Shown: piece after piece, positions 1-64,000 of the stretch | Layout of the letters: the number at the start of each line of letters is the position of its first letter | Position numbering within the stretch: the stretch's first letter is position 1 | Assembly (NCBI GenBank): GCA_964365025.1 | Contig: CAYIOJ010000002.1 | Coordinates: 20,208-84,207 of the forward strand | Direction: 5' to 3' | Length of the DNA stretch: 64,000 bases | Source: an uncultured Gammaproteobacteria bacterium | Lineage (GTDB): Bacteria > Patescibacteriota > Patescibacteriia > Magasanikbacterales > UBA10003 | Program-made: the position numbers and the translations under genes | Notes under the pieces: generated by a model | Told to the model about the DNA's origin: nothing | What the model saw: only the letters and a program-made list of their open reading frames with translations | The model's database searches: none

Positions 1-974
1 ACGGAATGAAAGTGCGCGTGTTTGGCTATCCGAAAATTTATCAAAAATCTGGCAAGTTTTCTTTGACCGTGAATAAAGTGGAGCTGTTGGGCGAGGGAAC
101 TTTGAAAAAAGCGTATGATTTGTTAAAAAAAAAATTAACGGCCGAAGGATTGTTCGCTTCGGAGCGCAAGCGGCCGATTCCGCGTTTTCCAACGAGAATC
201 GCTTTGATTACCTCGCCCGGAGCCGCGGCTTACACTGATTTTTTAAAAATTTTGAATAATCGCTGGGGTAGCGTGGAGGTGGATTTGATTCCGGTGACAG
301 TGCAGGGAGTTTCGGCGATTGGAGAAATTGTCAACGCTTTTAAATGGCTTAATAATCACGCGGATGATTATGATGTTTGCGTTTTGACGCGCGGTGGCGG
401 GTCAATGGAGGATTTGCAAGCGTTCAACAGTGAAGAGACGGCGCGGGCAGTATACGGCTCCAAGGTGCCGGTGATTTGCGGCATTGGACACGAACGCGAT
501 GAATGTTTGGCCGAATTTGCGGCTGATGTCCGCGCCTCCACGCCGTCTAATGCCGCCGAGCGTGTCGTGCCCAACCGCGCGGAAATTTTGGGTGAGCTGA
601 GTTTCATCATTGAACAAATGGAGAGCAATTTGAATTATAAAATCAGTAATGTCAGCCACGAGGTGGATAGAATTTTTTCTTTGATTGAGCATCAAGCGCG
701 CGCGCCATTGATCAAGTGTCAGGAATTATTTGGAAATTTTAAACATCGTTTTGAAAGTTTCTTTTTTCAGCTGGAAAATTATGACAAGGGGTTGGATAAT
801 TTTCAAAAAATGCTGGTGAATTTGGATCCGGCGCGGCTGTTGTCGCGCGGTTACAGTATTGTGCGCGGAGAGCGCGGAATTATTCGCCGCGCCGAGGATG
901 TAGCCATCGGGGAGGAAATTGTGGTAGAATTGGGGAGGGGGAAATTGGGCGCAAGTGTTAATAAAAAATATTGA
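1..974 (+). CDS. xseA: Exodeoxyribonuclease VII large subunit, C-terminal part (5' end lies outside the window)
   Basis: The translation has the XseA catalytic-core pattern (ALITSPGAAAYTDFL ... CVLTRGGGSMEDL ... CGIGHERD). The small-subunit gene xseB lies immediately downstream. Confidence 0.8.
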   Translation, partial: GMKVRVFGYPKIYQKSGKFSLTVNKVELLGEGTLKKAYDLLKKKLTAEGLFASERKRPIPRFPTRIALITSPGAAAYTDFLKILNNRWGSVEVDLIPVTVQGVSAIGEIVNAFKWLNNHADDYDVCVLTRGGGSMEDLQAFNSEETARAVYGSKVPVICGIGHERDECLAEFAADVRASTPSNAAERVVPNRAEILGELSFIIEQMESNLNYKISNVSHEVDRIFSLIEHQARAPLIKCQELFGNFKHRFESFFFQLENYDKGLDNFQKMLVNLDPARLLSRGYSIVRGERGIIRRAEDVAIGEEIVVELGRGKLGASVNKKY

Positions 975-1008
975 ATAACCGACCGCTACCGGTCGGCTTT
1001 TCAACGGA

Positions 1009-1080
1009 TGGAGCGAGGGGGAATCGAACCCCTAAAAGCAAGATGGTAAGCCTGCTCCTGGAACCATCCAGACTCGCCCC
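1009..1080 (-). tRNA. tRNA, anticodon unresolved (hand fold gives an 8-nt anticodon loop CUUACCAU)
   Basis: The reverse complement is GGGGCGAGTCTGGATGGTTCCAGGAGCAGGCTTACCATCTTGCTTTTAGGGGTTCGATTCCCCCTCGCTCCA. It has a 7-bp acceptor stem, a D-arm CTGG/CCAG and a T-arm GGGG-TTCGATT-CCCC. The anticodon stem GCAGG/CTTGC closes an 8-nt loop when folded by hand. Confidence 0.55.
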
Positions 1081-1217
1081 TCAACTCTCCACCCAACTGA
1101 AATTATATCACAAAAACAAAAAAGCCCCCAAAAGGGGCTTTCAAGGGCCGGATGGCCTTTCCAGAAACAGGTCTTACCATCAATAAATAGAGTATCAAAA
1201 AAATAAAATAATGTCAA

Positions 1218-1487
1218 GTGGATAACTTTATGTCAGCTAAAATATCAGGTAAAATAAATTTCGCCAAATCATACGATGAGCTTCAAAAGCTGGTGGAGTG
1301 GTTTGAAAAGGGTGATGTGGATTTGGAAGAAGGCGTGAAAAAATTTGAAGAGGGGATTAAGCTGGTGGGCGAGTTAAAAAAGTATTTGGGCAATATTGAG
1401 GCCAAGGTGAAACAAATTAAAATTAAGTTTGAAAATAACGATGAAGATGAAGACGGGGAAGAAGAAAAGGACGGAAAATTATTTTAG
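1218..1487 (+). CDS. xseB: Exodeoxyribonuclease VII small subunit
   Basis: The ~85-aa protein has the XseB helical pattern (YDELQKLVEWFEKGDVDLEEGVKKFEEGIKLVGELKKYL) followed by an acidic tail. It sits beside xseA. The true start may be the Met at 1230. Confidence 0.75.
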   Translation: MDNFMSAKISGKINFAKSYDELQKLVEWFEKGDVDLEEGVKKFEEGIKLVGELKKYLGNIEAKVKQIKIKFENNDEDEDGEEEKDGKLF

Positions 1488-1496
1488 TAATTATAA

Positions 1497-1568
1497 GCGA
1501 AGCTTGAAATTTCGTCGGGCTTCGCAAGTCAAAAACAAGTTTTTGACTTGGCTCATCCCTTGAAATTA
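1497..1568. repeat. 72-bp double-hairpin repeat, copy 1 (second copy at 52320-52390)
   Basis: The sequence is GCGAAGCTTGAAATTTCGTCGGGCTTCGCAAGTCAAAAACAAGTTTTTGACTTGGCTCATCCCTTGAAATT, about 90% identical to the copy at 52320-52390. It contains a GCGAAGC/GCTTCGC hairpin and a CAAAAAC/GTTTTTG hairpin. Confidence 0.7.
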
Positions 1569-1724
1569 TGAAAAATTATTCTCGCAAAACATCAACTCCC
1601 GGCAAGACCGCCTATCGCACGCCCAGCCGCTTTCGCGTGACGAAAAACATTGAGATTACGCAGGAAAAAGCGCGGTATTGCAAGGGGACTAAAGGAAAAA
1701 GAGTTTGTTAGCAACTAAATATTA

Positions 1725-2384
1725 TTGAAATTTATGAAAAAAAAGTTATTCATTTTCGTTATAATTATTTCGTCACTTGTTGTTTTGGTCATGATAATGT
1801 TAACGGCTTTGTTTTATTTTGTTCAACCACCAGATGATTATGCCAGGAATTCATTATATAGTTTATTCTACAGTGAATTACCACAGCCATTGGCACTCCC
1901 AAGGGAGGTGGCATGTCGTTTAAAAGGAGGTAGAATAAAGGTGGCGGGTTGCGGTTTAACATGCAGTTATGCTTGTTTTCCATCTCTTCCAAATGCTGGG
2001 AAGCCATGTAAATCGTCACAAGAATGTGGCGGAACGAAGTGTTTGTTGACGAATAAATCCGAATTAAAAAAATTAAATGGTCGAGAACAAATACAGGTAG
2101 GCGACTCTATCGGTTTAAATCATTTATTTTATGGGTCTATGGAGGCTCTGTATGTCCCAGAAGGATGTTCGCTTGAGTATGAGTTTGAAAAAGACAATGG
2201 TGTGCCGTGGTGGAATGGCGGGTTAATTATAGATTGCAAAGATAAAGAATTATTTGTTGGAGCAGAGTGTCAGGAGTTTGAATTTGGAGGTTGTGAACCA
2301 GCTACAGAATATTTGGGTAAAACAGAGGGCGGTGTTTACAGAATCAGGAGTCTTGAGGGGCCATCATGTAGAAATGTTGGATAA
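1725..2384 (+). CDS. Secreted or membrane-anchored cysteine-rich hypothetical protein
   Basis: It has an N-terminal hydrophobic segment and then a soluble domain with about 16 Cys. No recognisable family. Confidence 0.5.
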   Translation: MKFMKKKLFIFVIIISSLVVLVMIMLTALFYFVQPPDDYARNSLYSLFYSELPQPLALPREVACRLKGGRIKVAGCGLTCSYACFPSLPNAGKPCKSSQECGGTKCLLTNKSELKKLNGREQIQVGDSIGLNHLFYGSMEALYVPEGCSLEYEFEKDNGVPWWNGGLIIDCKDKELFVGAECQEFEFGGCEPATEYLGKTEGGVYRIRSLEGPSCRNVG

Positions 2385-2410
2385 ACCTAAAAAATTGTTT
2401 AAGGTTTCAT

Positions 2411-3100
2411 ATGTTAAAAAATGAGATAGTTGTTTTATCTTTGGGCGGCTCTTTGATTATTCCAAAAGACGGATTTAATTTGGAATTTCTCAAGGGCTTT
2501 AAGAATTTAATTTTGAAATTTGTAAAAAAAGGCACTCGTTTTATTATTGTCTGCGGCGGTGGGCAAACCGCGCGGTCTTACCAGGCCATCGCGCGGGAAA
2601 TCGGCGAACTGACTCCGGAAGATATTGATTGGATTGGCATTCATTCCACGCGGTTAAATGCCCATTTCATGCGCACAATTTTTCGTAAATGGGCGCATCC
2701 GATTGTGGTAAAAGACCCAACGCGAAAATTGCAATGGACAGAAAAGATTTTGGTCGGTTCGGGCTGGAAACCCGGCTGGTCAACTGATTATGACGCGGTG
2801 AAATTAGCGGAATTATATGGAGCCAAACTTGTAATCAATCTTTCCAATGTAGCTTATGTTTGTGACAAAGACCCTAAGAAATTTCCCGACGCGAAAAAAT
2901 TGGAAAAAATTTCTTGGTCTGGATATAGAAAAATCGTGGGCGATAAATGGAGTCCGGGCGCCAATTGGCCGTTTGATCCGGTGGCGAGCAAAGAAGCGGA
3001 AAAAATGAAATTAAAAGTAATTGTAATGGATGGGACAAATTTATTGGAGGTGGAAAAAGCGATAGGGGGAAAGAAATTTAAAGGAACAGAAATTATATGA
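2411..3100 (+). CDS. pyrH: UMP kinase, archaeal-type PyrH of the amino-acid kinase family
   Basis: Carries the VVLSLGGS motif, IVCGGGQTAR, GWKPGWSTDYDA and a DKDP-type motif. The length of 229 aa is typical of archaeal-type UMP kinases. Confidence 0.7.
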   Translation: MLKNEIVVLSLGGSLIIPKDGFNLEFLKGFKNLILKFVKKGTRFIIVCGGGQTARSYQAIAREIGELTPEDIDWIGIHSTRLNAHFMRTIFRKWAHPIVVKDPTRKLQWTEKILVGSGWKPGWSTDYDAVKLAELYGAKLVINLSNVAYVCDKDPKKFPDAKKLEKISWSGYRKIVGDKWSPGANWPFDPVASKEAEKMKLKVIVMDGTNLLEVEKAIGGKKFKGTEII

Positions 3101-3285
3101 CTGAAGGAAGACCAATTTCTTTGGAGGAGTTAAGGGCGAGATTTGAACAAGAGCAAGCAACTAATGCCAGATTGAAAAGTTTGGATGGAATGACGCGCAA
3201 GGGTGGGGCGCAGGCCGAAGCGGCTGAAAGAGCCAAGCGTCGGCTGGTGTTTGGAAATGAGGGGAAAAGGAAACAATCCGCTTGA
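3097..3285 (+). CDS. Small hypothetical protein (62 aa)
   Basis: Its ATG overlaps the pyrH stop as ATGA. It is charged and helical, with no family assignment. Confidence 0.3.
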   Translation: MTEGRPISLEELRARFEQEQATNARLKSLDGMTRKGGAQAEAAERAKRRLVFGNEGKRKQSA

Positions 3286-3309
3286 CACATTTTTTATATC
3301 CTGTATAAT
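3282..3309 (+). promoter_or_regulatory. Sigma70-like promoter (TTGACA-16-TATAAT) in front of a ~200-nt leader before rplJ
   Basis: TTGACA lies at 3282-3287 and TATAAT at 3304-3309. A long untranslated leader runs up to rplJ, consistent with an L10-leader type autoregulatory region. Confidence 0.55.
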
Positions 3310-3515
3310 ATAGTTAACCATAGACAGCAGGTGGCCGATTTGGCCTTAATTGCCTGCCGAGGTTTGAGCTAAAAGTGCCTGTTTAAGGCGTTTTAAGGTC
3401 GAAGCCAACCGTAGATTCTGTGGTAAAACACAGTTTTTTTATAATTTCAAAGGCCGAACAGGTTGAAAAAATTATTTTTCAATTTGTGAGGCCTGCCGAA
3501 ATTTCAAACTTGTTT

Positions 3516-4037
3516 ATGCCAAAAACACGAGATGAAAAGACACAAATCGTAGCTGATTTGACTAAACTCTTTAAAGAGATGAAATCGGCTGTTTTTGCCG
3601 ATTTTAAGGGTTTAAAGGTCAAAAACATCACTGAATTGCGCCGGCTTTGCCAAGGACAAAAAGTTTCCTATGGTCTGGCCAAAAAAACATTAATTCGGCT
3701 GGCCGCGAAAAACGCCGGTGTGGATTTTAATCCCGACAGCGTTGACGGTTCTTACGCTTTGGCTTTTGGGTTGGAAGACGAGGTCGCGCCGGCCAAAGTG
3801 TTGGCGGATTTTGCCAAAAAGCATGAGGCCTTGAAAATTCTCGGCGGCATTTTGGAGGGCAAGATGGTGGACAAGGTGGTCATTGGCTCCTTGGCCAAAT
3901 TGCCAAGCAAGCCGGAACTTCTGGCCAAATTGGTTGGTTCTTTGCAATCACCCATTTCCGGTATGGTCAATGTTTTAGCCGGTAATTTGCGCGGTTTAGT
4001 GCAAGTTCTTAATGCTTACCAAAAATCTAAAGCTTAA
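3516..4037 (+). CDS. rplJ: 50S ribosomal protein L10
   Basis: The L10 pattern begins at [15 protein letters not shown]. The ORF opens at 3420 but the conserved start is the Met at 3516. rplL follows. Confidence 0.85.
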
Positions 4038-4048
4038 TTAAAAAATAT

Positions 4049-4450
4049 ATGTCTGACGAACAAAAAAAAGAAGTGCCTGAAAAATTCAAGGCCTTAGTTG
4101 AACAGATTGAAAAATTGTCTGTTCTTGACCTTGCCGAATTGGTGAAGGTTTTAGAGGAAAAATTCGGCGTTTCCGCCGCCGCGCCAGTCGCAGTCGCGGC
4201 TGTCGGAGCCGGAGCGTCCGCGCCAGCCGAGGAAGAAAAGTCATCCTTCAACGTGGAATTGATTGAAGCCGGCGGCAACAAAATCGCGGTGATTAAAGTC
4301 ATTCGCGAAGTTACCGGTTTGGGTCTGGCCGATGCCAAGGGTTTGGTTGACGGCGCTCCCAAGATGGTTAAAGAGGGTGTGGATAAGGCCACAGCCGAGT
4401 CCATTCAAAAGAAGGTGACTGAAGCCGGCGGTAAGGTGACCTTAAAATAA
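4049..4450 (+). CDS. rplL: 50S ribosomal protein L7/L12
   Basis: It shows the Ala/Val-rich hinge and the C-terminal domain [33 protein letters not shown]. Confidence 0.9.
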
Positions 4451-4463
4451 TTTTTAAGCAAAT

Positions 4464-4492
4464 ACTAAAAAATTCCTCACGGGGAATTTTTT
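4464..4492. terminator. Bidirectional rho-independent terminator between rplL and the convergent minus-strand gene
   Basis: AAAAAATTCC-TCAC-GGGGAATTTTTT hairpin with flanking T and A runs. Confidence 0.5.
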
Positions 4493-6677
4493 AGTATTCA
4501 ATACTTTGTATTTTCATTCCGTTCAACAAGTAGATTGTTTTATTTTTCTCGTTGACGCTTAGATCTTGAAGGTCGGTGAATTCTTCGGCTGTGTATTGGG
4601 CAACCAATTTTTGCGTTTTTTTATTCCAGATAATCACTCGTTTTTGTCCCGGGTCTAGAATAAAGATGTTCTGCGAATCGGGCGAGCTAAAAATTTTTAC
4701 GGCTGAATTTAACTGCGGGTCTAGCGCGGAGAGCGAAAAATTTTGTAAATGGCCGCTGTCCAGTTTTGACACGCTGCCGTAAGGCCTCGCAATGTAGATT
4801 GATCCATCAATGGCCCAGCCGGTAAGGTCAGACACTGAAATATCTTCTTTGAGCCAACCGGCTCCTTTGGCAAAACCGGTGGTGCTTTCTTTGTGTTTGG
4901 CAATCAGATTATTTTTTACATCCAATGAGTACAGATAAGTATTATAATGGCCAATGAGTTTTATTTCCGAATCAGTCTTGGGCCAGATTATTTCCAAAGA
5001 AGAAAATTCGCCTGTTTTGAGGTCAAATTGCGTCAGTCGGTCTTTGCCATTGAGCAGTAACACTAATCCGTCTTTTTTTACGAATTTATATTTTAATTCT
5101 CCCGCAAGAGGCGAAGTTAAGGCGACTGATGTTTTGCTTTTTGTGTCGTATCGCCAAAGATTAGTATCATTATTGCAGAAAAAGAAAAAAGATAATTTGG
5201 CGGCGATAAGGTCGGTCGGTTGGCAAGTTAGATTTAGCGCGGACAAATCAGCCGCGAGTGTTGGCACAATCGTTTTCAGGTGGCGGAGCTTAGCGGCGAT
5301 AATTTCGGCGTTGACGAGTAAATTTTGCCGCATGGTTCGCCGGTTGGCGGAATTTTGGGGAAATTCAGTTAGGTCATTTTTAATTTCTGTCAGCAATTTT
5401 TCAGCTTGTTCTTCGTCTTTATAGATAATGCTTGATTCGGCTTGGTCTATTTTTTCTTTAATGCCATTCAACAGTTGATTATATTTTTCCTGCTCCAAAC
5501 GATTGTTGTTTTGTTGATAACTCCAGCCCACGCTTACGATAAAAATCGCGCCAACGATCAGCGCTCCTAAAAATAAGTAGCGGCGAGTCGGCGGTAATGC
5601 TAGAATTTTGGCGCGTGGGGCTTGCCAGAGTTTTTGGGCCAGCGCGCGCAGGGCGGTGATACCGGCTGTTTTTTTCACTATCGGTTCAGTCGGCGGCTTG
5701 GCCGTTCGGCTGAAAAATTTAATCATTTCACGCCAGGTTTTTTTCATCTGCCCCTGCCAGCCGGTCAGGCGGTTATAGATTTTTGTGATTTTTTTAATTG
5801 TTTCCAAATCCGAATCCTGTTTATTTTTCGTTTTGTTAAAGAATTTTTTGAACATCAGCCAAAGTGAAGGCGACAGGATGTTTTCCGTCTCTTTTTCTTT
5901 ATACACTAAGCGGCGGATAGAATTGTCCGGCGTAACGCGTTCGGTGGAAGCGATTTGAATTTGCCTTTGCGCCGATGGCGTTAAAAGATTAATAATCAAC
6001 CCGCCGAAAGAAAGCTGGTTGGCGATTTGATTTAAAGTTTTTTCCAAATAACGGCAGGCGTTTTCCATTGGGCGCGACAAAATAATTTTTTCCAAGCGGT
6101 CAATGGTAATAAAATCAAAAACCGCGCCCGTGCAAAATATAACCAGATTGTCCGGGCTCAAATCACCGGAAACCAGATTAGAGAAAAAAGGCCCGGCTTC
6201 TTTCTGTCTATCTCCGTAAGTTTTAATTAGGTCAAGATGGCGGTATTTTTCGCCGTCTTTAAAAATGATGTAGCCGCTAATGCGGCCATTGAAAGTAAAT
6301 TGTAATTGATTATTTTTTATGCCGCCAAAAATAAAATTCAATTCGTTTAATTCATCGGGTTTAAGCATTTGGCCGATCAGACGGTTGGCCCACTCCAAAT
6401 TGTGTTCAAAAGCGTTGTCCGGGTTGTCTTTGATTTCTTCCTCATAGTGACGAAGCATTTGATTGATGAGAATCGGCATTGTTTCTCTAAGATGGGGCGT
6501 CGGATGATATTCCACCATGGCGAAAAGACGGCTCATCGGCAGATTGTGCTTGGGCGGCGGCGCCAAAGACAAAAGTACGCGCGAATGGTCTTTGAGCGAC
6601 GACTGGGTGAGGAAGGTATTTAGTTCAGTGGAATTAATTGGCATAAACAAAGCGGCGTTTGACTGCGCACCTTGCAT
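4491..6677 (-). CDS. Single-pass membrane protein with a cytoplasmic N-terminal domain (possibly PP2C-like) and an extracytoplasmic beta-propeller-like repeat domain
   Basis: 728 aa with one TM helix (YLFLGALIVGAIFIVSVGW) near residue 360. The N-terminal domain has a weak PP2C-like segment (VSGDLSPDNLVIFCTGAVFDF). The C-terminal half is repetitive and beta-rich. Confidence 0.5.
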   Translation of the reverse strand: MQGAQSNAALFMPINSTELNTFLTQSSLKDHSRVLLSLAPPPKHNLPMSRLFAMVEYHPTPHLRETMPILINQMLRHYEEEIKDNPDNAFEHNLEWANRLIGQMLKPDELNELNFIFGGIKNNQLQFTFNGRISGYIIFKDGEKYRHLDLIKTYGDRQKEAGPFFSNLVSGDLSPDNLVIFCTGAVFDFITIDRLEKIILSRPMENACRYLEKTLNQIANQLSFGGLIINLLTPSAQRQIQIASTERVTPDNSIRRLVYKEKETENILSPSLWLMFKKFFNKTKNKQDSDLETIKKITKIYNRLTGWQGQMKKTWREMIKFFSRTAKPPTEPIVKKTAGITALRALAQKLWQAPRAKILALPPTRRYLFLGALIVGAIFIVSVGWSYQQNNNRLEQEKYNQLLNGIKEKIDQAESSIIYKDEEQAEKLLTEIKNDLTEFPQNSANRRTMRQNLLVNAEIIAAKLRHLKTIVPTLAADLSALNLTCQPTDLIAAKLSFFFFCNNDTNLWRYDTKSKTSVALTSPLAGELKYKFVKKDGLVLLLNGKDRLTQFDLKTGEFSSLEIIWPKTDSEIKLIGHYNTYLYSLDVKNNLIAKHKESTTGFAKGAGWLKEDISVSDLTGWAIDGSIYIARPYGSVSKLDSGHLQNFSLSALDPQLNSAVKIFSSPDSQNIFILDPGQKRVIIWNKKTQKLVAQYTAEEFTDLQDLSVNEKNKTIYLLNGMKIQSIEY

Positions 6678-6733
6678 AAATTATACTATAAGAAAGACAT
6701 TATTATCAAATTTTGTTAATTTTAATCTTAAAT

Positions 6734-7354
6734 ATGCTTGAATACCTTTTTGGTTCAAAGACGCGCCTTAAGCTTTTACGCCTTTTTTTTAATCAGCCGG
6801 AGCAAAAATTTTTTGTCCGCGAGCTGACGCGGCTGGTCAATACGCAGATTAATTCCGTGCGCCGCGAATTAGTACACTTATTGAACGCCCAGATTATTAT
6901 TCCGGGCGAAGCTGATGAGCCGGCGGCTGAAAAAAAAGACAAAAAGAAGATGGATGGCAAAAGAAAGTATTATTGCTTGAATCCGCGCGGCGTGATTAAT
7001 TCCGAGTTGCGAGCGCTTTTGCTCAAGGCCCAATTTTGGGGGGAGAAGCAGTTGATTGAAACGGTAAAGAAGATCGGGCACATTGATTTTTTAGTTTTGG
7101 CCGGCCGTTTTGTCGGCTTGCCTGAAGCGCCTACCGATTTGCTGATTGTTGGCAACTTGGCCAAAAAAGATTTGAGCAAATTGATTCGCGTGTTTGAAGA
7201 TGATTTTGGCGGCGAGGTGCGTTATACCGTGATGACGCCAAAAGAATTTTTGTATCGGCGCGATGTGGCTGACAAATTTTTATCGGCTATTTTTGAAAAT
7301 AAGCATCTGGTGGCGGTGGATAATCTGCCCACTCCGTACAGTTTGGAAAAATAA
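6734..7354 (+). CDS. Winged-helix (ArsR-like) DNA-binding domain protein
   Basis: N-terminal wHTH pattern (LFGSKTRLKLLRLF ... FVRELTR) with an uncharacterised C-terminal domain. Confidence 0.4.
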   Translation: MLEYLFGSKTRLKLLRLFFNQPEQKFFVRELTRLVNTQINSVRRELVHLLNAQIIIPGEADEPAAEKKDKKKMDGKRKYYCLNPRGVINSELRALLLKAQFWGEKQLIETVKKIGHIDFLVLAGRFVGLPEAPTDLLIVGNLAKKDLSKLIRVFEDDFGGEVRYTVMTPKEFLYRRDVADKFLSAIFENKHLVAVDNLPTPYSLEK

Positions 7355-7355
7355 T

Positions 7356-7775
7356 ATGGCCGGATTATTTTTAATAATTGATGTTACTGATTTTGACAGG
7401 CTGGTCATGGCTTTTGGCGGCAGGGGGAAAACTATGCGCAAATCATGGAAAAAACTACCCGGCCGGCATTTGAATATCCTGTTATGTTTGGATAAATTTT
7501 TAAAGCGAGCCAAGACGAAACTGAAAGATTTGACCGGTTTAGTTTTATTGGAAGGTGGTGGCAGTTTTTCAGGTACGCGTCAGGCCGCGGCGATTTTAAA
7601 CACAATTTGCTTGGTGGAGAAAATTCCCGTTTTGGGATTGGATAAAAGAAAATACGGCGATGATCGGCAAAAAATTACGGAAATTGCGGAAAGATATTTC
7701 CGCCGGTCCCAAAAGGGTAAATTTATTAAGCCGATTTATAGCGGTGAACCGAATATCACATGTCCGACTATTTGA
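7356..7775 (+). CDS. tsaB: tRNA threonylcarbamoyladenosine biosynthesis protein TsaB (short single-domain form)
   Basis: Begins MAGLFLIIDVTD and carries LVLLEGGGSFSGTRQAAAILNTICL, the YeaZ/TsaB signature. The ORF opens at 7263 but the conserved start is at 7356. Confidence 0.65.
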   Translation: MAGLFLIIDVTDFDRLVMAFGGRGKTMRKSWKKLPGRHLNILLCLDKFLKRAKTKLKDLTGLVLLEGGGSFSGTRQAAAILNTICLVEKIPVLGLDKRKYGDDRQKITEIAERYFRRSQKGKFIKPIYSGEPNITCPTI

Positions 7776-9241
7776 AATATCGTTTTTTGGAAATTATTCC
7801 AGGTTTCATGGTCTGGTTTACTTTGATAATGTCCGTGGTTTTGTCGTTTATAAAACCGCTGTGGCTCATGTATTTTGTGATTGTGTTTGACCTGTATTGG
7901 TTTTTCCGCGTCAGTTATTTTATTTTTTATCTTTTTATTTCCGGTTGGCGTTTGAATCGCATCAAAAAAATTGACTGGCTGGCCAAATTGCGCCAGGAAA
8001 TTTTCGGCTGGGAAAATAAATATCATTTGATTTTTTTGCCCACGGCTAACGAACCGCTGAAAGTGATTGAGGGCACTTTTAAAGCGTTGACCGAGGCCGA
8101 GTATCCCTTGGATAAATTTATTGTGGTTTTATGCGGCGAAGAGCGTGGCGGCAAAGAAAGATTTTTAAATATCGCTGAAAAAATCAAAAATCAATTTGGC
8201 GATAAATTTAAAAAATTTATTATCACCGTACACCCGGACGACCTCGTGGGCGAAATCAAAGGCAAGGGGTCAAATTTGAATTATGCCGGACATTTGGTTC
8301 AAAAAATGATTGACGCCTGGAAAATTCCTTACGACGACATTATTGTCTCCAGTTTTGACATAGATACGCGCGTGCATCCGCAATATTTTGCCTATCTGAC
8401 GCATCTTTATTGCACCGAGTCGAGGCCGACGCACGCTTCGTATCAGCCGGTGGCGCTATACAATAATAACATTTGGCAGAGCAATCCTTTATTGCGCGTG
8501 ACGGCTTTTGGCACGACTTTTTGGATTATGACTGAATTGGAGCGGCCGGATCGGCTATTCACCTTTTCCTCGCACAGCATGTCTTTCCGCGCTTTGGTGG
8601 ATGTGGGGTTTTGGCAAAAAAACATCGTTACCGAGGATTCGCGTATTTTTTTACAATGTTTCTTGCGCTACAGCGGGGACTATCGCGTGGTGCCGATGTA
8701 TTTGCCGGTGTCCATGAACACGGCCGAAGGCGAACATTTTTGGGACAGCGTTAAAAATGTGTACAAGCAACAGCGGCGCTGGGCTTGGGGCGTGGAGCAT
8801 TTTCCTTTTATGGTGTGGCATTTCTTGCGGCACAAGCATATTCCTTGGGCGAAAAAAATAAAATATCTTTGGAATTTGGGCGAGGGGATGTATTCCTGGG
8901 CTTCGGCCCCCATTTTAATTTTTATTCTGGGCCGCTTGCCCTTGTATTTAGCGCCCGAGGCCGTGCGCGGTTCGGCTTTTTATCAAAACACGCCGTTCAC
9001 CCTGGAGTCGCTGATGAATTTGGCCATGGCCGGCATTTTGTTTTCCGCCATTTTTAATATTTTGCTTTTGCCCCGGCCGCCCAACTCCAAACCCTGGAAC
9101 TATCCAATTATGATTTTGCAATGGATTTTTTTGCCAATCACTTTAATTATTTTCGGCTCTATTCCGGCCATTGACGCGCAGACGCGGCTGATGCTGGGCC
9201 GTTATCTTGGTTTTTATGTCGCCAAAAAGAAAACTGATTAA
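7760..9241 (+). CDS. Membrane glycosyltransferase, family 2 (cellulose-synthase-like)
   Basis: N-terminal TM helices, a D,D,D-type GT-A core and a QQRRWAWG (QxxRW) motif, followed by C-terminal TM helices. Confidence 0.75.
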   Translation: MSDYLKYRFLEIIPGFMVWFTLIMSVVLSFIKPLWLMYFVIVFDLYWFFRVSYFIFYLFISGWRLNRIKKIDWLAKLRQEIFGWENKYHLIFLPTANEPLKVIEGTFKALTEAEYPLDKFIVVLCGEERGGKERFLNIAEKIKNQFGDKFKKFIITVHPDDLVGEIKGKGSNLNYAGHLVQKMIDAWKIPYDDIIVSSFDIDTRVHPQYFAYLTHLYCTESRPTHASYQPVALYNNNIWQSNPLLRVTAFGTTFWIMTELERPDRLFTFSSHSMSFRALVDVGFWQKNIVTEDSRIFLQCFLRYSGDYRVVPMYLPVSMNTAEGEHFWDSVKNVYKQQRRWAWGVEHFPFMVWHFLRHKHIPWAKKIKYLWNLGEGMYSWASAPILIFILGRLPLYLAPEAVRGSAFYQNTPFTLESLMNLAMAGILFSAIFNILLLPRPPNSKPWNYPIMILQWIFLPITLIIFGSIPAIDAQTRLMLGRYLGFYVAKKKTD

Positions 9242-10649
9242 AATTTTGTTGTTTGTCATTTTAATTGCCGCGGCCGGCTGGGCGGTAAAATTTTTTTGGC
9301 AGTCAAAAATTAACCTTGGTCCGGCCGCATCGGAAAAAAGCGACAACGGATTGTCTCAAATTTTTAAAAATACATCTGAATTGAAAGAAGCGGTTTCATT
9401 GATGCCTAATTTTTTGGGTTACGACAAACCGCGCACTTATTTGGTTTTGTTTTTAAACAATGCCGAGATTCGGCCGGGCGGCGGATTCATCGGCAGTTAT
9501 GCTTTGGTAAAAATAGACAAAGGCAGATTGGCGTTTTTTGCCACCAGCGGTTCGGAAAATTTGGATTGGGCGGCGAGCGATGATTTTAAAGTTGAGCCGC
9601 CGGAAGCGCTGAAAAAATATCTGTATTTGACCAATTGGTATTTTCGCGATGCCAATTGGTCGCCGGATTTTCCGGAAAGCAGCCGCGCCGCGCTGTGGTT
9701 TTATCGGTTTGAGGGCGGCCAAGACGGTTCTAAAATTGACGGGGTCATCGGACTGACTCCGCGCGTAGTTGAAGAATTGGCCAAAATTACCGGACCGGTG
9801 ACAGTGGCTAACAAAGTTTTTAACGCGGAAAATATTATTGATGAATTGCAATATCAAGTGGAGGTCGGATTTTTGAAAGATGACACGCCGCGAGCGGAGC
9901 GCAAGGAACTGGTGGGGGATTTGGGGCGCGAGTTGCTTAAAAAAGTCGCGGATTTGCCGCCGTGGAAATGGGCCGGCATTTATTCAATGGCGCAAAAGAT
10001 GTTTGGGGAAAAACAGCTGATGATCTGGAGCGCCAATGATGCCATGGAGGCGGCTTTGGTCAAACAGGGGTGGGCCGGAGAAATTAAAAAAGTTGCCGGC
10101 GATTTTTTAATGGTAGTGGACGCGAATTTATCGGCCTTGAAAACTGATCCCAAGGTTGACCGCTTCATTCGTTATGAAATTAAGCCGGAAGGCGCGCGGC
10201 TGAAAGCTCGGGCAACAATTGCGTATAATCATCATGGGCAATTTGATTGGAAGACCACTCGTTATCGCACCTATACGCGCGTGTATGTTCCATTTGGCAG
10301 TGAATTAATCAGCTCAAGCGGTTTTGTGGAAAACGATAAAATCAAGAGCAAAGGAAAGATTGAGCCCGTGCCAGCCAAAGTAACCGAGGAATTGGGCCAG
10401 ACGGTGTTTGGCGGATTTATTGCCGTGGAACCGGGAGAAAAAGAAACTTTGATTTTAGAGTATTATTTGCCGGAAAAAATCGTTCAGCAAGCCGCTCGCG
10501 GGTTGTATACATTATTTGTTCAAAAGCAATTGGGCAGTGCGGCGTACAAATTGACAGTGGAAGCGAATTTTGGTAAAAAGGACGGGCAGGGAAATTTGCG
10601 CGCGGAAACGGATTTGAGAGAAGACAGAAGTTTCGACTCGTCATTCTGA
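9207..10649 (+). CDS. DUF4012-family envelope protein
   Basis: Has an N-terminal membrane anchor and the NNAEIRPGGGFIGSYA motif typical of DUF4012. The last three codons plus the stop are supplied by the repeat at 10639-10666. Confidence 0.55.
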   Translation: MVFMSPKRKLIKILLFVILIAAAGWAVKFFWQSKINLGPAASEKSDNGLSQIFKNTSELKEAVSLMPNFLGYDKPRTYLVLFLNNAEIRPGGGFIGSYALVKIDKGRLAFFATSGSENLDWAASDDFKVEPPEALKKYLYLTNWYFRDANWSPDFPESSRAALWFYRFEGGQDGSKIDGVIGLTPRVVEELAKITGPVTVANKVFNAENIIDELQYQVEVGFLKDDTPRAERKELVGDLGRELLKKVADLPPWKWAGIYSMAQKMFGEKQLMIWSANDAMEAALVKQGWAGEIKKVAGDFLMVVDANLSALKTDPKVDRFIRYEIKPEGARLKARATIAYNHHGQFDWKTTRYRTYTRVYVPFGSELISSSGFVENDKIKSKGKIEPVPAKVTEELGQTVFGGFIAVEPGEKETLILEYYLPEKIVQQAARGLYTLFVQKQLGSAAYKLTVEANFGKKDGQGNLRAETDLREDRSFDSSF

Positions 10650-10666
10650 GCGAAGCGAAGAATCTC
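10639..10666. repeat. GTCATTCTGAGCGAAGCGAAGAATC element, short variant of the GTCATTGCGAG...GAAGCAATC family
   Basis: The sequence is CGTCATTCTGAGCGAAGCGAAGAATCTC. It overlaps the stop codon of the upstream ORF. Confidence 0.7.
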
Positions 10667-10671
10667 TTTAT

Positions 10672-11679
10672 ATGTTCATCAAAAAAATTGCCATTGATTT
10701 GGGAACCACGAGCGTTCTGGTGCATGTACCCGGACGCGGCGTTGTGATAAATGAACCGTCAGTAGTGGCTATTTCCAGAGACGACCGCAAAATTTTGGCA
10801 GTGGGCGGCGAAGCCAAAGAAATGCTCGGCCGCACGCCCGAGACAATCATTGCCATGCGGCCGCTTAAAGACGGGGTAATCGCCGATTATCGCTCCACCG
10901 AAGCGATGTTGCGTTATTTTATAAACAAAGCCATTGGCGGATTTAGAATTTTGCGTCCGGAAGTGATGGTGGCGGTGCCGGGCGGCATCACCTCCACCGA
11001 GCGCCGCGCCGTGATTGACGCCACCATTGCCGCCGGCGCCCGCGCCGCCTACATTATTAAGGAGCCGATTGTGGCGGCGATTGGCGCGGACATTCCCATT
11101 GGCAGTGCGTCGGGACATTTGATAGTGGACATTGGCGGCGGCACGGCCGAGATGGCGGTGATCTCACTAGGCGGCATTGTGACAAGCAAATCAGTGCGCA
11201 TTGGCGGCAATCGGCTGGACGCGGCCATTCAGGATTACACACGGCGCAAATACGGCCTGGCTATTGGCGAGCGCACGGCCGAAGAAGTTAAAATCGGTAT
11301 TGGCTCGGCCATGTTTTTGGACAAGAAATTGGAAATGGAAATAAAAGGCCGCGATATGGTTTCCGGTTTGCCGCGCATTTTAAATTTAACTTCTGATGAC
11401 ATTACTGAAGCCATTCAGCCGGAATTGGAAGGCATGGTTAATTCTTTGAAAGAACTATTATCTGAAACGCCGCCCGAACTCGCGGCTGACGTTATGGACA
11501 AGGGTATGGTGCTGTCCGGCGGTTCTTCGCAGTTGCGCAACATTGAACAATTATTTTCCAAAGCCACCGGCGTGCCGGCTTTTGTGGCTGATGAGCCGGT
11601 ATTTTGCGTGGTCAAAGGTACTGGCATTGCTTTGGAAAATTTGGAATCTTACAAAAGATCAATTTTGGCGACAAGGTAA
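10672..11679 (+). CDS. mreB: Rod-shape-determining protein MreB
   Basis: Carries IDLGTTSVLV, the actin-fold phosphate and adenosine motifs (DIGGGTAEMAV, LSGGSSQL), at full length. Confidence 0.9.
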   Translation: MFIKKIAIDLGTTSVLVHVPGRGVVINEPSVVAISRDDRKILAVGGEAKEMLGRTPETIIAMRPLKDGVIADYRSTEAMLRYFINKAIGGFRILRPEVMVAVPGGITSTERRAVIDATIAAGARAAYIIKEPIVAAIGADIPIGSASGHLIVDIGGGTAEMAVISLGGIVTSKSVRIGGNRLDAAIQDYTRRKYGLAIGERTAEEVKIGIGSAMFLDKKLEMEIKGRDMVSGLPRILNLTSDDITEAIQPELEGMVNSLKELLSETPPELAADVMDKGMVLSGGSSQLRNIEQLFSKATGVPAFVADEPVFCVVKGTGIALENLESYKRSILATR

Positions 11680-11689
11680 AGGGTTGTCG

Positions 11690-12125
11690 TTCAAAAAAAA
11701 GACCGCCCGAGCCGAAGCCGGGGCGGAGGGAGCGGAATCAGTTGCGATTCCGCAGGTTGGTTTGAGTTGCGCCGTTTGCGGGTGCGGCGCCGGACTGCGT
11801 CACTGCAGACCTTCCTTGTCGCGGTTCTCTCGCGGTTTAAGAGGCTCGAGCGCCCTAGGAGAAGGGCGTCCCCCCCACGAGGTTAGAAACGAGGTAGCAG
11901 CAATCCAGTCCGCACCCGCATTCAGCGACCTTCATGGAAAAAAGCAGCCTATCATGTTTACCGTGCGGTCGCCCCCCGACGAACGCACAGTTATGATAGG
12001 GCGGGTAATTACTTAACCCGCGCCAGTTCCCGGACACGAACGGTCCGTACTCCGCTTCTTCCTTCTTGGCCGTGAAGGTCGGCCGGTTGAGGAATTTCGG
12101 CAGGAGTGTCCTGCCGAAATCTAAA
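11690..12125 (-). ncRNA. Candidate structured ncRNA, possibly RNase P RNA (rnpB). Strand and identity are tentative
   Basis: A ~430-nt stretch with no credible ORF and GC far above the local background. On the minus strand it ends in a GC-rich hairpin followed by a U8 run (11690-11730), like an intrinsic terminator. The minus strand also has GUCCGGG, GCACGGUAAAC and CCCCGGCUUCGG motifs in the order expected of bacterial RNase P RNA, but the canonical GGAAAGUCC is absent. Confidence 0.35.
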
Positions 12126-12232
12126 CGCGCTTTGAGAATACGCTCTCGCCGCGCGCCCAGACCAAGTTTGCGAATATGGCTTATGCTACCATAAATTGAC
12201 TGTGATTGTCAATAAATAAGCTGTGAATATCT

Positions 12233-13393
12233 ATGCTATTATTGATTGACGCTTCGCGCGCCAACAATGAACAAAAAACCGGCGTAGAATGGTACGCTTT
12301 TTTTGTGATTCAGGAATTGAAAAAAATTGTGCCGACGGAGACGCGCGTGGTTCTTTACACCCGCGAGCCGCTCCAGGGTGAGTTGGCGCGATTGCCGTCA
12401 AATTGGCAGGAGCAAGTTCTGCCTTGGCCGCCACGGCGGCTCTGGACGCAGATTCGTTTGTCCTGGGAGATTTGGCGCGTGAAAAGAGGGGCGCGTGATT
12501 ACGCCGCCGGCGCCAAAGAGAAAGAGTTGGCGCTGTTTGTGCCGGCGCATGTTTTGCCTTTAATTTGCCCGATCAATACTTTTATCACCATCCATGATTT
12601 GGGGGGTTTGCGTTTTCCAGCCGGCTATTCTTTGTTTGAAAAATGGTACGCGCGATTTGCCACTTGGTTCGCCCTGCGCCGCGCTACAGTTTTTACTCCG
12701 TCGGAATTCAGCCGTCGAGAGATTATGAACGTGTTTGGCAATGGGAAAATTATAGTCGCGCCCAATGGTTTTGATGATTCAAAATATCATTTGATTGATG
12801 ATAAAAAAGCGATCGGGCAAATTTTGGAAAAATATAATATCCGGCCGCCGTATTTTTTAAGCATCAGCCGGCTGGAAGAAAAGAAAAACACGGTCGGTAT
12901 TGTTGAGGCGTATAAAATTTTTAAAGAAAAAATATCTCTGCAATCCAATTCAGAAAATTATTCACTGGTTCTTTTGGGCAAGCCCGGATTTGGTTATACA
13001 AAAGTGGCGGAGGCGATTAAGAAATCCGGCTATCAGCACACCATTATTATACCCGGGTGGGTAAAGGCCGAGGATGTGCCGTATTTGATGAGTGGCGCCA
13101 GCGCTTTTATTTTCCCGAGTTTTTACGAGGGCTTTGGCATTCCGGTTTTGGAAGCCATGGCTTGCGGCGTTCCGGTAATTGTTTCTAATCGCGCGGCTTT
13201 GCCCGAGGTGGCGGACAACGCCGCTTTGCTCGTTGACCCATACAAGCCCGGGGACATCGCGCGGGCAATGCTGGAAATTGTTTCTTCTCCGGCCTTGAGT
13301 GACGAATTGGTTGGGCGGGGATTGGCTCGGGCACGGGAGTTTGGGTGGGAGAGGGCTGCGGGGAAGATTTGGGGTATTTTGACAAAATACTGA
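12233..13393 (+). CDS. Glycosyltransferase family 4 (GT-B fold)
   Basis: C-terminal EGFGIPVLEAMACGVPVIVS motif and the overall GT4 layout. Confidence 0.75.
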   Translation: MLLLIDASRANNEQKTGVEWYAFFVIQELKKIVPTETRVVLYTREPLQGELARLPSNWQEQVLPWPPRRLWTQIRLSWEIWRVKRGARDYAAGAKEKELALFVPAHVLPLICPINTFITIHDLGGLRFPAGYSLFEKWYARFATWFALRRATVFTPSEFSRREIMNVFGNGKIIVAPNGFDDSKYHLIDDKKAIGQILEKYNIRPPYFLSISRLEEKKNTVGIVEAYKIFKEKISLQSNSENYSLVLLGKPGFGYTKVAEAIKKSGYQHTIIIPGWVKAEDVPYLMSGASAFIFPSFYEGFGIPVLEAMACGVPVIVSNRAALPEVADNAALLVDPYKPGDIARAMLEIVSSPALSDELVGRGLARAREFGWERAAGKIWGILTKY

Positions 13394-13445
13394 TTTATGC
13401 TATAATTGATGTATATGTTAATTTTAGCGTAATAATCTATTTTTT

Positions 13446-14657
13446 ATGTATATTAAGCGAAAAATTGAGGATGAAATTCTCAAATATATTAAAAGGCCGG
13501 AAATTATAGCTTTAGTTGGCCCTCGCCAGTGCGGGAAAACAACCACTATTAAAAAAATTTATAACGATTTGAAAAAAGCGATTTTTTTGACCTTTGAGGA
13601 TCAGGATACCCTTAATTTGTTTGAAAATAGTATCAAAAAGTTTATCAGTGTTTATGTCGCCGGCAACGACTATGTTTTTATTGATGAGTTTCAATATGCG
13701 AAAAACGGGGGAAAACTTTTGAAATATATCTACGACATCCACCACACGAAGATAATTATATCCGGGTCATCAGCTCTTGACTTGACTGTCAAGGCGGCGA
13801 AGCATCTGGTGGGCCGGGTGTTTGTTTTGGAAATGCTGCCGTTTGATTTTGGGGAATATCTGCTGTATCGCGACGGAGAATATTATGCCATTTATGAAAA
13901 AAATAAAATTGATTTAAGAAGTATTATCAAAAATTCATTAACCGAAAAACAAAGTAAAATTATAAAAAAATATTTTGAAGAATACGCCCTTTGGGGAGGA
14001 TATCCGGCCGTGGTTTTGTCAAAAACCGAGGAAGAAAAAAAAGAAGTTTTGAAAAATATCTACAATACTTATTTTTTGCGAGATGTGAAAGATATTTTGG
14101 GATTAGTCGATGATTACAAATTAGGAAAATTGATTAAGGCGCTGGCTCTGCAAATCGGTAATATGATTGAATATGGAGAACTAACGGAAGTTTCCGAATT
14201 TTCCTATCATACATTGAAAAAGTATCTTAATTTTTTGAGTAAAACATACATAGCCGGTTTTATTCATCCTTTTTACGGGAACAAAAGGAAAGAAATTGTG
14301 AAGAATAAAAAAGTGTATTTTTTTGATACCGGTCTGCGAAATCACATTGTAAATGATTTTCAGATATTAAGCGCGCGTCAAGATGTTGGCGCTTTGCTTG
14401 AAAATGCTTGTTTTATGCAGTTTATCAAAAACAAATATTCGCCGCAGTATTGGCGGGATAAGAATAAAAACGAAGTAGATTTTATTTTAGACATCGGAGA
14501 CGGAAAATATTCGGCTCTGGAAATAAAGTTAAATCAAAATAAATGTCGCCTGCCCGCCGTTTTTAAAGATAACTATAAAGATTTTTTGACCTTTTGCGCG
14601 TATTTTAATGAAACCAATAAAGAGAAAGAAAATGGTCTGTTTTTACCTCTGCTCTAA
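13446..14657 (+). CDS. AAA+ ATPase with a C-terminal DUF4143-like domain (COG1373-type)
   Basis: Walker A GPRQCGKTT, Walker B VFIDEF, and the C-terminal region typical of DUF4143. The gene is AT-rich. A divergent paralogue lies at 38498-39742. Confidence 0.65.
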   Translation: MYIKRKIEDEILKYIKRPEIIALVGPRQCGKTTTIKKIYNDLKKAIFLTFEDQDTLNLFENSIKKFISVYVAGNDYVFIDEFQYAKNGGKLLKYIYDIHHTKIIISGSSALDLTVKAAKHLVGRVFVLEMLPFDFGEYLLYRDGEYYAIYEKNKIDLRSIIKNSLTEKQSKIIKKYFEEYALWGGYPAVVLSKTEEEKKEVLKNIYNTYFLRDVKDILGLVDDYKLGKLIKALALQIGNMIEYGELTEVSEFSYHTLKKYLNFLSKTYIAGFIHPFYGNKRKEIVKNKKVYFFDTGLRNHIVNDFQILSARQDVGALLENACFMQFIKNKYSPQYWRDKNKNEVDFILDIGDGKYSALEIKLNQNKCRLPAVFKDNYKDFLTFCAYFNETNKEKENGLFLPLL

Positions 14658-14671
14658 GTGTGTTAATACAT

Positions 14672-14706
14672 GAGATTGCTTCATCGCTTCGTTCCTCGCA
14701 ATGACA
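14672..14706. repeat. GTCATTGCGAG...GAAGCAATC family element in reverse orientation
   Basis: The sequence is GAGATTGCTTCATCGCTTCGTTCCTCGCAATGACAG. Confidence 0.7.
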
Positions 14707-14773
14707 GTTGTTGGGCAGTCTGTCAGGATAAAAAATTGTTGCCAATTAAACTCGCGACTGGTATAATAAGGTC

Positions 14774-15784
14774 ATGCTTATCGGCCATTCAGCCCAGCTA
14801 AATTTTTTACGCCGTTCCTTTGATAGCGGTCGTTTGGCGCACGCCTATATTTTCGTCGGGCCGGAAGGAGTAGGCAAAAAAAAAATGGCGTTGGAATTGG
14901 CTAATTGGTGTTTGGAGCGAATCGCACCTGCTGGATTCCCGATCAGGTCGGGAATGACAACGGCTGAATCAGCTGATGATTTAAGCCATGACTGGCAGAT
15001 CAAATTTGTGGAGCGGGTTTATGACGATAAAACCGGCAAACTGCGCAAAGACATTTCCATTAAACAAATTCATGAAATTCGGGAATCGCTAAATCATCAT
15101 TCTTTGGTAAGTTCCTATAAAATTGTTATAATAGATTCAGCCGAGCGGATGAGCATTGGCGCGGCTAATGCCTTGCTTAAAACTTTGGAAGAGCCCAGCC
15201 CCAAAACATTGATTGTGCTTTTGACTATTGATGAAAAGGCCTTGCCCAGCACCATTGTTTCGCGCTGTCAGGTCGTGCGATTTTATCAAGTGCCAACCAA
15301 GGAAATTTATGAGGCGTTGGTGGAAAAAGGTGTGAAGAGAGACGCGGCTTTGGAAACCGCCCGTTTGTCTTTTGGTTCGCCCGGCCGGGCGCTTAATTTA
15401 TTGGCTGATTCTGAAAAATTAAAATTTTGTCAAGATGAACGCGCTCGATTTTGGGAATTATTAAAAAATGGACTGGCGGAAAGATTGGCGCGAGTGGCTG
15501 ATTTATTCGGGAGCAAAGACGACCACATGGAAGCGCGCGATAAATTGATTGAAATTTTGCAGATTTGGCAGATTTTGTGGCGCGATATTTTGTCGGCGCG
15601 GCAGGGAGCGGTGGAACTGGTGGCCAATATTTCCGAGGAAGAGGAAATCCAAAAACAAACCAAAAGATACAGTGGGGCGCAAATCTTTGGCGTGATTAAA
15701 AAAATTGAAGAATCAATTGTCCTGTTGCGCCAAAACATCAATCCAAAATTGATAATTGAAAATTTAATTTTGAGTTTTTATTAA
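14774..15784 (+). CDS. holB: DNA polymerase III delta' subunit
   Basis: Carries HAYIFVGPEGVGKKK and the SRCQ motif. An extra segment after the P-loop (PAGFPIRSGMTT) is encoded by a small hairpin ATTCCCGA-TCAGG-TCGGGAAT. Confidence 0.8.
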   Translation: MLIGHSAQLNFLRRSFDSGRLAHAYIFVGPEGVGKKKMALELANWCLERIAPAGFPIRSGMTTAESADDLSHDWQIKFVERVYDDKTGKLRKDISIKQIHEIRESLNHHSLVSSYKIVIIDSAERMSIGAANALLKTLEEPSPKTLIVLLTIDEKALPSTIVSRCQVVRFYQVPTKEIYEALVEKGVKRDAALETARLSFGSPGRALNLLADSEKLKFCQDERARFWELLKNGLAERLARVADLFGSKDDHMEARDKLIEILQIWQILWRDILSARQGAVELVANISEEEEIQKQTKRYSGAQIFGVIKKIEESIVLLRQNINPKLIIENLILSFY

Positions 15785-15794
15785 AAATAGAAAA

Positions 15795-15872
15795 TGTCAT
15801 GCTGAATTTATTTCAGCATCTCATGAGATCCCGAAACCTGCCTACCGGACAGGCAGGCAAGTTCGGGATGAC
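15795..15872. repeat. Composite hairpin repeat: ATGCTGAA...TTCAGCAT plus ATCCCGAA...TTCGGGAT. The inverted partner lies at 16981-17040
   Basis: The left copy is TGTCATGCTGAATTTATTTCAGCATCTCATGAGATCCCGAAAC[CTGCCTACCGGACAGGCAGG]CAAGTTCGGGATGAC. Its reverse complement matches 16981-17040 except for the bracketed CTGCC...GGCAGG module. Confidence 0.75.
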
Positions 15873-15883
15873 GCGGTAAATAT

Positions 15884-16960
15884 ATGCGCAAAACAATTAT
15901 TTTTTTCGGTTTAATTCTCTCCGCACTGGTGTTGGTTGGCGCCGGCTGCCAGATCGGGCCCTTTAGTTTTGGCGGTGGCGGGGCCGCCGGCAATGATGGC
16001 GGAATTTTCAAAAGCGCTGACAAAGCCGAGACTTGGGTGCAGAAGACGCAAATTTTGGCCACGGGCGGACAAATTAAAAATTTTGGCAACATTAATATCA
16101 TCAGTTTCGTTTTTGATCCGTCTGATCGCAACGCTTTTTATGCCGGGTCTGCCGGCAACGGCCTATTTTACAGCTATGACGCGGGCGCGAGCTGGCAACA
16201 ACCGGCGCAGATTACGGCCGGCGCGATTCGCTCCATTGCCGTTGATCCGAAAAATAAATGCGTGATTTACCTTGCCGTTGGTAATCAGATTTTGAAATCA
16301 GTTGATTGCAATCGCAACTACGTTTCAATTTATCAGGAAACGCGGCCGGACGTGATTTTGAATCAAATTGCAGTTGATTCTTACAATACAACCAATCTTT
16401 TTGTGGGTAATAGCGTTGGCGATTTGATAAAGAGTTCTGACGCCGGCAAGTCTTGGGTAGTGATTCGCCATTTTGATAATTCTGTTGCCAAGATACTCAT
16501 GAATCCGCTGGATACGCGTAAAATGTACGTGGCCACGCAGGATTATGGAATCTTTCGCACCGGCGACGCGGGGAAATCCTGGGTGGATTTGAATCAGGGA
16601 TTGAAGCAGTACGGCGGCGCGTTTGTGTTTCATGATTTGATTTTGATGGACGCCAAGGCCGAGAGTTTACTTCTGTCTTCGCAGTACGGTTTGATTAAAT
16701 CCGGCGATGCCGGAGTCAGTTGGACCGCGCTGGCACTTTTGACTCCGCCTTCCGGCGCTGATATCAGGGTCGCGGCAATCAATCCGCAAAATCCGCAGGA
16801 AATTTTTTACGCCACGCCGTCAACTTTTTACAAATCATTTGACGGCGGAGTAAAATGGACCACTAAAAAATTGCCGAGCACGCGTTTGCCGACCGTTTTG
16901 GTCAACGATCCGACAGAACCAAAAATAATGTATATGGGATTTTTACAAGTGAAAAAATGA
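15884..16960 (+). CDS. BNR/Asp-box repeat beta-propeller lipoprotein
   Basis: Signal peptide with an LVGAGC lipobox, then at least five SxDxGxxW repeats (SYDAGASW, SSDAGKSW, TGDAGKSW, SGDAGVSW, SFDGGVKW). Confidence 0.75.
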   Translation: MRKTIIFFGLILSALVLVGAGCQIGPFSFGGGGAAGNDGGIFKSADKAETWVQKTQILATGGQIKNFGNINIISFVFDPSDRNAFYAGSAGNGLFYSYDAGASWQQPAQITAGAIRSIAVDPKNKCVIYLAVGNQILKSVDCNRNYVSIYQETRPDVILNQIAVDSYNTTNLFVGNSVGDLIKSSDAGKSWVVIRHFDNSVAKILMNPLDTRKMYVATQDYGIFRTGDAGKSWVDLNQGLKQYGGAFVFHDLILMDAKAESLLLSSQYGLIKSGDAGVSWTALALLTPPSGADIRVAAINPQNPQEIFYATPSTFYKSFDGGVKWTTKKLPSTRLPTVLVNDPTEPKIMYMGFLQVKK

Positions 16961-16980
16961 CCCCGATGAATATCGGGGTC

Positions 16981-17040
16981 ATCCCGAACTTGTTTCGGGA
17001 TCTTATTTCTAGAAGATGCTGAAACAAGTTCAGCATGACA
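16981..17040. repeat. Inverted partner of the composite hairpin repeat at 15795-15872
   Basis: The sequence is ATCCCGAACTTGTTTCGGGATCTTATTTCTAGAAGATGCTGAAACAAGTTCAGCATGACA. A GACCCCGAT-GAAT-ATCGGGGTC hairpin precedes it at 16958-16980. Confidence 0.75.
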
Positions 17041-17598
17041 TCAATTATGCTCAACTTAGACACTTTTCGTCCTCAATTCACTAAAATTCTTGACCATCTG
17101 AAAAACGAACTCGGCTCTTTGCGCACGGGCCGGGCCAACGCCGCTGTTTTGGATTCGGTTCAGGTGCAGGCTTATGGACAAAGTATGCTGTTAAAAAGCA
17201 TTGCTTCGATCAGCGTGCCGGACGCGCGCACCATTGCCGTGGAGCCTTGGGATAAGGGATTGCTCAAAGATGTGGAAAAAGCGATTGTGGAAGCCAAACT
17301 CGGTATCAATCCTGTTAATGAGGGCCAGTTGATTCGTTTGCCCATGCCCTCTTTGACCGAGGAATCGCGCCGGGATTTAATTAAGATTCTCAATCAAAAG
17401 TTGGAACAAGGGCGCATTACCGCGCGCCAGCTGCGCGACACGGTGCGGGAAAAAATCGTGCAGGAAGAAAAAGAAAAATTAATCGGCGAGGACCAGCGCT
17501 TTCGCCTTCAGCAAAAATTGGATGAAATGGTGAAAGAAATAAACGACAAAATCAAGGTGATGGGTGAAGAAAAAGAAAAGGAAATAATGACAGTTTAA
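17035..17598 (+). CDS. frr: Ribosome recycling factor
   Basis: RRF pattern throughout (VQVQAYGQSMLLKSIASISVPDARTIAVEPWDKGLLKDVEKAI). The start is probably the Met at 17047. Confidence 0.85.
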   Translation: MTSIMLNLDTFRPQFTKILDHLKNELGSLRTGRANAAVLDSVQVQAYGQSMLLKSIASISVPDARTIAVEPWDKGLLKDVEKAIVEAKLGINPVNEGQLIRLPMPSLTEESRRDLIKILNQKLEQGRITARQLRDTVREKIVQEEKEKLIGEDQRFRLQQKLDEMVKEINDKIKVMGEEKEKEIMTV

Positions 17599-17599
17599 T

Positions 17600-18982
17600 A
17601 TGCCGACGTCGGAATCAACAAAAATGGACAAATTAATTTCTCTCTGCAAGCGCCGCGGTTTTGTTTTTCCGTCTTCGGAAATTTACGGCGGATTTTCCGC
17701 CGCCTATGATTGGGGCCCTTTGGGGGTGGAGTTGGCTAATAATATAAAAAAGGCCTGGTGGCAAATGTTCGTACGCGAGCGGGAAGATATGGTGGGTGTG
17801 GATGCGGCGATTATTATGAATCCGCGCGTCTGGGAGGCCTCTGGCCATGTACAGAATTTTTCCGATCCTTTGGTGGAGTGCAAAAAATGCCACCAAAGAT
17901 TTCGTGAAGATCATTTACTGGAAGCGCGAAGCCGCGAGCCGGGTTATGATAAAGAAAAACCAATTGACAAAGGCGATTTAAAGTGCCCGGAATGTGGCGG
18001 AACTTTGACCGAAGCCAAACAATTTAATTTGATGTTTAAAACTTTTGTCGGACCGACCGAGAATTCGGCTGCGGCGGCGTACTTGCGCCCGGAAACCGCC
18101 GGCGGGATTTTTGTCAATTACAAAAATATATTGCAATCATCGCGCAAAAAATTGCCTTTTGGCATCGCGCAAATCGGCAAAGCCTTCCGTAATGAAATCA
18201 CCGTGGAAAATTATATTTTTCGCGTACGTGAATTTGAACAGATGGAAGTGGAATATTTTATCAATCCCAAAAATTGGGAGAAGCATTTTGCCGAGTGGCT
18301 GGAGATGATGAAAAAATGGTGCGCGTTTTTGGGATTAAAGGATAATGATTTGGTGTTTCATGAAATTCCGGACAGCGAGCGCGCGTTTTATTCCAAACGC
18401 ACGATTGATATTGAATATAAATATCCGTTTGGCGTAAAGGAATTGTACGGTTTGGCTTATCGCACTGATTATGATTTGAGCCGCCATCAGCAATCTAGCG
18501 GCGAGGATTTGAGTTATTTGGACGCGGAAACAGGCGAAAAATTTATTCCGCATGTGATTGAGCCGTCGCTCGGGTTGCAGAGAAGCGTTTTAGCAACGCT
18601 TTTGTCCGCTTATGAAGAAATCAAAGGCGGCCGCACCACCACCACCGAATCAGCCAAAGAGGAAGAAGTTGTTCTGCGTCTACCCTATGCTCTCTCGCCG
18701 GTAAAGGTGGCGATTCTGCCATTGTCTAAAAAAGAGCCGCTCGCGACTATGGCGCGCGAAATCGCGGCTGATTTACGCCGATATTGGAGTGTGCAATACG
18801 ATGACGCGGCCTCCATTGGTCGCCGTTATCGCCGGCAGGATGAAATAGGCACACCTTATTGCGTAACGGTGGATTTTGAGTCAGTGGAAGATAAAAAAGT
18901 GACAGTGCGCGATAGAGACACAATGAAGCAGGAGCGCGTGGCCATCGCTGAATTAAAAGATTATTTAAAAGAGAAAATTTAA
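17600..18982 (+). CDS. glyQS: Glycine--tRNA ligase, class II dimeric type
   Basis: Carries the FVFPSSEIYGG and RPETAGGIFVNYKN motifs and a C-terminal anticodon-binding domain. Confidence 0.9.
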   Translation: MPTSESTKMDKLISLCKRRGFVFPSSEIYGGFSAAYDWGPLGVELANNIKKAWWQMFVREREDMVGVDAAIIMNPRVWEASGHVQNFSDPLVECKKCHQRFREDHLLEARSREPGYDKEKPIDKGDLKCPECGGTLTEAKQFNLMFKTFVGPTENSAAAAYLRPETAGGIFVNYKNILQSSRKKLPFGIAQIGKAFRNEITVENYIFRVREFEQMEVEYFINPKNWEKHFAEWLEMMKKWCAFLGLKDNDLVFHEIPDSERAFYSKRTIDIEYKYPFGVKELYGLAYRTDYDLSRHQQSSGEDLSYLDAETGEKFIPHVIEPSLGLQRSVLATLLSAYEEIKGGRTTTTESAKEEEVVLRLPYALSPVKVAILPLSKKEPLATMAREIAADLRRYWSVQYDDAASIGRRYRRQDEIGTPYCVTVDFESVEDKKVTVRDRDTMKQERVAIAELKDYLKEKI

Positions 18983-18992
18983 TTCTTAATTT

Positions 18993-19571
18993 TTGTTTAT
19001 GTCCAAAACCACAAAAATTGTGCTCGGAATTGCGGCGATAGCAGTCGTTATCGCCCTGACTCTCGTTAGCATGTACAACGGTTTAGTGCGCGGCAATGAG
19101 AGCGTGACCACTGCCTGGGCGCAGGTGGAAACGCAATATCAACGCCGTTTTGATTTGATCCCCAATTTGACCGAGAGTGTTAAATCGGTCTTGAAGCAAG
19201 AGCAAAAAGTGTTTGGCGACTTGGCTGAAGCGCGCACTAAATATGCCGGTGCGGTTAGTCCGGAAGCTAAAGTTGCGGCGGCCAATGGCGTGGAAAGTGT
19301 TTTGTCCCGTTTATTGGTGATAATGGAAAATTATCCGCAATTAAAATCCAATGAGACGGTGCAAACCCTGATGGCGCAATTGGAGGGAGCGGAAAATCGC
19401 ATCAGCGTGGAGCGGAGCCGCTATAACGATGCCGTGAAAGTGTTTAACATTAAAGTTAAAACTTTCCCGACCAATCTGATTGCCGGCTGGTTTGGCTTTA
19501 GCCCGCGCACCATGTTTGAGGCGGTCAAAGGCGCGGAAACTGCGCCGAAAGTGGATCTGAAATTAGAGTAG
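18993..19571 (+). CDS. lemA: LemA family protein
   Basis: N-terminal TM segment plus the LemA core (YNGLVRGNESVTTAWAQVETQYQRRFDLIPNL). Confidence 0.85.
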   Translation: MFMSKTTKIVLGIAAIAVVIALTLVSMYNGLVRGNESVTTAWAQVETQYQRRFDLIPNLTESVKSVLKQEQKVFGDLAEARTKYAGAVSPEAKVAAANGVESVLSRLLVIMENYPQLKSNETVQTLMAQLEGAENRISVERSRYNDAVKVFNIKVKTFPTNLIAGWFGFSPRTMFEAVKGAETAPKVDLKLE

Positions 19572-19579
19572 AGTTGAGA

Positions 19580-19601
19580 CGACCCCGATACTCATCGGGG
19601 T
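19580..19601. terminator. GACCCCGAT-ACTCAT-ATCGGGGTC hairpin after lemA (same motif as at 16958-16980)
   Basis: A perfect 9-bp stem followed by GGTTTG. It may act as a terminator. Confidence 0.4.
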
Positions 19602-19621
19602 CGGTTTGAAATAACTGAATT

Positions 19622-20515
19622 ATGAAAATGAAGATACTGGCAATTTTATTTTTTTCTTTATTTTTCCCTTTGGGAGTTTGGGCATATTATCCGCTTCCGC
19701 ATCCGGCCGGGTTTGTAAATGACTACGCCGGTATGTTGAGCGCGAATATGAAGGCGCAACTGGAGACGGAGCTGGCGGCTTTTCAGGAGCAAACCAAACA
19801 CGAAATTGCCGTGGTGACTATTAAAAGTTTGGAAGACGACACGATTGAAAATTTTGCCGTGAAATTATTTGAAGCTTGGGGTGTGGGAACAATTGGGGCG
19901 GACAATGGCGTGTTATTTTTAATTTCAAAAGATGATCGACAGATGAGGATTGAAGTGGGGTATGGACTGGAGGGCGCTTTGCCCGACGCCACGGCTTGGC
20001 AGATTATTGATAAAATTGCGACGCCGGCTTTTAAAAATAGCGATTTTGATAACGGAATTTTACAATCGGTCAGGGCAATAGAGTCGGCTGTCAAAGGTGA
20101 GGATGTGAGCGGGCGTTTGGCGGAGACGAATAAAAAAAACGGCTGGTTCGGCATGATCAATCAATTTGGCTATCTTTTTTTCTTTTTATTTTTAGCCGCA
20201 ATGGAATTGTTCGCCCATTTTTTGAGCAAAAGCAAAAGATGGTGGCCGGGCGGATTGATCGGTGCTGTTTTAGGTTTAATAATCGGCTTGATTGTTTTTG
20301 CGACGGTTGGCGCGGTAGTTTTGACCATAATTTTGGGTTTGCTTGGTTTGTTAATTGATTATAAAGCGTCTAAAAGAGGCCCGGACGGTTGGGGTAAGGG
20401 CGGCCGCGGCGGAATGTTTTTCGGCGGCGGCGGCCGCGGCGGATTCGGCGGCGGGGGATTTGGCAGCTTTGGCGGCGGACACTCCGGCGGCGGCGGGGCT
20501 GGCGGGAGATGGTAA
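19622..20515 (+). CDS. TPM-domain (YgcG-like) membrane protein with a Gly-rich tail
   Basis: Signal peptide, a TPM phosphatase-like domain, TM helices and a GGRGG/GGFGG tail. LemA and TPM genes form a conserved pair. Confidence 0.8.
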   Translation: MKMKILAILFFSLFFPLGVWAYYPLPHPAGFVNDYAGMLSANMKAQLETELAAFQEQTKHEIAVVTIKSLEDDTIENFAVKLFEAWGVGTIGADNGVLFLISKDDRQMRIEVGYGLEGALPDATAWQIIDKIATPAFKNSDFDNGILQSVRAIESAVKGEDVSGRLAETNKKNGWFGMINQFGYLFFFLFLAAMELFAHFLSKSKRWWPGGLIGAVLGLIIGLIVFATVGAVVLTIILGLLGLLIDYKASKRGPDGWGKGGRGGMFFGGGGRGGFGGGGFGSFGGGHSGGGGAGGRW

Positions 20516-20518
20516 GAT

Positions 20519-21796
20519 ATGTTTAAAACAAATAAATTATTAAATGGAATTACTTTATTGACCGTTCCGGTCGCGGGCACCGAAGCCGTGACTGTTTTGG
20601 CATTGTTTCCGGTTGGTTCGCGCTACGAAACAGCGCGCCAAAGCGGCATTTCGCATTTTATTGAGCACTTGATGTTCAAAGGCACGGCCAAACGTCCTGC
20701 TACTTTGGATATTTCGCGCGAGCTGGATAAAGTCGGCGCTGAATACAACGCCTATACCGGTCGCGATCATACCGGCTATTATGTAAAAGTCAGCGCGGAT
20801 AAAATTGAACTGGCTTTGGATTTGCTTTCAGACATGCTGTGGCATTCTAAATTTGATAAAGACGAAATTGAACGGGAAAAAGGCGTGATTGTGGAGGAAT
20901 TGAACATGTATAAAGACAACCCGACCATGTATGTTGAGGAATTATTTGAAGAGTTGATGTATAAAAATAATTCTTTGGGCAGAGACATCGGCGGCACACC
21001 AAAAACTGTGCGCGCCGCGAGCCGCGAAATGATTATCAGTTATTATCATCAGTTTTATAATCCTCATAATTTAGTTTTGGTCGTGGCCGGCAAGATCGGC
21101 AAAAATATCCGGCCGATGATTGATAAATATTTTTCTATGGCCGGATCTAAAAAAATAAAACCGACTTTTCCCGCTTTTTCTTTTCCGTCTAGATCAGCAA
21201 TGGAGGCGTCGGTTCATTTTAAAAAAACAGACCAAACGCACCTGGCCATGGGTTTCCCGGGATTTTCCTATGATGATCCGCGCTCGCCCGCGCTCGCGCT
21301 TTTGAACATAATTTTGGGCGCGACCATGAGCTCGCGACTTTTTACCGAAGTGCGCGAACGCCGCGGCCTGGCTTATGTAATCCAGTCCGGACTTAATCGT
21401 TATCATGAAACAGGTAATTTGGTGATTAAAGCCGGTTTGGACAAAAGTCGGCTGGCCGAGGCTATGAAAGTAATTTTGGCAGAATTGGAAAAAATTAAAA
21501 AACAAGGCGTTATGTACGAGGAATTACAAACGGCCAAGGATAATTTAGCCGGACACATGATTTTACAATTGGAGGATTCTAGCGCCCAAGCCGATTGGTA
21601 CGGCCGCGCCGCGCTTTTGAAAAAGAAAATCAGGACGCCGCAGGAAGAGCTTGCGATTTATCGCGCGGTCAAATTACCCGAGATTAAAAAAATTGCCAAT
21701 CAGATTTTTCAAATGCCGCGTTTGCGTTTGTCGGCCATCGGGCCGTATCAAGATAATTTGGAATTGAAGAAGATGTTGAAAACTAGTATAATGTGA
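20519..21796 (+). CDS. M16 family zinc peptidase (pitrilysin/insulinase-like)
   Basis: Inverted zinc-binding motif HFIEHLMFKGT (HxxEH), with E at the EELN position. Confidence 0.85.
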   Translation: MFKTNKLLNGITLLTVPVAGTEAVTVLALFPVGSRYETARQSGISHFIEHLMFKGTAKRPATLDISRELDKVGAEYNAYTGRDHTGYYVKVSADKIELALDLLSDMLWHSKFDKDEIEREKGVIVEELNMYKDNPTMYVEELFEELMYKNNSLGRDIGGTPKTVRAASREMIISYYHQFYNPHNLVLVVAGKIGKNIRPMIDKYFSMAGSKKIKPTFPAFSFPSRSAMEASVHFKKTDQTHLAMGFPGFSYDDPRSPALALLNIILGATMSSRLFTEVRERRGLAYVIQSGLNRYHETGNLVIKAGLDKSRLAEAMKVILAELEKIKKQGVMYEELQTAKDNLAGHMILQLEDSSAQADWYGRAALLKKKIRTPQEELAIYRAVKLPEIKKIANQIFQMPRLRLSAIGPYQDNLELKKMLKTSIM

Positions 21797-22533
21797 GTAT
21801 GTCAAAATTAATTGTTGCCAATTGGAAAATGTATCTTTCGCCTAAAAATTCGGTGGAAATTTTTAGCGTTGCGGCGGGGAAAAGGGGCGTGGTGATTTGT
21901 CCGTCTTTTGTGGCTTTGAATCAATTGAGCTCTTTGGCTAAAAAGAATGGGGTTAGTTTGGGCGCGCAAAATTGTTTTTGGGCGGATCGCGGGGCGTATA
22001 CCGGTGAAATTTCTCCCGCGGATTTGAAAGAGATTGGCTGCGAATATGTGATTGTCGGGCACAGCGAACGGCGCGGTTATTTGGCGGAAACCGATGAAAT
22101 AATCGGGAAAAAATTGCAAGCCGGTTTGGCCGCCGGTTTGATTCCCATTTTATGCGTGGGCGAAAATGAAACCGAAAAAAAGGCGGGGGACGCCAACGAA
22201 CGCGTTGCCGAGCAGTTGGAAAAAGCTTTATCGGGGCTCGGCCGGTTGCCAGCCGGGCAGAAAATTATTATTGCCTATGAACCGGTCTGGGCCATTGGCA
22301 CAGGCCAGGCCTGCAGTCCCGAGGCGGCAGGGGAAATGCACCGATTGATAAAAGATAAAGTGGCTGAATTGATTGGCGTAAAAAATGTTTTAGCGCTTTA
22401 CGGCGGCAGTGTGGATGATAAAAATATCGCGAGCTATTTGGAAAAAGCGGAGATTGACGGCGCCTTGGTCGGCGGAGCCAGCGCTAAAAAAGATATTTTT
22501 GCGTCACTGCTTAACGCGGCCGCTAATTTTTAA
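21793..22533 (+). CDS. tpiA: Triosephosphate isomerase
   Basis: Carries ANWKM, VGHSERR and AYEPVWAIGTG. Confidence 0.9.
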   Translation: MSMSKLIVANWKMYLSPKNSVEIFSVAAGKRGVVICPSFVALNQLSSLAKKNGVSLGAQNCFWADRGAYTGEISPADLKEIGCEYVIVGHSERRGYLAETDEIIGKKLQAGLAAGLIPILCVGENETEKKAGDANERVAEQLEKALSGLGRLPAGQKIIIAYEPVWAIGTGQACSPEAAGEMHRLIKDKVAELIGVKNVLALYGGSVDDKNIASYLEKAEIDGALVGGASAKKDIFASLLNAAANF

Positions 22534-22535
22534 AT

Positions 22536-23498
22536 ATGTTTTATTCTTTTTTCCCCATTGTTTTAATTTTTGTGAGTTTGGCGACGATGGCGATTGTTAT
22601 TGTGCGCAAATTTCCGCAGATGACCGGTCTAGACACGGAAAAATTGCCAGAAGTAAAGCAGGCCAAGATCAAAGAAGAAATAAAATTTCAGAAATTTTTG
22701 CGGCACATTTCCGATCTGGGCGCAAAATTTCAAAATTGGTCAAAGTATTTCATTTTTTTTAAAAAAAGTTGGTTATGGCTGCAAGGCAGATTTCGCGTGG
22801 CCACGCACAATTTGCAGGAGAAATATAAAAAATCAGTGATCGCTGAATTCAGAAATAGCGCGAAAGAACAGGCGGCGGAAAAGACAAAAAGGGTATCGGT
22901 TAAGAAAAAAACAACCATGCCGCACGGAGCGCCGGATTCTAGCGTTGATCCTTTAAAACAGGCGGAAAAGAGCAGAGAAGCCGGTGATTTGCCAACGGCC
23001 GAGCGTTTTTTTATTGAAGTGATTAAAACCAATCCGCGCGAAGTAGAGGCTTATCGCGGGCTGGGCAAGACATATTTGGCCATGGAGAAATTGAAAGAAG
23101 CCAAAGAGACTTTTGAATTTTTAGCCAAACTGAAACCTGATGAAGACCGAGTGTATAACTATCTGGGCATGGTGGCTGAAGCGCAGGGTAAAAAGGCCGA
23201 GGCCATCAGGTATTTTGAAGAAGCTGTGCGCTTGAACGATAAGTTGGCCGTGCGATTTTATGATTTAGGCCGGATGTACGCGTCGGTCAAGCGGCCGGCG
23301 GCGGCCTTGCGGAATTTCGCGCGCGCGGCGGAAATTGAGCCTAATAATCCCAAATACCTTGACCAATTGCTGGAAATGAGTATAATTACTGGAGATGTGG
23401 ATTTGGCGCGGGAGATCTATGACCGTCTTCGCTTAACCAATCCCGACAATCAAAAACTGCCCGGATTTAAGCAGAGGATTGAAGAAATGGAGGAATAA
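22536..23498 (+). CDS. Membrane-anchored TPR-repeat protein
   Basis: N-terminal TM segment followed by tetratricopeptide-like helical repeats (AYRGLGKTYLAMEKLKEAKETFEF ...). Confidence 0.55.
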   Translation: MFYSFFPIVLIFVSLATMAIVIVRKFPQMTGLDTEKLPEVKQAKIKEEIKFQKFLRHISDLGAKFQNWSKYFIFFKKSWLWLQGRFRVATHNLQEKYKKSVIAEFRNSAKEQAAEKTKRVSVKKKTTMPHGAPDSSVDPLKQAEKSREAGDLPTAERFFIEVIKTNPREVEAYRGLGKTYLAMEKLKEAKETFEFLAKLKPDEDRVYNYLGMVAEAQGKKAEAIRYFEEAVRLNDKLAVRFYDLGRMYASVKRPAAALRNFARAAEIEPNNPKYLDQLLEMSIITGDVDLAREIYDRLRLTNPDNQKLPGFKQRIEEMEE

Positions 23499-23514
23499 AA
23501 TTTAACAATTTAAT

Positions 23515-23590
23515 GCCGTTGTAGCTCAGCTGGTAGAGCAACTCCATGGTAAGGAGTAGGTCCGCGGTTCAATTCCGCGCAACGGCTCCA
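23515..23590 (+). tRNA. tRNA-Thr (GGU)
   Basis: GCCGTTG acceptor stem, anticodon arm ACTCC-ATGGTAA-GGAGT, T-loop TTCAATT, and an encoded CCA. Confidence 0.85.
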
Positions 23591-23595
23591 CTTTT

Positions 23596-23678
23596 GGGTG
23601 GGTACCGAAGCGGTCAAACGGGGCAGACTGTAAATCTGCTGGCTTTCGCCTTCCTAGGTTCGAATCCTAGCCCACCCA
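23596..23678 (+). tRNA. tRNA-Tyr (GUA)
   Basis: GGGTGGG acceptor stem, anticodon loop CTGTAAA, and a long variable arm. It closely resembles bacterial tRNA-Tyr. Confidence 0.85.
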
Positions 23679-23700
23679 GGTAAGATTATCAAGCGGTCAT

Positions 23701-23777
23701 GGGCGGCTAGCTCACTTGGTTAGAGCGCTACATTGACATTGTAGAGGTAACAGGTTCGATTCCTGTGCCGCCCACCA
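23701..23777 (+). tRNA. tRNA-Val (GAC)
   Basis: GGGCGGC acceptor stem, anticodon arm CTACA-TTGACAT-TGTAG, T-loop TTCGATT, and an encoded CCA. Confidence 0.85.
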
Positions 23778-23778
23778 C

Positions 23779-23850
23779 GCCGCCTTAGCTCAGTGGTAGA
23801 GCAATGCTTTTGTAAAGCAAAGGTCCTCGGTTCAAATCCGAGAGGCGGCT
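23779..23850 (+). tRNA. tRNA-Thr (UGU)
   Basis: GCCGCCT acceptor stem, anticodon loop TTTGTAA on a TGCT/AGCA stem, and T-loop TTCAAAT. Confidence 0.75.
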
Positions 23851-23886
23851 AATCCATTGTTTTAAATTAATTTTTATTAAAAATTT

Positions 23887-24042
23887 ATGTCCCAGGACAA
23901 TCTTATCAAGTTAGAATGCACGGTTTGCAAGCGCGTGACGCATCATTCGCATAAAAATAAAAAAATTCTCAAGACCCGCTTGGAATTAAATAAATTTTGC
24001 AAACACTGCAAAAAGCACACCAAACATAAAGAGACGAAGTAA
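23887..24042 (+). CDS. rpmG: 50S ribosomal protein L33
   Basis: The 51-aa translation [51 protein letters not shown] is the L33 zinc-ribbon pattern. It is too short to appear in the supplied ORF track. Confidence 0.85.
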
Positions 24043-24051
24043 AGATTTTTC

Positions 24052-24123
24052 GTCATTGCGAGCCAGACTGTCCGAGAATTGTCATTGCGAGGAGCAAAGC
24101 GACGAAGCAATCTAGTAGCTCGG
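24052..24123. repeat. Two tandem partial copies of the GTCATTGCGAG...GAAGCAATC element
   Basis: GTCATTGCGAGCCAGACTGTCCGAGAATT followed by GTCATTGCGAGGAGCAAAGCGACGAAGCAATCTAG. Confidence 0.7.
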
Positions 24124-24176
24124 TGTTTATTTTTTAGTTTTACTCCTTGCAACGATCGTAACGGAAAAGTTTTTTA

Positions 24177-24250
24177 GGGGGCGTCGTATAGTGGTAGTAC
24201 TTTCCTCTCCAAAAGGAATAGCGTGGGTTCGATTCCTACCGCCCCTGCCA
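24177..24250 (+). tRNA. tRNA-Trp (CCA)
   Basis: GGGGGCG acceptor stem, anticodon arm TTCCT-CTCCAAA-AGGAA, T-loop TTCGATT, and an encoded CCA. Confidence 0.85.
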
Positions 24251-24316
24251 GATAAATTTTATCATTTTCAAAAAGGTTGCCTTCATGGGCGATTTTTAGG
24301 TTTAAAAAATGAAGCT

Positions 24317-25768
24317 ATGTCCGAAAATGTAATTTTACGATTTGACAATGCCACCTTTGAATATGAAGAAAAAAAACCGCTTCTTGACGAAGCGAGTTTT
24401 AGCGTGCGCCAGGGCGCGAAAATTACTTTAATGGGACAAAATGGAGCCGGTAAAAGCACTATATTCAAATTAATCAAAGGCGAATTAAAACCAACGCAAG
24501 GCAATGTTTTTATCACCAATAACGCGACTATTGCCACCGCCTTGCAAATGATTGACAAGCAAGATTTGGATTTAACCGTGGAAAAATATTTTGCCAAGGC
24601 CTTTGCCGCAGTACCCGGTAATATTAAAAGCCAGATCAGCAAAGTGATGACCGCGGTTAATTTAACAGTTCCGATTGATAAAAAAGTGGGGGATTTGTCC
24701 GGCGGCCAGCAAGCCAGAATTTTATTGGCCTATGCTTTGATTCAAAATCCGGATATTTTGCTTTTGGACGAGCCGACCAATAATTTGGACAAAGCCGGCA
24801 TTGACCATTTGATAGAATTTTTAGTGATGTATGATAAAACAGTGATAGTAATTTCCCACGACGCTGATTTTTTAAATTGTTTTACCGAAGGAGTAATTTA
24901 CCTGGATGTTTTTACCAAAAAAATTGAGACCTATGTCGGCGACTATTTTTCCGTGGTGGAAGAAATCACCGCCAGAATTGAAAGAGAAATAAAGAAAAAC
25001 GCTCAATTGGAAAAAGAAATTTTGGACAACAAAGCCAAGGTGAACTTTTTTGCCAACAAAGGCGGCAAGATGCGCAAGCTCGCGAGTAAATTAAAAGAGG
25101 AAATTGAAGAGCTGGAAGAAAACAAAGTGGAGGTGCGACGCGAAGACAAAACCATCAGGGATTTTAAAATTCCGGCGCAGGGAATTATCGGCAAGGTGGC
25201 GACAATTAAGTCGGTAAAAATAATTAAAAATCACAAGCCGCTAATCAAAGAAGTGAATATCGTTTTGCGGCAAAGAGATCGCTTATTGATTTCCGGACCG
25301 AACGGCATTGGCAAAAGCTCGTTGTTGCGTTCTTTGGTAAATGCCACTAGTGAAGACACGGTGATTTTGTCAGACACTCGCGTTGGTTATTACAGTCAGG
25401 ATTTCGCCACTTTGGATTATAGTCAAACTGTTTTTGATTCTTTGAAAAGCGTATTGACCGAAGGCGCGGACATTCAAGACGTGCGTTCGGTAGCAGCCGG
25501 ACTTTTGATTACTGGCGACTTGATGGGTTTGCCGATTTCCAGTTTGTCAGATGGGCAAAAAGGATTGCTTTCTTTCGCGCGATTGGTGTTGATGAAGCCC
25601 GGACTTTTGATTTTGGACGAGCCGACCAATCATATTAATTTTCGCCATATTCCGGTGATTGCTAGAGCCATAAATAATTATGACGGCACGATAATTCTTA
25701 TCAGCCACATGCCGGATTTTGTTAAAGCGATTAAAGTTAATGAAAGATTGGATTTGGGAGCGTTGTGA
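24317..25768 (+). CDS. ABC-F family ATPase: two ABC domains, no TM domain
   Basis: Two Walker A motifs (GQNGAGKST and GPNGIGKSS), two signature motifs (LSGGQQ and LSDGQK) and an inter-domain linker. The conserved start is the Met at 24317. Confidence 0.85.
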   Translation: MSENVILRFDNATFEYEEKKPLLDEASFSVRQGAKITLMGQNGAGKSTIFKLIKGELKPTQGNVFITNNATIATALQMIDKQDLDLTVEKYFAKAFAAVPGNIKSQISKVMTAVNLTVPIDKKVGDLSGGQQARILLAYALIQNPDILLLDEPTNNLDKAGIDHLIEFLVMYDKTVIVISHDADFLNCFTEGVIYLDVFTKKIETYVGDYFSVVEEITARIEREIKKNAQLEKEILDNKAKVNFFANKGGKMRKLASKLKEEIEELEENKVEVRREDKTIRDFKIPAQGIIGKVATIKSVKIIKNHKPLIKEVNIVLRQRDRLLISGPNGIGKSSLLRSLVNATSEDTVILSDTRVGYYSQDFATLDYSQTVFDSLKSVLTEGADIQDVRSVAAGLLITGDLMGLPISSLSDGQKGLLSFARLVLMKPGLLILDEPTNHINFRHIPVIARAINNYDGTIILISHMPDFVKAIKVNERLDLGAL

Positions 25769-25835
25769 AAAGCGCCATTGACAAAATACCCCGCGCCATT
25801 TAAGGCACGGGATATTTTTATCTTTTTGACAAAGA

Positions 25836-26036
25836 TTAAGCGCGAGTGACATTCACTGCGCGAGGTCCTTTGTCAGACTGTTCCTCATCAAAGTTGACCG
25901 CGTCGCCTTGTTTCAATTCAGAGAATTGAATTCCGACCAAACCGGTTTCATGAAAGAAGAGATCTTTTACGCCACCGTCAGGTGTAATAAAGCCAAAATG
26001 CTTTTCAGCAATTATTGTTTTAATAGTACCTTTCAT
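25836..26036 (-). CDS. cspA: Cold-shock protein, CspA family
   Basis: MKGTIKTIIAEKHFGFITPDGGVKDLFFHETGL contains the RNP1 and RNP2 motifs. Confidence 0.9.
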   Translation of the reverse strand: MKGTIKTIIAEKHFGFITPDGGVKDLFFHETGLVGIQFSELKQGDAVNFDEEQSDKGPRAVNVTRA

Positions 26037-26146
26037 ATTGGTAATAAAAATAAAATTTCTATCCGTTTAAGAAAACCGACCAATTTTCTAAGGATGTGGA
26101 TATTATACCACAAACGCAGGGAATTGTCAACAGCCAGCTCATTTCC

Positions 26147-26175
26147 TTGACAAAAACGCCATTTTGTGCTATACT
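26147..26175 (+). promoter_or_regulatory. Sigma70-like promoter (TTGACA-17-TATACT) with a ~90-nt 5' UTR before the DEAD-box helicase gene
   Basis: TTGACA lies at 26147-26152 and TATACT at 26170-26175. The leader is long, as in cold-shock genes, and shares the intergenic region with the divergent csp gene. Confidence 0.5.
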
Positions 26176-26264
26176 TGTATATTCTGGCTGTATTAAGCAG
26201 CCAACGACTCGGATCTCTTGTGTCATTATGTGTGGCCCAGCAGAAACTCGGGTCACCAATTAAT

Positions 26265-27497
26265 ATGACACACACAAATCAAATTGTGCCCGGTTTTAAC
26301 ACACTGGGCATTGCTCCGGAAATGCTTGAGGTATTGAGCCGCTTGCGTTTCACCACTCCCACGCCCATTCAGCACCAGTGTATTCCGGCCGCCTTAGAGG
26401 GTAAAGACATTGTTGGTATTGCTCAAACAGGCACAGGCAAGACCCTAGCTTTTGGCATACCCATGATTCAACTGCTTGGCCAAAACAAAGGTCAGGGATT
26501 GATTTTATTGCCAACTCGCGAATTGGCTTTGCAGGTGAATGAAGTATTGCAGACGCTTGGCCACAAATTTGGTTTGCGTACCGCTGTGGTAATCGGCGGG
26601 GCATCTTCTTTTCAGCAAATTCAGGCTATTCGCCGCCGTCCGCACATTATCGTGTCCACACCGGGACGGTTGATTGATCATTTGCAAAACAAAAATATCT
26701 CTTTGGAAAAAGTGAAAATGATTGTGATGGACGAGGCTGACAGGATGTTTGATATTGGTTTTCTTCCGCAGATCAAACAAATTTTGAGCGCCGCCCCCAA
26801 AGAGCGCCAGACGCTAATGTTTTCGGCGACTATGCCTAAGGCCATTGCCGAGGTGGCCGCGCGGTTTATGAAAATGCCGTGGCGCATTGAAGTGGCTCCG
26901 GCCGGCACTCCAGCCGCTCAAGTGGAACAAGAGATTTTTATCGCGTCCAAAGATGTTCGCGTTCAACTTTTAGATAAATTATTAACTGATACTCCCGGCA
27001 CTGTTTTGATTTTTTCCCGCACCAAACACGGCGCCAAAAGAATTGCCGGACAGGTTCGGGATATGGGTCATTCGGCGATTGAAATTCATTCCAACAGATC
27101 GCTTGCGCAAAGACAGGCGGCCATGGCCGGATTCAAGGCCGGCAAGTATCGCGTGCTCGTGGCTACAGACATTGCCGCCAGAGGAATTGATGTGGAAGAT
27201 ATTGCCTTGGTTGTTAATTATGATTTGCCTGATAATCCGGAAGATTATGTGCATCGTATTGGCCGCACTGGTCGCGCCGGCAGTACAGGCAGAGCGGTTT
27301 CTTTTGCCGGGCCGGATCAAAGAATGGATGTTAAACAAATTGAACGGATTATTAAAAAAACAATTCCGGTTTCCGAGCTTCCGGTTTTGCCGGCTCGCCG
27401 CGCGGCTAGAGTCAGCGCCAAAGTAACGCCTGTCGGGCAATATCGCGGCGGCAACAGGCCGTTCCGCGGGCAAAATAGAAAATTTCGTCATCGTTGA
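26265..27497 (+). CDS. DEAD-box ATP-dependent RNA helicase
   Basis: Q-motif, AQTGTGKT, PTRELA, DEAD, SAT and HRIGRTGRAG motifs, followed by an RG-rich C-terminus. The conserved start is the Met at 26265. Confidence 0.9.
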   Translation: MTHTNQIVPGFNTLGIAPEMLEVLSRLRFTTPTPIQHQCIPAALEGKDIVGIAQTGTGKTLAFGIPMIQLLGQNKGQGLILLPTRELALQVNEVLQTLGHKFGLRTAVVIGGASSFQQIQAIRRRPHIIVSTPGRLIDHLQNKNISLEKVKMIVMDEADRMFDIGFLPQIKQILSAAPKERQTLMFSATMPKAIAEVAARFMKMPWRIEVAPAGTPAAQVEQEIFIASKDVRVQLLDKLLTDTPGTVLIFSRTKHGAKRIAGQVRDMGHSAIEIHSNRSLAQRQAAMAGFKAGKYRVLVATDIAARGIDVEDIALVVNYDLPDNPEDYVHRIGRTGRAGSTGRAVSFAGPDQRMDVKQIERIIKKTIPVSELPVLPARRAARVSAKVTPVGQYRGGNRPFRGQNRKFRHR

Positions 27498-27506
27498 TTT
27501 TTCAAC

Positions 27507-27536
27507 AAAAAGGCGCGACCAATCGCGCCTTTTTTG
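27507..27536 (+). terminator. Rho-independent terminator after the helicase gene
   Basis: AAAAAGGCGCGA-CCAA-TCGCGCCTTTTTT. Confidence 0.8.
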
Positions 27537-27696
27537 GTATATTTTCGACATTGGTGTATGGCTCATTCGGCGGCAGACCCTTGTTCGCTTGACTTTTGCG
27601 ATGGCTTTTATTAAGATAGCGAATAACTGCTTGCTGAATTCAGCGTCAAGACGGCGTTGGAAAAAGCGAGCGTAGATGTTCAAGAAGGAGTATCCA

Positions 27697-28149
27697 ATGG
27701 CCTTGATTGATCCCAAGCGTGCGGCTGTAAATGCGGTGTTGCCGGAAGCTCTCAGAATGGGATTGACAAACAAGTCTCCCTGGCCAACTTCCAACACTCG
27801 TGTCCAGTGGCATTTTTCCGTGGATGGTGGCAAGCAAGTTTCTCTGTTCTACATCAGTCAGCCATTTGGCGGAGGATTGGGGCCACAAGACAGGGTGGCG
27901 GTATTTGTCGATGTTGATGAGTACGGTCAAGGTGGATTGGCGGAAAAGTGCGCGCGCGATAAATTGCTTTCGGCCGATATTGGCCAAGTCAGCGTTGCCG
28001 TTCTCTTGCGTTGGGCCACTGACGCGGAACGCGAAAGCGGCGGAGGACTTCGCGCAGCCATGACACTGCTCGAACCGAACGACGTGGGCACTGATGGATG
28101 CTGCTTCCGCATTGTCGGCATCACCTCGCTGTTCAACTTCGCGGGCTAG
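27697..28149 (+). CDS. Hypothetical protein inside GC-rich island 1
   Basis: 150 aa with a strong AAGGAG Shine-Dalgarno 7 nt upstream. GC is about 55% against a ~40% background. No family was recognised. Confidence 0.45.
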   Translation: MALIDPKRAAVNAVLPEALRMGLTNKSPWPTSNTRVQWHFSVDGGKQVSLFYISQPFGGGLGPQDRVAVFVDVDEYGQGGLAEKCARDKLLSADIGQVSVAVLLRWATDAERESGGGLRAAMTLLEPNDVGTDGCCFRIVGITSLFNFAG

Positions 28150-28190
28150 GTTGGTCCGCGTGAATTACAAACCTGAGAAGGAGGAATTCA

Positions 28191-28496
28191 ATGGGGCGAG
28201 CCAAATTGGCTAGTACTGGAGTGCGCGGCCGCAGTGATGGGCGCGTGGAGAGAAGGATGAAGGAGTGCAAGTGCGTCCAGCCCTGTGCCGACATGAGCGG
28301 CGTCTGCCCGACCGCGCAAAAGCCGTGCGAGCGCGCAGTGCGTGTCGCGTCGGCGCGGCACGCGGTGAGCGCTTCCCACCCGTTCGAAGACAGTGGGCCG
28401 TGGATTTGCCAGGCCTGTGGCACTCAAAATAATCTCGGCGACGATGTCTGTTTTTCCTGTCGCGTGGTGTGCGGTAGCGTCCACGACATGCCCTGA
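28191..28496 (+). CDS. Cys-rich zinc-ribbon hypothetical protein inside GC-rich island 1
   Basis: 101 aa with an AAGGAGG Shine-Dalgarno site. Cys pairs CxC..C, CPTAQKPC and CQAC...CFSC suggest zinc ribbons. Confidence 0.45.
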   Translation: MGRAKLASTGVRGRSDGRVERRMKECKCVQPCADMSGVCPTAQKPCERAVRVASARHAVSASHPFEDSGPWICQACGTQNNLGDDVCFSCRVVCGSVHDMP

Positions 28497-28555
28497 CAGC
28501 ACAGGGCACAGTCAACATTCCCCGCCTTTCTAACCAATTCAACATTTTAGCCACT

Positions 28556-28589
28556 GACGGCCTGCCAACCCAGCGCCGTCTTTTTTTTA
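28556..28589 (+). terminator. Rho-independent terminator closing GC-rich island 1
   Basis: GACGGC-CTGCCAACCCAGC-GCCGTC followed by T8. Confidence 0.6.
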
Positions 28590-28638
28590 TATAGCATTTT
28601 ATTGTCAAATTTTTATATTTCCAGTATAATTACCCTGT

Positions 28639-29850
28639 ATGATCTATCTTAGTAAGATACTTGGAGCAAAAATCAAAGATAGCGCCGACCAGACCGTTGG
28701 TGTTTTGAAAGATGTGTTGGTAAAACCAACACCCGGCGAGTATTCGCCTTTGGAGGCCTTGTTGGTAAAATCAAAAAAGAAGCGTCAACATTTCTACATT
28801 CCATATCACTATGTGGAAAATTTGGCGGCCGATGAAATAACTTTGAAAACTTTGGAAGATAAAATTATTGATTACGCGGCCGAGGCCGGGGACATACTTC
28901 TCCTGCGCGATGTTTTGGACCAGCAGATTGTGGATACGGCCGGCGCGCGAGTGGTGCGGGTCAATGATTTACAGATTGGAGAGGTGGAGGGCGAGATGTG
29001 CGTGTTGGGAATTGACATCAGCACGCGAGGGCTTTTACGTCGTCTGGGCCTGACGAAAACAGGCCTTTTCAATTGGCTTCACGTGAATCTTATTGATTGG
29101 CAACAAGCCCAGCCAATGCGCGGAACTTTAAAACTAGAAACTTTATCCAAAGATTTGGTAAAATTACATCCGGCGGATTTGGCCAATATCGTAGAAAAAT
29201 TAAACATCAAGCAGGGTCGGGCCTTGGTGGAGGCCATGGACACGAAAACAGCGGCCAAAATTTTGGAAGAAATGAATCCGCGCGTGCAGAAAATTTTGGT
29301 GCAGGCTTTAGGGCCGGCCAAAGCGGCAAAAATTTCCGAACGGATGTCCATTGACGAATTAGTGGATTTGATAAAGTTGTTGCCATATGACGAGGCTAAG
29401 GAAGTTTACTCAACCTTCCAAAGCGGCCGCAAGAGCAAGTTGGAAAAATTATTGACCTATAAAGACGATACGGCCGGCGGGTTAATGACTACGGAATTTA
29501 TCGGCGCCCTGCCCAGCTGGACAGTACAGCAGGTAATTGATGAAATAAAACGCACATCAGAATCATTTCGGTCAATTTTATATATTTATGTTTCCGACGA
29601 CAACGGAATTTATAAAGGCGTGGTTTCTCTGCGTCGTCTTTTGACATCTGAGCCGACGGATAAAATTGATAAAGTGATGAAAAAAGCCAAACGCCTGCCC
29701 TGCGCCAAAGTACATCAAAAAATCAAAGAAGTGGGAAAATTAATGACCAAATACGATTTGAATTCAGTGGCAGTGGTGGACCACCATCATCGTATTCTGG
29801 GCGTGGTGACGGTTGATGATGTGATGCGTCACTTTTTCCCGCACGCGTAA
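28639..29850 (+). CDS. Soluble MgtE-N/CBS-pair protein with an N-terminal PRC-barrel-like domain and no transmembrane region
   Basis: MgtE N-terminal helical domain followed by two CBS motifs (YVSDDNGIYKGVVSLRRLL and VVDHHHRILGVVTVDDV). The membrane domain of MgtE is absent. Confidence 0.65.
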   Translation: MIYLSKILGAKIKDSADQTVGVLKDVLVKPTPGEYSPLEALLVKSKKKRQHFYIPYHYVENLAADEITLKTLEDKIIDYAAEAGDILLLRDVLDQQIVDTAGARVVRVNDLQIGEVEGEMCVLGIDISTRGLLRRLGLTKTGLFNWLHVNLIDWQQAQPMRGTLKLETLSKDLVKLHPADLANIVEKLNIKQGRALVEAMDTKTAAKILEEMNPRVQKILVQALGPAKAAKISERMSIDELVDLIKLLPYDEAKEVYSTFQSGRKSKLEKLLTYKDDTAGGLMTTEFIGALPSWTVQQVIDEIKRTSESFRSILYIYVSDDNGIYKGVVSLRRLLTSEPTDKIDKVMKKAKRLPCAKVHQKIKEVGKLMTKYDLNSVAVVDHHHRILGVVTVDDVMRHFFPHA

Positions 29851-29853
29851 ATT

Positions 29854-31095
29854 ATGGGCAAACTAAAACATTGGGGTTCAAGAATTTTATTGATCTTAAG
29901 CGTGATCGGCCCGGGCCTTATTACCGCGAACGCCGACAATGATGCCGGTGGCATTAGTACCTATTCAATTGTCGGAGCTCATTATGGCTATTCTTTGCTG
30001 TGGGTGCTTTTTTTAATTACTTTCGCGCTGGGCATTACGCAGGAATTTGGCATGAGATTGGGCATTGTTACGGGAAAGGGCCTGGCCGCCTTGATTCGGG
30101 AAAAGTTCGGCGTTAAACTCACGGTTTTTGCCATGCTGACCATGCTGGTGGCTAATCTGGGCACTATTACCGCTGAATTTTCCGGCGTAGCCGCAAGTTT
30201 AAGTTTGGTTGGCGTGAGCAAATATTTTTCCGTGCCTTTTTTCGCTTTTATCGTTTGGCTGGTTTTATACAAAGGTTCATTTAAAAAAGCGGAAAAGATA
30301 TTTTTGCTTTTATCTTCTTTTTACATTGTATATTTTGTCGCCGGTTTTTTGGTCAAGCCGGATTTTGGCGCCGCCGCCGCGGCTTTGGTCACGCCGAGTT
30401 TTCGTTTTGACATAAAATATCTGATTGCTTTTATCGCTCTAATCGGCACCACCATTACTCCTTGGGGGCAATTTTTTATACAATCATACGTGGTGGATAA
30501 AGGTGTACACTTAAAAAATATTAATGTTTCTCGATTTGAAGCGTATTTCGGGGCAGTGATTACTAATTTGGTGAGTTTTTTTATCATCGTTACCACGGCT
30601 AACACTTTATTTAAGTATGGATTATCTATCACTAACGCTGGCGACGCGGCTCTGGCCTTGCGGCCGCTGGCAGGGGAATTCGCGCAATTTTTGTTCGCTT
30701 TTGGACTGTTTAGCGCCTCTATGCTCGGTGCGTTCATACTGCCCGTGGCCACCGCTTATGCTGTCTGCGAGGCCTTTGGCTGGGAATCCGGTTTTAATTT
30801 GAATTGGGCCAGGGGCAAAATTTTTTATAGTCTAATTATTATCTCCATCGCCATTCCCGCCGCCATCGTGCTTTTGCCGCGGGTCAATTTGATGTTTTTA
30901 ATGCTGATGTCGCAGGCCGTGAACGGCATGCTTCTGCCCGTGATTTTGATTTATTTGATGCGTTTGATGAATGATCAAGAATTGTTGGGTAAGCATGTTA
31001 ACGGCAGGATTGTCAACCTAGTGGCTGGTATCACCGTTGTCGGTTTAATTATAGCTTCAATAATTTTAATTGGAGCCTCATTTTTCCCCAGTTAA
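29854..31095 (+). CDS. mntH: NRAMP-family divalent metal transporter (MntH-like)
   Basis: Carries the GPGLITANADNDAGGISTYS signature and about 11 TM helices. Confidence 0.85.
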   Translation: MGKLKHWGSRILLILSVIGPGLITANADNDAGGISTYSIVGAHYGYSLLWVLFLITFALGITQEFGMRLGIVTGKGLAALIREKFGVKLTVFAMLTMLVANLGTITAEFSGVAASLSLVGVSKYFSVPFFAFIVWLVLYKGSFKKAEKIFLLLSSFYIVYFVAGFLVKPDFGAAAAALVTPSFRFDIKYLIAFIALIGTTITPWGQFFIQSYVVDKGVHLKNINVSRFEAYFGAVITNLVSFFIIVTTANTLFKYGLSITNAGDAALALRPLAGEFAQFLFAFGLFSASMLGAFILPVATAYAVCEAFGWESGFNLNWARGKIFYSLIIISIAIPAAIVLLPRVNLMFLMLMSQAVNGMLLPVILIYLMRLMNDQELLGKHVNGRIVNLVAGITVVGLIIASIILIGASFFPS

Positions 31096-31109
31096 AGGCC
31101 TGAATTTTT

Positions 31110-31775
31110 ATGAAACACGGAATAAAGTTTCAAGCAATCCTGTTTGACATGGACGGCATTATTATTGACAGCGAAATTTATTGGGAAAAAATTGAACGGA
31201 TTTATGCCAGACAAAAAGGCATCAGCTACACTTTGGCGTATCATCGCGATATTATGGCCTTGAGTCCGCCGGAATTGGCCGAGGTATTGCGGCGAAAATA
31301 CGGTTTGAAAGAAATGGTTGAGCAAATTATAGTTGAGCGAGACAGGATCGCTTTGGAAATTTATGAAACCAAGGCCAAACTGCTGCCGGATTTTTTGGAT
31401 TTGATTAAGAGATTGCGCGGGAGATACAAAATCGCGCTCGTCAGCTCCTCTCCATTTGAATGGATTAATCCGGTTTTGCGCCGATTCAGGTTGCGGCCGT
31501 ATTTTGACGAGATAGTTTCCGCCGAAGAAATGCGCGATGGGCATGGCAAGCCGCATCCGGCGATTTATTTTTTCGCCGCGCGGCGTTTGAAAGTAAGGCC
31601 AAAAGAGTGCGTGGTGTTTGAGGATTCGGTTAATGGCATTAAAGCCGCCAAAGCCGCCGGAATGTTTTGCGTTGCCGTGCCTGGAAAATGGGTAAAAGAT
31701 AGGCGCGGAGTTAGCAAGGCGGATTTAGTGGTTCGGCATTTGGGAGATAGGAGAATAGCTGAAATTTTGGTATAA
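31110..31775 (+). CDS. HAD-superfamily hydrolase, subfamily IA (beta-phosphoglucomutase-like)
   Basis: Motif I AILFDMDGIIIDSE, motif II VSSS, and a C-terminal FEDSVNGIKAAKAAG. Confidence 0.8.
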   Translation: MKHGIKFQAILFDMDGIIIDSEIYWEKIERIYARQKGISYTLAYHRDIMALSPPELAEVLRRKYGLKEMVEQIIVERDRIALEIYETKAKLLPDFLDLIKRLRGRYKIALVSSSPFEWINPVLRRFRLRPYFDEIVSAEEMRDGHGKPHPAIYFFAARRLKVRPKECVVFEDSVNGIKAAKAAGMFCVAVPGKWVKDRRGVSKADLVVRHLGDRRIAEILV

Positions 31776-31785
31776 TAATAGATGT

Positions 31786-32925
31786 ATGCAAGAAAAATCT
31801 CTTTCTTTTTTTGAGGCCTTGGCAGTGCTGGTCGGCTCGGTGATTGGAGCCGGTGTTTTGGGTATTCCTTATGCTGTTGCTAAAGTCGGCTGGGGCATCG
31901 GCGTGATTTATCTCGCGGCTTTGGGTGTTTTGGTGATGGGCTTAAATTTACTTTTGGGCGAGATTGTTTTGCGCACCAAACACCATTTGCAGATTCCGGG
32001 ACTGGCTAATAAGTATCTTGGGACAAAAGGCAAATATTTTGTCACTTTTTCCGTGCTTTTCGGCTCGTACGGCGGTCTTTTGGCCTATGTGATCGGCGAG
32101 GGACAGGTGCTGAAAGCGCTTTTTGGTGGCGATGCTTTTTGGTGGAGCTTGTTTTTTTGGGTGGCCGGCTCCTATGCGGTTTTTTACGGTTTGCGGTTGA
32201 TTAAAAAATTGGATTTGATTTTGACTTTGATAATTTTTGCCGTGGTTTTGATAATTACCGTGTGGAGCGCGCCGGATATTCATTGGCCGAATTTAGGCAA
32301 TCATGTCACTTGGGCTAATTTATTTCTGCCTTACGGCGTGATTTTATTCGCTTTGCAAGGCGCTTCGGCCATTCCGCAGGTGAAAGAAATTTTGCCGCAT
32401 CAGCAGAAAAATTTGCGGTCGGTGATTACTTGGGGCGGACTCATTCCAATTTTTGTCTATTTTTTATTCATGACAGCTGTGGTTGGCGTTACCGGTACTG
32501 CCACAACCGAAGTGGCTACAGTCGGATTGGGGCAAAAACTCGGGCCGGCTTTGGTGATTTTTGGCAATTTGTTCGCTCTATTTGCCATGGGCACTTGTTT
32601 TTTAAACAATGCAATCGCGGTAAAGAAACAATTTGAATGGGATTATAAACTGGATAAATTTAATGCTTGGGTTTTGACAATAATGGCGCCATTGCTTTTG
32701 TTTTTACTCGGCGCCAGAAATTTTATTGGCACTTTGGAAATCGTGGGCGCGCTGTTTGGCAGTTTTAACGCCATTATTATTATAATTATTTATTGGCAGG
32801 CCAAACGAAAGGGCGATTTGCCCGTGCGTTGGTACAGTTTGCACCACGCCCTGCTTTTAAGCATTTTAATTATTTTAATTTTTGTCATTGGAGCGGTTTT
32901 AACTTTTTGGCAAATTGGGAGATAA
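31786..32925 (+). CDS. Amino-acid permease-like membrane transporter (aromatic amino acid / Trp-Tyr permease-like)
   Basis: About 11 TM helices. The N-terminal FEALAVLVGSVIGAGVLGIPYAV is typical of amino-acid transporter families. Confidence 0.55.
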   Translation: MQEKSLSFFEALAVLVGSVIGAGVLGIPYAVAKVGWGIGVIYLAALGVLVMGLNLLLGEIVLRTKHHLQIPGLANKYLGTKGKYFVTFSVLFGSYGGLLAYVIGEGQVLKALFGGDAFWWSLFFWVAGSYAVFYGLRLIKKLDLILTLIIFAVVLIITVWSAPDIHWPNLGNHVTWANLFLPYGVILFALQGASAIPQVKEILPHQQKNLRSVITWGGLIPIFVYFLFMTAVVGVTGTATTEVATVGLGQKLGPALVIFGNLFALFAMGTCFLNNAIAVKKQFEWDYKLDKFNAWVLTIMAPLLLFLLGARNFIGTLEIVGALFGSFNAIIIIIIYWQAKRKGDLPVRWYSLHHALLLSILIILIFVIGAVLTFWQIGR

Positions 32926-32962
32926 GATGTAGTTATAGAAGGGGGAAAATAGATTAAAATAT

Positions 32963-33347
32963 ATGAACGATTACGAAGATTTCAAAGATAGATTTAAATT
33001 ACTGGCGAGCAAGAATCATCATTTAATAGTGAACACGCTTTCTAATATTTTTACGATGCGTTTGATAGGCAACAAAACACATGGCGACCTCGCTGAAATT
33101 GGTATGGCTGAATTCATCAATCAATTCATGTACGACTTCAAAAGTATCCATGTTGGAAAAGATCTTTTTAGGGCAAAAAAAACACGAAGAAGATATCGTA
33201 ATAATCAATGAAATAACCAATACAAAATTTCTTGTTAGTTTGAAGGCATATGGAGACGGCCCGCTTCAACTTTCAACGGATAGCAGACAAAAATATTCCC
33301 ATACCTTGAAAATCAAGGATTACAAATTAAAAATTCTAAACAAATAG
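32963..33347 (+). pseudogene. Small ORF split by a +1/-1 frameshift at an A8 homopolymer run; possibly a small restriction endonuclease partnered with the adjacent methyltransferase
   Basis: ORFs 32963-33211 and 33081-33347 overlap in different frames around GGGCAAAAAAAACACG. Removing one A joins them into a single ~128-aa protein. The region is AT-rich. Confidence 0.45.
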
Positions 33348-33491
33348 CCAAAATTTTTAAAAAGGATGGATAGATTACTCGCATAATCATGCACTGGTAA
33401 AATTATTTAGTCTCGCTTTAAATAGCTCTGAAAAAGGGCACAAATTGGCTAATGAAATTTTGCAAAAAGACATAGACAGATTAAAAAAGCT

Positions 33492-34718
33492 ATGATAAAT
33501 CAGCAGCTCAACATATTTGGAAATAAAATATTCACCGCCCCAAAGACGCAGGGTATAAAATACACAGTATCTAAATTGAAGATTCTGCCTCATATTGTCC
33601 AAATTTTGAGTGAGCTGGATGGCATAAATAATGTGCTCGACGGATTTAGCGGCACAACGCGCGTTTCACAAGCTTTCGCGCAATTGGGTTACAACATGAC
33701 CTCAAATGATATTTCTATTTGGTCAGAGGTGTTTGGAAATTGTTATTTGCTTTCCAAAAAACCGGATTCATTTTATCAAAAAATTATTAATTATTTAAAC
33801 TCTTTAAAAGGATATGATGGTTGGTATACAGAACATTACGGCGCTGAAATCGCTGAAAATAAAAGACCTTTTCAAGCGAAAAATACTCGCAAATTAGACG
33901 CGATACGAGATGAAATTGAAAAACTCAATCTTGGTTGGGAGGATAAATGCGTAATTCTTGCCAGTCTTATTTATGCGTTGGATTCTGTTGATAGTACTCT
34001 GGGGCACTATGTGGCTTATTTATCAAAATGGTCGCAACGGTCACATAACGATTTATTTCTAAAATTGCCGAAAAGGTTTGAAATATTTGGTGAGCATAAA
34101 GTAATTCGTAATGATATTTTTGATACTGTATTAAAAAATAGTTTTGATTTAGCATATTTTGACCCGCCATACGGCTCAAACAACGAAAAAATGCCACCAA
34201 GCAGAGTGCGTTATGCATCTTATTATCATATTTGGACAACAATAATAAAACACGACAAACCGGAGATTTTTGGCAAAGCGAATCGACGCGTAGACAGCAG
34301 AGACGGTGTGGCAGCTTCAGTATTTGAAGAATTTAGAAAAAATGATGATGGTTCGTTTATTGCCATGGAAGCGTTAAGAAGATTAATTCAAACGACCGAT
34401 TCTCGTTATATTTTATTGTCATACAGTTCTGGAGGCAGAGCCACAAAACAAGAGCTAAATGAAATAATTGACGAATCTGGAAGGCTGTTAAAAGCGATAG
34501 AGATCAACTATAAGAAAAATGTGATGGGAAATATGCGATGGACAAACGAATGGATAAATAGTGATGAAAAACATTGCGAATATTTATTTTTAATGGAGAA
34601 AAATACTATTTCCACAAATCAGACACAAGCCAAAGCGACTTGGTTTTCCAGCGTTCACGCATTTAATTCCTCACCGCCGTCCGCCCAAAAAGAAAAAATA
34701 AAATTGGCCTCTCTTTAA
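33492..34718 (+). CDS. N6-adenine DNA methyltransferase (Dam-like)
   Basis: Carries the FDPPYGS (DPPY) catalytic motif and an N-terminal AdoMet-binding region (LDGFSGTTRV). The gene is AT-rich. Confidence 0.7.
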   Translation: MINQQLNIFGNKIFTAPKTQGIKYTVSKLKILPHIVQILSELDGINNVLDGFSGTTRVSQAFAQLGYNMTSNDISIWSEVFGNCYLLSKKPDSFYQKIINYLNSLKGYDGWYTEHYGAEIAENKRPFQAKNTRKLDAIRDEIEKLNLGWEDKCVILASLIYALDSVDSTLGHYVAYLSKWSQRSHNDLFLKLPKRFEIFGEHKVIRNDIFDTVLKNSFDLAYFDPPYGSNNEKMPPSRVRYASYYHIWTTIIKHDKPEIFGKANRRVDSRDGVAASVFEEFRKNDDGSFIAMEALRRLIQTTDSRYILLSYSSGGRATKQELNEIIDESGRLLKAIEINYKKNVMGNMRWTNEWINSDEKHCEYLFLMEKNTISTNQTQAKATWFSSVHAFNSSPPSAQKEKIKLASL

Positions 34719-34769
34719 GAGTGTTCATCTTGGGCCGATAAAGGAAAATATAACTAACGAAGATAAATT

Positions 34770-35756
34770 ATGTCAAAAGTCTGCATTCTTGGCAGTGGGA
34801 GCATGGGCACGGCTCTCGCGCATTTGATAGGCGGCAACGGGCACAAGGTGGTAATTTGGAGTATTGATAAAGAAGCGGCCGAGCACATCAATACTAATCA
34901 TGAAAATAAAAAGTTTTTGCCCGGTGTTTCTTTGAATAAAAATGTTTCAGCAAGTTTAATTTTGCCGCTGGCACTGGCTGACGCTTCGGTTGTGATTGTG
35001 GCTTTGCCAACGCAAGTAGTGAATCAAGTAATGCCGGCTCTTCACAATCACACGGCTAAAGACGCTGTGATTTTGAGTGTGTCCAAGGGCATTGATGTGA
35101 AAAGCGGGCAGACGGTCTCGCAAATTATCAAATCAATTTTGCCGGAGGTGCGTCATAAAAACATTGCCGCATTGATGGGGCCGTTGTTTGCGTCGGAAAT
35201 TTCCGCCAAGGTACCAAGCGTGGGGCTTTTGGCAATCAGCGACCTAAAAGTTTTTAAGTTTTTACAAAAGATTTTGGTTAATAAACATTTTTTTGTCAGA
35301 TATTCCGATGATTTGATCGGCGCGGAATTGGCCGGCGCTTTGAAAAATATTTACGCCATACTTTTGGGAGTGTGCGATGGCATGGGCTATGGCTGGAATA
35401 CCAAATCGGCCTTGATGACAGCGGTAGTGAAAGAAATGTCCGAGGTGGGGCAGTATCTGGGCGGGAAAAAAGAAACATTTTATGGTTTGGCCGGAATGGG
35501 GGATTTATTAACCACGGGATTTGGCGAAAAAAGCCGCAATCGTCGGTTTGGCGAGAAATTGTGTTCAGGCAAAACAGCGCAAGAAGTGATTAAAGAAATC
35601 GGTCATGTGGTAGAGGGCGCGGCTACGGTTAAGTCGGTGATGAAAGCGCTTATTTCTTTTAAAAAGCAGGCGCCATTACTATCAGCTGTGAATGACATTG
35701 TGAGCAAACGCAAAAATCCTTGTACAATTTTACAAAAGCTGTTTAATGTGATATGA
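34770..35756 (+). CDS. gpsA: NAD(P)H-dependent glycerol-3-phosphate dehydrogenase
   Basis: ILGSGSMGTALA Rossmann motif and C-terminal GpsA domain motifs (GLAGMGDLLTT). Confidence 0.85.
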   Translation: MSKVCILGSGSMGTALAHLIGGNGHKVVIWSIDKEAAEHINTNHENKKFLPGVSLNKNVSASLILPLALADASVVIVALPTQVVNQVMPALHNHTAKDAVILSVSKGIDVKSGQTVSQIIKSILPEVRHKNIAALMGPLFASEISAKVPSVGLLAISDLKVFKFLQKILVNKHFFVRYSDDLIGAELAGALKNIYAILLGVCDGMGYGWNTKSALMTAVVKEMSEVGQYLGGKKETFYGLAGMGDLLTTGFGEKSRNRRFGEKLCSGKTAQEVIKEIGHVVEGAATVKSVMKALISFKKQAPLLSAVNDIVSKRKNPCTILQKLFNVI

Positions 35757-35769
35757 TTGAAGCGAATCT

Positions 35770-36474
35770 ATGCATTTTTTAGTTGAAATTTGGAACAATT
35801 TTTTATATATTCCGCTGTTGAACGCTTTGATTTGGTTTTATAATGACTGGGGCAAGGAAAATCTCGGCTACGCGGTTATTATTTTAACTGTTGCTTTGCG
35901 CATTGTGCTTTTGCCTTTGAGCATTGTTTCCGAACGCAATAAATTAAGATATAAAACACTGGACAAAAAAATAGTTGAAGCGGAAAAGGCGTATAAAAAA
36001 GATCGCGTTTTGTTAAAAGAAAAAATTCGCGAGTTATTAAAACAATACAAAATCAGTCCTTGGGCCAAGACGGTAATTTTAGGGATTCAGGCCTTGGTGT
36101 TGGTGCTGTTGTATCAAGTTTTTATTCATGGCATCACCCGCACCAAATTGAATGTGTTGTATCCTTTTGTTGACCGGCCGGAAATCATTTATACGAATTT
36201 TTATGGATTTGAACTTGGCCTGCGCAATTTATGGTGGGCGGTGGCAGTTGGAGCCGTGCTGTTCATTGAAATTTATCTTGACCAGCGTCGCCGCAAGTCG
36301 CAAGTGACCAAAAATGAGCAGGTCTACGCCATTTTGTTTCCCATTATGAGCGTTCTCGCGCTTTACGCCCTGCCCATGGTAAAATCGCTCTTTATCTTGA
36401 CAACTTTGGCTTTTTCATATATGCTATCTATATTTCGGGTGGTATTTTATCCCGAAGAAAAAGAAGAACATTAA
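35770..36474 (+). CDS. yidC: Membrane protein insertase, YidC/Oxa1 family (short form)
   Basis: About 5 TM helices and the conserved motifs RIVLLPL and LLYQVF. Confidence 0.7.
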   Translation: MHFLVEIWNNFLYIPLLNALIWFYNDWGKENLGYAVIILTVALRIVLLPLSIVSERNKLRYKTLDKKIVEAEKAYKKDRVLLKEKIRELLKQYKISPWAKTVILGIQALVLVLLYQVFIHGITRTKLNVLYPFVDRPEIIYTNFYGFELGLRNLWWAVAVGAVLFIEIYLDQRRRKSQVTKNEQVYAILFPIMSVLALYALPMVKSLFILTTLAFSYMLSIFRVVFYPEEKEEH

Positions 36475-36486
36475 ACATAAATCTAT

Positions 36487-37059
36487 ATGGCAGAATCATT
36501 AGACAAGTTAATGTATTCATTCGTAGTTGAGGATGTTTTGAAAGGCGTGTTCATCTATGTTCCACCCGGCTATGTGGCTTGCGTTTATGATTTGGGTCGC
36601 GGCGTTTTGAAAAAGGTTTTGGCGCCGGGATTGCATTTGAAAATTCCATTTTGGCAAAAAGCTAAATTGTTTAACACCCAGACTTTGGAATACACCATCA
36701 GCGATGAATTTGATTTGGGCAATGAAAAAGCCATGGGCGATGTGCCTGTATCGGTGATTACCAAAGACAACCGTAAAATCACAGTGCAGGGCTCGGTTTT
36801 GCTTCGTTTGGATGTGCACCAAATTCCGGCTATCTGGCAGACCATTGGCGAGGATTTTGTCGCAAAAATCGTGCGGCCGACAATTCGCAGTCGCGTGCGC
36901 ATGGTTTTGGCGCAATACGCCAATCAGGATATTATCGCGGACAAACGCGACAACATTGAGCAGGAACTCAAAAGCGAGCTGGAACGGATTTTTTACCCTC
37001 GCGGGATTTATGTGGAAAATGTGCTGTTGAGCGAAGTGGGCGGTGGAGGGAAGGAATAA
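36487..37059 (+). CDS. SPFH (band 7 / prohibitin-like) domain protein
   Basis: SPFH core pattern (KDNRKITVQGSVLLRLD ... IVRPTIRSRVRMVLAQY ... YPRGIYVENV). Confidence 0.65.
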   Translation: MAESLDKLMYSFVVEDVLKGVFIYVPPGYVACVYDLGRGVLKKVLAPGLHLKIPFWQKAKLFNTQTLEYTISDEFDLGNEKAMGDVPVSVITKDNRKITVQGSVLLRLDVHQIPAIWQTIGEDFVAKIVRPTIRSRVRMVLAQYANQDIIADKRDNIEQELKSELERIFYPRGIYVENVLLSEVGGGGKE

Positions 37060-37069
37060 TAAAAAAAGT

Positions 37070-37099
37070 AAAACTCCTCTGATTTTCAGAGGAGTTTTT
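37070..37099. terminator. Bidirectional rho-independent terminator between the SPFH gene and convergent tsaE
   Basis: AAAACTCCTCTGA-TTT-TCAGAGGAGTTTTT. Confidence 0.8.
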
Positions 37100-37526
37100 G
37101 ATTTATTGAGATTTTTCTTTCGCCATTTTTTAGAATTGAGATTTTGATTTTTCGCGTTTGGAATTTTTTCAGCAGCGGCGCGATTTTTTCCGGCCATTCA
37201 ATGGCGCAGACAGTATCAGGCGCGGCCAAGTGCTCCAAAAGTCCGATGTCAATAACTTCTTGCGTTGAATGAAGACGATAGCAATCCAGATGAACAAATT
37301 GTTTTATCTTTTTTTGTTTTGGTAATTTATAAATTTTCATTAAATTAAAACTCGGACTGCGCACGGTTTGCTTAATGCCAAATCCAGACGCCAATCCTTT
37401 GATAAAAACAGTTTTGCCAGCTCCCAATTCTCCGGACAATGTTAAAATATCGCCCCCGCGCAAACCCGTGGCGATATTTTTGCCTAGATTGAAAGTTTGG
37501 GTTGTGTTATTGGAGTAGTAAAGCAT
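37086..37526 (-). CDS. tsaE: tRNA threonylcarbamoyladenosine biosynthesis ATPase TsaE
   Basis: Walker A GELGAGKT, then HLDCYRL and WPEKI motifs, 146 aa. It lies in the same open frame as folD upstream (see repeat 37531-37590). Confidence 0.75.
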   Translation of the reverse strand: MLYYSNNTTQTFNLGKNIATGLRGGDILTLSGELGAGKTVFIKGLASGFGIKQTVRSPSFNLMKIYKLPKQKKIKQFVHLDCYRLHSTQEVIDIGLLEHLAAPDTVCAIEWPEKIAPLLKKFQTRKIKISILKNGERKISINQKLL

Positions 37527-38435
37527 ATTTATGTCATTGCGAGCGCCTGCCTGCCGGCAGGCAGGAAGCGAAGCAATCTCGCGCCATTTTACAGTCAATA
37601 AATATACATTTTCCAAAAGCATGGCCACGGTCATTGGCCCCACGCCGCCTGGCACCGGTGTAATCCAGCCATTTTTGTCGCGCGTTGATTCAAAATTTAC
37701 ATCGCCGCAGATCGCGCCACTGCCAACCTGACCAGCAGGCAGGGGCAGGCGATTGATACCAACATCAATCACTATTGCGCCATCTTTAAAATTATCGCCA
37801 CGCAAAAAATTCGGTTGACCAACAGCAATGATTACAATATCAAATTGTTTGGTTATTGAGCCATCGAATTGTTTAGAGTGAAGATGGGAAGCGTCCAGTC
37901 CTTTTTGTTTTAAAAATAATTCCAAGGGCTCGGTAAAAGCATCGCTGTTGCCGATGATAAGGCATTTTTTCGCGTCCAGGCCGGCATTTTTTCGCGCGTC
38001 TTCAATTAAGCGCCAAATTGCTTTGGCTAAAACAGGTTCCACAGCCGGTTGGCCTTCTCGCATTTTTTTTACATTATCAGGATGAAATCCATCAACATCT
38101 TTGGTCGGGTCAATCGCGGCAATCACGCTGTTTGGATTGAGGGGGGATGGGAGTGGCAACTGTATTAAGATACCGTGAATGTTCGGCGCGGCGTTTAACT
38201 CTTGAATTTTTTGAATAATAGTTTCTTCCGCGGCGTCAGTTGGAAAAAGATATTTTTCAAAATATATTTCGGCCTCGGCGCAGGCCTTTTCTTTCAGGCG
38301 CACATACAAATGCGAGGCCGGATCATTGCCAACCAAAATAACACCAAGCCCCGGTGTAATTCCCAAGGCGGCGATTTTGTCTTTCAATTCCGCTCGGATT
38401 TTTTTGGCCAATGAGCGGCCGTCAATTAAACGCAT
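37527..38435 (-). CDS. folD: Bifunctional methylenetetrahydrofolate dehydrogenase/cyclohydrolase. There is no stop codon before tsaE
   Basis: Carries LVGNDPASHLYVRLKEKAC and PVPGGVGPMTVAMLLEN. The reading frame continues through the repeat into tsaE. Confidence 0.8.
37531..37590. repeat. GTCATTGCGAG...GAAGCAATC element with an internal CCTGCCTGCCGGCAGGCAGG module. It bridges folD and tsaE in-frame
   Basis: On the minus strand it translates without stops as KWREIASLPACRQAGARNDIN, joining the FolD C-terminus to the TsaE start Met. Confidence 0.75.
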
Positions 38436-38497
38436 ATTAAGCCCAAGTTTCGTTTTTTGGTATTAAATAAGTAGCTTGTTTCTATAATATTAGAAAC

Positions 38498-39742
38498 TCA
38501 ATTATTTGTTAATAGCCATTTCCACAATGGCTTGACTTCAATTGTAACTCCATTTTGTTTGATGATTTTTTCTTGATTGATTGTTAAAATCAGTCCCTTT
38601 TTAAGACGGCTGGCATTCAATGCTTCTGATAATCCGTTTATCTCTCGTTCTTGATTTTCATCTCCCAAATAAGCCGTGACCTGAATTGCCGAGGTTATTT
38701 TATTTTTTTCTTTTATTAAAAAGTCGCATTCTTTTTTATTTTTGAAATAATAAATTTCGTGACCGCGCCGTTTTAATTCAATAAACACCAAATTTTCCAA
38801 CAGTCGTCCTTTGTCCGCGGAGACGGAAAAAGCTATTTCATTGCGCAGGCCATTGTCAATAACAAATATCTTTTTGTCGGAAATAAATTGTTTTTTCAGC
38901 GAATAATCATATTTCATCAATTTAAAAACCAAATAGGCCTCGGTCATAAAACTAACATGTTTGCGCACAGACACCGGGCTTTTATAGCCCAGTATTTTTT
39001 TAAGACCATTATAGCTGATTTCTTTGCCGACATTAGAAAAAAGGAAAGCGGCCAACTGTTGGAATAATTTTGTTTCTCTGATTTTAAATCTGGCGATTAA
39101 ATCTTTATACAAAACATCTTCATAAATTCTTTTTAGATATTCTTTTTCTTGATATTTTATCGCTTCGGGAAATCCGCCGCCAGCCAGATATTCGTCGAAT
39201 TTTTTTAACAATGTCGCTTGTCCGGCCGAAGAATCATCAGCGAGGTTTATATTTTTAAATATCAGAAATTCTCTGAAAGAAAAAGGATAAAGTTCAATTT
39301 TAAAATAACGGCCGGTTAAATGCGTGGCCAATTCCGAACTTAACAGTTTGGCATTGGATCCGGTGATAAAAATTTTATAACCTTCTTCATAAAGACGGCG
39401 CGCGAATCTCTCCCAGCCGATTACATTTTGCACCTCATCCATAAAAATTACATTGGCTTGGCGCGATTTTTTGAAAGCGAGCATCAAATCAGAAAAATCA
39501 TCAATCGTAAAATTGATGAGCCGTTCGTCATCAAAAGTGATGTAGTAGAAATCAGGGAAGCGAGTGGAAAATTGTTTGAGCAGGGTGGATTTACCGCTTC
39601 TCCGGACGCCGGAGATGGCGGTGATTTGTTTGGTTTTAAGATATTTGGAAAAATCCAGTTCGCGGGCGATGCCGCGGTCTTTGGCTTCAAAGTTTTTTCT
39701 TTGGTCAGCGATGGTTTGTTCAAGCAAATTCAGCTCTATCAT
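38498..39742 (-). CDS. AAA+ ATPase with a C-terminal DUF4143-like domain (COG1373-type), second paralogue
   Basis: Walker A GVRRSGKST, Walker B IFMDEVQ, and the DUF4143-like C-terminus. The gene is AT-rich. Confidence 0.65.
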   Translation of the reverse strand: MIELNLLEQTIADQRKNFEAKDRGIARELDFSKYLKTKQITAISGVRRSGKSTLLKQFSTRFPDFYYITFDDERLINFTIDDFSDLMLAFKKSRQANVIFMDEVQNVIGWERFARRLYEEGYKIFITGSNAKLLSSELATHLTGRYFKIELYPFSFREFLIFKNINLADDSSAGQATLLKKFDEYLAGGGFPEAIKYQEKEYLKRIYEDVLYKDLIARFKIRETKLFQQLAAFLFSNVGKEISYNGLKKILGYKSPVSVRKHVSFMTEAYLVFKLMKYDYSLKKQFISDKKIFVIDNGLRNEIAFSVSADKGRLLENLVFIELKRRGHEIYYFKNKKECDFLIKEKNKITSAIQVTAYLGDENQEREINGLSEALNASRLKKGLILTINQEKIIKQNGVTIEVKPLWKWLLTNN

Positions 39743-39788
39743 ATATTACTAATATACATTTTATGTAATTTTATATATTAGTAATATA
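39742..39788. promoter_or_regulatory. 16-bp perfect inverted repeat (ATATATTACTAATATA ... TATATTAGTAATATAT) just upstream of the AAA+ ATPase start; candidate operator
   Basis: Perfect inverted repeat with a 15-bp spacer, lying in the divergent intergenic region between 38498-39742(-) and 39895-40545(+). Confidence 0.45.
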
Positions 39789-39842
39789 TGGTACGGGAGG
39801 AATTTTGTCAAGACACTTATCCACAATTGGGGGTTGCGTTTA

Positions 39843-39856
39843 AGAGAGAGAGAGAG
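39843..39856. repeat. (AG)7 dinucleotide microsatellite
   Basis: AGAGAGAGAGAGAG in the same intergenic region. Confidence 0.8.
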
Positions 39857-39894
39857 TAGTATAAGGACAGGGTAAATTTATTTAATGAATTTAT

Positions 39895-40545
39895 ATGTCC
39901 GAAAATTCACGAGGAGATAAAGGGGCAAAAAATTTTAAACCGCCGATTATTCCGGCTCGTTTAGATGGTTCATTAGACCAAAAGACGGTAGAATATGTGC
40001 GGAGTAATGAGGCCAAAGACGCGGCTTTTGAAGAACGCGTCAGATTGTTGAAAGAATATATAGTAAAAAATAGAGTTAATGCTGATGAACTTGACCATGC
40101 GACAATTAAAGAGATATTTGATCAGGCGGGTCAAATTGCCAACACAAAATGGGATAAAAAACGATTTTATGATGGATGGCAAGAATTACCAAACAGTTCT
40201 TTGATTTACGCGGAAGGTCGCACAATGACACATTCAAGGCGATTAAAAGAAACCGTGACGGATGATGAAGAAATTTCTAACATTCATACTGGCGCTGCAC
40301 AAATTGAATTATGTTATAAAGACAAGGAAGGCAAATTGGTAAGAATGATATTGGATACCTCAAAAATACCTGGGCATGAAAATTGGGGCCAGTTGGCTTC
40401 AGTCGGCAGACTTAGGACTGAGATAAGTCAATTTTTAGCAGAAAACGATTCTGGTGATCTGGATTGGAGGAATGCTTATGTGGTACAAGCAGTACTTGAT
40501 GAAGTAGAAAAAAAGAAGCCTGGTAATTCGACAGAGCCGTTGTAA
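39895..40545 (+). CDS. Hypothetical protein, no recognisable family
   Basis: 216 aa, soluble and charged, transcribed divergently from the AAA+ ATPase gene. Confidence 0.45.
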   Translation: MSENSRGDKGAKNFKPPIIPARLDGSLDQKTVEYVRSNEAKDAAFEERVRLLKEYIVKNRVNADELDHATIKEIFDQAGQIANTKWDKKRFYDGWQELPNSSLIYAEGRTMTHSRRLKETVTDDEEISNIHTGAAQIELCYKDKEGKLVRMILDTSKIPGHENWGQLASVGRLRTEISQFLAENDSGDLDWRNAYVVQAVLDEVEKKKPGNSTEPL

Positions 40546-40561
40546 ATTAACAATAACAATT

Positions 40562-40598
40562 AAAAAAAGTCTGGGTTTTAGCCAGACTTTTTTGGATT
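40562..40598. terminator. Bidirectional rho-independent terminator between the hypothetical gene and convergent glyA
   Basis: AAAAAAGTCTGG-GTTTTAG-CCAGACTTTTTT. Confidence 0.75.
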
Positions 40599-40623
40599 TG
40601 ATTTTTAAGGACTTTCGCGCCCA

Positions 40624-41859
40624 TTAATACAGCGGAAATTTTTTCGTCAATTCCACCACCTGTCGGCGAATTTCTGCGAGCGCGGTTTCGTTCTGCCAAT
40701 TTTCAATTGCCTCGTCAATCCAGCCGGCAATTTGTATCATTTCAGTTTCTTTCATTCCGCGGGTGGTAATGGCCGGCGTGCCTAAACGGATACCGGACGG
40801 ATCCATTGGCGAGCGCGGGTCATCAGGCACCATATTTTTGTTCACGGTAATACCTGCCTTATCCAATGCAATCTGCGCCTGTTTACCAGACAGGCCTTTA
40901 TTTGTCACATCAATCAACAGCAAATGATTGTCCGTGCCGCCGAAACAGAGTTTGTAATCGCGTTTTTTTAATTCTTCTTCTAAAATTTTCGCGTTCTTTT
41001 TAATTTGCCGCGCGTAATCCTTGAAAGCCGGTTCCAACGCTTCTTTAAAAGCCACTGCTTTAGCCGCGATATTGTTTTCATGCGGCCCGCCTTGGAGTCC
41101 GGGAAAAACCGCTTTGTCAATTTGTTTGGCCCATTTTTCCTTGCACATAATCATACCGCCGCGCGGTCCGCGCAGTGTCTTGTGCGTGGTGGTGGTGACT
41201 ACATCAAAAATCGGCACAGGATTATTCATCTCTCCAGCGGCAATGAGCCCGGCAATATGAGCGATGTCCGCCATGGTCAAAGCGCCAACTTCATCAGCAA
41301 TTTTTTGCACAGCTTGGTAATCGATCTCGCGCGAATAGGCCGAGTAGCCGACCAAAATCATTTTTGGCTTGTGTTCCAAAGCCATCTGCCGCAGATTTTC
41401 CAGATCAATCAAGCCCGCAGAATTTGTTTTGTAGCGCACAAAATTGAAAATCTGCGCCATGTGGGTGACTGGATGGCCATGCGTCAAATGCCCGCCGTGT
41501 GATAAATCCATGCCAAGTATTGTCTCGCCAGGTTTAAGCAAAGCAAAATACACCGCGATGTTGGCCGGCGCGCCGGAAAGCGGTTGGACATTGACATGCT
41601 CGGCGCCAAAAAGTTGCTTGGCGCGATCAATGGCCAACTGCTCAACTTCATCAATAAATTGACATCCGCCGTAGTAGCGCTTGCCAGGATAGCCCTCGGC
41701 ATATTTGTTGGTTAAAATTGAACCAAGCGCTTCCAATACTGCGGGAGATACAAAATTTTCCGATGGAATCATTTCCAGTCCTTCTTCTTGCCGCTGTTTT
41801 TCGCGTTTAATCGCGGCGTGAATGTCCGGATCAAATTGTTGGAGTGTTTGTTTGTGCAT
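40624..41859 (-). CDS. glyA: Serine hydroxymethyltransferase
   Basis: Carries the PLP-lysine motif [14 protein letters not shown] and [20 protein letters not shown]. Confidence 0.9.
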
Positions 41860-42012
41860 AATAAACCCCCGCGGGGTATTTTATCTGCGCTTGCTCGGAA
41901 ATGAAAAATTGCGGTTTTTTATTTCTCTCGCTTCGCTTGATAATAAAAAATAAAAAAATTATTCATCTTCGTCCGTTTCATTCATTTTATTTAAACTCCA
42001 ACGATTCAAAAA

Positions 42013-42420
42013 TCATAGCCCCTTTTTGTAATCTTTTATAACTTCATAAACATTTGGCGCGCAATCGGACGGCAAATTGTCAATGTCATGCCAGCCCCAT
42101 TCTATAGTTTGAGGTCCCGGATTGATTTCTCCAATTCTTTCAGCTAGGAAATGTACTAAAATGGCTAAACTCCCCTCAACACCTATACGGTGTACCATCC
42201 TTGTTTGTAATGGTTTGATGATTTTTACATCAATACCCATCTCTTCTTTTACTTCGCGTCGGCAGGTTTCTTCCAGTGGAATATCAAAATCTTCAACCAT
42301 ACCGCCCGGAAACATCCACATATCCGAGCCGTGCTCTTTTTTCTCCTTATTTAAGAGGACTTTATTGTTTTCAATTATCACCGGTCCTGAGGCGACAATT
42401 GAGTTGGGGGGTAATATCAT
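42013..42420 (-). CDS. NUDIX hydrolase
   Basis: Nudix box GGMVEDFDIPLEETCRREVKEEMGI. Confidence 0.85.
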   Translation of the reverse strand: MILPPNSIVASGPVIIENNKVLLNKEKKEHGSDMWMFPGGMVEDFDIPLEETCRREVKEEMGIDVKIIKPLQTRMVHRIGVEGSLAILVHFLAERIGEINPGPQTIEWGWHDIDNLPSDCAPNVYEVIKDYKKGL

Positions 42421-42576
42421 AGCCCTCTTATTGTATCAGCAATACTTGACAAATTCAACTGGCTATATTAGGATAATTAATCCAGTGGTGGAGGTGGATG
42501 CGGGCCGGCCGGGGTAGGCATGAGCCCAAGAGGAAAACAACAACCTACTAGAGGAGGGTGAAGAAAGGGGGCGGTA

Positions 42577-42966
42577 ATGATGTGCGCGCAAAGCAGTGAT
42601 CATATCCATGTCAGTGATCACGCCTTGGAACGATTTCGTCAAAGGCGGGTACGACTGGGGTTGGATGATTTCGACGGCAACATAATGATGCTGGAGGCAG
42701 AACTTCGGCGTATCTTCGCTCAGAGTACGAAATTGGATATCACGAAATTGCGCAATTGGAGGGAACGCAGAAGGAAATATCCGGATTCAACTTATTTTCG
42801 CAACGAGCGTTTTGTTTTGGTGATGAATTTTGCCAACAACACGCTGGTCACTTGTTTTCTGTTTCAGGGACGCCGCGCCACGCGCCTCAAACCCAGAGAC
42901 CGCGATGAGCGAGCGCACCACAAGACGGTTCTGCGTCGGCACTTGCACGAAGGCGGAGAACTTTAA
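42577..42966 (+). CDS. Basic hypothetical protein inside GC-rich island 2 (possibly a small toxin-like or nucleic-acid-binding protein)
   Basis: 129 aa, Arg-rich, with AGGAGG and AAGGGGG Shine-Dalgarno elements upstream. The region is about 52% GC. The N-terminal HVSDHALERFRQRRVRL is faintly like DUF4258/RelE-type small proteins. Confidence 0.35.
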   Translation: MMCAQSSDHIHVSDHALERFRQRRVRLGLDDFDGNIMMLEAELRRIFAQSTKLDITKLRNWRERRRKYPDSTYFRNERFVLVMNFANNTLVTCFLFQGRRATRLKPRDRDERAHHKTVLRRHLHEGGEL

Positions 42967-42994
42967 CCTTTTTGGAGGGAACAACTGCGTAATG

Positions 42995-44620
42995 TCATTT
43001 GCCTCGACGGCTTCGTCGGGGCAGTTTTTTTACCATGTAAGTTTTTTGTAGTTTGTAACCAAGTTTTTTATAATATCCGCGCACGCCAATGCCAGAGATA
43101 ACTGCGATTGTATCCGCGCCGTGTTCGCGGGCGATTTTTTCCGCTTCGGCAATCAAGCGTCGACCCAAACCGCGATGTTGGCTGGCTTTTTTTGACCTTT
43201 GGCCAAGCGGCATAAGTTGGCCGTAAGTGTGCAGTTCGCGGATAAAAGCCGGATACAGGCCCCGGGCGTCCAGGCGCAGGCGGCAGAAAGCAAAAACCGC
43301 GCGCCGCGCCGTATCTTCAAAACTTAAAAAATATTCCGTGCCGCCGGACGCTTCATATTGATCAATAAATAATTTGATTTTGGCCGGATGACTAAGTTGT
43401 TGGTGCCCGATTTCTCGGCAACGCAAACATTGGCAGGTGAGTCCGTCTTCAACCATTTTAGCTTGAATTATTTGACGCAAGTTGGTCGCTAGATTGCCCG
43501 CGATTATTTCCGTGGAAGGAATGTCGCGAATCAGACGCGAGATTCGGCAATAGCGCGGAATAATTTTTGATTTTACTTTCATCAGCATGGCAATCAGTTT
43601 TTTATCAGCGTAGGGTTTGAATTGGCCTTTTTTATACCAGCGGTACAGTTCGGAATTGATAACAACCGTGCAGGGATAAATTTTAATCATATCCGGCCGC
43701 AAATCAGGGTCGGCAAAAATTTTTTCAAACATTTTGTAATCCTTGGTCGGAGTGGAGCCTGGCAATTGCGGCATTAAATGAAAATCAATTTTAAATCCAT
43801 AGCCGCGCAATAACGCGGTTGCTTTTTTCGCGTCTTCAATAGTATGCCCGCGTTTTGTTAGGCGCAAAATTTTGTTATCAGTATGTTGTATTCCCATTTC
43901 CACGCGAGTGCAACCCAAGATACGCATTTGCCCGGCTGTTTTATGAGTGATTAAATCCGGCCGTGTTTCCAAAGTCAGGCCGATCAGACGATGAGCCGCG
44001 GTTTCATTTTTTTTCTGCGTCATTGCGAGGGAGCGCAGCGACCGAAGCAATTTCGTTGATTTTGGTACAACGAGATTGCTTCGCTTCGCTCGCAATGACG
44101 CGGTAAACTCATTTGTCGCCCTAAAACACTCTTTGATAAACCAAACTTGATATTTCCAAGGATAAACGTTCCAGCTGCCGCCTTTTACAATAAGTTCAAT
44201 CTTGTCGGTTAGGTGCCCATTGTTGTAAAGCATCTGTAAGCGGGAAATAACTTGATTATACGGATTAAATTTGTTAAAATAAGCGCGTTGGGCAGCCGGC
44301 TCGCTTTTAAGATAACTTTTTGGCATGCCCGGCTCCAATGGGCAATAAATACACTGTCCCGGGCATGGCCAGGGCTTGGTCAAAACAGTGACGATGGCCA
44401 CGCCTGAAAGTGTGCGCACCGCGCGTTTTTGCAAAATGGATTCCAACAGCGCCGAGGATTTTGTTTTTTTTCCAGCAACCAGACGCCTATATTCTTTTAA
44501 AACTTCGGCTGTGGATGGCGCGCTGCGGAAATTCAAACGCGACCAACTGTTTTTCAATTCGTCAAGTCGTGGGCGCGTCAGGCCTTTCTGTCGGATTAAT
44601 TTTTTGATGAAAGTTTTCAT
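42995..44620 (-). CDS. elp3: Elp3-like radical-SAM/GNAT enzyme (elongator catalytic subunit homologue)
   Basis: Radical-SAM region (CPGQCIYCP) followed by a C-terminal GNAT domain (QHRGLGRRLIAEAEKIA). The ORF opens at 44722 but the Met at 44620 (MKTFIKK) is the likelier start. It contains an in-frame repeat at 44038-44120. Confidence 0.7.
   Translation of the reverse strand: MKTFIKKLIRQKGLTRPRLDELKNSWSRLNFRSAPSTAEVLKEYRRLVAGKKTKSSALLESILQKRAVRTLSGVAIVTVLTKPWPCPGQCIYCPLEPGMPKSYLKSEPAAQRAYFNKFNPYNQVISRLQMLYNNGHLTDKIELIVKGGSWNVYPWKYQVWFIKECFRATNEFTASLRAKRSNLVVPKSTKLLRSLRSLAMTQKKNETAAHRLIGLTLETRPDLITHKTAGQMRILGCTRVEMGIQHTDNKILRLTKRGHTIEDAKKATALLRGYGFKIDFHLMPQLPGSTPTKDYKMFEKIFADPDLRPDMIKIYPCTVVINSELYRWYKKGQFKPYADKKLIAMLMKVKSKIIPRYCRISRLIRDIPSTEIIAGNLATNLRQIIQAKMVEDGLTCQCLRCREIGHQQLSHPAKIKLFIDQYEASGGTEYFLSFEDTARRAVFAFCRLRLDARGLYPAFIRELHTYGQLMPLGQRSKKASQHRGLGRRLIAEAEKIAREHGADTIAVISGIGVRGYYKKLGYKLQKTYMVKKLPRRSRRGK
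44038..44120. repeat. Complete palindromic GTCATTGCGAG...GAAGCAATC element (83 bp) inserted in-frame in elp3
   Basis: The sequence is CGTCATTGCGAGGGAGCGCAGCGACCGAAGCAATTTCGTTGATTTTGGTACAACGAGATTGCTTCGCTTCGCTCGCAATGACG. On the minus strand it reads ASLRAKRSNLVVPKSTKLLRSLRSLAM. Confidence 0.75.
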
Positions 44621-44622
44621 GT

Positions 44623-45375
44623 ATGCATTTGAGCGAGGCAAAAAAGATAATAAAAAAAGTTGAAAATGATTACGACGCCGTGGCGCGCGACTGGGATACA
44701 TCGCGATTTTCCGCCAGAGCAAGTCAGATTAAAATTGCCAATCAAATAAAAAATGGCGAGAGATTGCTGGATGTTGGCTGCGGCAATGGTGTATTTTATC
44801 CTGTTTTAGCTGATAAGTCAATCAATTATGTGGGAATGGACATTAGTAAAAAATTATTGGCGTTGGCCAGTCAAAAAGCGCGAAAAATTAAGAGCGGGTC
44901 CAAGGTAAAATTTATTAAAGGCAGTATTACCAAATTGCCGTTTAGAAATAATCAATTTGATTGGGTGTGCGTTTTCGCGGTTTTGCATCATATTCCAAGT
45001 GAGGAATTACGATTGCGCTCGGCGCAAGAAATTTGGCGCGTGTTGAAACCCAGTGGCAAAGTAATAGTGACTGTTTGGAATATGTTTTCCAATTGGGCTG
45101 AAAAAAAATTTAACATCAATGAACAATTGAAAAATATTCACGAAGGATTTGACCATGGCGACGTAATAATTCCGTGGAAGGGGACTGTTGGCAAAGTAAT
45201 TCAAAGATACATGCGCGCGTTTGCTAAAAATGAATTGAGCAAATTATTTAAAGACGCGGGATTTAAAAAGGTTTCGACATATTACGCCATCAAAGAAATA
45301 GGAGTAAAATCACAGAATGCCAAAGAGGGGAAGAATTTGGTTTTGATGGCAAAAAAAGCAGGCGGAGGCAGATAA
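44623..45375 (+). CDS. Class I SAM-dependent methyltransferase, Trm9-like
   Basis: The N-terminal VENDYDAVARDWDTSRFSAR resembles the Trm9/ALKBH8 N-terminal pattern. Motif I is LDVGCGNGVF. The start lies 3 nt from the divergent elp3 start. Confidence 0.6.
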   Translation: MHLSEAKKIIKKVENDYDAVARDWDTSRFSARASQIKIANQIKNGERLLDVGCGNGVFYPVLADKSINYVGMDISKKLLALASQKARKIKSGSKVKFIKGSITKLPFRNNQFDWVCVFAVLHHIPSEELRLRSAQEIWRVLKPSGKVIVTVWNMFSNWAEKKFNINEQLKNIHEGFDHGDVIIPWKGTVGKVIQRYMRAFAKNELSKLFKDAGFKKVSTYYAIKEIGVKSQNAKEGKNLVLMAKKAGGGR

Positions 45376-45422
45376 TTTTTGAAGCGATGATATGTTTGAG
45401 CCAGATCGAGGCATCCTGCTAT

Positions 45423-45499
45423 AGGGGGCGCGCAAATATCTTTTTTTGCGCTGCGGACTCATCGCCGCGACTGCAAAAAAAGAAATTTGCGCGCCCCCT
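45423..45499. repeat. Type-2 palindromic element: outer inverted repeat AGGGGGCGCGCAAAT, inner TTTTTTTGC...GCAAAAAAA around a GCTGCGGACTCATCGCCGCGACTGC core
   Basis: Nested palindromes. The core matches the reverse complement of the core of the element at 47006-47073. Confidence 0.7.
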
Positions 45500-45509
45500 A
45501 ATCAAGAAT

Positions 45510-46994
45510 ATGGATTTAGCGACGATTAAAAAAATTCACTGCGTAGGCATTGGCGGAATTGGCGTATCAGCTATTGCCAAGTTTTTTTTGTCGCTCGGCG
45601 CGACTGTGACTGGTTCCGATGTTTCATCCTCGGTTATTACGCAGGATTTGGAAAAACGCGGAGTGAAAATTTTTTATGGACACAAGGCCGAAAATGTTTC
45701 AAATGATGTTGATTTAATAATTTATTCTCCTGCTGTGCCCAAAGACAATCCCGAGCGGCAAAAAGGCATCCAAGAATTATCTTATCCTGAATTTTTGGGA
45801 GAATTATCAAAACAATATTTTACCATCGCCATTTCCGGCACGCACGGCAAAAGCACCACTACGGCTTTGATTGGCTTGATTTTGGAGGCGGCGGGTTTTG
45901 ATCCATTGGTAATTGTCGGGTCGCGCGTGCCCGGCTGGGAGTTGGGCAATATCCGCCTTCCCGCGTCATTGCGAGCGCCTGCCCCTGCCTACCGGCAGGC
46001 AGGTGCCGACAAGGCAGGCGAAGCCGAAGCAATCCCGAACAATAAAAAAATTTTTGTGGTAGAAGCCTGCGAACATCAGGCCAATATGCTCAATTTGTGT
46101 CCGCAGGCCGTGGTAATCACCAATATAGAGCCGGACCATTTGGATTTTTATGGCAATTTTGATAATGTTAAAAGCGCTTTTCAAAAGTTCGTTCGTTTGG
46201 TTCCTAAAAATGGGCTGGTGATTTTTAATGGCGATAGAGAGGCGGAATTGGATTGGAATTATGCCAGGCCAAGCATGTGGAAATTAATTTGGCAGGTTTT
46301 ATTCAGCCGCCGCGTCAAATGGCGCAGTTTTGGTTTTAAGACGCCCAATGATTATCAGGCTCTGGATAGAGAAGTAAAAAATGGCAATCAGTTTTTTAAT
46401 GTTCAAAGTGGGTTGTCCAAATTTCATGTAAAATTAAGTATCCCCGGTAAGTTTAACGCGTATAATGCTTTGGCAGCCATGGCTGTGGTGCTGGAACTTG
46501 GCGCACCAGTGGAAGTTTGTCAGAAAGTTTTAGCGAATTTCAAAGGTATTTGGCGCCGGTTTGAAATTTTAAAAGAAAAGCCATTGATTATTTCCGATTA
46601 TGGCCACCACCCGACAGCTATTGCCGAAACTGTGAAGGCCGCGCGCGAATTTTATCCCGGTCGGCGCGTGGTTTTGGTGTATCAGCCGCATCAGCATCAT
46701 AGAACAAAAATGTTATTCAATGATTTTGTTTCGGCTTTGGCTTTACCAGATGTATTAATTTTATCAGATATATATGATGTGGCAGGCAGAGAAGAGGTAA
46801 CAGATCAAGATGTAAGTTCTGAAAAGATTTTGGAGGCGATAAAAGTGTCGGGTGGAGCGGGCGAGTATTTTTACAGTGGCGATTTGGCCACCACCGAACG
46901 ATTAGCGCGAGAGATTATAAAAGAAAGCGATGTTATATTGGTGATGGGAGCTGGGGATGTAGATATCATTGCCAGGCATCTATCTATATTTTGA
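45510..46994 (+). CDS. murC: UDP-N-acetylmuramate--L-alanine ligase
   Basis: Carries GIGGIGVSAIA, GTHGKSTTT and a C-terminal Mur ligase domain. The conserved start is the Met at 45510. A 26-aa in-frame repeat insertion lies at 45964-46034. Confidence 0.85.
   Translation: MDLATIKKIHCVGIGGIGVSAIAKFFLSLGATVTGSDVSSSVITQDLEKRGVKIFYGHKAENVSNDVDLIIYSPAVPKDNPERQKGIQELSYPEFLGELSKQYFTIAISGTHGKSTTTALIGLILEAAGFDPLVIVGSRVPGWELGNIRLPASLRAPAPAYRQAGADKAGEAEAIPNNKKIFVVEACEHQANMLNLCPQAVVITNIEPDHLDFYGNFDNVKSAFQKFVRLVPKNGLVIFNGDREAELDWNYARPSMWKLIWQVLFSRRVKWRSFGFKTPNDYQALDREVKNGNQFFNVQSGLSKFHVKLSIPGKFNAYNALAAMAVVLELGAPVEVCQKVLANFKGIWRRFEILKEKPLIISDYGHHPTAIAETVKAAREFYPGRRVVLVYQPHQHHRTKMLFNDFVSALALPDVLILSDIYDVAGREEVTDQDVSSEKILEAIKVSGGAGEYFYSGDLATTERLAREIIKESDVILVMGAGDVDIIARHLSIF
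45964..46034. repeat. GTCATTGCGAG...GAAGCAATC element (with a CCTGCC...GGCAGG module) inserted in-frame in murC
   Basis: The sequence is CGTCATTGCGAGCGCCTGCCCCTGCCTACCGGCAGGCAGGTGCCGACAAGGCAGGCGAAGCCGAAGCAATCC. It translates as ASLRAPAPAYRQAGADKAGEAEAIPN between conserved MurC segments. Confidence 0.75.
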
Positions 46995-47005
46995 ATTACG
47001 AATAA

Positions 47006-47073
47006 GGGATGTGCCTATTCTTTTTTGCAGTCGCGGCGAAGTCCGCAGCAAAAAAAAGATATAGGCACATCCC
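47006..47073. repeat. Type-2 palindromic element, second copy: outer inverted repeat GGGATGTGCCTAT, with the core in opposite orientation
   Basis: The sequence is GGGATGTGCCTATTCTTTTTTGCAGTCGCGGCGAAGTCCGCAGCAAAAAAAAGATATAGGCACATCCC. The two type-2 copies bracket murC. Confidence 0.7.
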
Positions 47074-47094
47074 GAATAATGAATTTTATTTATC

Positions 47095-48012
47095 ATGCTA
47101 ATACAAGAAAACATTTCACTTGCTCCATTGACGACTTTTAAAATCGGCGGGCCGGCCAGATTTTTTGTTGAAGTTGGCACAGCTGAAGAAATTGTTCAAG
47201 CAAAAAAATTCGCGCGAGAAAAAAATCTTCCGGTTTTAATTTTTGGCGGAGGGAGTAATGTTTTAATCAATGATAATGGATTTCCCGGATTGGTCATCCG
47301 TCTTATCAAAGGCGGGTGGACTATAAACGGCAATCAAATTGAGGTGGGCACAAGCGTATATATGGCAGCTTTAGCTTTTATGGCCTCGCGAAATGGTTTG
47401 CGCGGACTGGAATGGGCCGGCGGCTTGCCCGGCACCGTGGGCGGAGCGATTCGCGGCGATGCCGGCGCGTTTCGTTTTGAAATCAGCCAAAATGTGAAAT
47501 CAGTGGAAGTCTTGCGCGGCGACCAAATAATTCAACTCAAGCCGGAAGAATGCGGTTTTGGTTATCGCACCAGCTACTTTAAAAATAAATTAAAAGATGA
47601 TATAATTTTATCAGCGCGGTTGGAGCTGACAGCGGGCGACGCTAAAGAAAGCGAGAAACAATTGCAGGATTTTTTACAGCATCGCCAGGCGCATCAGCCG
47701 CCTCATCCAAGCGCCGGTTGCATTTTTAAAAATTTTTCTTTTACTGATGACGCGGATATTGCGGAAATAAAAAATATTGTACCGGTGGAGTTTTTAAAAT
47801 ATAAAAAAATTCCCGCGGCTTGGATCGTTGAGCGGGCAGGTATGAAGGGTGTGCTGGTTGGACAAGCGCAGGTGTCGTTGACGCACGCCAACTTCATTGT
47901 CAATCTGGGTGGAGCCAAAGCAGTAGATGTCTTGACACTTATTAGACAAATTAAAGAGAAAGTGTATAATAAATTCCATATTAAATTGGAAGAAGAAGCG
48001 CAAATAATATGA
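47095..48012 (+). CDS. murB: UDP-N-acetylenolpyruvoylglucosamine reductase
   Basis: FAD-binding region (LTTFKIGGPARFF ... IFGGGSNVL) and the C-terminal MurB domain. Confidence 0.85.
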   Translation: MLIQENISLAPLTTFKIGGPARFFVEVGTAEEIVQAKKFAREKNLPVLIFGGGSNVLINDNGFPGLVIRLIKGGWTINGNQIEVGTSVYMAALAFMASRNGLRGLEWAGGLPGTVGGAIRGDAGAFRFEISQNVKSVEVLRGDQIIQLKPEECGFGYRTSYFKNKLKDDIILSARLELTAGDAKESEKQLQDFLQHRQAHQPPHPSAGCIFKNFSFTDDADIAEIKNIVPVEFLKYKKIPAAWIVERAGMKGVLVGQAQVSLTHANFIVNLGGAKAVDVLTLIRQIKEKVYNKFHIKLEEEAQII

Positions 48013-48362
48013 AGATAATTATCAAAGCCACTGATTTAACGCTCACTCCGGCCATTCATGATTATATTGAAGAGAAAATCGGCGGGCTGGCCAAATATTT
48101 GCCCACCCCGGATTCAACAGCTGTGGAGGCGCGGGTGGAGGTGGGACGCACGACTAAGCATCACCAGAAAGGTGACATATTCCGCGCCGAACTTAATTTA
48201 AAAATTCCCGGCGGACTTCTGCGCGCCGAACGGGAAACCGGCGATCTGTATGCGTCAATTGATTCTGTCCACGATGAAATGAAACGCCAGATAATTTCTT
48301 TTAAAGAAAAAAGAATTTCTAAAAAAGTCCGCGCCGCCAGGCGGGCGAAAATTGTCGCGTAG
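48009..48362 (+). CDS. hpf: Ribosome hibernation promoting factor (RaiA/HPF family)
   Basis: Begins [32 protein letters not shown], the S30AE pattern. Confidence 0.8.
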
Positions 48363-48400
48363 CGTCATCCCCGCGAAAGCGGGGATCTAAACCTTATTTT

Positions 48401-48943
48401 ATGGTACCAAGCAAAATTTTTTTCACGAAAGGCGTGGGGAGGCACAAAGATTATCTGCAGTCATTTGAGCTGGCGCTTCGCGACGCCGGCATTCAGCCGT
48501 ATAATTTGGTGAATGTCTCCAGTATTTTTCCTCCGGGATGCAAACGAATCAGCAAAGAGGAAGGCGCGAAAATTTTAAAGCACGGCGAGGTGGTTTTCTG
48601 CGTCATGGCGCGCAATGCCACGAACGAGCCGAATCGCCTGATTGCCGCTTCAATCGGCTTAGCCTTGCCGGCTGATGAAAGTCAGTATGGTTATCTTTCA
48701 GAGCATCACCCTAACGGCGAAACAGATGAAAAAGCCGGTGAATACGCCGAGGATTTAGCCGCCTCAATGTTGGCCAACACTTTGGGTATAGAATTTGACG
48801 CCAATCAATCCTGGGACGAACGCGAGCATGTGTATAAAATGAGCGGTAAAATCGTTAAGACCACCAATATCACCCAATCGTCCGAAGGCCACAAAGACGG
48901 GCTCTGGACTTCAGTGGTGGCGGTGGCGGTGCTTGTGCCATAA
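48401..48943 (+). CDS. pdaD: Pyruvoyl-dependent arginine decarboxylase
   Basis: [11 protein letters not shown] start, a VSSIFPPG Ser-Ser self-cleavage site, and the ~180-aa length of the PdaD/AaxB family. Confidence 0.7.
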
Positions 48944-48947
48944 TAAT

Positions 48948-48977
48948 GTCATTCTGAGCCCGTAGGGCGAAGAATTT
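48948..48977. repeat. GTCATTCTGAGC...GAAGAAT short variant of the element family
   Basis: The sequence is GTCATTCTGAGCCCGTAGGGCGAAGAATTTT. Confidence 0.6.
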
Positions 48978-49001
48978 TAATTTAATTTTAAAAAATAAAA
49001 T

Positions 49002-50168
49002 ATGCCAGAAATGTCCAAGGGGGCCATGTTATTCACTTCCGAATCCGTGACCGAAGGTCATCCGGATAAAATTTGCGATCAGGTGTCTGACGCTATTTTA
49101 GATAGTTTAATTGCTCAAGATCCGGGGTCGCATGTGGCAGTGGAGGCCTTTACCACCACCGGACTTATGATTGTCGGCGGTGAAGTAACCACGCGCGGGT
49201 TTGTGGATGTGCAAAAAGTGACGCGCGGTGTTTTAAGAAATATCGGTTATGTTAATCCGGAATACGGTATTGATTGCGACGACGCCGGAGTTTTGGTTTC
49301 CATTCATGAACAATCGCCGGACATTGCCCAGGGCGTCAATCGCGCCACCACCGAAGAACAGGGGGCAGGGGATCAGGGTTTGATGTTTGGTTATGCCTGT
49401 ACTGAAACGCCGGAGTTGATGCCGTTGCCCATTATGCTAGCCCATCATTTGGCTAAAAAATTGTCCGTTGTGCGCAAAAAAGGTGTTTTGCCGTATTTGC
49501 GTCCGGATGGCAAGTCGCAGGTGGCGGTGGAATATCGCGACGGTAAGCCGGTGCGTTTGCACAATGTGGTAATTGCCGCCCAGCATAATCCCGAGATCTC
49601 CACCGAGCAATTGCGCGCCGATATTATTGAACAAGTAATAAAGCCGGTGTGCGGCCAATATCTGGACGCGCAGACTGAATATCATATTAATATGACCGGC
49701 CGTTTTGTGGTCGGCGGGCCGCAGGGGGATACCGGCCTCACCGGCAGAAAGATTATTGTTGACACTTACGGCGGCATGGGTCGGCATGGCGGAGGCTGTT
49801 TTTCCGGCAAAGATCCGTCCAAAGTTGATCGTTCCGGCGCCTACATGGCGCGTTATGTGGCTAAAAATATAGTGGCGGCCGGCTTAGCCGAGCGTTTGGA
49901 GGTACAAATTTCCTATGTTATTGGCCGCGCTTTGCCCACGAGTGTGTCAGTCAATGCCTTTGGCACAGGCAAATTGTCTGATGACAAATTAGTGGAAATT
50001 GTTAATAAGCATTTTGATTTGCGGCCGGCTAAAATCATTGAGCACCTGCAATTATTGCGACCGATTTACCAGAAAACAGCGGCTTACGGTCATTTTGGCA
50101 GAAACGAAGAAGAATTTAGCTGGGAAAAAACAGACAAAGTTGAAGAATTGAAACAATATCTCGTCTAG
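49002..50168 (+). CDS. metK: S-adenosylmethionine synthetase
   Basis: Carries [28 protein letters not shown] and [16 protein letters not shown]. Confidence 0.9.
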
Positions 50169-50169
50169 T

Positions 50170-51039
50170 ATGGCTTATCAAAGGAGAGTGACTCCGAATA
50201 ATTTCGGCGGCTTGTCTGATCAAAGTTTTGACGCGGCTAAGGCCGTAATTTTGCCCGTTCCTTATGAAGGCACGGTTTCTTACGGTTTGGGAGCGTCCAA
50301 AGGCCCGCAGGCGATTATTCAATCATCGCGTTTCATGGAATGGTATGATATTGAATTAGATGCGGAGATATATAGGAAGCCCGGAATTTTTACTTTGGAG
50401 CCGATGGCAGTTGGCGCTTTGGATCCGGAAGACATGACCGTAGAAGTTGAAAAAGAATACGCCAGATTAGTGGCGGCCGATAAATTCACGGTGATGCTCG
50501 GGGGAGAGCATTCCATTTCTTACACCGCGGATCGACCATTGCGAGAAAGATATTCCGATCTGTCAATTTTGCAATGGGATGCGCATGCTGATTTGCGCGA
50601 TTCTTTTGAAGGCACGAAATTCAGTCATGGCTGCGCAATGAGACGATTTTATGATAATGCAAAAAGAATTGTGCAAGTTGGCGTTCGCAGTTATTCAGCT
50701 GAAGAAGCCGAATACATTAAGAAAAATGATTTGCGCGGAAATATTTTCACGCCGATGGAATTTAATGTGGAAAAAATAATTGACCGGCTTTCGTCAAATG
50801 TTTATGTTACTGTTGATTTGGATGGTTTTGATCCGTCAGTGCTGCCGGCCACCGGCACTCCGGAACCCGGCGGTCTTTATTGGCCTGATTTTTTGAAATT
50901 GATGCGCGCGGTTTTTGCCAAAAAGAATGTGGTGGGTTGCGATGTGGTGGAGTTGGCGCCGATTGCCGGACAACCGTCATCTGATTTTCTTGCCGCGCTC
51001 GCGGTTTACAAAATGATTGGATATAAATTTTGTCAATAA
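50170..51039 (+). CDS. speB: Agmatinase (arginase/ureohydrolase family)
   Basis: Arginase-fold metal ligands GGEHSIS, DAHADL, DLDGFDP and SGCDVVELAP. It sits beside pdaD. Confidence 0.8.
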   Translation: MAYQRRVTPNNFGGLSDQSFDAAKAVILPVPYEGTVSYGLGASKGPQAIIQSSRFMEWYDIELDAEIYRKPGIFTLEPMAVGALDPEDMTVEVEKEYARLVAADKFTVMLGGEHSISYTADRPLRERYSDLSILQWDAHADLRDSFEGTKFSHGCAMRRFYDNAKRIVQVGVRSYSAEEAEYIKKNDLRGNIFTPMEFNVEKIIDRLSSNVYVTVDLDGFDPSVLPATGTPEPGGLYWPDFLKLMRAVFAKKNVVGCDVVELAPIAGQPSSDFLAALAVYKMIGYKFCQ

Positions 51040-51196
51040 TTTTTTTAAATTAAAAAAAGAGAACGCTTAATGGTGTTCTCTTTTATTTTTTTTTGTTGCC
51101 TGTGGATAACTTTTTTAAAATTTATATCCAATTTTTTATTTTTGTTGTATAATATAAATGAAATGAAAATAATTTTTTAAAATTTTTTTTCAAAAA

Positions 51197-52303
51197 ATGA
51201 AAATCGCGATTCTCTCCAACATTTTTGAAAGCAATTCCGAAAACAAAGAAGTGGAAGACGATTTGATGGAAGTGGGAAAGAAAACCAAAGCGGCGTTGGA
51301 ATCATACGGACACGAGGTGGCCTTCTATGATGTGAATGAAAGAGTATTTGAAAAATTGCGCAAGGCTAAACCTGACGCGGCTTTTAATGTTTGCGAGCGT
51401 TTTAATGGTTCCAGCTTGTTTGAGCCGCATGTGGCCTCAATGCTGGAGCTTTTGGGTATCCCTTATACCGGTTCCGGCCCATTGGCCTTGGCCACTTGCA
51501 TGAATAAGCCCATGGTAAAGGCTGTCTTAATGCACCATGAAATTCCCACGCCCAAGTATCAGGTGTTTTACTCCCGTTATCGCAAACTTGACCCCGAGCT
51601 TAAATTTCCTTTAATCGTTAAACCGTGTTCAATGGACAACAGCATCGGCATTACGCCGGAATCCGTGGTCAAAAATGAAGAGGACCTGCGCCGCCAGATC
51701 AATTTTATTTTAAAAACCTATTCCCAGCCGGCGCTGGTGGAAGAATTTATGGCCGGCCGCGAATTTACCGTCAGTATTTTAGGCAATGACAAGGAAGCCA
51801 TGCCCTTGCCGGTTTGCGAAATTGAAATGGGAAATGTTCTCAATAATCCGAATAAAATTTACAGTTATGACGCCAAGTGGGATGAGAATGGCGTTAATTA
51901 CAATCAAACTTACATTGATTGTCCGGCCAAAATTCCCAAATATCTGGAATTGAAATTGCAAAAAGTCGCTTTGGAAACGCATCGCGTGCTTGGCGTGCGC
52001 GATTACAGCCGCGTGGATTTGCGTTTGGATGAAGAAAACAATCCGTATGTTTTGGAAATGAATCCCAATCCGGGAATTAGCGCGGATTGTTTTCTGCCGT
52101 ATTCAGCCACGGCCTTGAACATCAATTACAATCAACTCATTAATATCATTTTTTGTTGCGCCTTGGAACGTAATGGAATTGAAAATGACAAAAAAATCAG
52201 CCGCGTGGCTGACATAATCAAAGAAGACGGAGTGAAGACCGGCGCGGAGGAAGAAGTGAAAGTCCCGTTGGCTGTTAAAGCGTTTTCGGCGCAAGCGGCT
52301 TAG
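51197..52303 (+). CDS. ddl: D-alanine--D-alanine ligase (ATP-grasp)
   Basis: The Ddl N-terminal pattern (MLELLGIPYTGSGPLALATCMNKPMVK) and an ATP-grasp C-terminal domain (EEFMAGREFTVSILG ... VLEMNPNPG). Confidence 0.7.
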   Translation: MKIAILSNIFESNSENKEVEDDLMEVGKKTKAALESYGHEVAFYDVNERVFEKLRKAKPDAAFNVCERFNGSSLFEPHVASMLELLGIPYTGSGPLALATCMNKPMVKAVLMHHEIPTPKYQVFYSRYRKLDPELKFPLIVKPCSMDNSIGITPESVVKNEEDLRRQINFILKTYSQPALVEEFMAGREFTVSILGNDKEAMPLPVCEIEMGNVLNNPNKIYSYDAKWDENGVNYNQTYIDCPAKIPKYLELKLQKVALETHRVLGVRDYSRVDLRLDEENNPYVLEMNPNPGISADCFLPYSATALNINYNQLINIIFCCALERNGIENDKKISRVADIIKEDGVKTGAEEEVKVPLAVKAFSAQAA

Positions 52304-52306
52304 GAT

Positions 52307-53281
52307 ATGGAAATTATAAGCGAAGCTTCAAATTTCGGCGGGCTTCGCAAACCAAAAACAAGTTTTTGGTTTGTCTCATCCCTTGAAATTTTCAAAGATA
52401 CGGCGGAGAATCAGTCATTGATTGAGGAGGAGATTCAAAAGTACGGTTATGCCCCCGAGCATAATTTTTTTTGTTTTAGAGATGATCAGGGCGAGGGTAC
52501 GCAGAATTGGCTTTTCAAAACCGACAAGGGTTCAATTTTAGCGCGCCGGGAAGATGAAGTTTGGTATCTTTTTTCCGAAATTCTCGCGCCGCCGCCTGAT
52601 AAGTTAAAAATTTTGTCGGAATTTTTAACGCATTGTTTCAACGATAAAAAAACAGATCGAGTCAGCGTGGAATTTGAAACTGATTTTTACCGCGAAGTAT
52701 TAAAATTTTTAAAATCATCGCCGTGGCGCGCTTGTACTGTAAATTATTCTTTAACTTGGCCGATTTTTGATTTAACAAAATGGAATCCGGAATTGCCGGG
52801 AGGCGAGTGGAAAAAACTGCGTTATCAAATCGGATTGTTTTATCGCCGGCATAAAGTGGAAATAGTTGACGCCCGCGATTGTAAGCCGGATGATTTGAAA
52901 AAAATAGTGGAAGCGTGGAGAAAAAAACGGCAAGGTGGAGACAGGAGTTATGATTACCATTATTTGAATTTGATTGATAATAATTTTGCTGGCGTAAAAT
53001 TTTGCCGTGTTTTTGTAGTAGATGGCGCGAAGGCTACCATTACAGCCGGTTGGGAGATCCCCAATCAACCATGTAGTTATTATTCAGCTGTGGGTTTGCA
53101 TAATTATTCTTGCGATTATTTGGGCGAGGCGGCTAATGTTGATGATTTATCGTTTTTAAAAAAGCAGGGTTATCAATTGGCGAATTTTGGCGGGGGGGAA
53201 GAAGAATTGACCGGATTTAAAATGAAATTTCATCCCCGCCGAACCTACGATACGCATGTTTTTTCAATTAAAAGGCGTTAA
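52307..53281 (+). CDS. Hypothetical protein. Weak resemblance to DUF2156, the MprF C-terminal-like aminoacyl-transferase fold
   Basis: 324 aa. The first ~28 codons are supplied by the 72-bp repeat (52320-52390). Downstream the sequence has a GNAT/FemAB-like feel (WNPELPGGEWKKLRYQIGLFYRR). The assignment is tentative. Confidence 0.35.
   Translation: MEIISEASNFGGLRKPKTSFWFVSSLEIFKDTAENQSLIEEEIQKYGYAPEHNFFCFRDDQGEGTQNWLFKTDKGSILARREDEVWYLFSEILAPPPDKLKILSEFLTHCFNDKKTDRVSVEFETDFYREVLKFLKSSPWRACTVNYSLTWPIFDLTKWNPELPGGEWKKLRYQIGLFYRRHKVEIVDARDCKPDDLKKIVEAWRKKRQGGDRSYDYHYLNLIDNNFAGVKFCRVFVVDGAKATITAGWEIPNQPCSYYSAVGLHNYSCDYLGEAANVDDLSFLKKQGYQLANFGGGEEELTGFKMKFHPRRTYDTHVFSIKRR
52320..52390. repeat. 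72-bp double-hairpin repeat, copy 2
   Basis: The sequence is GCGAAGCTTCAAATTTCGGCGGGCTTCGCAAACCAAAAACAAGTTTTTGGTTTGTCTCATCCCTTGAAATT. It overlaps the 5' end of ORF 52307-53281. Confidence 0.7.
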
Positions 53282-53333
53282 GCCGGCAAGCTCTTTACAG
53301 ATAAGCTGGAAAAAGGTATATTGGGTCTAATGT

Positions 53334-56078
53334 ATGTCAATCTTTAAAACCCTTTTTGGCAGCCCAAATTTAAGAGTAATCAAGCAAATTCAGCCGATAG
53401 TTGAGGAAATCAATAAATTGGAATCGGAATTGGCCAAATTATCAGCTGATGAACTCAAAAATAAAACCGTTGAATTTCGCGAACGACTGGCTAAAGGCGA
53501 GGCGTTGGACGCACTTTTGTCCGAGGCCTTTGCCACTGTTCGCGAAGCGGCCAAACGCACTATTGGCCAACGGCATTTTGACGCGCAATTGATTGGCGCG
53601 GTTGTTTTGCATCGCGGGCAGATTTCTGAAATGCGCACTGGTGAAGGCAAAACCCTGACCGCGACCTTAGCAGTGTATTTAAACGCGTTGGAGGGCAAGG
53701 GCGCGCAGGTGGTAACGGTGAATGATTATTTGGCCAAGCGCGACGCAGTATGGATGGGGCAGATTTATAATGCCTTGGGCATGACTGTCGGGTGCATTCA
53801 ACAGCAGACGCGTAGTTTTATTTACGAACCAGGGTATCAAGCGGCCGCACCTGTTATTAAAGAAATCAGTGGTAAAGAAGATGAAGTCAAAGAGTCCTTG
53901 GTGAAAATTGAGCCGTCGCATTTGCGTCCGTGCCAGCGTCGCGAGGCCTATCATTGCGATATTACTTACGGCACCAATAATGAATTTGGTTTTGATTATT
54001 TGCGCGACAACATGGTGGCGAATTTGGCGGAAATGTCCCAGCGCGATTTGCATTACGCCATTATTGATGAAGTTGATTCAATTTTAATTGATGAAGCGCG
54101 CACCCCTTTGATTATTTCCGCTCCGGCAGAGGAAGCGACTGATAAATATTACCAGTTTTCCGAATTGGTCAGCCGTTTGACGGAAAATGAGGATTACAAC
54201 ATTGATGAAAAATTGCGCTCGGCCACTTTGACCGAGGCTGGTATTGAAAAATTGGAAAAATGGCTGGGTTTGGATAATATTTACGCCGAAGGCGGGATGC
54301 AAACAGTGCATCATTTGGAGCAGGCGCTTAAAGCGCGCGTGCTTTTTAAATTGGACAAGGATTATGTTGTGAAAGACGGCGAAGTTATTATTGTGGATGA
54401 ATTTACCGGCCGTTTGATGTTTGGCAGGCGCTTTAGCGAAGGCCTTCATCAAGCTATTGAGGCCAAAGAAAAAACTAAGATTCAGCGCGAATCGCAAACG
54501 CTTGCCACCGTCACTTTTCAAAATTATTTTCGTCTTTACAAAAAAATCGCCGGCATGACCGGCACGGCGGCCACCGAGGCCGAGGAATTTTCCAAAATTT
54601 ACAATTTGGAAGTGGTGGAAATTCCCACGCACCGGCCGATGATTCGTCGCGACGAGCCCGATCGCATTTATAAAAATGAGGAGGGCAAGTTTCAGGCCGT
54701 GATTAAAGAAATCAAAGAACGCAATACCAAAGGTCAGCCGGTTTTGGTCGGCACGATTTCCATTGAAAAAAACGAAGAGTTGAGCCGTCTTTTGGAAATG
54801 GAAGGGATACCGCACCAAATTTTAAACGCTAAAAATCATGAAAAAGAAGCGGAGATAATTTCTCAAGCCGGTCGTTTTGGCGCGGTTACTTTGGCCACGA
54901 ATATGGCCGGTCGCGGCGTGGATATTATTCTTGGCGGCAACCCGGCTATATCGGAAGAAGCAACCAAGGTGCGCGAAGCTGGCGGTTTGCATGTGCTTGG
55001 CACCGAACGGCACGAATCGCGGCGCATTGACAATCAATTGCGCGGCCGTTCCGGCCGCCAGGGCGACCCGGGTTCGTCTCAATTTTATGTGTCTTTGGAA
55101 GATGATTTGATGCGCATTTTTGGCTCGGACCGAATCAAAAAAATGATGGAATTTTTGAAAATGCCGGCGGATATGCCGATTGAAAATAAAATGGTGTCGC
55201 GGGCGCTGGAATCGGCGCAGAAAAAAGTGGAAGGGCACAATTTTGACATTCGCAAACACTTGCTTGATTATGATGATGTGTTGAATAAGCATCGCGGGGT
55301 GATTTACAAAAAACGGCGGGAAATTTTGGCCGAATACGAAGCGGAAAAATCAGGCGGACAAAAAAATGTTTTAAAAGCAAGAGTTTTGGAATTGGTGGAG
55401 CAGGAAATTGAGCAGGTGGTTTTTTTCCACACCGGCGGCACTGCGGGCGGGGATTGGAACATTAAAGAAATTTATGAAACAGCTATCACTATTTTTCCTT
55501 TGAATGAGTCGGAAAAAGAGGAATTGTTTAAAATTGCCCGTGAAGACGAAGGCCGCCGCGCTGATGCCGAGGCCCGTTCGCGTTTGGTGGAATTTTTGAT
55601 CGGCCTGGCCAAGACTCGTTATGATGAAATGAGGCAGAAAATAAATAATCCGGAAATGGTGTTGGAAATGGAAAAAGGCATTCTTTTGCGCGCGATTGAC
55701 ACCCTGTGGGTGGATCATTTGGTAGCGATTGATTATTTGCGCGCCGGTATTGGACTGCGCGGCTATGGCCAGCGCGATCCGTTGGTGGAGTATAAAAAGG
55801 AAACATACCGCTTATTCGGCGAGTTATTGAATTTGATTCAAAAAGAGGTTGTCTATAGTTTTTACAAAATTGGTACGGCCCTGGATTTAGCGCCGTCTTT
55901 GATGCAGAGAAGCAACATCCAGATGTCCGGCGCGGCGAAAGATGGCGGCTCGGCGGCCTCTATCGCGGAGACGCGGCCAAAAGAGTTTACGAAAACCGCC
56001 ACGGGTGATAAAATAGGCAGAAATGATCCCTGCCCCTGCGGGTCGGGGAAGAAATATAAGAAGTGTCATGGGAGATAA
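53334..56078 (+). CDS. secA: Protein translocase ATPase SecA
   Basis: Full-length SecA motor (GEGKTLTATLAVYLNAL, DEVDSILIDEARTPLIIS) with a C-terminal zinc-binding CPCGSGKKYKKCHG. Confidence 0.95.
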   Translation: MSIFKTLFGSPNLRVIKQIQPIVEEINKLESELAKLSADELKNKTVEFRERLAKGEALDALLSEAFATVREAAKRTIGQRHFDAQLIGAVVLHRGQISEMRTGEGKTLTATLAVYLNALEGKGAQVVTVNDYLAKRDAVWMGQIYNALGMTVGCIQQQTRSFIYEPGYQAAAPVIKEISGKEDEVKESLVKIEPSHLRPCQRREAYHCDITYGTNNEFGFDYLRDNMVANLAEMSQRDLHYAIIDEVDSILIDEARTPLIISAPAEEATDKYYQFSELVSRLTENEDYNIDEKLRSATLTEAGIEKLEKWLGLDNIYAEGGMQTVHHLEQALKARVLFKLDKDYVVKDGEVIIVDEFTGRLMFGRRFSEGLHQAIEAKEKTKIQRESQTLATVTFQNYFRLYKKIAGMTGTAATEAEEFSKIYNLEVVEIPTHRPMIRRDEPDRIYKNEEGKFQAVIKEIKERNTKGQPVLVGTISIEKNEELSRLLEMEGIPHQILNAKNHEKEAEIISQAGRFGAVTLATNMAGRGVDIILGGNPAISEEATKVREAGGLHVLGTERHESRRIDNQLRGRSGRQGDPGSSQFYVSLEDDLMRIFGSDRIKKMMEFLKMPADMPIENKMVSRALESAQKKVEGHNFDIRKHLLDYDDVLNKHRGVIYKKRREILAEYEAEKSGGQKNVLKARVLELVEQEIEQVVFFHTGGTAGGDWNIKEIYETAITIFPLNESEKEELFKIAREDEGRRADAEARSRLVEFLIGLAKTRYDEMRQKINNPEMVLEMEKGILLRAIDTLWVDHLVAIDYLRAGIGLRGYGQRDPLVEYKKETYRLFGELLNLIQKEVVYSFYKIGTALDLAPSLMQRSNIQMSGAAKDGGSAASIAETRPKEFTKTATGDKIGRNDPCPCGSGKKYKKCHGR

Positions 56079-56087
56079 TTTTAAAAT

Positions 56088-57536
56088 ATGAAAAAAATAT
56101 TTTCTCACAAGATTTTAATCATCGGTTACGGCGCGGTGTCGCAGTGCACCTTGCCGATTTTATTGGACAAGATTGATGTTCCTTTTGGCAATGTCACCAT
56201 CATTGATTTTGAAGATAAATCGCAATTATTGAAAAAATACACTGATAAAGGTTTGAATTATATTCATGAACGGATTACCCAAGAAAATTTAGGCCATGTT
56301 TTGTCAAAGCATTTGGATGATGGGGGATTGCTGATTGATCTGGCTTGGAATATCGGCGCCAATGATATTCTTAGCTGGTGCCATGATCATAATGTTTTGT
56401 ATGTGAATACTTCGGTAGAGGTTTGGGATTCATTGGCTGGTGTTTTCACCGACAGTCCATTTGAAAAATCATTGTATTGGCGGCAAATGAAACTTCGGGA
56501 AATGATTAAAGATTGGAAAGACGCGCCGACTGCCGTGGTGGATCACGGCGCTAATCCCGGATTGATTTCGCATTTTGCCAAACAAGGACTTATGGATATC
56601 GCCGCGAAATTGATTGCCGATAACAAAGCAACCGGACAAGATAAGGAAGAAATGCAGCAATATCAAAAAGACAAGAATTTTGCCAAACTTGCGCAAAAAC
56701 TGGGAGTAAAAGTTATTCATTGCAGTGAGCGGGACACGCAAATTACCAATCGTCCAAAAGCAGTTGATGAATTTGTGGGCACTTGGAGCATTGAAGGCCT
56801 GCGCGAAGAAGGGACGGCGCCGGCGGAAATGGGGTGGGGGACACATGAACAAAAATTGCCGGCTTTGGCGCAGGTGCCGCCGTATGGCCCTAAAAATCAA
56901 ATTGCTCTTGCCCAGATGGGCGTCAACACTTGGGTGAGGTCGTGGATACCCAATGAAGAAATTGTGGGTATGGTGATTCGTCACGGCGAGGCCTTTGGGC
57001 TTTCCGACCGTTTGACTGTTTGGGATGGGGACAAGGCCATCTATCGGCCGACAGTGCATTACGCGTATATGCCTTGTCACGAAACACTGTCTTCTTTGTG
57101 CGAATTGCGCGGACGAAATTATGTTTTGCCGCCAAAATTGAGAATTATGGGAGATGAAATTACTTGCGGAGCTGATATTTTGGGCGCGTTACTCATGGGG
57201 CATCAATTTAATTCTTGGTGGACCGGCAGCGCTTTGACTATTGAAGAGGCGAGGCGGCTGGCTCCTGGGCAAAATGCTACTACGCTTCAAGTTGCTTTGG
57301 GAGTCATTTCTGCGGCGCTGTGGATGATTGATAATCCGCGTCGCGGGCTTAACTTGCCGGATGATTTGCCTCATGATTTTGTTTTGGATATTGCGAAGCC
57401 TTATCTGGGCGATTTTATTTCCACGCCTTCTGATTGGACGCCCTTGAAAAATCGTGTGATTTATTTTAAAGAAAATCCAGCCAGCCGGCCGCATCCGGAC
57501 ACTTGGCAGTTTGAGAATTTTAAATTTTTGTCATAA
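56088..57536 (+). CDS. hss: Homospermidine synthase-like / saccharopine-dehydrogenase-family enzyme
   Basis: 482 aa with an N-terminal Rossmann fold (ILIIGYGAVSQ) and length and pattern typical of bacterial homospermidine synthase. It lies in a polyamine gene neighbourhood. Confidence 0.55.
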   Translation: MKKIFSHKILIIGYGAVSQCTLPILLDKIDVPFGNVTIIDFEDKSQLLKKYTDKGLNYIHERITQENLGHVLSKHLDDGGLLIDLAWNIGANDILSWCHDHNVLYVNTSVEVWDSLAGVFTDSPFEKSLYWRQMKLREMIKDWKDAPTAVVDHGANPGLISHFAKQGLMDIAAKLIADNKATGQDKEEMQQYQKDKNFAKLAQKLGVKVIHCSERDTQITNRPKAVDEFVGTWSIEGLREEGTAPAEMGWGTHEQKLPALAQVPPYGPKNQIALAQMGVNTWVRSWIPNEEIVGMVIRHGEAFGLSDRLTVWDGDKAIYRPTVHYAYMPCHETLSSLCELRGRNYVLPPKLRIMGDEITCGADILGALLMGHQFNSWWTGSALTIEEARRLAPGQNATTLQVALGVISAALWMIDNPRRGLNLPDDLPHDFVLDIAKPYLGDFISTPSDWTPLKNRVIYFKENPASRPHPDTWQFENFKFLS

Positions 57537-57582
57537 ATTAAAAAAGGCGCTGAACAGACCGTTTGGTCCGTCGCGCCCTATA

Positions 57583-57918
57583 TTACAGGTTCATGAGTAT
57601 GACCCCGGCCATAGATAGGGCCATTCCGAACGCATGTAGTGGCTGAATTTTATCTCCAAAATACAAACAGCCAATTAGTATAGCGCAGACGCCGATTATC
57701 GCCATTTGCATGATGCAAAGCCGTCCCAGCTCCCACTTTAATTGGAACAAGTAGATGAAAAGAATACTTTGAATTAGGTAGAGAGCTACGATTGGCGCCA
57801 TCAGCCAATGGAACACGCCCTGCGCCAAGGTGGAAGTATTATTAGCCAATTCTTTGGTCAGGGAATCGGCTATCACGGCCGATATTGCCGCAACAACCAT
57901 CATCAACGCCTGTGTCAT
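57583..57918 (-). CDS. Small 4-TM membrane transporter, SMR/DMT-like
   Basis: 111 aa with four hydrophobic helices and an EmrE/MdtIJ-like size and layout. Confidence 0.5.
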   Translation of the reverse strand: MTQALMMVVAAISAVIADSLTKELANNTSTLAQGVFHWLMAPIVALYLIQSILFIYLFQLKWELGRLCIMQMAIIGVCAILIGCLYFGDKIQPLHAFGMALSMAGVILMNL

Positions 57919-57972
57919 TTGTCTCCTCTTTCATTTTTTGAACTGGCTATAATTTAGCATAATTATTTATTT

Positions 57973-59169
57973 TTGTCAAGGACCATCATTATGATGACCG
58001 AACAACGAAAAAAACTTTTGCAGGAATTGGCCGCCAAGCGCGGCACGCCGCTATTCGTGATTGACCACGAAATCCTGCGGCAGAATTTTCAGGAATTTCG
58101 GGAAAAACTGCCCGATATTCAACCGTATTTCGCGGTTAAGGCTAACCCTGATCCGGAAATAATCAAAACCATGTTTGATTTGGGTTCAAGCTTTGACACG
58201 GCTTCAATTTATGAATTTAAAATGGTCCACGAGCATATCAAAGATTGGTCGGAAAAACAGCGGCAGGATTTTATCTGGGACAAGATTATTTACGCCAACA
58301 CCATCAAGCCGGCGAAAGTTCTAGCCAAGTTGAATCCTTATAAAATTCTAGTTACTTTTGACAATATTGAAGAATTAAAAAAAATCAGACAGCACGCGCC
58401 AGACGTGGGACTGATTCTGCGCCTGCGCGTGCCCAATACCGGCTCCATGGTGGAGCTTTCTTCAAAGTTTGGCGCTCATCCCGGCGAGGCGGTGGACCTG
58501 ATGCTTGAAGCCGCACAGATGAATTTGGGAGTGGAGGGTATTAGTTTTCATGTGGGCAGTCAGTGCAATAATTTTGATAATTATGTGCAGGCCCTGAATT
58601 TTGTTTCTTCAATTTTTAAAGAAGCGAAATTGCGCGGATTGGAAATCGGATTTGTGAGAGACGGCCAAAGGACCAAAGTGGTGGATATTGGTGGCGGCTT
58701 TCCGGTAAAGTACACGCCAGACGTGAAATCGTTCACCGCGCTCGCCAAAAAAATAAATTCGGAAATCAAGCGGTTGTTTAATAAAGATCGCGTTCAGATC
58801 ATTGCCGAACCCGGCCGGTTTATGGTGGCGGCGGCCTGTACTTTGGTAACCAAGATTATCGGCAAGTCGGTGCGCGACGGCAAGACCTGCTATTATTTGG
58901 ATGACGGGGTTTACCACACTTTTTCCGGACAGGTTTTTGATCATCAGCATTACCCGCTGCATTCTTTTAAAGAAGGCGAGAAAAAAGTTTGCGCCACTTT
59001 CGGCCCGACCTGCGACGCCTTTGACACGATTTCTCTGGCTGATGAATTGCCGGAGGACTTGCAAATTGATGATTTGCTTTATGCCGAAAATATGGGCGCC
59101 TATACCACGGGTTCAGCCACTTTTTTCAATGGTTTTCCACCGGCCAAAGTGGTGCATATAAACAAGTAA
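57973..59169 (+). CDS. PLP-dependent decarboxylase, fold type III (ornithine / diaminopimelate / carboxy(nor)spermidine decarboxylase family)
   Basis: Carries the FAVKANPDPEI PLP-lysine motif, the GGGFPV glycine-rich loop and a C-terminal beta-barrel domain. Confidence 0.75.
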   Translation: MSRTIIMMTEQRKKLLQELAAKRGTPLFVIDHEILRQNFQEFREKLPDIQPYFAVKANPDPEIIKTMFDLGSSFDTASIYEFKMVHEHIKDWSEKQRQDFIWDKIIYANTIKPAKVLAKLNPYKILVTFDNIEELKKIRQHAPDVGLILRLRVPNTGSMVELSSKFGAHPGEAVDLMLEAAQMNLGVEGISFHVGSQCNNFDNYVQALNFVSSIFKEAKLRGLEIGFVRDGQRTKVVDIGGGFPVKYTPDVKSFTALAKKINSEIKRLFNKDRVQIIAEPGRFMVAAACTLVTKIIGKSVRDGKTCYYLDDGVYHTFSGQVFDHQHYPLHSFKEGEKKVCATFGPTCDAFDTISLADELPEDLQIDDLLYAENMGAYTTGSATFFNGFPPAKVVHINK

Positions 59170-59247
59170 ATACACAAGCTTGTTTATTTTTCCATTCTAT
59201 TATATAATAGAGTCAATCTTTTTGATTCTTAATTTTTAAGTTTTTCT

Positions 59248-60978
59248 ATGGGTATTCGCAATTTCCGCGTAACCAATACAATGTCGCGCCAGCGCATCAG
59301 ATGGGGGACGATCGGCGTGGCTGTGTTATTAATTTTTACCGCTCTGTTTTCCTTTCCGCAGGCGTATGATAAAGTGTCGGACGGATTGAAAAGCAAAAGT
59401 GGCATTGATTTGGGGCACTTTCCATGGCAGACGCCGTTTCGGCTGGGGTTGGATTTGCTTGGCGGCACGCATTTGGTATATGAGGCCGATGTGGCCAAAA
59501 TGTCTTCTGGCGGAAAAGCCGACGCGGTGGAAGGAGTGCGCGATGTGATTGAGCGGCGCGTCAACGCTCTTGGCGTGTCCGAACCGGTGGTGCAGACCGA
59601 TCGCGCGGGAGAATCTTGGCGCGTAATCGTGGAGTTGGCCGGCATTAAAGACGTGAATCAGGCCATTAAAATGATTGGCGAGACGCCTATTTTGGAATTT
59701 AAAGAAGAAGCGGGATTTATTGGATTAACTGACGAGCAAAAAAAAGGAATGGAAACATTTAATAAAGCCGCGGAGAAAAAGGCCAATGATGTTTTAAAAC
59801 AAGCTTTGAAATCAAAAACTGACTTTGTCGCGTTGGCCAAAAAATATTCTGAAGACCCGGGCTCGGCCGCTAACGGCGGGGCCTTGGGTTGGTTTGGCGA
59901 AGGCATGATGGTGAAATCGTTTGAAAACGCGGTCAAAACACTGTCGGTAAATCAGTTGACTACAAAATTAGTTCAATCGCCATTCGGTTATCACATCATT
60001 AAAAAGACCGGTGAGAGGGAAGTGGAAAAAGACGGTGAGAAAGTAAAAGAATACGAAGCCAGTCACATTTTATTGAAAACTAAAAGCGAGGCGGATTACG
60101 CTCCTGCCGATCAGTGGAAATTGACCGGTTTGTCCGGCCAGCAATTGAAAAAATCTTCAGTGCAGTTTGATCCAAATTCCGGCATGCCCACAGTAGCTTT
60201 GGAATTCAATGCCGAGGGCAAGGATTTGTTTGCCGCCATTACCGAGCGCAATGTCAATAAACAGGTGGCCATATTTTTGGACGGGGATCTAATTTCCAGT
60301 CCGGTCGTGAGAGAAGCGATTCGTGATGGGCAAGCCGTTATTTCCGGCGATTTCAGCATTGCCGAGGCTAAACAATTATCCCAACGTCTGAACGCCGGCG
60401 CTTTGCCTGTGCCTGTCACTTTGATCGGCCAGCAGACAGTCGGAGCGAGCCTGGGAGCCGATTCATTAGACAAAAGTTTGTTTGCCGGCTTGATTGGATT
60501 TGTTGCTGTGGCTGTGTTTATGATTTTGTTTTATCGTTTGCCCGGAGTGCTCGCGGTTTTGGCTTTGATTCTCTATACATTTATAACTCTCACGATTTTC
60601 AAGATGATCCCGGTAACTTTGACTTTGGCTGGTATTGCCGGTTTTATTCTTTCTATTGGCATGGCTGTGGACGCGAATGTTTTAATTTTTGAACGCACTA
60701 AAGAAGAATTGCGCCGCGGACTCACCATCACGCAGGCGCTGAACGAGGGCTTCGCGCGCGCCTGGCTGTCAATACGTGATTCCAACGCCTCCAGTTTGAT
60801 TACTTGTTTGATTCTGATGTGGTTTGGCACGAGCGTGGTTAAAGGTTTCGCCATTACTTTGGCCATTGGTATTTTGGTAAGCATGTTTTCGGCCATTACG
60901 GTTACTCGCGTTTTGCTACATTTTGTCGGGCCGTGGATAAAAAATGCCAAATGGTTTTTGGGAGGGGTAAAAAAATAA
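59248..60978 (+). CDS. secD: Protein translocase subunit SecD with an embedded parvulin-like PPIase domain
   Basis: SecD TM1, P1 head and a C-terminal 6-TM bundle. Inside the periplasmic domain is a segment FVALAKKYSEDPGSAANGGALGWFGEGMMVKSFENAV ... SPFGYHIIKK ... EASHILLKT that matches the parvulin/PrsA signature. Confidence 0.8.
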   Translation: MGIRNFRVTNTMSRQRIRWGTIGVAVLLIFTALFSFPQAYDKVSDGLKSKSGIDLGHFPWQTPFRLGLDLLGGTHLVYEADVAKMSSGGKADAVEGVRDVIERRVNALGVSEPVVQTDRAGESWRVIVELAGIKDVNQAIKMIGETPILEFKEEAGFIGLTDEQKKGMETFNKAAEKKANDVLKQALKSKTDFVALAKKYSEDPGSAANGGALGWFGEGMMVKSFENAVKTLSVNQLTTKLVQSPFGYHIIKKTGEREVEKDGEKVKEYEASHILLKTKSEADYAPADQWKLTGLSGQQLKKSSVQFDPNSGMPTVALEFNAEGKDLFAAITERNVNKQVAIFLDGDLISSPVVREAIRDGQAVISGDFSIAEAKQLSQRLNAGALPVPVTLIGQQTVGASLGADSLDKSLFAGLIGFVAVAVFMILFYRLPGVLAVLALILYTFITLTIFKMIPVTLTLAGIAGFILSIGMAVDANVLIFERTKEELRRGLTITQALNEGFARAWLSIRDSNASSLITCLILMWFGTSVVKGFAITLAIGILVSMFSAITVTRVLLHFVGPWIKNAKWFLGGVKK

Positions 60979-61006
60979 TTGACGCCAAGCGTCACCTTGA
61001 ATAATT

Positions 61007-61909
61007 ATGACCAATTTCAATCTTGTTAAAAATCAAAAATATTTTCTAGTTTTTTCCGGCGTTTTGATTGTGGCCGGTTTGCTCGCGATTTTGATTTGGG
61101 GGCTGAAGCCTGGTTTGGATTTTACCGGCGGCTCGCTTTTGGAAGTGGCTTTTCAGGACGCCCGTCCGGACAATCAAGAGGTTGAACAAAAAATTAGTTC
61201 ACTCGCGGAAAAGCCGGTTTTGATTCCGGCCGGGGAAAAAGATTTGATTATTAAAATGAAAGCGGTTGATGAGGCCAAACATCAGCAGATTTTGTCAGCC
61301 TTGAAAGAGCTGGGCGGTGGAGGGGATAAGGTGATGGAGAAAAGATTTGAAATGATTGGTCCCACTGTCAGCGCGGAGTTGAAAACAAAATCATTTTTAG
61401 CCATTGTTTTTGTGCTGCTGGCTATTATTCTCTACATCGCTTTTGCTTTCCGCAAAGTTTCACGTCCGGTCAGTTCTTGGAAATACGGCGTTTGCGCGGT
61501 CTTGGCCCTGTTTCACGATGTGATTATTCCGACCGGCGTCTTTGCCGTTTTAGGGCGCTTTCTCGGCGTGGAGGTTGACACCTTGTTTGTTACCGCGCTT
61601 TTAACTGTACTCGGCTTCTCGGTTCATGATACAATAGTGGTGTATGATCGCATTCGTGAAAATCTGCTGAAATTTCCGCGCGAGACTTTTGATGAAGTGG
61701 TTAACCGCAGTGTTAATCAAACCGCGGTGCGTTCGGTAAACACTTCCCTAACTGTGCTTCTGGTGCTACTCGCCACTTTCTTTTTTGGCGGTGAATCAGT
61801 CAAGTATTTTGTGCTGACTTTGATTATCGGCGTGGTCTTTGGAACTTACTCATCAATTTTTATCGCGAGCCCACTGCTTGTGATTTGGAATCGAGCGGCG
61901 AAAAAATAA
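61007..61909 (+). CDS. secF: Protein translocase subunit SecF
   Basis: SecF TM pattern and conserved FHDVIIPTG ... VHDTIVVYDRIREN. Confidence 0.9.
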   Translation: MTNFNLVKNQKYFLVFSGVLIVAGLLAILIWGLKPGLDFTGGSLLEVAFQDARPDNQEVEQKISSLAEKPVLIPAGEKDLIIKMKAVDEAKHQQILSALKELGGGGDKVMEKRFEMIGPTVSAELKTKSFLAIVFVLLAIILYIAFAFRKVSRPVSSWKYGVCAVLALFHDVIIPTGVFAVLGRFLGVEVDTLFVTALLTVLGFSVHDTIVVYDRIRENLLKFPRETFDEVVNRSVNQTAVRSVNTSLTVLLVLLATFFFGGESVKYFVLTLIIGVVFGTYSSIFIASPLLVIWNRAAKK

Positions 61910-61921
61910 TTTTAACGCCCG

Positions 61922-62320
61922 ATGATTTCTATGCGAGGAGAATCATTAATGGGTTACACCTACGATGAGGTAGAGGCGTACCGCCATGGCGCTTCTCTTT
62001 TGATTTGTTTCGCGGTCATTTTAATGTTTTTTGGCGGTTATTTTTCAGCGCAATTGGAATGGAAATGGCTGCAAATTTCCGCCTTGCTCGCGGCCTGGCA
62101 AACATTTCAGTATTTGGGCTCCATGGAAGTAAAAATGGATTTTTACACGATGATTATCAGAGTTATTGCGTCGCTTTTGGTCGGTCTGGTTTTCTGGTTG
62201 ATTTTTTTATGGGGTTTTTATGTCGGACCCAAGCACGCTTGGTGGGCCTTTTTGCCATTGGTTTTGGTTTATTTTATTTCGGCTAAATACATTCACAAGC
62301 CTTACAAACGCGGTCATTGA
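61922..62320 (+). CDS. Hypothetical 4-TM membrane protein
   Basis: 132 aa with four hydrophobic helices. No family recognised. Confidence 0.4.
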   Translation: MISMRGESLMGYTYDEVEAYRHGASLLICFAVILMFFGGYFSAQLEWKWLQISALLAAWQTFQYLGSMEVKMDFYTMIIRVIASLLVGLVFWLIFLWGFYVGPKHAWWAFLPLVLVYFISAKYIHKPYKRGH

Positions 62321-62321
62321 T

Positions 62322-63722
62322 ATGATTTCTATTGATTTCAGCTATTTTGATTGGTTTCTCAATTTTATTACCGTGGCCCCGCCGACCGAAGTGTATATCT
62401 ACCTTTTCACTCACGGCGGTTGGCTAATTTTATTTTTTGTCGTCTTTAAATCTTTTTGGCAGTTTTATCATCTTTCCCGCACCGGCGCGTATCTCGGAAA
62501 ACTGCCGTGGGTGCTTCTGGCAGTGGACATTCCCAAAGGCAATGAACAGACGCCAAAAGCGGTGGAGCAGATATTCGCGCACTTGGCCGGCGCTCACAAA
62601 ACACCTGATTTGGAGGAACAGTTTTTATACGGCTTTATGCCGGCTTGGTTTTCGTTTGAAATCGTGAGCATTGAGGGCTATATTCAATTTATTATCCGTA
62701 CTATTAAAAAATATCGCGATTTGGTGGAAGCCTCCATTTACGCGCAATACCCGGAAGCGGAAATCACTGAAATTGAAGATTATACCAATGATTTTCCGTC
62801 GCATTTTCCCAATAAAGAATACCAACTGTTCGGCACTGAATATATTCTTACCAATAAAGAGCAGAGTTATCCCATCCGCACTTACAAAGATTTTGAGCAC
62901 ACGGCCGCGGAAGATATTTTTAAAGACCCTATTGCCGCGCTTTTGGAAACATTCAGCCGTGTGGGCAAGGGCGAATTTACCGGTTTGCAGATTTTAGTGA
63001 AACCAATCAGCAACAGATGGAATAATTGGAAAGAGCACGGCGAGGCGGTGGTAAAAAAAATGATTGGAGCCAAGGTAAAAATTAAAGATTCTATTATTAG
63101 CAAACTTGGCAGCTTGCCCGGACAAGTTTTGGATACAACAGTTGAAGCAGTGGCCGGATACGCGGTGGGAGCGGAAGAAGCAATGAATAAAAAAGAAGAA
63201 GCGCCCTCTTTGATGTTGCACTTGCCGCCCGGATTTAAAGTTAACGTGGAAAAAGTGGAAACAAAAATCAGCAAGATTTGTTTTGCCACGAAAATCCGCT
63301 GGATTTATATGGCGAAGAAAGACATCTATAATCGCGCCAAAACCAGCTATGGCGTGACCGGCGCTTTTAAACAATATAATGTAGAAGATATGAACGGCCT
63401 TAAACCTGAATTTGCCTCAATTGGCACGCATGTGCATTATTTTATGATAAAGACGCGTCAAAATTGGCGCCGCACTCGCCTGATTAACGCTTATAAAGCG
63501 CGGAGCCGCTGGAAGGGCGCCATGGAATATCTTTTAAACATTGAAGAGCTGGCTTCGTTGTGGCACTTCCCGATGCTTACGGTCAAGGCGCCGATGGTCG
63601 CCGGCACTCAAGCCAAACGCGGCCAGCCGCCGGCTACATTGCCGGTGGAGAGAGAAGGTGGCTTGTTAAGGCCGGTGGAGAAAAAGGCTAAAGGCGCTCC
63701 GCCGCCGAATTTGCCGGTATAA
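62322..63722 (+). CDS. Hypothetical membrane-anchored protein with a large soluble domain
   Basis: N-terminal TM helix (WLILFFVVFKSFW) and a ~400-aa soluble region with no nucleotide-binding motifs. It precedes a coupling-protein-like ATPase gene. Confidence 0.4.
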   Translation: MISIDFSYFDWFLNFITVAPPTEVYIYLFTHGGWLILFFVVFKSFWQFYHLSRTGAYLGKLPWVLLAVDIPKGNEQTPKAVEQIFAHLAGAHKTPDLEEQFLYGFMPAWFSFEIVSIEGYIQFIIRTIKKYRDLVEASIYAQYPEAEITEIEDYTNDFPSHFPNKEYQLFGTEYILTNKEQSYPIRTYKDFEHTAAEDIFKDPIAALLETFSRVGKGEFTGLQILVKPISNRWNNWKEHGEAVVKKMIGAKVKIKDSIISKLGSLPGQVLDTTVEAVAGYAVGAEEAMNKKEEAPSLMLHLPPGFKVNVEKVETKISKICFATKIRWIYMAKKDIYNRAKTSYGVTGAFKQYNVEDMNGLKPEFASIGTHVHYFMIKTRQNWRRTRLINAYKARSRWKGAMEYLLNIEELASLWHFPMLTVKAPMVAGTQAKRGQPPATLPVEREGGLLRPVEKKAKGAPPPNLPV

Positions 63723-63728
63723 GTATAT

Positions 63729-63809
63729 TGTCATTGCGAGGAGGCGAAGCCGACGAAGCAATCTCATATCTAGAATTGCGAGATTGCTTCGCTACGCTCG
63801 CAATGACAG
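63729..63809. repeat. Complete palindromic GTCATTGCGAG...GAAGCAATC element (81 bp), intergenic
   Basis: The sequence is GTCATTGCGAGGAGGCGAAGCCGACGAAGCAATCTCATATCTAGAATTGCGAGATTGCTTCGCTACGCTCGCAATGAC. Confidence 0.75.
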
Positions 63810-63820
63810 TGGTAAACATT

Positions 63821-64000
63821 ATGAAAGAAGAACCTAAAGCACAACCTAAACCATTATCAGAAATTACTTTTTTTGCCGAAACCAGCTTCCGCGGCCAGGG
63901 TCGGCGTTTTGGCATTAAGACAGATGACCGCCGCCGGCATATGTATATAATAGGAAAGACCGGCATGGGCAAAACCAACATGATGGAGCAGATGGTGCTC
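63821..64000 (+). CDS. P-loop ATPase, N-terminal fragment of a VirD4/TraD/FtsK-HerA-like protein (3' end lies outside the window)
   Basis: Walker A in the context RHMYIIGKTGMGKTNMMEQMVL, which is typical of type-IV coupling proteins and DUF87 ATPases. Confidence 0.45.
   Translation, partial: MKEEPKAQPKPLSEITFFAETSFRGQGRRFGIKTDDRRRHMYIIGKTGMGKTNMMEQMVL

Follow-up and report, generated by a model that had tools for sequence, protein, structure and literature searches.

The gap between the cell-shape gene mreB and the adjoining glycosyltransferase gene of an uncultured Candidatus Magasanikbacteria (CPR/Patescibacteria) bacterium likely harbors an independent accessory gene, whose product would be a new structured RNA acting through its fold. 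The gap lies within what we call the window, the whole stretch of 64,000 nucleotides that was analyzed. The MreB protein encoded in the window is 96-97% identical to those of the MAGs JACROI01 and DOQH01, and it has an exact match in NCBI entry MEK9183075.1. An earlier note on this DNA had suggested RNase P RNA as one possibility for the region and a different large ncRNA as the alternative; it is the alternative that provides the best reading, namely an undescribed structured RNA gene that matches no known family. Judged from its sequence, the element is best read as belonging to a previously undescribed, lineage-restricted RNA family, which with two independent sequences is a lead and not an established class.

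A GC-rich non-coding block with predicted expression signals

The mreB gene is encoded on the plus strand (10672-11679, with the TAA stop codon at 11677-11679), as is the GT4 glycosyltransferase gene that follows it (12233-13393, with the ATG at 12233). The entire gap between this stop codon and this start codon is filled by an inserted block of 552 nt (11680..12231). Further neighbors are a DUF4012 gene upstream and an AT-rich AAA_14/DUF4143 ATPase gene downstream. The GC-rich non-coding block that had been described at 11690-12125 is real and slightly larger than described. Its GC content is 0.56, and that of the predicted transcript is 0.59, compared to a window mean of 0.444 (sd 0.047 in 490-nt windows). 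The description of this value as far above the background holds insofar as the excess amounts to about +3 sd, but two coding stretches, mreB and a region at about 28 kb, are equally GC-rich. As the earlier note had claimed, the block does not encode a plausible protein: the internal ORFs are short or are out-of-frame overlaps of mreB, and none has a Pfam match; no protein similarity was found for the block in any reading frame; and many of the indels in the alignment to the homologous copy described below are not multiples of three.

Both of the minus-strand signals that had been proposed are present. The GC-rich hairpin with U8 forms an intrinsic terminator at 11726..11693 (11693..11726 in window order, with the hairpin at 11703-11726), which reads CCGCCCCGGC-UUCG-GCUCGGGCGG, followed by UC and U8. 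The TTGACA-like promoter expected near 12200 was found as a strong sigma-70-type promoter, TTGACA-18-TAGCAT, at 12212..12183; the -35 hexamer TTGACA (12212..12207) and the TG-extended -10 hexamer TAGCAT (12188..12183) are separated by an 18-nt spacer and together give 10/12 matches. The location of this promoter places the 5' end of the RNA near 12177, about 50 nt past the right-hand limit given earlier. From the positions of promoter and terminator we therefore predict a minus-strand RNA of about 485 nt that extends from about 12177 to about 11693 and has a GC content of 0.59. As predicted from the sequence, a sigma-70-type promoter and, on the same strand, an intrinsic terminator surround a non-coding conserved fold, as in an independent ncRNA unit.

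The promoter region of the RNA also contains the upstream copy of a 19-nt direct repeat (12182-12200), located 50 nt before the start of the glycosyltransferase gene. The second copy, identical at 15 of the 19 positions, is found at that start (12232-12250, TATGCTA..ATTGAC). The -10 hexamer TAGCAT is the reverse complement of ATGCTA in this repeat. The repeat was not seen in the homologous locus, and it may be due to chance or may represent a recombination scar.

A diverged homologue in a second lineage

A homologue of the block is located at the same mreB-glycosyltransferase junction in a second Magasanikbacteria lineage (L087, Logan SRR22388286), where the gap measures 544 nt. Compared to the window, the glycosyltransferase of L087 is 78% identical in protein and its mreB 89.6% identical in nucleotides; the element itself is 72-73% identical over two BLAST segments and 65-79% identical in global alignments. 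A second assembly of the species in the window (L081, Logan ERR3858130) is 100% identical, block included.

The minus-strand promoter is found in L087 as TTGACA-17-TATATT (11/12 matches) at the equivalent place, 18-20 nt before helix H1 of the fold described below. The terminator is found as CCGUCCCAGC-UUCU-GCUCGGACGG plus U6, in which one pair is compensatory (C-G to U-A). The recurrence of promoter and terminator hairpin in L087 argues that the signals in the window are not due to chance. The two copies share invariant blocks of 11-23 nt (CAAAGCGCGUUUAG, UUUCGGCAGG, CCUUCACGGCC, UCGGGGGG, UCCAUGAAGGUCGC, GCGGGUGCGGAC, GUCCGGCGCCGCACCCG, and CGGAAUCGCAACUGAUUCCGCUC), and outside these blocks the divergence is about equal to that of the third codon positions of the glycosyltransferase gene (63% identical). 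The presence of invariant blocks amid divergence near the synonymous level indicates purifying selection on specific parts of the element.

These data bear on the alternative that the block has no present function and is left over from the decay of a former gene or of foreign GC-rich DNA. Such a remnant would be compatible with a GC content above the genome mean, with the element being very rare in public data, and with the unrelated cargo that the junction holds in L003, L085, and L120. However, the promoter, the terminator, the invariant blocks of up to 23 nt, and the base pairing were kept in spite of divergence near the synonymous level, and the remnant of a gene is also contradicted by the lack of protein similarity in any reading frame. 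A functionless remnant thus strikes us as quite improbable.

Predicted fold of the RNA

The earlier note had listed a large structured RNA on the minus strand as a candidate. This candidate is borne out by the conserved signals, by the z-scores for the fold and the alignment fold, and by compensatory changes. In single-sequence folding against shuffled sequences, the window copy has a z-score of -5.74 for the minus strand and -3.23 for the plus strand, and the L087 copy one of -4.04. For the two sequences together, RNAalifold with a column-shuffle control resulted in z-scores of -5.9 (minus strand) and -4.0 (plus strand). The RNAalifold consensus of the window and L087 copies contains 103 pairs, of which 13 were changed on both sides with pairing kept and 0 were broken, the structure having been derived from the same two sequences on which the covariation was scored. 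When the 3' partners were slid by 1-3 columns as a control, the double-changed pairs dropped to 0-3 and the paired cells to 35-46%, and 0/500 shuffles equaled the observed covariation values. The check for covariation with homologous loci, which the earlier note had called for, thus reveals compensatory changes that keep helices, but it draws on one diverged homologue only; L081 is identical to the window, so that there are only two independent sequences and the covariation statistics are weak.

The outer stem of helix H6 as well as helices H8 and H9 were registered by hand because MAFFT had misaligned them, their sequences being completely different in the two copies; the MAFFT alignment is also off at H2. 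In the hand-registered count, which comprises 17 helices and pseudoknots with 128 pairs, 89 pairs are unchanged, 12 have a compatible change on one side, 20 show compensatory changes, and the remaining 7 lack pairing in at least one copy.

The predicted helices are given here in the direction of transcription, all on the minus strand. H1 (12118..12163) is a G-U-rich stem of 12-13 bp around a small 4-bp hairpin and holds the invariant CAAAGCGCGUUUAG; two of its pairs are compensatory relative to L087 (U-A to C-G and A-U to G-C). Five conserved G-U pairs in H1 can form on the minus strand only, since the plus strand would give C-A mismatches. H2 (12094..12120) is a perfect hairpin of 11-12 bp, UUUCGGCAGGA-CAC-UCCUGCCGAAA, with an invariant stem and a loop that is 7 nt longer in L087. 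In H3 (12068..12084, GGCCG-ACCUUCA-CGGCC) the loop sequence CCUUCA is invariant. This loop may pair with UGAAGG at 11928-11934 to form a candidate pseudoknot, PK-a, which would comprise 7 bp in the window copy and 6 bp in the L087 copy. The sequence that would pair with the H3 loop is part of an invariant block that is predicted to be single stranded, UCCAUGAAGGUCGC (11925..11938). The H4 hairpin (12029..12049), which is followed by an invariant GGAAC, has one compensatory pair (C-G to A-U), and one of its pairs is broken in L087. The H5 hairpin (12001..12021) carries a conserved GUAA tetraloop of the GNRA type that is identical in both copies, and one pair of its stem compensates (A-U to G-C).

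The H6 hairpin (11948..12000; about 21 bp) is long and irregular, and its tip carries the invariant UCGGGGGG. Its outer stem reads CCUAUCAU/AUGAUAGG in the window and CAGCACAC/GUGUGCUG in L087, with 5/8 pairs changed on both sides. The G-run at the tip of H6 may form a second candidate pseudoknot, PK-b, with GCUCCC at 11727-11732, just after H11 (GCUCYC across both copies; consensus helix 9, columns 230-235 with 485-490). A 3' domain (11770..11927) is closed by CGCUG/CGGCG, an invariant 10-bp stem (GCGGGUGCGG/CCGCACCCGC), and a 9-bp stem (CUGGAUUGC/GCAGUCCGG), and in its interior contains the hairpins H9 (loop UCUNACCU) and H10 (GCCCU/AGGGC). The 9-bp stem, H8, reads CUGGACGCU/AGCGUCCGG in L087, with 3 compensatory pairs; H9, in the hand-registered alignment, has 4. 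H11 (11730..11752, CGGAAUC-GCAACU-GAUUCCG) is part of a 23-nt invariant block and is identical in L087.

H11 is also present in a plus-strand terminator-like site at 11732-11753, where a G/U-rich tail comes after the hairpin. In the plus-strand reading, H11 and this tail may be the transcription terminator of mreB, and H11 could be conserved for this role instead of for the RNA. Extended to the whole block, this leads to the explanation that the insertion is a cis-acting intergenic cassette, in which back-to-back terminators and divergent promoters uncouple the glycosyltransferase gene from mreB while the fold is incidental. The minus-strand transcript would then act, if at all, by transcriptional interference or by antisense pairing with read-through from mreB. 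In its favor, mreB and the glycosyltransferase gene are directly adjacent or overlapping in the relatives (TAATATG), where co-transcription of the two is probable; H11 with its G/U-rich tail is terminator-like on the plus strand in both copies; and in L087 the glycosyltransferase ATG is preceded, at 17-24 nt, by a promoter-like site on the plus strand, TTAAGA-16-TATAGT. However, about 100 nt would be enough for a terminator and promoter pair, compared to 485 nt here. Compensatory change keeps long-range helices across the whole length of the RNA, the GNRA loop and the strand-specific G-U pairs are conserved, and internal invariant loops (CCUUCA/UGAAGG and UCGGGGGG) have no obvious role in cis. 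We regard the cis-acting cassette as unlikely and continue to favor a gene for an RNA that acts through its fold.

Comparison to RNase P RNA

The element is not RNase P RNA. The possibility raised in the earlier note is contradicted by the lack of a covariance-model match, by the absence of the conserved regions, and by the identity of the proposed 3' strand of P4, which is the terminator. We scanned with the Rfam 15 models at the gathering score (window) and at E≤10 with permissive filters (the region, a tighter region, the whole window, and the L087 copy), settings under which families scoring as low as 9 bits were listed. The suggested check against RNaseP_bact_a, RNaseP_bact_b, tmRNA, OLE, GOLLD, ROOL, and HEARO was run on both strands and returned no match in the window copy; the same families are also without a match in the L087 copy at E≤10. 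The Rfam matches in the element at E≤10 are noise of 9-18 bits (miRNA, sRNA, CRISPR-DR, and a ctRNA on the terminator).

The conserved strings of RNase P RNA, GGAAAGUCC (CR-I), ACAGAAA, GGGUGAAA, GGUAAGAG, and ACAGAA..CGGCUUA (CR-V), occur zero times on either strand of the window copy and of L087, which agrees with the earlier remark that the universally conserved sequence is not intact. The three motifs that had been quoted as occurring in RNase P order are all present in the window, but two of them are not conserved in L087, where GUCCGGG reads GUCCUGG and GCACGGUAAAC is largely deleted, and the third is the terminator hairpin. The proposed 3' strand of P4, CCCCGGCUUCGG, consists of the loop and stem of the terminator, and the corresponding sequence in L087 is UCCCAGCUUCUG. 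Here the G to A change fits the hairpin (G-U to A-U), whereas the G to U change in the proposed 5' strand is out of register. The long-range P4 helix is thus not found: the changes in L087 compensate within the terminator hairpin, without covariation with the proposed 5' strand. Similarly, P1, the pairing between the 5' and 3' ends, is absent; the 3' end is the terminator directly after H11, and the 5' leaders of the two copies are unrelated and without a conserved complement.

RNase P RNAs of CPR bacteria can be diverged and missed at default thresholds (PMC8172020). Because of this divergence, and because detection sometimes requires lowered thresholds (PMC8172020), we sought a positive control. 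Another Patescibacteria genome (L069:4056-4536, plus strand) encodes a canonical class A RNase P RNA of 481 nt that scores 243 bits, with all conserved regions intact and large insertions in P3, P9, and P12. This rnpB gene directly follows mreB and precedes a WbaP-like sugar transferase gene and a glycosyltransferase gene; the designation of the L069 record as 'uncultured Gammaproteobacteria' looks like a mislabel. The L069 rnpB thus serves as a positive control for finding rnpB in CPR genomes. A search of the window with nhmmer and the L069 rnpB as query returned no match, and the Rfam scan found no other rnpB within the 64-kb window.

We consider it very improbable that the element is an rnpB diverged beyond recognition. 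Several features recall class A RNase P RNA (RF00010): the element would encode a stable RNA of similar length (about 485 nt compared to 481 nt in L069, and about 480 nt in CPR), GC-rich relative to the genome, with multiple helices and long-range pairings; the bona fide rnpB of L069 holds the equivalent place just downstream of mreB; the divergence of CPR RNase P RNAs could explain a missed match; and GUCCGGG, GCACGGUAAAC, and CCCGGCUU are short matches to what we take to be E. coli-type RNase P strings. However, neither copy gave an RNase P match at E≤10 under settings that listed 9-18 bit matches to other families. The conserved-region motifs are absent from both strands of both copies, and the nhmmer search with the L069 rnpB was null; the proposed P4 does not covary, its 3' strand being the terminator; and GCACGGUAAAC is largely missing from L087. 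The element is furthermore encoded in the orientation opposite to the rnpB of L069, and it has an accessory distribution at the junction, where it is absent in at least 10 close lineages. An essential housekeeping RNA would not be expected to be missing from most close relatives, as the element is at this junction, the place that was examined. As this case shows, a terminator hairpin can give rise to short string matches to RNase P.

Comparison to other known RNA and mobile element classes

ARAGORN did not find a tmRNA in the window or in L087, and Rfam lists no tmRNA match in either copy. The OLE, GOLLD, ROOL, HEARO, and raiA models are not listed at E≤10 in either copy. A group I or group II intron was rejected, as there is no Rfam match and the element is intergenic with its own promoter and terminator. 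A MITE or IS-derived element was rejected as well: terminal inverted repeats are lacking, neither the window nor the 135 loci compared contain another copy, and the only flanking repeat at the block, the 15/19 match of the glycosyltransferase start 50 nt upstream, is not found at both ends.

The element might nevertheless be a very diverged member of one of these known large or mobile classes (tmRNA, OLE, GOLLD, ROOL, HEARO, or an ORF-less group I or II intron), beyond the reach of the Rfam models. CPR sequences are often far from the Rfam seed alignments, and, by analogy, the large size and sporadic accessory distribution resemble GOLLD, ROOL, and HEARO. Against this, none of the tmRNA, OLE, GOLLD, ROOL, HEARO, and intron models matched either copy at E≤10, and ARAGORN called no tmRNA. 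There is no adjacent gene for IscB, TnpB, a reverse transcriptase, or an integrase; unlike an intron, the element is located outside any host gene with its own promoter and terminator; and it lacks terminal inverted repeats and a second copy in the window. Membership in a known class is improbable in our assessment, and an undescribed RNA remains the preferred reading.

GOLLD, ROOL, and OLE are stand-alone, ribozyme-sized, intricately folded RNAs that have their own expression signals and a patchy distribution. The likeness of our element to GOLLD (RF01998), ROOL (RF03087), and OLE (RF01071) is one in kind only. The element differs from them in having no Rfam sequence or structure match, and in being located in a CPR chromosome at a recombination hot spot between envelope genes, without a prophage context or an oapA-like partner gene. 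With HEARO, the omega RNA of IscB (RF02033), it has in common that a structured non-coding RNA can be present as an insertion when sister genomes are compared, but the element has no neighboring nuclease gene, transposon ends, or Rfam match, and it is present in a single copy.

Two further sites in the window scored below the Rfam gathering thresholds. A tRNA-Sec-like match on the minus strand at 1009-1081 (35.3 bits; gathering score 47) was not called by ARAGORN and may be an unusual long-arm tRNA or noise. A full-length match to the cspA thermoregulator on the minus strand at 25783-26206 scored 39 bits (gathering score 78).

The junction in related lineages

In L001, L002, and L010 the mreB stop codon is followed by the glycosyltransferase ATG within 0-4 nt (TAA[0-4 nt]TATG), and the 552-nt block is absent. 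L001 and L002 are 86-87% identical to the window in mreB and 80-82% identical in the glycosyltransferase gene (nucleotides). The junction is also empty, with gaps of 0-81 nt, in L082-84, L086, L121, L122, L124, L134, and L135. Counting at the mreB-glycosyltransferase junction only, at least 10 related lineages have an empty junction. In three sister lineages the same junction is occupied by unrelated cargo: a 447-aa ORF in L003 (4011-5354), ORFs of 70 and 215 aa in L085 (1408-2257), and an AT-rich stretch in L120 (1-151). The three cargo ORFs of L003 and L085 have no Pfam or PADLOC match. The unrelated cargo in these sister lineages points to a small recombination hot spot at this junction.

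The clade is roughly star-like, with mreB being 82-90% identical in nucleotides, and the sequence directly flanking the element is mosaic between lineages. Between the window and L087, identity is 97% over the last 150 nt of mreB, compared to 85-91% further upstream. The glycosyltransferase gene of L087 is 90-97% identical to that of L120, a lineage without the element, beyond about nucleotide 200, and 79-84% identical in the first 200 nt; for the first 150 nt of this gene in L087 the closest match is the window (87%). The mosaic flanks fit an exchange of junction cassettes by homologous recombination in the conserved flanks. Transposition does not fit, because terminal inverted repeats and a second copy are lacking.

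The position of the ATPase gene looks like a second variable spot adjoining the junction. In the window this gene (13446-14657) has a GC content of about 0.30 and matches the PADLOC candidate defence family PDC-S01 (E 7e-90). In L082-84 the glycosyltransferase gene is followed by a gene of the same length (404 aa), the likeness being by length and position only. L087 and L124 are without the ATPase gene and have holB directly after the glycosyltransferase gene.

Searches for further members of the family returned little. The contigs reached through homologues of the glycosyltransferase and of MreB contained, apart from the identical L081, one diverged homologue (L087); the remainder had empty junctions or unrelated cargo. 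BLASTN in distant mode of the element against phage and plasmid collections found no match, blastn and nhmmer against 80 mreB loci from GTDB species representatives found none, and no further copy was present in the 135 loci compared. In JGI metagenomes the invariant 18-mer GGAATCGCAACTGATTCC had 28 matches, all of them chance matches within coding sequence, and four patterns from the invariant blocks returned none or chance matches only in IMG/VR. The family is therefore rare in what was searched.

Three candidates for additional copies were rejected. The GC-rich region near 28 kb of the window contains two small protein genes. These GC-rich ORFs (27676-28149, 157 aa, and 28191-28496, Cys-rich, 101 aa) have strong Shine-Dalgarno sequences, appear to be coding, and are located between a terminator at about 27510 and a gene that starts at 28639. 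The gap downstream of mreB in L069 holds the real rnpB described above. The gap downstream of mreB in L027, another Patescibacteria genome, contains a different, repeat-rich sequence. This gap (L027:4009-4376, 368 nt) is GC-rich, and has folding z-scores of -6.6 and -5.0. The motifs GUCAUUGCGAGC / GUCAUCCUGAGCGGAG recur within the gap, which would appear to hold a repeat element that is unrelated to the RNA in the window.

Implications

The proposed gene is simple in its organization. Transcription would start at the minus-strand promoter, yield an RNA of about 485 nt, and end at the intrinsic terminator. The RNA would act in trans via its folded shape, as a ribozyme-sized scaffold or as a component of a ribonucleoprotein and not as a simple antisense RNA. 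This reading is based on a predicted fold of about 11 helices that includes a GNRA tetraloop and two candidate pseudoknots. The accessory cassette would be gained, lost, or swapped by homologous recombination in the mreB and glycosyltransferase flanks, at a small hot spot that holds different cargo in sister lineages.

To our knowledge, very few of the known bacterial RNA classes exceed 400 nt and have complex conserved folds, and those that have been characterized are ribozymes, ribonucleoprotein cores, or large RNA assemblies. By analogy, the size and complexity of the predicted RNA would be comparable to those of ribozymes and of the orphan RNAs OLE, GOLLD, and ROOL; in kind it may be most like the latter three, while being a member of none. 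On balance, and with somewhat less confidence than we have in the RNA gene itself, we lean toward the element representing a new class of accessory RNAs in CPR/Patescibacteria that are large (about 490 nt) and intricately folded. Such an RNA would travel from one related genome to another as a minimal cassette of promoter, RNA, and terminator, by recombination in the conserved flanks provided by mreB and the cell-envelope glycosyltransferase gene. The genomes of CPR bacteria are tiny and leave little space for sequence that is not essential. The presence of an accessory 485-nt RNA under selection in two lineages with such genomes therefore suggests a real, possibly lifestyle-related function.

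Follow-up and report, generated by a model that had tools for sequence, protein, structure and literature searches.

Introduction

Type II restriction-modification (R-M) cassettes spread horizontally and lose their endonuclease first, and the loss of a Type II endonuclease that leaves a solitary methylase behind is a textbook outcome. R.SspI and M.SspI of Sphaerotilus, the endonuclease (R) and methyltransferase (M) of one such system, recognise AATATT; R.SspI has been characterised biochemically and is sold commercially. Phase variation through homopolymer tracts is also known for R-M genes, among them the mod genes of Type III systems and certain Type II systems in Helicobacter, Neisseria, and Haemophilus.

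In pan-genomes, loss of the endonuclease in situ is the rarer origin of solitary methyltransferases (MTases) (Oliveira et al. 2014, PMC4176335). Bare R-M units may also insert with a target duplication, a class that is defined by duplications of more than 30 bp (Furuta et al. 2010, PMC2853133). When Type II enzymes were classified by fold in 2008 (PMC2441816), SspI itself was placed under 'Unknown superfamily', and our literature search for the sequence or fold of R.SspI found none beyond that unassigned listing.

Here we describe an island within a 64-kb stretch of DNA (the window). It is very probably a horizontally acquired Type II R-M cassette in which the endonuclease is dead and which is decaying to an orphan methylase. 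Like SspI-type Type IIP systems, the locus has the R gene ahead of the M gene, an overlapping stop and start codon, and an N6-adenine MTase as partner. Unlike in those systems, the R gene here is a pseudogene with three lesions. The locus also resembles orphan MTases that arose by endonuclease loss, as an intact and constrained D12 MTase adjoins the decayed cognate R gene. It differs from Dam or CcrM in that the MTase is not a conserved, domesticated orphan. The features of the locus are listed in Table 1.

Table 1. Features of the island and its flanks, with positions in the window
Feature	Position	Strand	Details and evidence
Flanking host gene, Trp/Tyr-type amino-acid permease	31786..32925	+	Pfam PF03222, E 5.4e-26
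Left AGATAA direct repeat (6 bp)	32920..32925	.	Includes the permease TAA stop; junction alignment with L088
Inserted island	32926..34766	+	1,835 bp of foreign DNA plus the second AGATAA copy; L088 alignment and composition
SspI-like Type II restriction endonuclease pseudogene	32963..33495	+	533-bp remnant of an 864-bp gene; homology, tblastn, L004 DNA alignment
Lesion 1, A8 run	33175..33182	+	+1 relative to A7 (GCA AAA AAA CAC = A-K-K-H) in L004 and L006
Lesion 2, 1-base loss in a second A run	33289..33293	+	A5 here, A6 in L004; DNA alignment columns 330-345, tblastn frame change
Lesion 3, junction of ~331-bp out-of-frame deletion	33355..33366	+	Residues ~135-244 gone; tblastn gap at amino acids 134-245
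Intact D12-class N6-adenine DNA methyltransferase gene, 408 amino acids	33492..34718	+	PF02086; ATG overlaps TGA of the R remnant (ATGA)
Right AGATAA direct repeat (6 bp)	34761..34766	.	Followed by ATT, then the gpsA ATG
Flanking host gene gpsA, NAD-dependent glycerol-3-phosphate dehydrogenase	34770..35756	+	Pfam PF07479 and PF01210

An island inserted between a permease gene and gpsA

The initial annotation had placed the island between a permease gene and gpsA, at 32926-34760. Pfam matches on both flanks agree with the placement, and the limits proved exact when aligned with a related contig. This contig, L088 from Hainich well H43, was the one found by a gpsA search. It is 92% identical to the window over the 3' end of the permease gene (32389-32925) and 86% identical over the gpsA side (34761-35802), with nothing between the equivalents of window positions 32925 and 34761. 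At its junction the permease TAA is followed by three bases (ATT) and then by the gpsA ATG, the sequence reading ...GGGAGATAAATTATG.... AGATAA is present as a single copy at this empty site and as two copies in the window, one at each end of the insert. The empty site thus delimits an insertion of 1.84 kb bounded by a 6-bp AGATAA direct repeat. The GC content of the island is 34.9%, compared to 44.5% for the window; the earlier figure of ~30% for the island was too low.

The island is a recent, lineage-specific insertion without a counterpart in the sister population. In principle, the empty site in L088 could have come about by precise excision via the 6-bp repeat instead of being the ancestral state, and the repeat itself could be chance microhomology. 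Related cassettes with 82-85% nucleotide identity are found in unrelated contexts, after ftsH in L004 and after the trigger factor gene in L006. Their homology to the window starts 7 bp before the start of R and stops 3 bp past the stop of M.

Like the mobile R-M units of Furuta et al. (PMC2853133), the insert consists of the R and M genes only, has an empty site in a related genome, and is bounded by a direct repeat that is single-copy at that site. It differs from those units, with their duplications of more than 30 bp, in that the repeat is only 6 bp long and terminal inverted repeats are lacking; a repeat search at the island found none. The ORFs of the island include no mobility genes, neither an integrase nor a transposase.

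The restriction gene is a remnant with three lesions

Upstream of the MTase gene lie two overlapping ORF pieces (32963-33211, 82 amino acids; 33081-33347, 88 amino acids), initially read as an ORF of ~128 codons split by one frameshift. Dropping one A does join the pieces to about 128 codons, but they belong to a gene of 287 codons that has suffered three lesions. We joined the fragments across all three frames (178 amino acids) and searched the translation against a collection of 5.8 billion proteins. There were 3,944 matches, the best with an E-value of 1.6e-95 and 87% identity (P0001). The remnant is 79-87% identical to 287-amino-acid proteins, one of which (P0023) is named SspI by both NCBI and UniRef. 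Nearly all of the matches are 283-290 amino acids long, so the ancestral gene had about 287 codons and not 128. Most come from Patescibacteria-type metagenome bins. It had been considered that the two half-ORFs might have independent homologues; both match the one protein family. Searches of Pfam, NCBIfam, and PDB sequences returned nothing meaningful, whether the query was the 178-residue remnant, an intact homologue, or a profile of 30 sequences.

When P0001 was compared to the window by tblastn, its residues 1-73, 72-109, 110-134, and 245-287 were recovered, spread over three frames. The first frameshift parts E45 from D77 and K94. The second shifts the reading back to the first frame, and the neighbouring ATG is now ATA. 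The third lesion takes out the central, beta-rich part of the protein: L004 positions ~4527-4868 are missing from the window, and the difference in length between the ancestral gene and the remnant (864 - 533) is 331 bp. The 3' end of the remnant is preserved up to the TGA that overlaps the MTase ATG (ATGA, 33492-33495). Two frameshifts and the loss of residues ~135-244 make this a pseudogene of the SspI-like family and not a functional member; it is similar to the family of ~280-290-residue proteins and has no uninterrupted full-length ORF. The endonuclease gene is beyond recovery. Decay to an orphan methylase was one of the options raised initially, and the three independent lesions in the nuclease gene bear it out. 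In annotation, 32963-33495 is better called a pseudogene than two small hypothetical ORFs.

Compared to L004, the remnant has a dN of 0.037 with synonymous sites saturated. Most of the divergence therefore arose while the gene was still constrained, and the gene was inactivated recently compared with the time at which the cassette lineages split. The remnant has eight lineage-specific amino-acid changes, compared to 5 and 12 in relatives. One of the eight affects P90, a residue that all 30 close relatives share, as is expected of a gene released from constraint.

In a one-genome-per-species collection, 476 loci encode a relative, and we examined the best 80 of them. An MTase homologue is encoded directly downstream of the 287-residue R gene in 78 of the 80. 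The two exceptions are L055, with methylase fragments only, and L082, where the contig ends. Together with the match of the upstream remnant to the 287-residue family, this context agrees with the earlier reading of the pair as an R-M system. The ATGA overlap of the R stop and the M start is shared by the intact cassette in L004. A predicted viral contig encodes a distant copy (48% identity) with the same R-M pair, again with the ATGA overlap.

The methyltransferase gene is intact

The initial annotation recognised an N6-adenine MTase with a DPPY motif, and the 408-residue ORF indeed matches Pfam PF02086 with an E-value of 1.5e-20 (74.4 bits, cut-off 22). DPPY is at residues 224-227 and the AdoMet-binding glycine-rich sequence DGFSGTTR at residues 50-57, both invariant in the family alignment. 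No PDB sequence matched the MTase at E <= 0.01. The enzyme shares 85% identity with P0122, a methylase encoded directly after an intact 287-residue endonuclease. In 120 homologues 115 columns do not vary, and the enzyme keeps all of them. In pairwise comparisons with L004 and L006, dN/dS is 0.068-0.084 at a dS of ~1.1. By these substitution ratios the MTase is under purifying selection, and the methylase is likely still active.

Alternative explanations

The run of eight A's noticed initially at the frameshift is present, inside GGGCAAAAAAAACACG. It is not unusual here, as the window has 22 A/T runs of exactly 8. The initial annotation had also raised phase variation. Under this reading, slippage in the run would toggle the nuclease while the methylase stays on. 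As in phase-variable R-M genes, the frameshift falls exactly within a homopolymer tract in an R-M coding sequence, and the closest relatives, the intact L004 included, have an in-frame A7. Restoring A7 would nevertheless leave the frameshift at 33289-33293 and the ~331-bp out-of-frame deletion (residues 135-244) in place, and phase variation is rejected on this ground. Nor is the tract conserved among orthologues. At the site of the first lesion, 62 of 72 informative loci (some of them redundant) have only 2-4 A's, because the codons there are AAA GAA (Lys-Glu) or similar, and A7 is confined to the closest subclade and to L081, where it is independent. Length variation was not seen either. The exact methylase sequence is present on three separately assembled contigs from the Hainich groundwater well H51, a neighbour of H43 (ERZ1292634, ERZ1292641, and ERZ1292643), which are 100%, 100%, and 99.95% identical to the window over 2.2 kb spanning the island. 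All three (L001-L003) have A8 while L004 and L006 have A7, a comparison at the level of assemblies, with minority variants in the reads being possible. The agreement of the three assemblies argues against an actively switching tract and against a sequencing artefact. Unlike a phase-variable R-M gene, then, the R gene here is otherwise broken, its tract is unconserved, and the tract does not vary in length among the three assemblies. We consider a phase-variable endonuclease highly improbable, and the A8 run does not belong in a list of contingency loci. Equally hard to credit is an error of sequencing or assembly, with the endonuclease gene intact and A8 a homopolymer error. Homopolymer miscalls are frequent and the contigs are thinly covered (their names give cov 3-5), but the same sequence came from three separately assembled samples, and such miscalls cannot account for a second indel or for a deletion of 331 bp.

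Two further readings concern the methylase. It might have been acquired alone as a solitary gene, with the upstream fragments being unrelated junk, and a pan-genome survey does find that solitary methylases usually arrive as such (PMC4176335). This has next to no probability here, given that 394 bp of the upstream DNA match the endonuclease gene of an intact cassette with 84.5% identity and that the gene order and the ATGA overlap are those of the intact cassette. Less remote, though unlikely, is that the whole island is a dead relic in which the methylase too is inactive, with its decay not yet visible. Only one private change, G26V, falls at a column that does not otherwise vary in 120 homologues. 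The affected motif is IKYAGSKLK, which from an alignment by eye we take to be the counterpart of the Dam WAGGK AdoMet-binding motif, and the change could impair the enzyme. The adjacent A25T is unique among 24 aligned sequences. Translational coupling to the upstream gene through ATGA has been lost, and a promoter of its own is unconvincing: a promoter and terminator scan of the island gave nothing above the shuffled expectation, promoter-like matches being no commoner than in shuffled sequence. Against a dead relic, the ORF is full-length and retains DPPY and all other invariant residues. The tally of changes at conserved columns is ordinary, with two departures at columns conserved at 95% or more and a family median of 2. 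The MTase also has 23 lineage-specific amino-acid changes, compared to 24 and 31 in two relatives.

Probable decay to an orphan methylase

In the reading that we prefer, decay of an acquired cassette to an orphan methylase, a compact two-gene Type IIP cassette (endonuclease followed by methyltransferase) entered the 3-bp spacer between the permease gene and gpsA, and the insertion left the 6-bp AGATAA at each end. The host lives in groundwater and is probably one of the Patescibacteria. The endonuclease gene was then inactivated by slips from A7 to A8 and from A6 to A5 and by the ~331-bp deletion of its central third, the order of the three lesions being conjectural. The whole MTase is predicted to still methylate adenine in the target of the cassette, as a newly orphaned methylase.

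That target is presumably AATATT, if the 'SspI' label, which comes from one source, is right; statistics of site avoidance favour it indirectly and weakly. In ~293 kb of pooled host flanks from 80 cassettes, AATATT has an observed to expected ratio (O/E) of 0.61 (z -5.0). Of the 64 palindromic hexamers, it has the lowest z-score in these flanks, and GATATC comes close. Avoidance in the window alone is unconvincing, with 38 sites compared to 44.7 +/- 7.1 in dinucleotide shuffles and an O/E of 0.62 under a Markov-4 model. Within the cassettes themselves, L004 has no AATATT site, L006 has two, and the island has five. At 3.0 per kb, the density in the island is the highest among 75 cassettes (mean 0.58 per kb). 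This fits a relaxed avoidance of self sites after the death of the endonuclease, though the numbers are small.

It is also possible, though we think it rather unlikely, that the orphan methylase is not awaiting decay but is retained as immunity against incoming SspI-like cassettes. An intact copy of the cassette, with an 85%-identical methylase, is encoded by another organism of the same sample, ERZ1292634. If the methylase were so retained, a resident enzyme of the same specificity would protect the genome when new cassettes arrive, both from being restricted and from post-segregational killing, and the cell could safely shed the toxic endonuclease.

The locus represents an ordinary stage of R-M decay and adds one more decayed member to a known kind of system. 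As a snapshot it is unusually clean. The empty site, the junctions, an intact donor-type cassette, and the three lesions can be recovered together, and the locus thus shows how an orphan methylase can arise in situ, a route that a large pan-genome survey judged the rarer one (PMC4176335).

The SspI-like endonuclease family

The SspI-like endonucleases have no Pfam or NCBIfam model despite thousands of metagenome members. With 30 close homologues as input, AlphaFold at first gave a model with a pLDDT of only 60.5, and its Foldseek matches were meaningless. For a second alignment we added relatives of 50-60% identity, for a total of 124 sequences. The AlphaFold (AF2) model of an intact member predicted from it has a pLDDT of 89.8 and a pTM of 0.84. 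With Foldseek, its top PDB matches are nearly all PD-(D/E)XK enzymes (Hjc resolvases, R.SwaI, R.HinP1I, and MunI), all of them weak (E 0.05-0.9). Among the BFVD viral models, the named matches are RecU/Holliday-junction resolvases, Cas4, and NOV_C (NO VEIN C-terminal), the best with an E-value of 1.2e-3. The predicted structure thus points weakly to a PD-(D/E)XK core, and the model of the intact SspI-like member best resembles nucleases of this kind, including the blunt cutter R.SwaI. The family-invariant E45, D77, and S92-x-K94 fall on helix 39-55 and strands 78-82 and 88-97 of the model, which would be where a PD-(D/E)XK site sits. As a by-product of this work, there is now a confident predicted structure for a family whose fold was 'unknown' in the 2008 classification.

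In the Hainich groundwater community, cassettes of the SspI-like kind are mobile and occur extremely often.

Decay of the R gene recurs in the SspI-like family. The first ORF in L006 is 82 amino acids long, as in the window, and a recurrent frameshift in the A run was considered. This was ruled out, as L006 and L009, both Magasanikbacteria, have an intact A7 and an independent nonsense mutation, GAG to TAG, at codon 83. The R gene of L047 has an in-frame stop, and L055 has lost parts of both the R and M genes. In L064, a second R copy is frameshifted.

Loss of the endonuclease in related cassettes

The table lists features of the window's island, which carries a decayed SspI-like restriction endonuclease gene (R) and a D12-class N6-adenine methyltransferase gene (M), and of related cassettes. 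In the second-closest cassette (L006/L009, also L007), a GAG to TAG change at codon 83 kills the endonuclease, independently of the lesions in the window. The A7 tract of this cassette is undamaged, and a whole methylase lies beside the nonsense-carrying gene. The nonsense codon ends its first ORF after 82 aa, the same length as the first ORF of the window, which is a coincidence. Three further cassettes carry damage; in the Paludibacteraceae locus the frame of the second R copy shifts near aa 78–86.

Features of the island and of related cassettes
Feature	Location	Source
R gene with nonsense codon	L006 4141-5004 (= L009 3001-3861); also L007	Candidatus Magasanikbacteria GCA_016214465.1
Intact R gene, then second R copy with frameshift	L064 948-2722	Paludibacteraceae MAG
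Stop in R; M reduced to fragments	L055 3001-3951	
In-frame stop within R	L047 3001-3846	
AATATT sites (n=5)	33044, 33292, 33527, 34082, 34579	window
G26V, methyltransferase codon 26	33567-33569	window
R-M pair and neighbours	L091 1479-7786	IMG/VR UViG 2663763167_000013, predicted viral contig

Target sites and methylase substitutions in the island

AATATT, the presumed target of the cassette, occurs in the island at 3.0 per kb, the highest density in a set of 75 homologous cassettes (mean 0.58 per kb); the closest intact cassette (L004) has none. The site at 33292 arose through the second lesion of the R gene itself. Once the endonuclease was gone, avoidance of its cognate site may have relaxed, which would account for the high density. 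In the methylase, G26V, inside the IKYAGSKLK motif, is private to the window, with glycine invariant across the other 119 homologues, and the adjacent A25T is found in the window alone among 24 aligned sequences. Both substitutions could affect cofactor binding.

Distribution of the cassette and of the endonuclease family

The same cassette is encoded, intact, in an organism other than that of the window (L004/L005, a contig from ERZ1292634; also GCA_964596405.1), with a methylase 85% identical to the window's. This one groundwater sample is the source of both the intact cassette and the window's population, consistent with active cassette exchange inside the community. On the predicted viral contig, the R-M pair (48% identical) is flanked by two genes. 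One encodes a large N6-adenine methylase with an NPPY motif, similar by eye to the HsdM subunit of Type I systems; the other encodes a 633-aa protein with the P-loop motif GPSDTGKT. The neighbourhood looks like a defence island.

Clustered at 90% identity, the SspI-like endonuclease family (P0001-P0120, P0245-P0364) forms nearly 4,000 groups, from Patescibacteria, Bacteroidales, cyanobacteria, Corynebacterium and others. It has neither a Pfam or NCBIfam model nor a solved structure; an AlphaFold model (m5cfb50d0a612) is a confident prediction.

Downstream of the island, after a few kb, the composition profile of the window shows a further AT-rich dip (38450-38900, GC 0.30-0.35).

Follow-up and report, generated by a model that had tools for sequence, protein, structure and literature searches.

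Short hairpin repeats that lie between bacterial genes are known to become part of protein-coding sequence, and a review describes repeats of the REP and MITE kinds that lengthen protein genes at the 3' or 5' end or lie within them (Delihas, 2011, PMC3184786). The Rickettsia palindromic elements (RPEs) are selfish palindromes that have inserted into protein genes in frame (Ogata et al., 2000, cited in both PMC3733652 and PMC3184786), and two of them, RPE-4 and RPE-6, have been placed in a CGTC-tagged class (PMC3733652). The CGTC-tagged REPs, which include the dRS3 element of Neisseria, carry a (C/T)GTC or CCTC tag, a stem starting with AT and a short unpaired tail (Di Nocera et al., 2013, PMC3733652). 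Several families occur per genome, some copies are intragenic, no dedicated transposase is known, and none of the five phyla listed belongs to the CPR (PMC3733652).

The locus described here lies in a 64-kb stretch of one genome of an ultra-small, free-living groundwater CPR bacterium (the window), where folD and tsaE form a single reading frame through a repeat of this general type (Table 1); further copies of either gene may exist elsewhere in the genome. FolD has natural fusion partners: the eukaryotic trifunctional C1-tetrahydrofolate synthase joins it to a synthetase partner, and FolD-formyltransferase (in two different cluster representatives), FolD-ApbE and FolD-IVP fusions were found in bacteria. 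As in these proteins, FolD is N-terminal here and the other domain follows on its C-terminus. Formyltransferase and the eukaryotic synthetase, however, are folate enzymes, whereas TsaE has no part in folate metabolism; the FolD-TsaE fusion is moreover confined to one strain. RPEs are about 100-150 nt in size and, to our knowledge, do not fuse two genes; the elements of the window measure 24-70 nt and their host is not a Rickettsia. The likeness to RPEs is that palindromic repeats are tolerated as extra peptides in housekeeping proteins and that, at the junction, the repeat lies in frame within an ORF of which relatives lack the 20-nt insertion described below or the whole repeat. With the REP/MITE-ORF fusions the locus shares the conversion of a short intergenic hairpin repeat into part of a reading frame; it differs in joining two genes that are both complete and both code for conserved enzyme domains, and in that stop loss followed by a frameshifting 20-nt insertion is documented by alleles coexisting in one population (compare PMC3184786). 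No comparable stepwise fusion of two genes was found in those parts of the literature on repeat-ORF fusions that were considered.

The preliminary description, which had placed folD and tsaE in one 449-codon ORF with a repeat-derived linker, is borne out on both points by the ORF list and by Pfam. The junction reads ...LLTVK-WREIASLPACRQAGARNDIN-MLYYSNN... without an in-frame stop, the linker having the sequence given there, and the FolD catalytic domain (residues 4-115), the NAD(P)-binding domain (118-280) and TsaE (309-441) are all recognised far above their gathering thresholds. The FolD part matches PF00763 over all 115 profile positions with 128.6 bits (cut-off 32.8) and PF02882 over positions 1-155 of 160 with 142.4 bits (cut-off 27). 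It lies below the equivalog cut-off of the best NCBIfam model, NF008058 (260.9 bits against 355), and below the subfamily cut-off of the best model of that kind (269.1 bits against 421); since its close relatives P0003 and P0006 carry the NCBI name FolD, the protein of the window is a divergent FolD and not a doubtful one. The TsaE part matches PF02367 with 116.5 bits against 26.6 (positions 2-127 of 128), and its GELGAGKT (read as Walker A), SPSF and HLDCYR motifs align with GDLGAGKT, SPTF and HMDVYR of chain 5np9_A. TsaE homologues stand alone, all 120 of those listed having 104-193 residues, whereas in the fused frame the domain comes after 303 other residues, except where translation begins at an internal AUG. 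No FolD-TsaE fusion occurred among the top matches when 5.8 billion proteins were searched with either half, nor among the 150 best of 1.84 billion representatives, a ranking that would place a two-domain match above FolD alone. FolD tolerates C-terminal additions: in relatives its tail varies and extends up to some 14 residues beyond the conserved ...LL, and the natural fusions show the same.

Table 1. Features of the folD-tsaE locus and related elements in the window.
Feature	Position	Strand	Remarks
Fused folD-tsaE ORF	37086..38435	-	449 codons plus stop, ATG start; ORF list, Pfam domains
FolD part, residues 1-283	37587..38435	-	ends ...LLTVK, the site of the folD stop in L002/L003; Pfam
TGG (Trp284), former folD stop codon	37584..37586	-	alignments; TGA in L002/L003, TGG in L001, L132 and the window
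20-residue linker WREIASLPACRQAGARNDIN	37527..37586	-	coded by former stop codon, repeat and AT-rich spacer
TsaE part, residues 304-449	37086..37526	-	Pfam, alignment with TsaE in the PDB, orthologue P0392
tsaE ATG	37524-37526	-	start used by NCBI for orthologue P0392 (MLYYSNN...)
Composite hairpin repeat GTCATTGCGAGCG-20-nt palindrome-AAGCGAAGCAATCTC	37533..37580	+ for the GTCATTGCGAG head	48 nt
Nested perfect palindrome CCTGCCTGCCGGCAGGCAGG	37546..37565	.	sole indel against the empty-site allele L001; frame shift +2
TGA within the repeat (CAATGAC)	37534..37536	-	folD stop in L001; out of frame in the window
Promoter-like site TTAACA-17-TATTAT	38484..38512	-	upstream of folD; 10 of 12 consensus matches, number of such sites not above chance for the region
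Terminator-like hairpin	37070..37098	.	T-rich tails on both strands; between tsaE and convergent Band_7 gene
Elements with 8-9 bp stem and 4-5 nt loop	14935-14958, 15796-15819, 16978-17001, 17016-17039, 48364-48386		
Predicted tryptic peptides specific to the read-through product			EIASLPACR, NDINMLYYSNNTTQTFNLGK
Predicted N-terminal peptide of separately started TsaE			(f)MLYYSNNTTQTFNLGK

One copy of the dispersed repeat GTCATTGCGAG-variable-GAAGCAATCTC forms the linker; the gapped core pattern of this repeat has three matches in the window against none expected (100 shuffles); exact TCATTGCGAG heads number nine, at six loci. The element had been put at 60 bp, a figure that has to be reduced to 48 nt, made up of a 28-nt repeat and a nested 20-nt perfect palindrome. 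That a mobile repeat rewired the junction is correct insofar as the repeat forms the linker, but the plain 28-nt form occupies the same site in L001, L002 and L003, relatives whose genes are separate. The repeat did not fuse the genes by itself; two further events were needed, the change of TGA to TGG at the former folD stop and the entry of the 20-nt palindrome with its +2 effect on the frame. As RNA, the composite folds with -22.7 kcal/mol (z = -2.6), and the empty allele folds weakly. A role of the composite hairpin as intrinsic terminator was rejected because no T-run follows the hairpin. Rfam gave no match over the window at gathering thresholds, and only chance-level ones at E<=10 over 37400-37700; blastn of the junction element against the plasmids of PLSDB gave fragments at E = 0.4 only; and a scan of metagenome contigs for the junction, filled or empty, recovered the L003 contig alone. 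Literature searches with the repeat sequence and the peptides that it encodes returned unrelated primers or nothing, and a keyword search on repeats in Patescibacteria returned nothing relevant.

The elements of the window resemble the CGTC-tagged class that holds RPE-4 and RPE-6 (PMC3733652). Several families coexist, some copies lie inside genes, and GTC-ATCCCGAA-CTTGT-TTCGGGAT-CT and GTC-ATGCTGAA-TTTAT-TTCAGCAT-CT fit a stem of 8 bp with a 5-nt loop. GTC is constant in the tag and is preceded by C, T or G in the window (cGTCAT, tGTCAT and some gGTCAT, the junction copy having tGTCAT); among 124 copies from other genomes a few have A before GTC or lack the G. The AT...AT ends of the stem (GTC-AT TGC...GCA AT-C) are present in all copies of the junction family and also in the ATCCCGAA and ATGCTGAA families. 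The junction element itself, GTC-ATTGC-GAGCGAAGCGAA-GCAAT-CTC, departs from the class in that only ATTGC and GCAAT pair (5 bp, against a stem of 8-9 bp and a loop of 4-5 nt), enclosing an interior of at least 12 nt that often holds a further palindrome. An unpaired tail is present and reads CTC, CTA or CCC (CTC at the junction) against the CCA consensus, and the family is seen in many more phyla than the five listed in PMC3733652. Because its stem falls short of 8-9 bp, the element is called CGTC-REP-like here and not a member of the class.

Relatives of the strain suggest the order in which the junction changed. L004 and L007 are without a repeat; their folD and tsaE genes overlap by about 40 nt. 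In L005 and L006 the junction contains different repeats of this general type, and in these two and in L001 the repeat lengthens the 3' end of folD. Among close relatives this single junction thus holds no CGTC-REP-like element, or different elements or orientations. The ancestral state would have been one seen in relatives, either an overlap of about 40 nt without a repeat or separation by a (C/T)GTC-AT...AT-C hairpin repeat. In the first step, represented by L002 and L003, folD ends at a TGA directly before the 28-nt repeat (P0003 ends LLTVK*), and a 6-nt AT-rich spacer follows before the tsaE ATG, 37 nt from the stop. In the second, represented by L001, the only change is TGA to TGG; FolD gains 10 repeat-encoded residues and stops at the TGA in the CAATGAC end of the repeat (P0001, the L001 FolD, ends ...WREIASLRSQ*). 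In the third, represented by the window, L132 and L168, the palindrome enters the interior of the repeat, lengthening the distance from the old stop to the tsaE ATG from 40 to 60 nt, and the +2 shift bypasses the TGA and puts folD in the frame of tsaE. Genetic code 25, in which UGA is a sense codon and the difference between TGA and TGG would be meaningless, was considered and rejected: TGA ends 14 of the 48 long ORFs and is an ordinary stop here, and genes tile the window normally.

The empty and filled alleles come from the same place. The unfused allele L001, a 1,349-nt contig of assembly ERZ1292627, is from the same aquifer well, H51, as Hain_H51_02um_R2_3595 (L132, assembly ERZ1292634), on which the junction is identical base for base, and the ENA contig Hain_H51_02um_R3_9123 (L168, assembly ERZ1292639), which codes for the exact 449-aa product. 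Over its 1349 nt L001 has eight mismatches to the window, and the palindrome is the only indel; folD and the sequence upstream are identical in both. A stop codon at the folD end, the finding that the preliminary description named as speaking against a fusion, is therefore present in sister alleles but absent in this strain, for which the fused sequence is the same in three assemblies (the window, L132 and L168), the window contig possibly not being independent of the other two. Taken together, the locus is likely to represent a real, strain-level and very recent fusion of adjacent, co-oriented genes, a polymorphism that both enzymes tolerate and that is neutral or slightly harmful, rather than an adaptation; the fusion itself is probably accidental. 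The locus can be read as a stepwise natural record of the birth of a gene fusion, with intermediates coexisting in one aquifer well.

Regarding the third step alone, and compatible with an accidental fusion, it is possible, if doubtful, that another composite copy donated the 20 nt through recombination or gene conversion, instead of a mobile palindrome having inserted. Composite copies with the same palindrome lie at 45965-46033 and 15828-15872, and the eight mismatches between L001 and the window are all confined to the 80 nt on the downstream side of the repeat, the 1267 nt on its upstream side having none, as would be expected of a recombination breakpoint in the repeat. The position of the palindrome within the repeat interior varies across genomes, however, and it is also found in settings of other kinds, a phage tRNA gene among them, which points to independent insertions. 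Since the flanks are identical in filled and empty alleles, insertion and conversion are not distinguishable at this site.

Ribosomes that start at folD meet no stop and would be expected to produce FolD, linker and TsaE as one protein of 449 residues. The AUG of tsaE is unaltered, as is the AT-rich sequence around it, which has no Shine-Dalgarno motif, so some free TsaE may remain; such a context is typical of the window, where SD-like motifs precede 8 of 57 ORFs and typical starts resemble ...ataaatATG. Internal initiation could thus still yield free TsaE despite a much stronger hairpin 9-16 nt upstream. The fused product and free TsaE are both predictions, and a 303-residue N-terminal addition could hinder the docking of TsaE on TsaB-TsaD. 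An internal tsaE promoter (9 of 12 matches at 37615-37586) was discounted, as such sites are at chance level in the region. It is conceivable, though improbable, that read-through harms TsaE, by a blocked N-terminus and less independent initiation, or FolD, and that the locus is a decaying gene of a minority strain. The fusion is unique in our searches, the strong hairpin sits just upstream of the tsaE AUG where the empty allele folds weakly, and overlapping relatives terminate ribosomes near the tsaE start, whereas the frame of the window reads through. Against decay, the gene shows no sign of secondary damage and retains all its motifs; FolD accepts C-terminal fusions, and the genome tolerates such peptides elsewhere, including in HolB and MurC. 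Having been assembled in three data sets, the fused allele is also not rare.

It is very unlikely that the fusion was selected as a bifunctional enzyme, for example one that co-regulates or co-localises folate metabolism and tRNA t6A synthesis. The adjacency of folD and tsaE is kept across the clade, often with overlap or tight spacing, and both domains are intact. No other FolD-TsaE fusion appeared among the top matches in billions of proteins, however, the same well also contains the unfused allele, which matches the window exactly in folD and upstream, the linker is simply repeat sequence, and no functional connection of FolD with TsaE is known to us. It is hardly credible that the palindrome or the TGG is an assembly or sequencing error and the genes are truly separate in the strain: short-read assemblers have difficulty with palindromes and repeats, the supporting assemblies are of that type and of low coverage (3-5x by contig names, separate samples from one well and one sequencing method) and the L001 contig stops 82 nt past the repeat, as though assembly broke there. 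Yet the window, L132 and L168 derive from different samples and have an identical junction, a chance error of one assembly being unlikely when two more from the well agree; TGG is also found in L001, the same 20-mer recurs in the same repeat family at many loci and in two further copies in the window, and related composites occur in isolate genomes.

The palindrome, which occupies hairpin loops in many phyla and in contigs of phages, is the more novel by-product; extension and fusion of ORFs by repeats are already known. The site is filled in the window, L132 and L168 and empty in L001, L002 and L003; no target-site duplication is seen, and the placement is ambiguous by 1 nt only. The 20-mer is nested in the same repeat family at at least 117 loci in many phyla, and related composites were found in isolate genomes. 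In viral contigs the direct repeats flanking it, inspected by eye, vary from 7 to 14 nt and may be pre-existing. Tentatively, CCTGCCTGCCGGCAGGCAGG could be a minimal non-coding module, mobile or recurrently inserted from a template, that enters the loops of DNA or RNA hairpins already in place, across phyla and in phage contigs; its targets may be REP-like elements of several families and the variable loop of the phage tRNA. As in known insertions into REP hairpins, a second DNA segment lies within an existing hairpin; the difference is that this segment is only 20 nt, non-coding and without a visible target duplication. Were this so, hairpin repeats would grow by nested insertion, an as yet undescribed process that would actively produce frameshifts, linkers and fused genes in the streamlined genomes of the CPR. 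The palindrome is caught here as a filled/empty polymorphism in one population, its length, not a multiple of three, having joined two conserved housekeeping genes. The locus also offers a natural system for the question, raised in PMC3733652, of how REPs without a transposase form and whether they are still forming.

An exact look-up of the protein of the neighbouring Band_7 gene gave no match. Repeat sequence can supply starts and stops, and proteins from CPR genomes and metagenomes annotated as multi-domain that contain EIASL..., ...ARND or PACRQAG may be chimeras made by repeats. Within the window, repeat-encoded peptides are in frame in four genes, namely holB, murC, an Elp3-like gene and the folD-tsaE fusion with its linker. 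The insertions in holB and the Elp3-like gene are read from translation and Pfam coverage only, and in MurC the alignment with the PDB splits at query residues 142/180, against 156/167 in the solved chain.

The open reading frame at 37086..38435 on the minus strand begins with an ATG and runs for 449 codons through both folD and tsaE. NCBIfam FolD models match residues 1-281 with scores under their equivalog cut-offs, and close relatives of this FolD carry the NCBI name FolD; the N-terminal half is a divergent FolD. The TsaE half contains GELGAGKT (read here as Walker A), SPSF and HLDCYR, each of which aligns with the corresponding segment of a solved TsaE chain. The junction is stop-free (...ENVYLLTVK-WREIASLPACRQAGARNDIN-MLYYSNNTTQTF...). 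The ORF call, Pfam domains (see the table) and junction translation thus agree with the preliminary description, in which FolD and TsaE were joined without a stop. That the linker is made of repeat sequence was also borne out: its DNA belongs to a dispersed family of the form GTCATTGCGAG-(variable)-GAAGCAATCTC, the gapped core pattern of which has three matches in the window against none expected from shuffles. The repeat had been given as 60 bp and is instead 48 nt (37533-37580), a composite of a 28-nt unit and a perfect 20-nt palindrome, CCTGCCTGCCGGCAGGCAGG, at 37546-37565. The RNA fold of the composite has an energy of -22.7 kcal/mol (z = -2.6), and that of the plain repeat in the sister allele is weak; no Rfam family matched the junction repeat.

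P0001, the nearest FolD of the protein collection, shows 100% identity, is just 293 residues long and ends in ...LLTVKWREIASLRSQ. It is encoded on L001, a contig from Hainich aquifer well H51 whose 1349-nt alignment with the window contains 8 mismatches and one indel, the 20-nt palindrome. The related contigs L002 and L003 keep folD and tsaE as separate genes, with the repeat in the spacer between them. Counted from the first base of the former stop codon, the tsaE ATG lies 40 nt away in these two and 60 nt away in the window, placing tsaE in frame +1 and frame 0, respectively, and the in-repeat TGA (37534-37536) is out of frame in the window owing to the 20-nt insertion. Because related junctions have the plain repeat yet keep separate genes, fusion required both loss of a stop codon and a nested, frameshifting insertion, and the plain repeat is older than the fusion. 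The earlier proposal that a mobile repeat rewired the junction therefore stands only in part: the ORF and its repeat linker are real, but the resident repeat was already in the unfused L002 and L003. The hairpin repeat was at first a spacer between folD and tsaE, next supplied a replacement folD stop codon, and then lost that stop to the frameshift brought by the nested palindrome. Since relatives differ in the elements present there, the junction is a hotspot for hairpin elements of this kind.

Positions of features in the window, domains of the fused ORF and folD-tsaE junctions compared
Feature	Location	Remarks
88-nt dispersed repeat	1489-1576, 52312-52399	89% identity between copies; own hairpin
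L10 leader	3300-3448	
Junction family copy	14675-14705	
CGTC-type hairpin	14935-14958	in holB-like gene (ORF 14774-15784, +)
Intergenic clusters of CGTC-type hairpins	15796-15872, 16939-17039	
Cluster of five tRNA genes	23515-24247	
Junction family copies, two in tandem	24052-24111	between fourth and fifth tRNA genes of the cluster
Terminator-like hairpin	37070-37098	T-rich tails on both strands; consensus match only
Promoter-like site	38512-38484	consensus match only
Junction family inverted pair	44019-44099	in Elp3-like gene (ORF 42995-44722, -)
Inverted repeat	45422-45500	just upstream of Met 45507
Junction family copy	45965-46033	in MurC gene (ORF 45387-46994, +)
Junction family inverted pair	63730-63807	
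FolD catalytic domain	residues 4-115 of fused ORF	Pfam, far over gathering threshold
FolD NAD(P)-binding domain	residues 118-280 of fused ORF	Pfam, far over gathering threshold
TsaE domain, near full-length	residues 309-441 of fused ORF	Pfam, far over gathering threshold
Junction, window		TGG plus 20-nt insertion
Junction, FolD identity 100%	L001	TGA to TGG; folD 10 codons longer, ending at TGA within CAATGAC
Junction, FolD identity about 85%	L002, L003	GTA AAA TGA, plain 28-nt repeat, ATAAAT, tsaE ATG
Junction, FolD identity 87%, 77%	L004, L007	no repeat; folD 3' end overlaps tsaE by about 40 nt, different frames
Junction, FolD identity 80%	L005	two other hairpin elements; FolD C-terminus ...CHLERSERSLT
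Junction, FolD identity 77%	L006	junction repeat family, reversed orientation; FolD C-terminus ...SLRGTE

Acquisition of the 20 nt through gene conversion or recombination at the repeat, rather than insertion, is a live alternative, because the palindrome site has no target duplication and all 8 mismatches between L001 (about 1270-1349) and the window (37452-37530) fall in the 80 nt downstream of the repeat, at the start of tsaE. The 1267 nt upstream contain none, and the window shares its base with the more distant L003 at three of the eight positions. Such clustering points to a breakpoint of recombination at the repeat, or else to a contig whose end is chimeric. A chance error of a single assembly is an unlikely source of the fused allele, since at least three assemblies carry that allele and a fourth, likewise from well H51, carries the empty one. 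By exact look-up, the 449-aa product is present on ENA contig Hain_H51_02um_R3_9123; Hain_H51_02um_R2_3595, reached via the neighbouring AAA_14 gene, has a junction base-identical to the window (its product is 453 codons owing to a 10-N scaffold gap), and the fused protein is additionally on record from an 85 kb NCBI contig. Other parts of the window are 100% or nearly identical to contigs of four H51 sample assemblies and one Logan run assembly; the independence of the supporting assemblies is limited, as all are short-read, low-coverage and from one site. TGA recoding is ruled out, since TGA is a normal stop of this genome and terminates 14 of 48 long ORFs.

Judged from its sequence, the locus looks like one transcription unit. 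Ribosomes starting at folD would find no stop and would make a FolD-linker-TsaE protein estimated at about 50 kDa. Tolerance of FolD to a C-terminal extension is suggested by the tails of its relatives, which vary and reach up to about 14 residues past the conserved ...LL, by natural C-terminal FolD fusions, and by the trifunctional C1-THF synthase of eukaryotes, in which the FolD-like domain is N-terminal. The fused TsaE is preceded by 303 additional N-terminal residues. Independent synthesis of TsaE from its own ATG is plausible, and the NCBI annotation of a TsaE orthologue (P0392) starts at the corresponding ATG. SD-like motifs lie upstream of only 8 of 57 window ORFs; the usual start contexts are AT-rich and resemble the unchanged GACATAAATATG ahead of the tsaE ATG. 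In contrast to the relatives, the window has a strong hairpin ending 9-16 nt ahead of this ATG, and elongating ribosomes would cross the start.

No FolD-TsaE fusion was found among the top hits of the whole ORF against 5.8 billion proteins, with a linker plus TsaE query (every listed match had 104-193 residues), or in the best 150 among 1.84 billion cluster representatives, a set in which any two-domain match should rank over FolD alone. The longer FolD matches checked in the last search had formyltransferase, ApbE or 23S-IVP domains, or a duplicated FolD segment. The domain combination was thus not seen elsewhere in these searches of 5.8 and 1.84 billion proteins. Restricted to a single strain, the fusion coexists with its unfused sister allele; it reads as a recent accident rather than an adaptation, and adaptive value is unlikely. 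Repeats that extend or enter ORFs are well documented (PMC3184786), and the event is a new instance of this known kind, repeat-mediated ORF extension and fusion, with an unusually well resolved history.

The window elements share the form (C/T)GTC plus AT-stem, then stem-AT plus C-tail. Perfect 8-bp stems with 4-5-nt loops are seen in several, such as GTC-ATCCCGAA-CTTGT-TTCGGGAT-CT at 16978-17001; these agree with what has been described for CGTC-tagged REPs, a class that is said to count Neisseria dRS3 and Rickettsia RPE-4 and RPE-6 among its members and to occur inside genes, with no known transposase (PMC3733652). In the junction family the AT rule holds and the GTC of the tag is constant, with a variable base before it, but because pairing is limited to ATTGC/GCAAT around a variable interior, it is called CGTC-REP-like here and not a member. 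The intergenic clusters of CGTC-type hairpins contain two further families, with ATGCTGAA and ATCCCGAA stems.

The widespread nesting of a 20-bp palindrome in hairpin loops is a more novel lead than the fusion. The composite form, a junction repeat with the CCGGCAGG-centred palindrome inside, occurs at at least 117 loci in GTDB species genomes; the matches listed include isolates and come from CPR, Omnitrophota, Bacteroidota, Chloroflexota, Planctomycetota, Proteobacteria, Gemmatimonadota, Spirochaetota, Nitrospirota, Acidobacteriota and Actinomycetota, and one listed copy differs from that of the window by a single base. The position of the palindrome inside the repeat interior varies between genomes, and a few copies lie outside any recognisable repeat. 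In the window, the murC copy of the family has a version with one mismatch (45984-46003), and an element of a different REP family (15828-15872, GTCATCCCGAACTTG[CCTGCCTGTCCGGTAGGCAGG]TTTCGGGATCTC), with a plain form nearby, holds a diverged 21-nt version in its loop. The intergenic gap around the latter has the same 99 nt in four H51 contigs, with flanks 100% or nearly identical. Exact copies occur at 35 IMG/VR loci in unrelated contexts; by our reading of the flanks, some are flanked by short direct repeats, and others lengthen a palindrome already present. A tRNA-Met gene on a phage contig (L157, 2239-2330) has the palindrome in its variable loop and is still accepted by ARAGORN. ARAGORN calls no tRNA at two further copies, one around 515 of L164 in what looks like a tRNA D-loop and one around 8616 of L134 in what looks like a D-loop or variable-loop region. 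The folD-tsaE spacer of L005 (2392-2560) contains an element, GTCATTCTGATGGCTCCGCCAGCTGGCGGAGCCGAAGAATCCC (reverse strand), that encloses a perfect palindrome of 22 nt with another sequence, so nested palindromes are a general feature of these repeats, beyond CCTGCC...GGCAGG.

Three other genes of the window carry such elements in frame. The composite repeat in MurC, with its near-copy of the palindrome, has extra nested GGCAGG/CCTGCC arms and encodes ...ASLRAPAPAYRQAGADKAGEAEAIP...; alignment with solved MurC chains splits exactly there, at 37 query residues versus 10. The 28-nt inverted repeat near the 5' end of this ORF (TAGGGGGCGCGCAAATATCTTTTTTTGC / GCAAAAAAAGAAATTTGCGCGCCCCCTA) is 96% complementary with a 23-nt spacer, and the Met at 45507 may be the true MurC start, since in the longer ORF the Pfam Mur ligase domain does not start until residue 49. 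In the Elp3-like radical-SAM/GNAT gene, a tail-to-tail pair of the junction family encodes ASLRAKRSNLVVPKSTKLLRSLRSLAMT, and the Pfam Radical_SAM match begins only at profile position 73, past the insert. A perfect 8-bp-stem hairpin (GTCATTCCCGACCTGATCGGGAATCC on the minus strand) in the gene for DNA polymerase III delta' (holB-like) contributes the residues GFPIRSGMT, directly after GPEGVGKK, which resembles a Walker A motif. The 88-nt dispersed repeat is unrelated to the junction family; an intergenic stretch on the contig of a relative (L006, 2322-2404) matches it as well.
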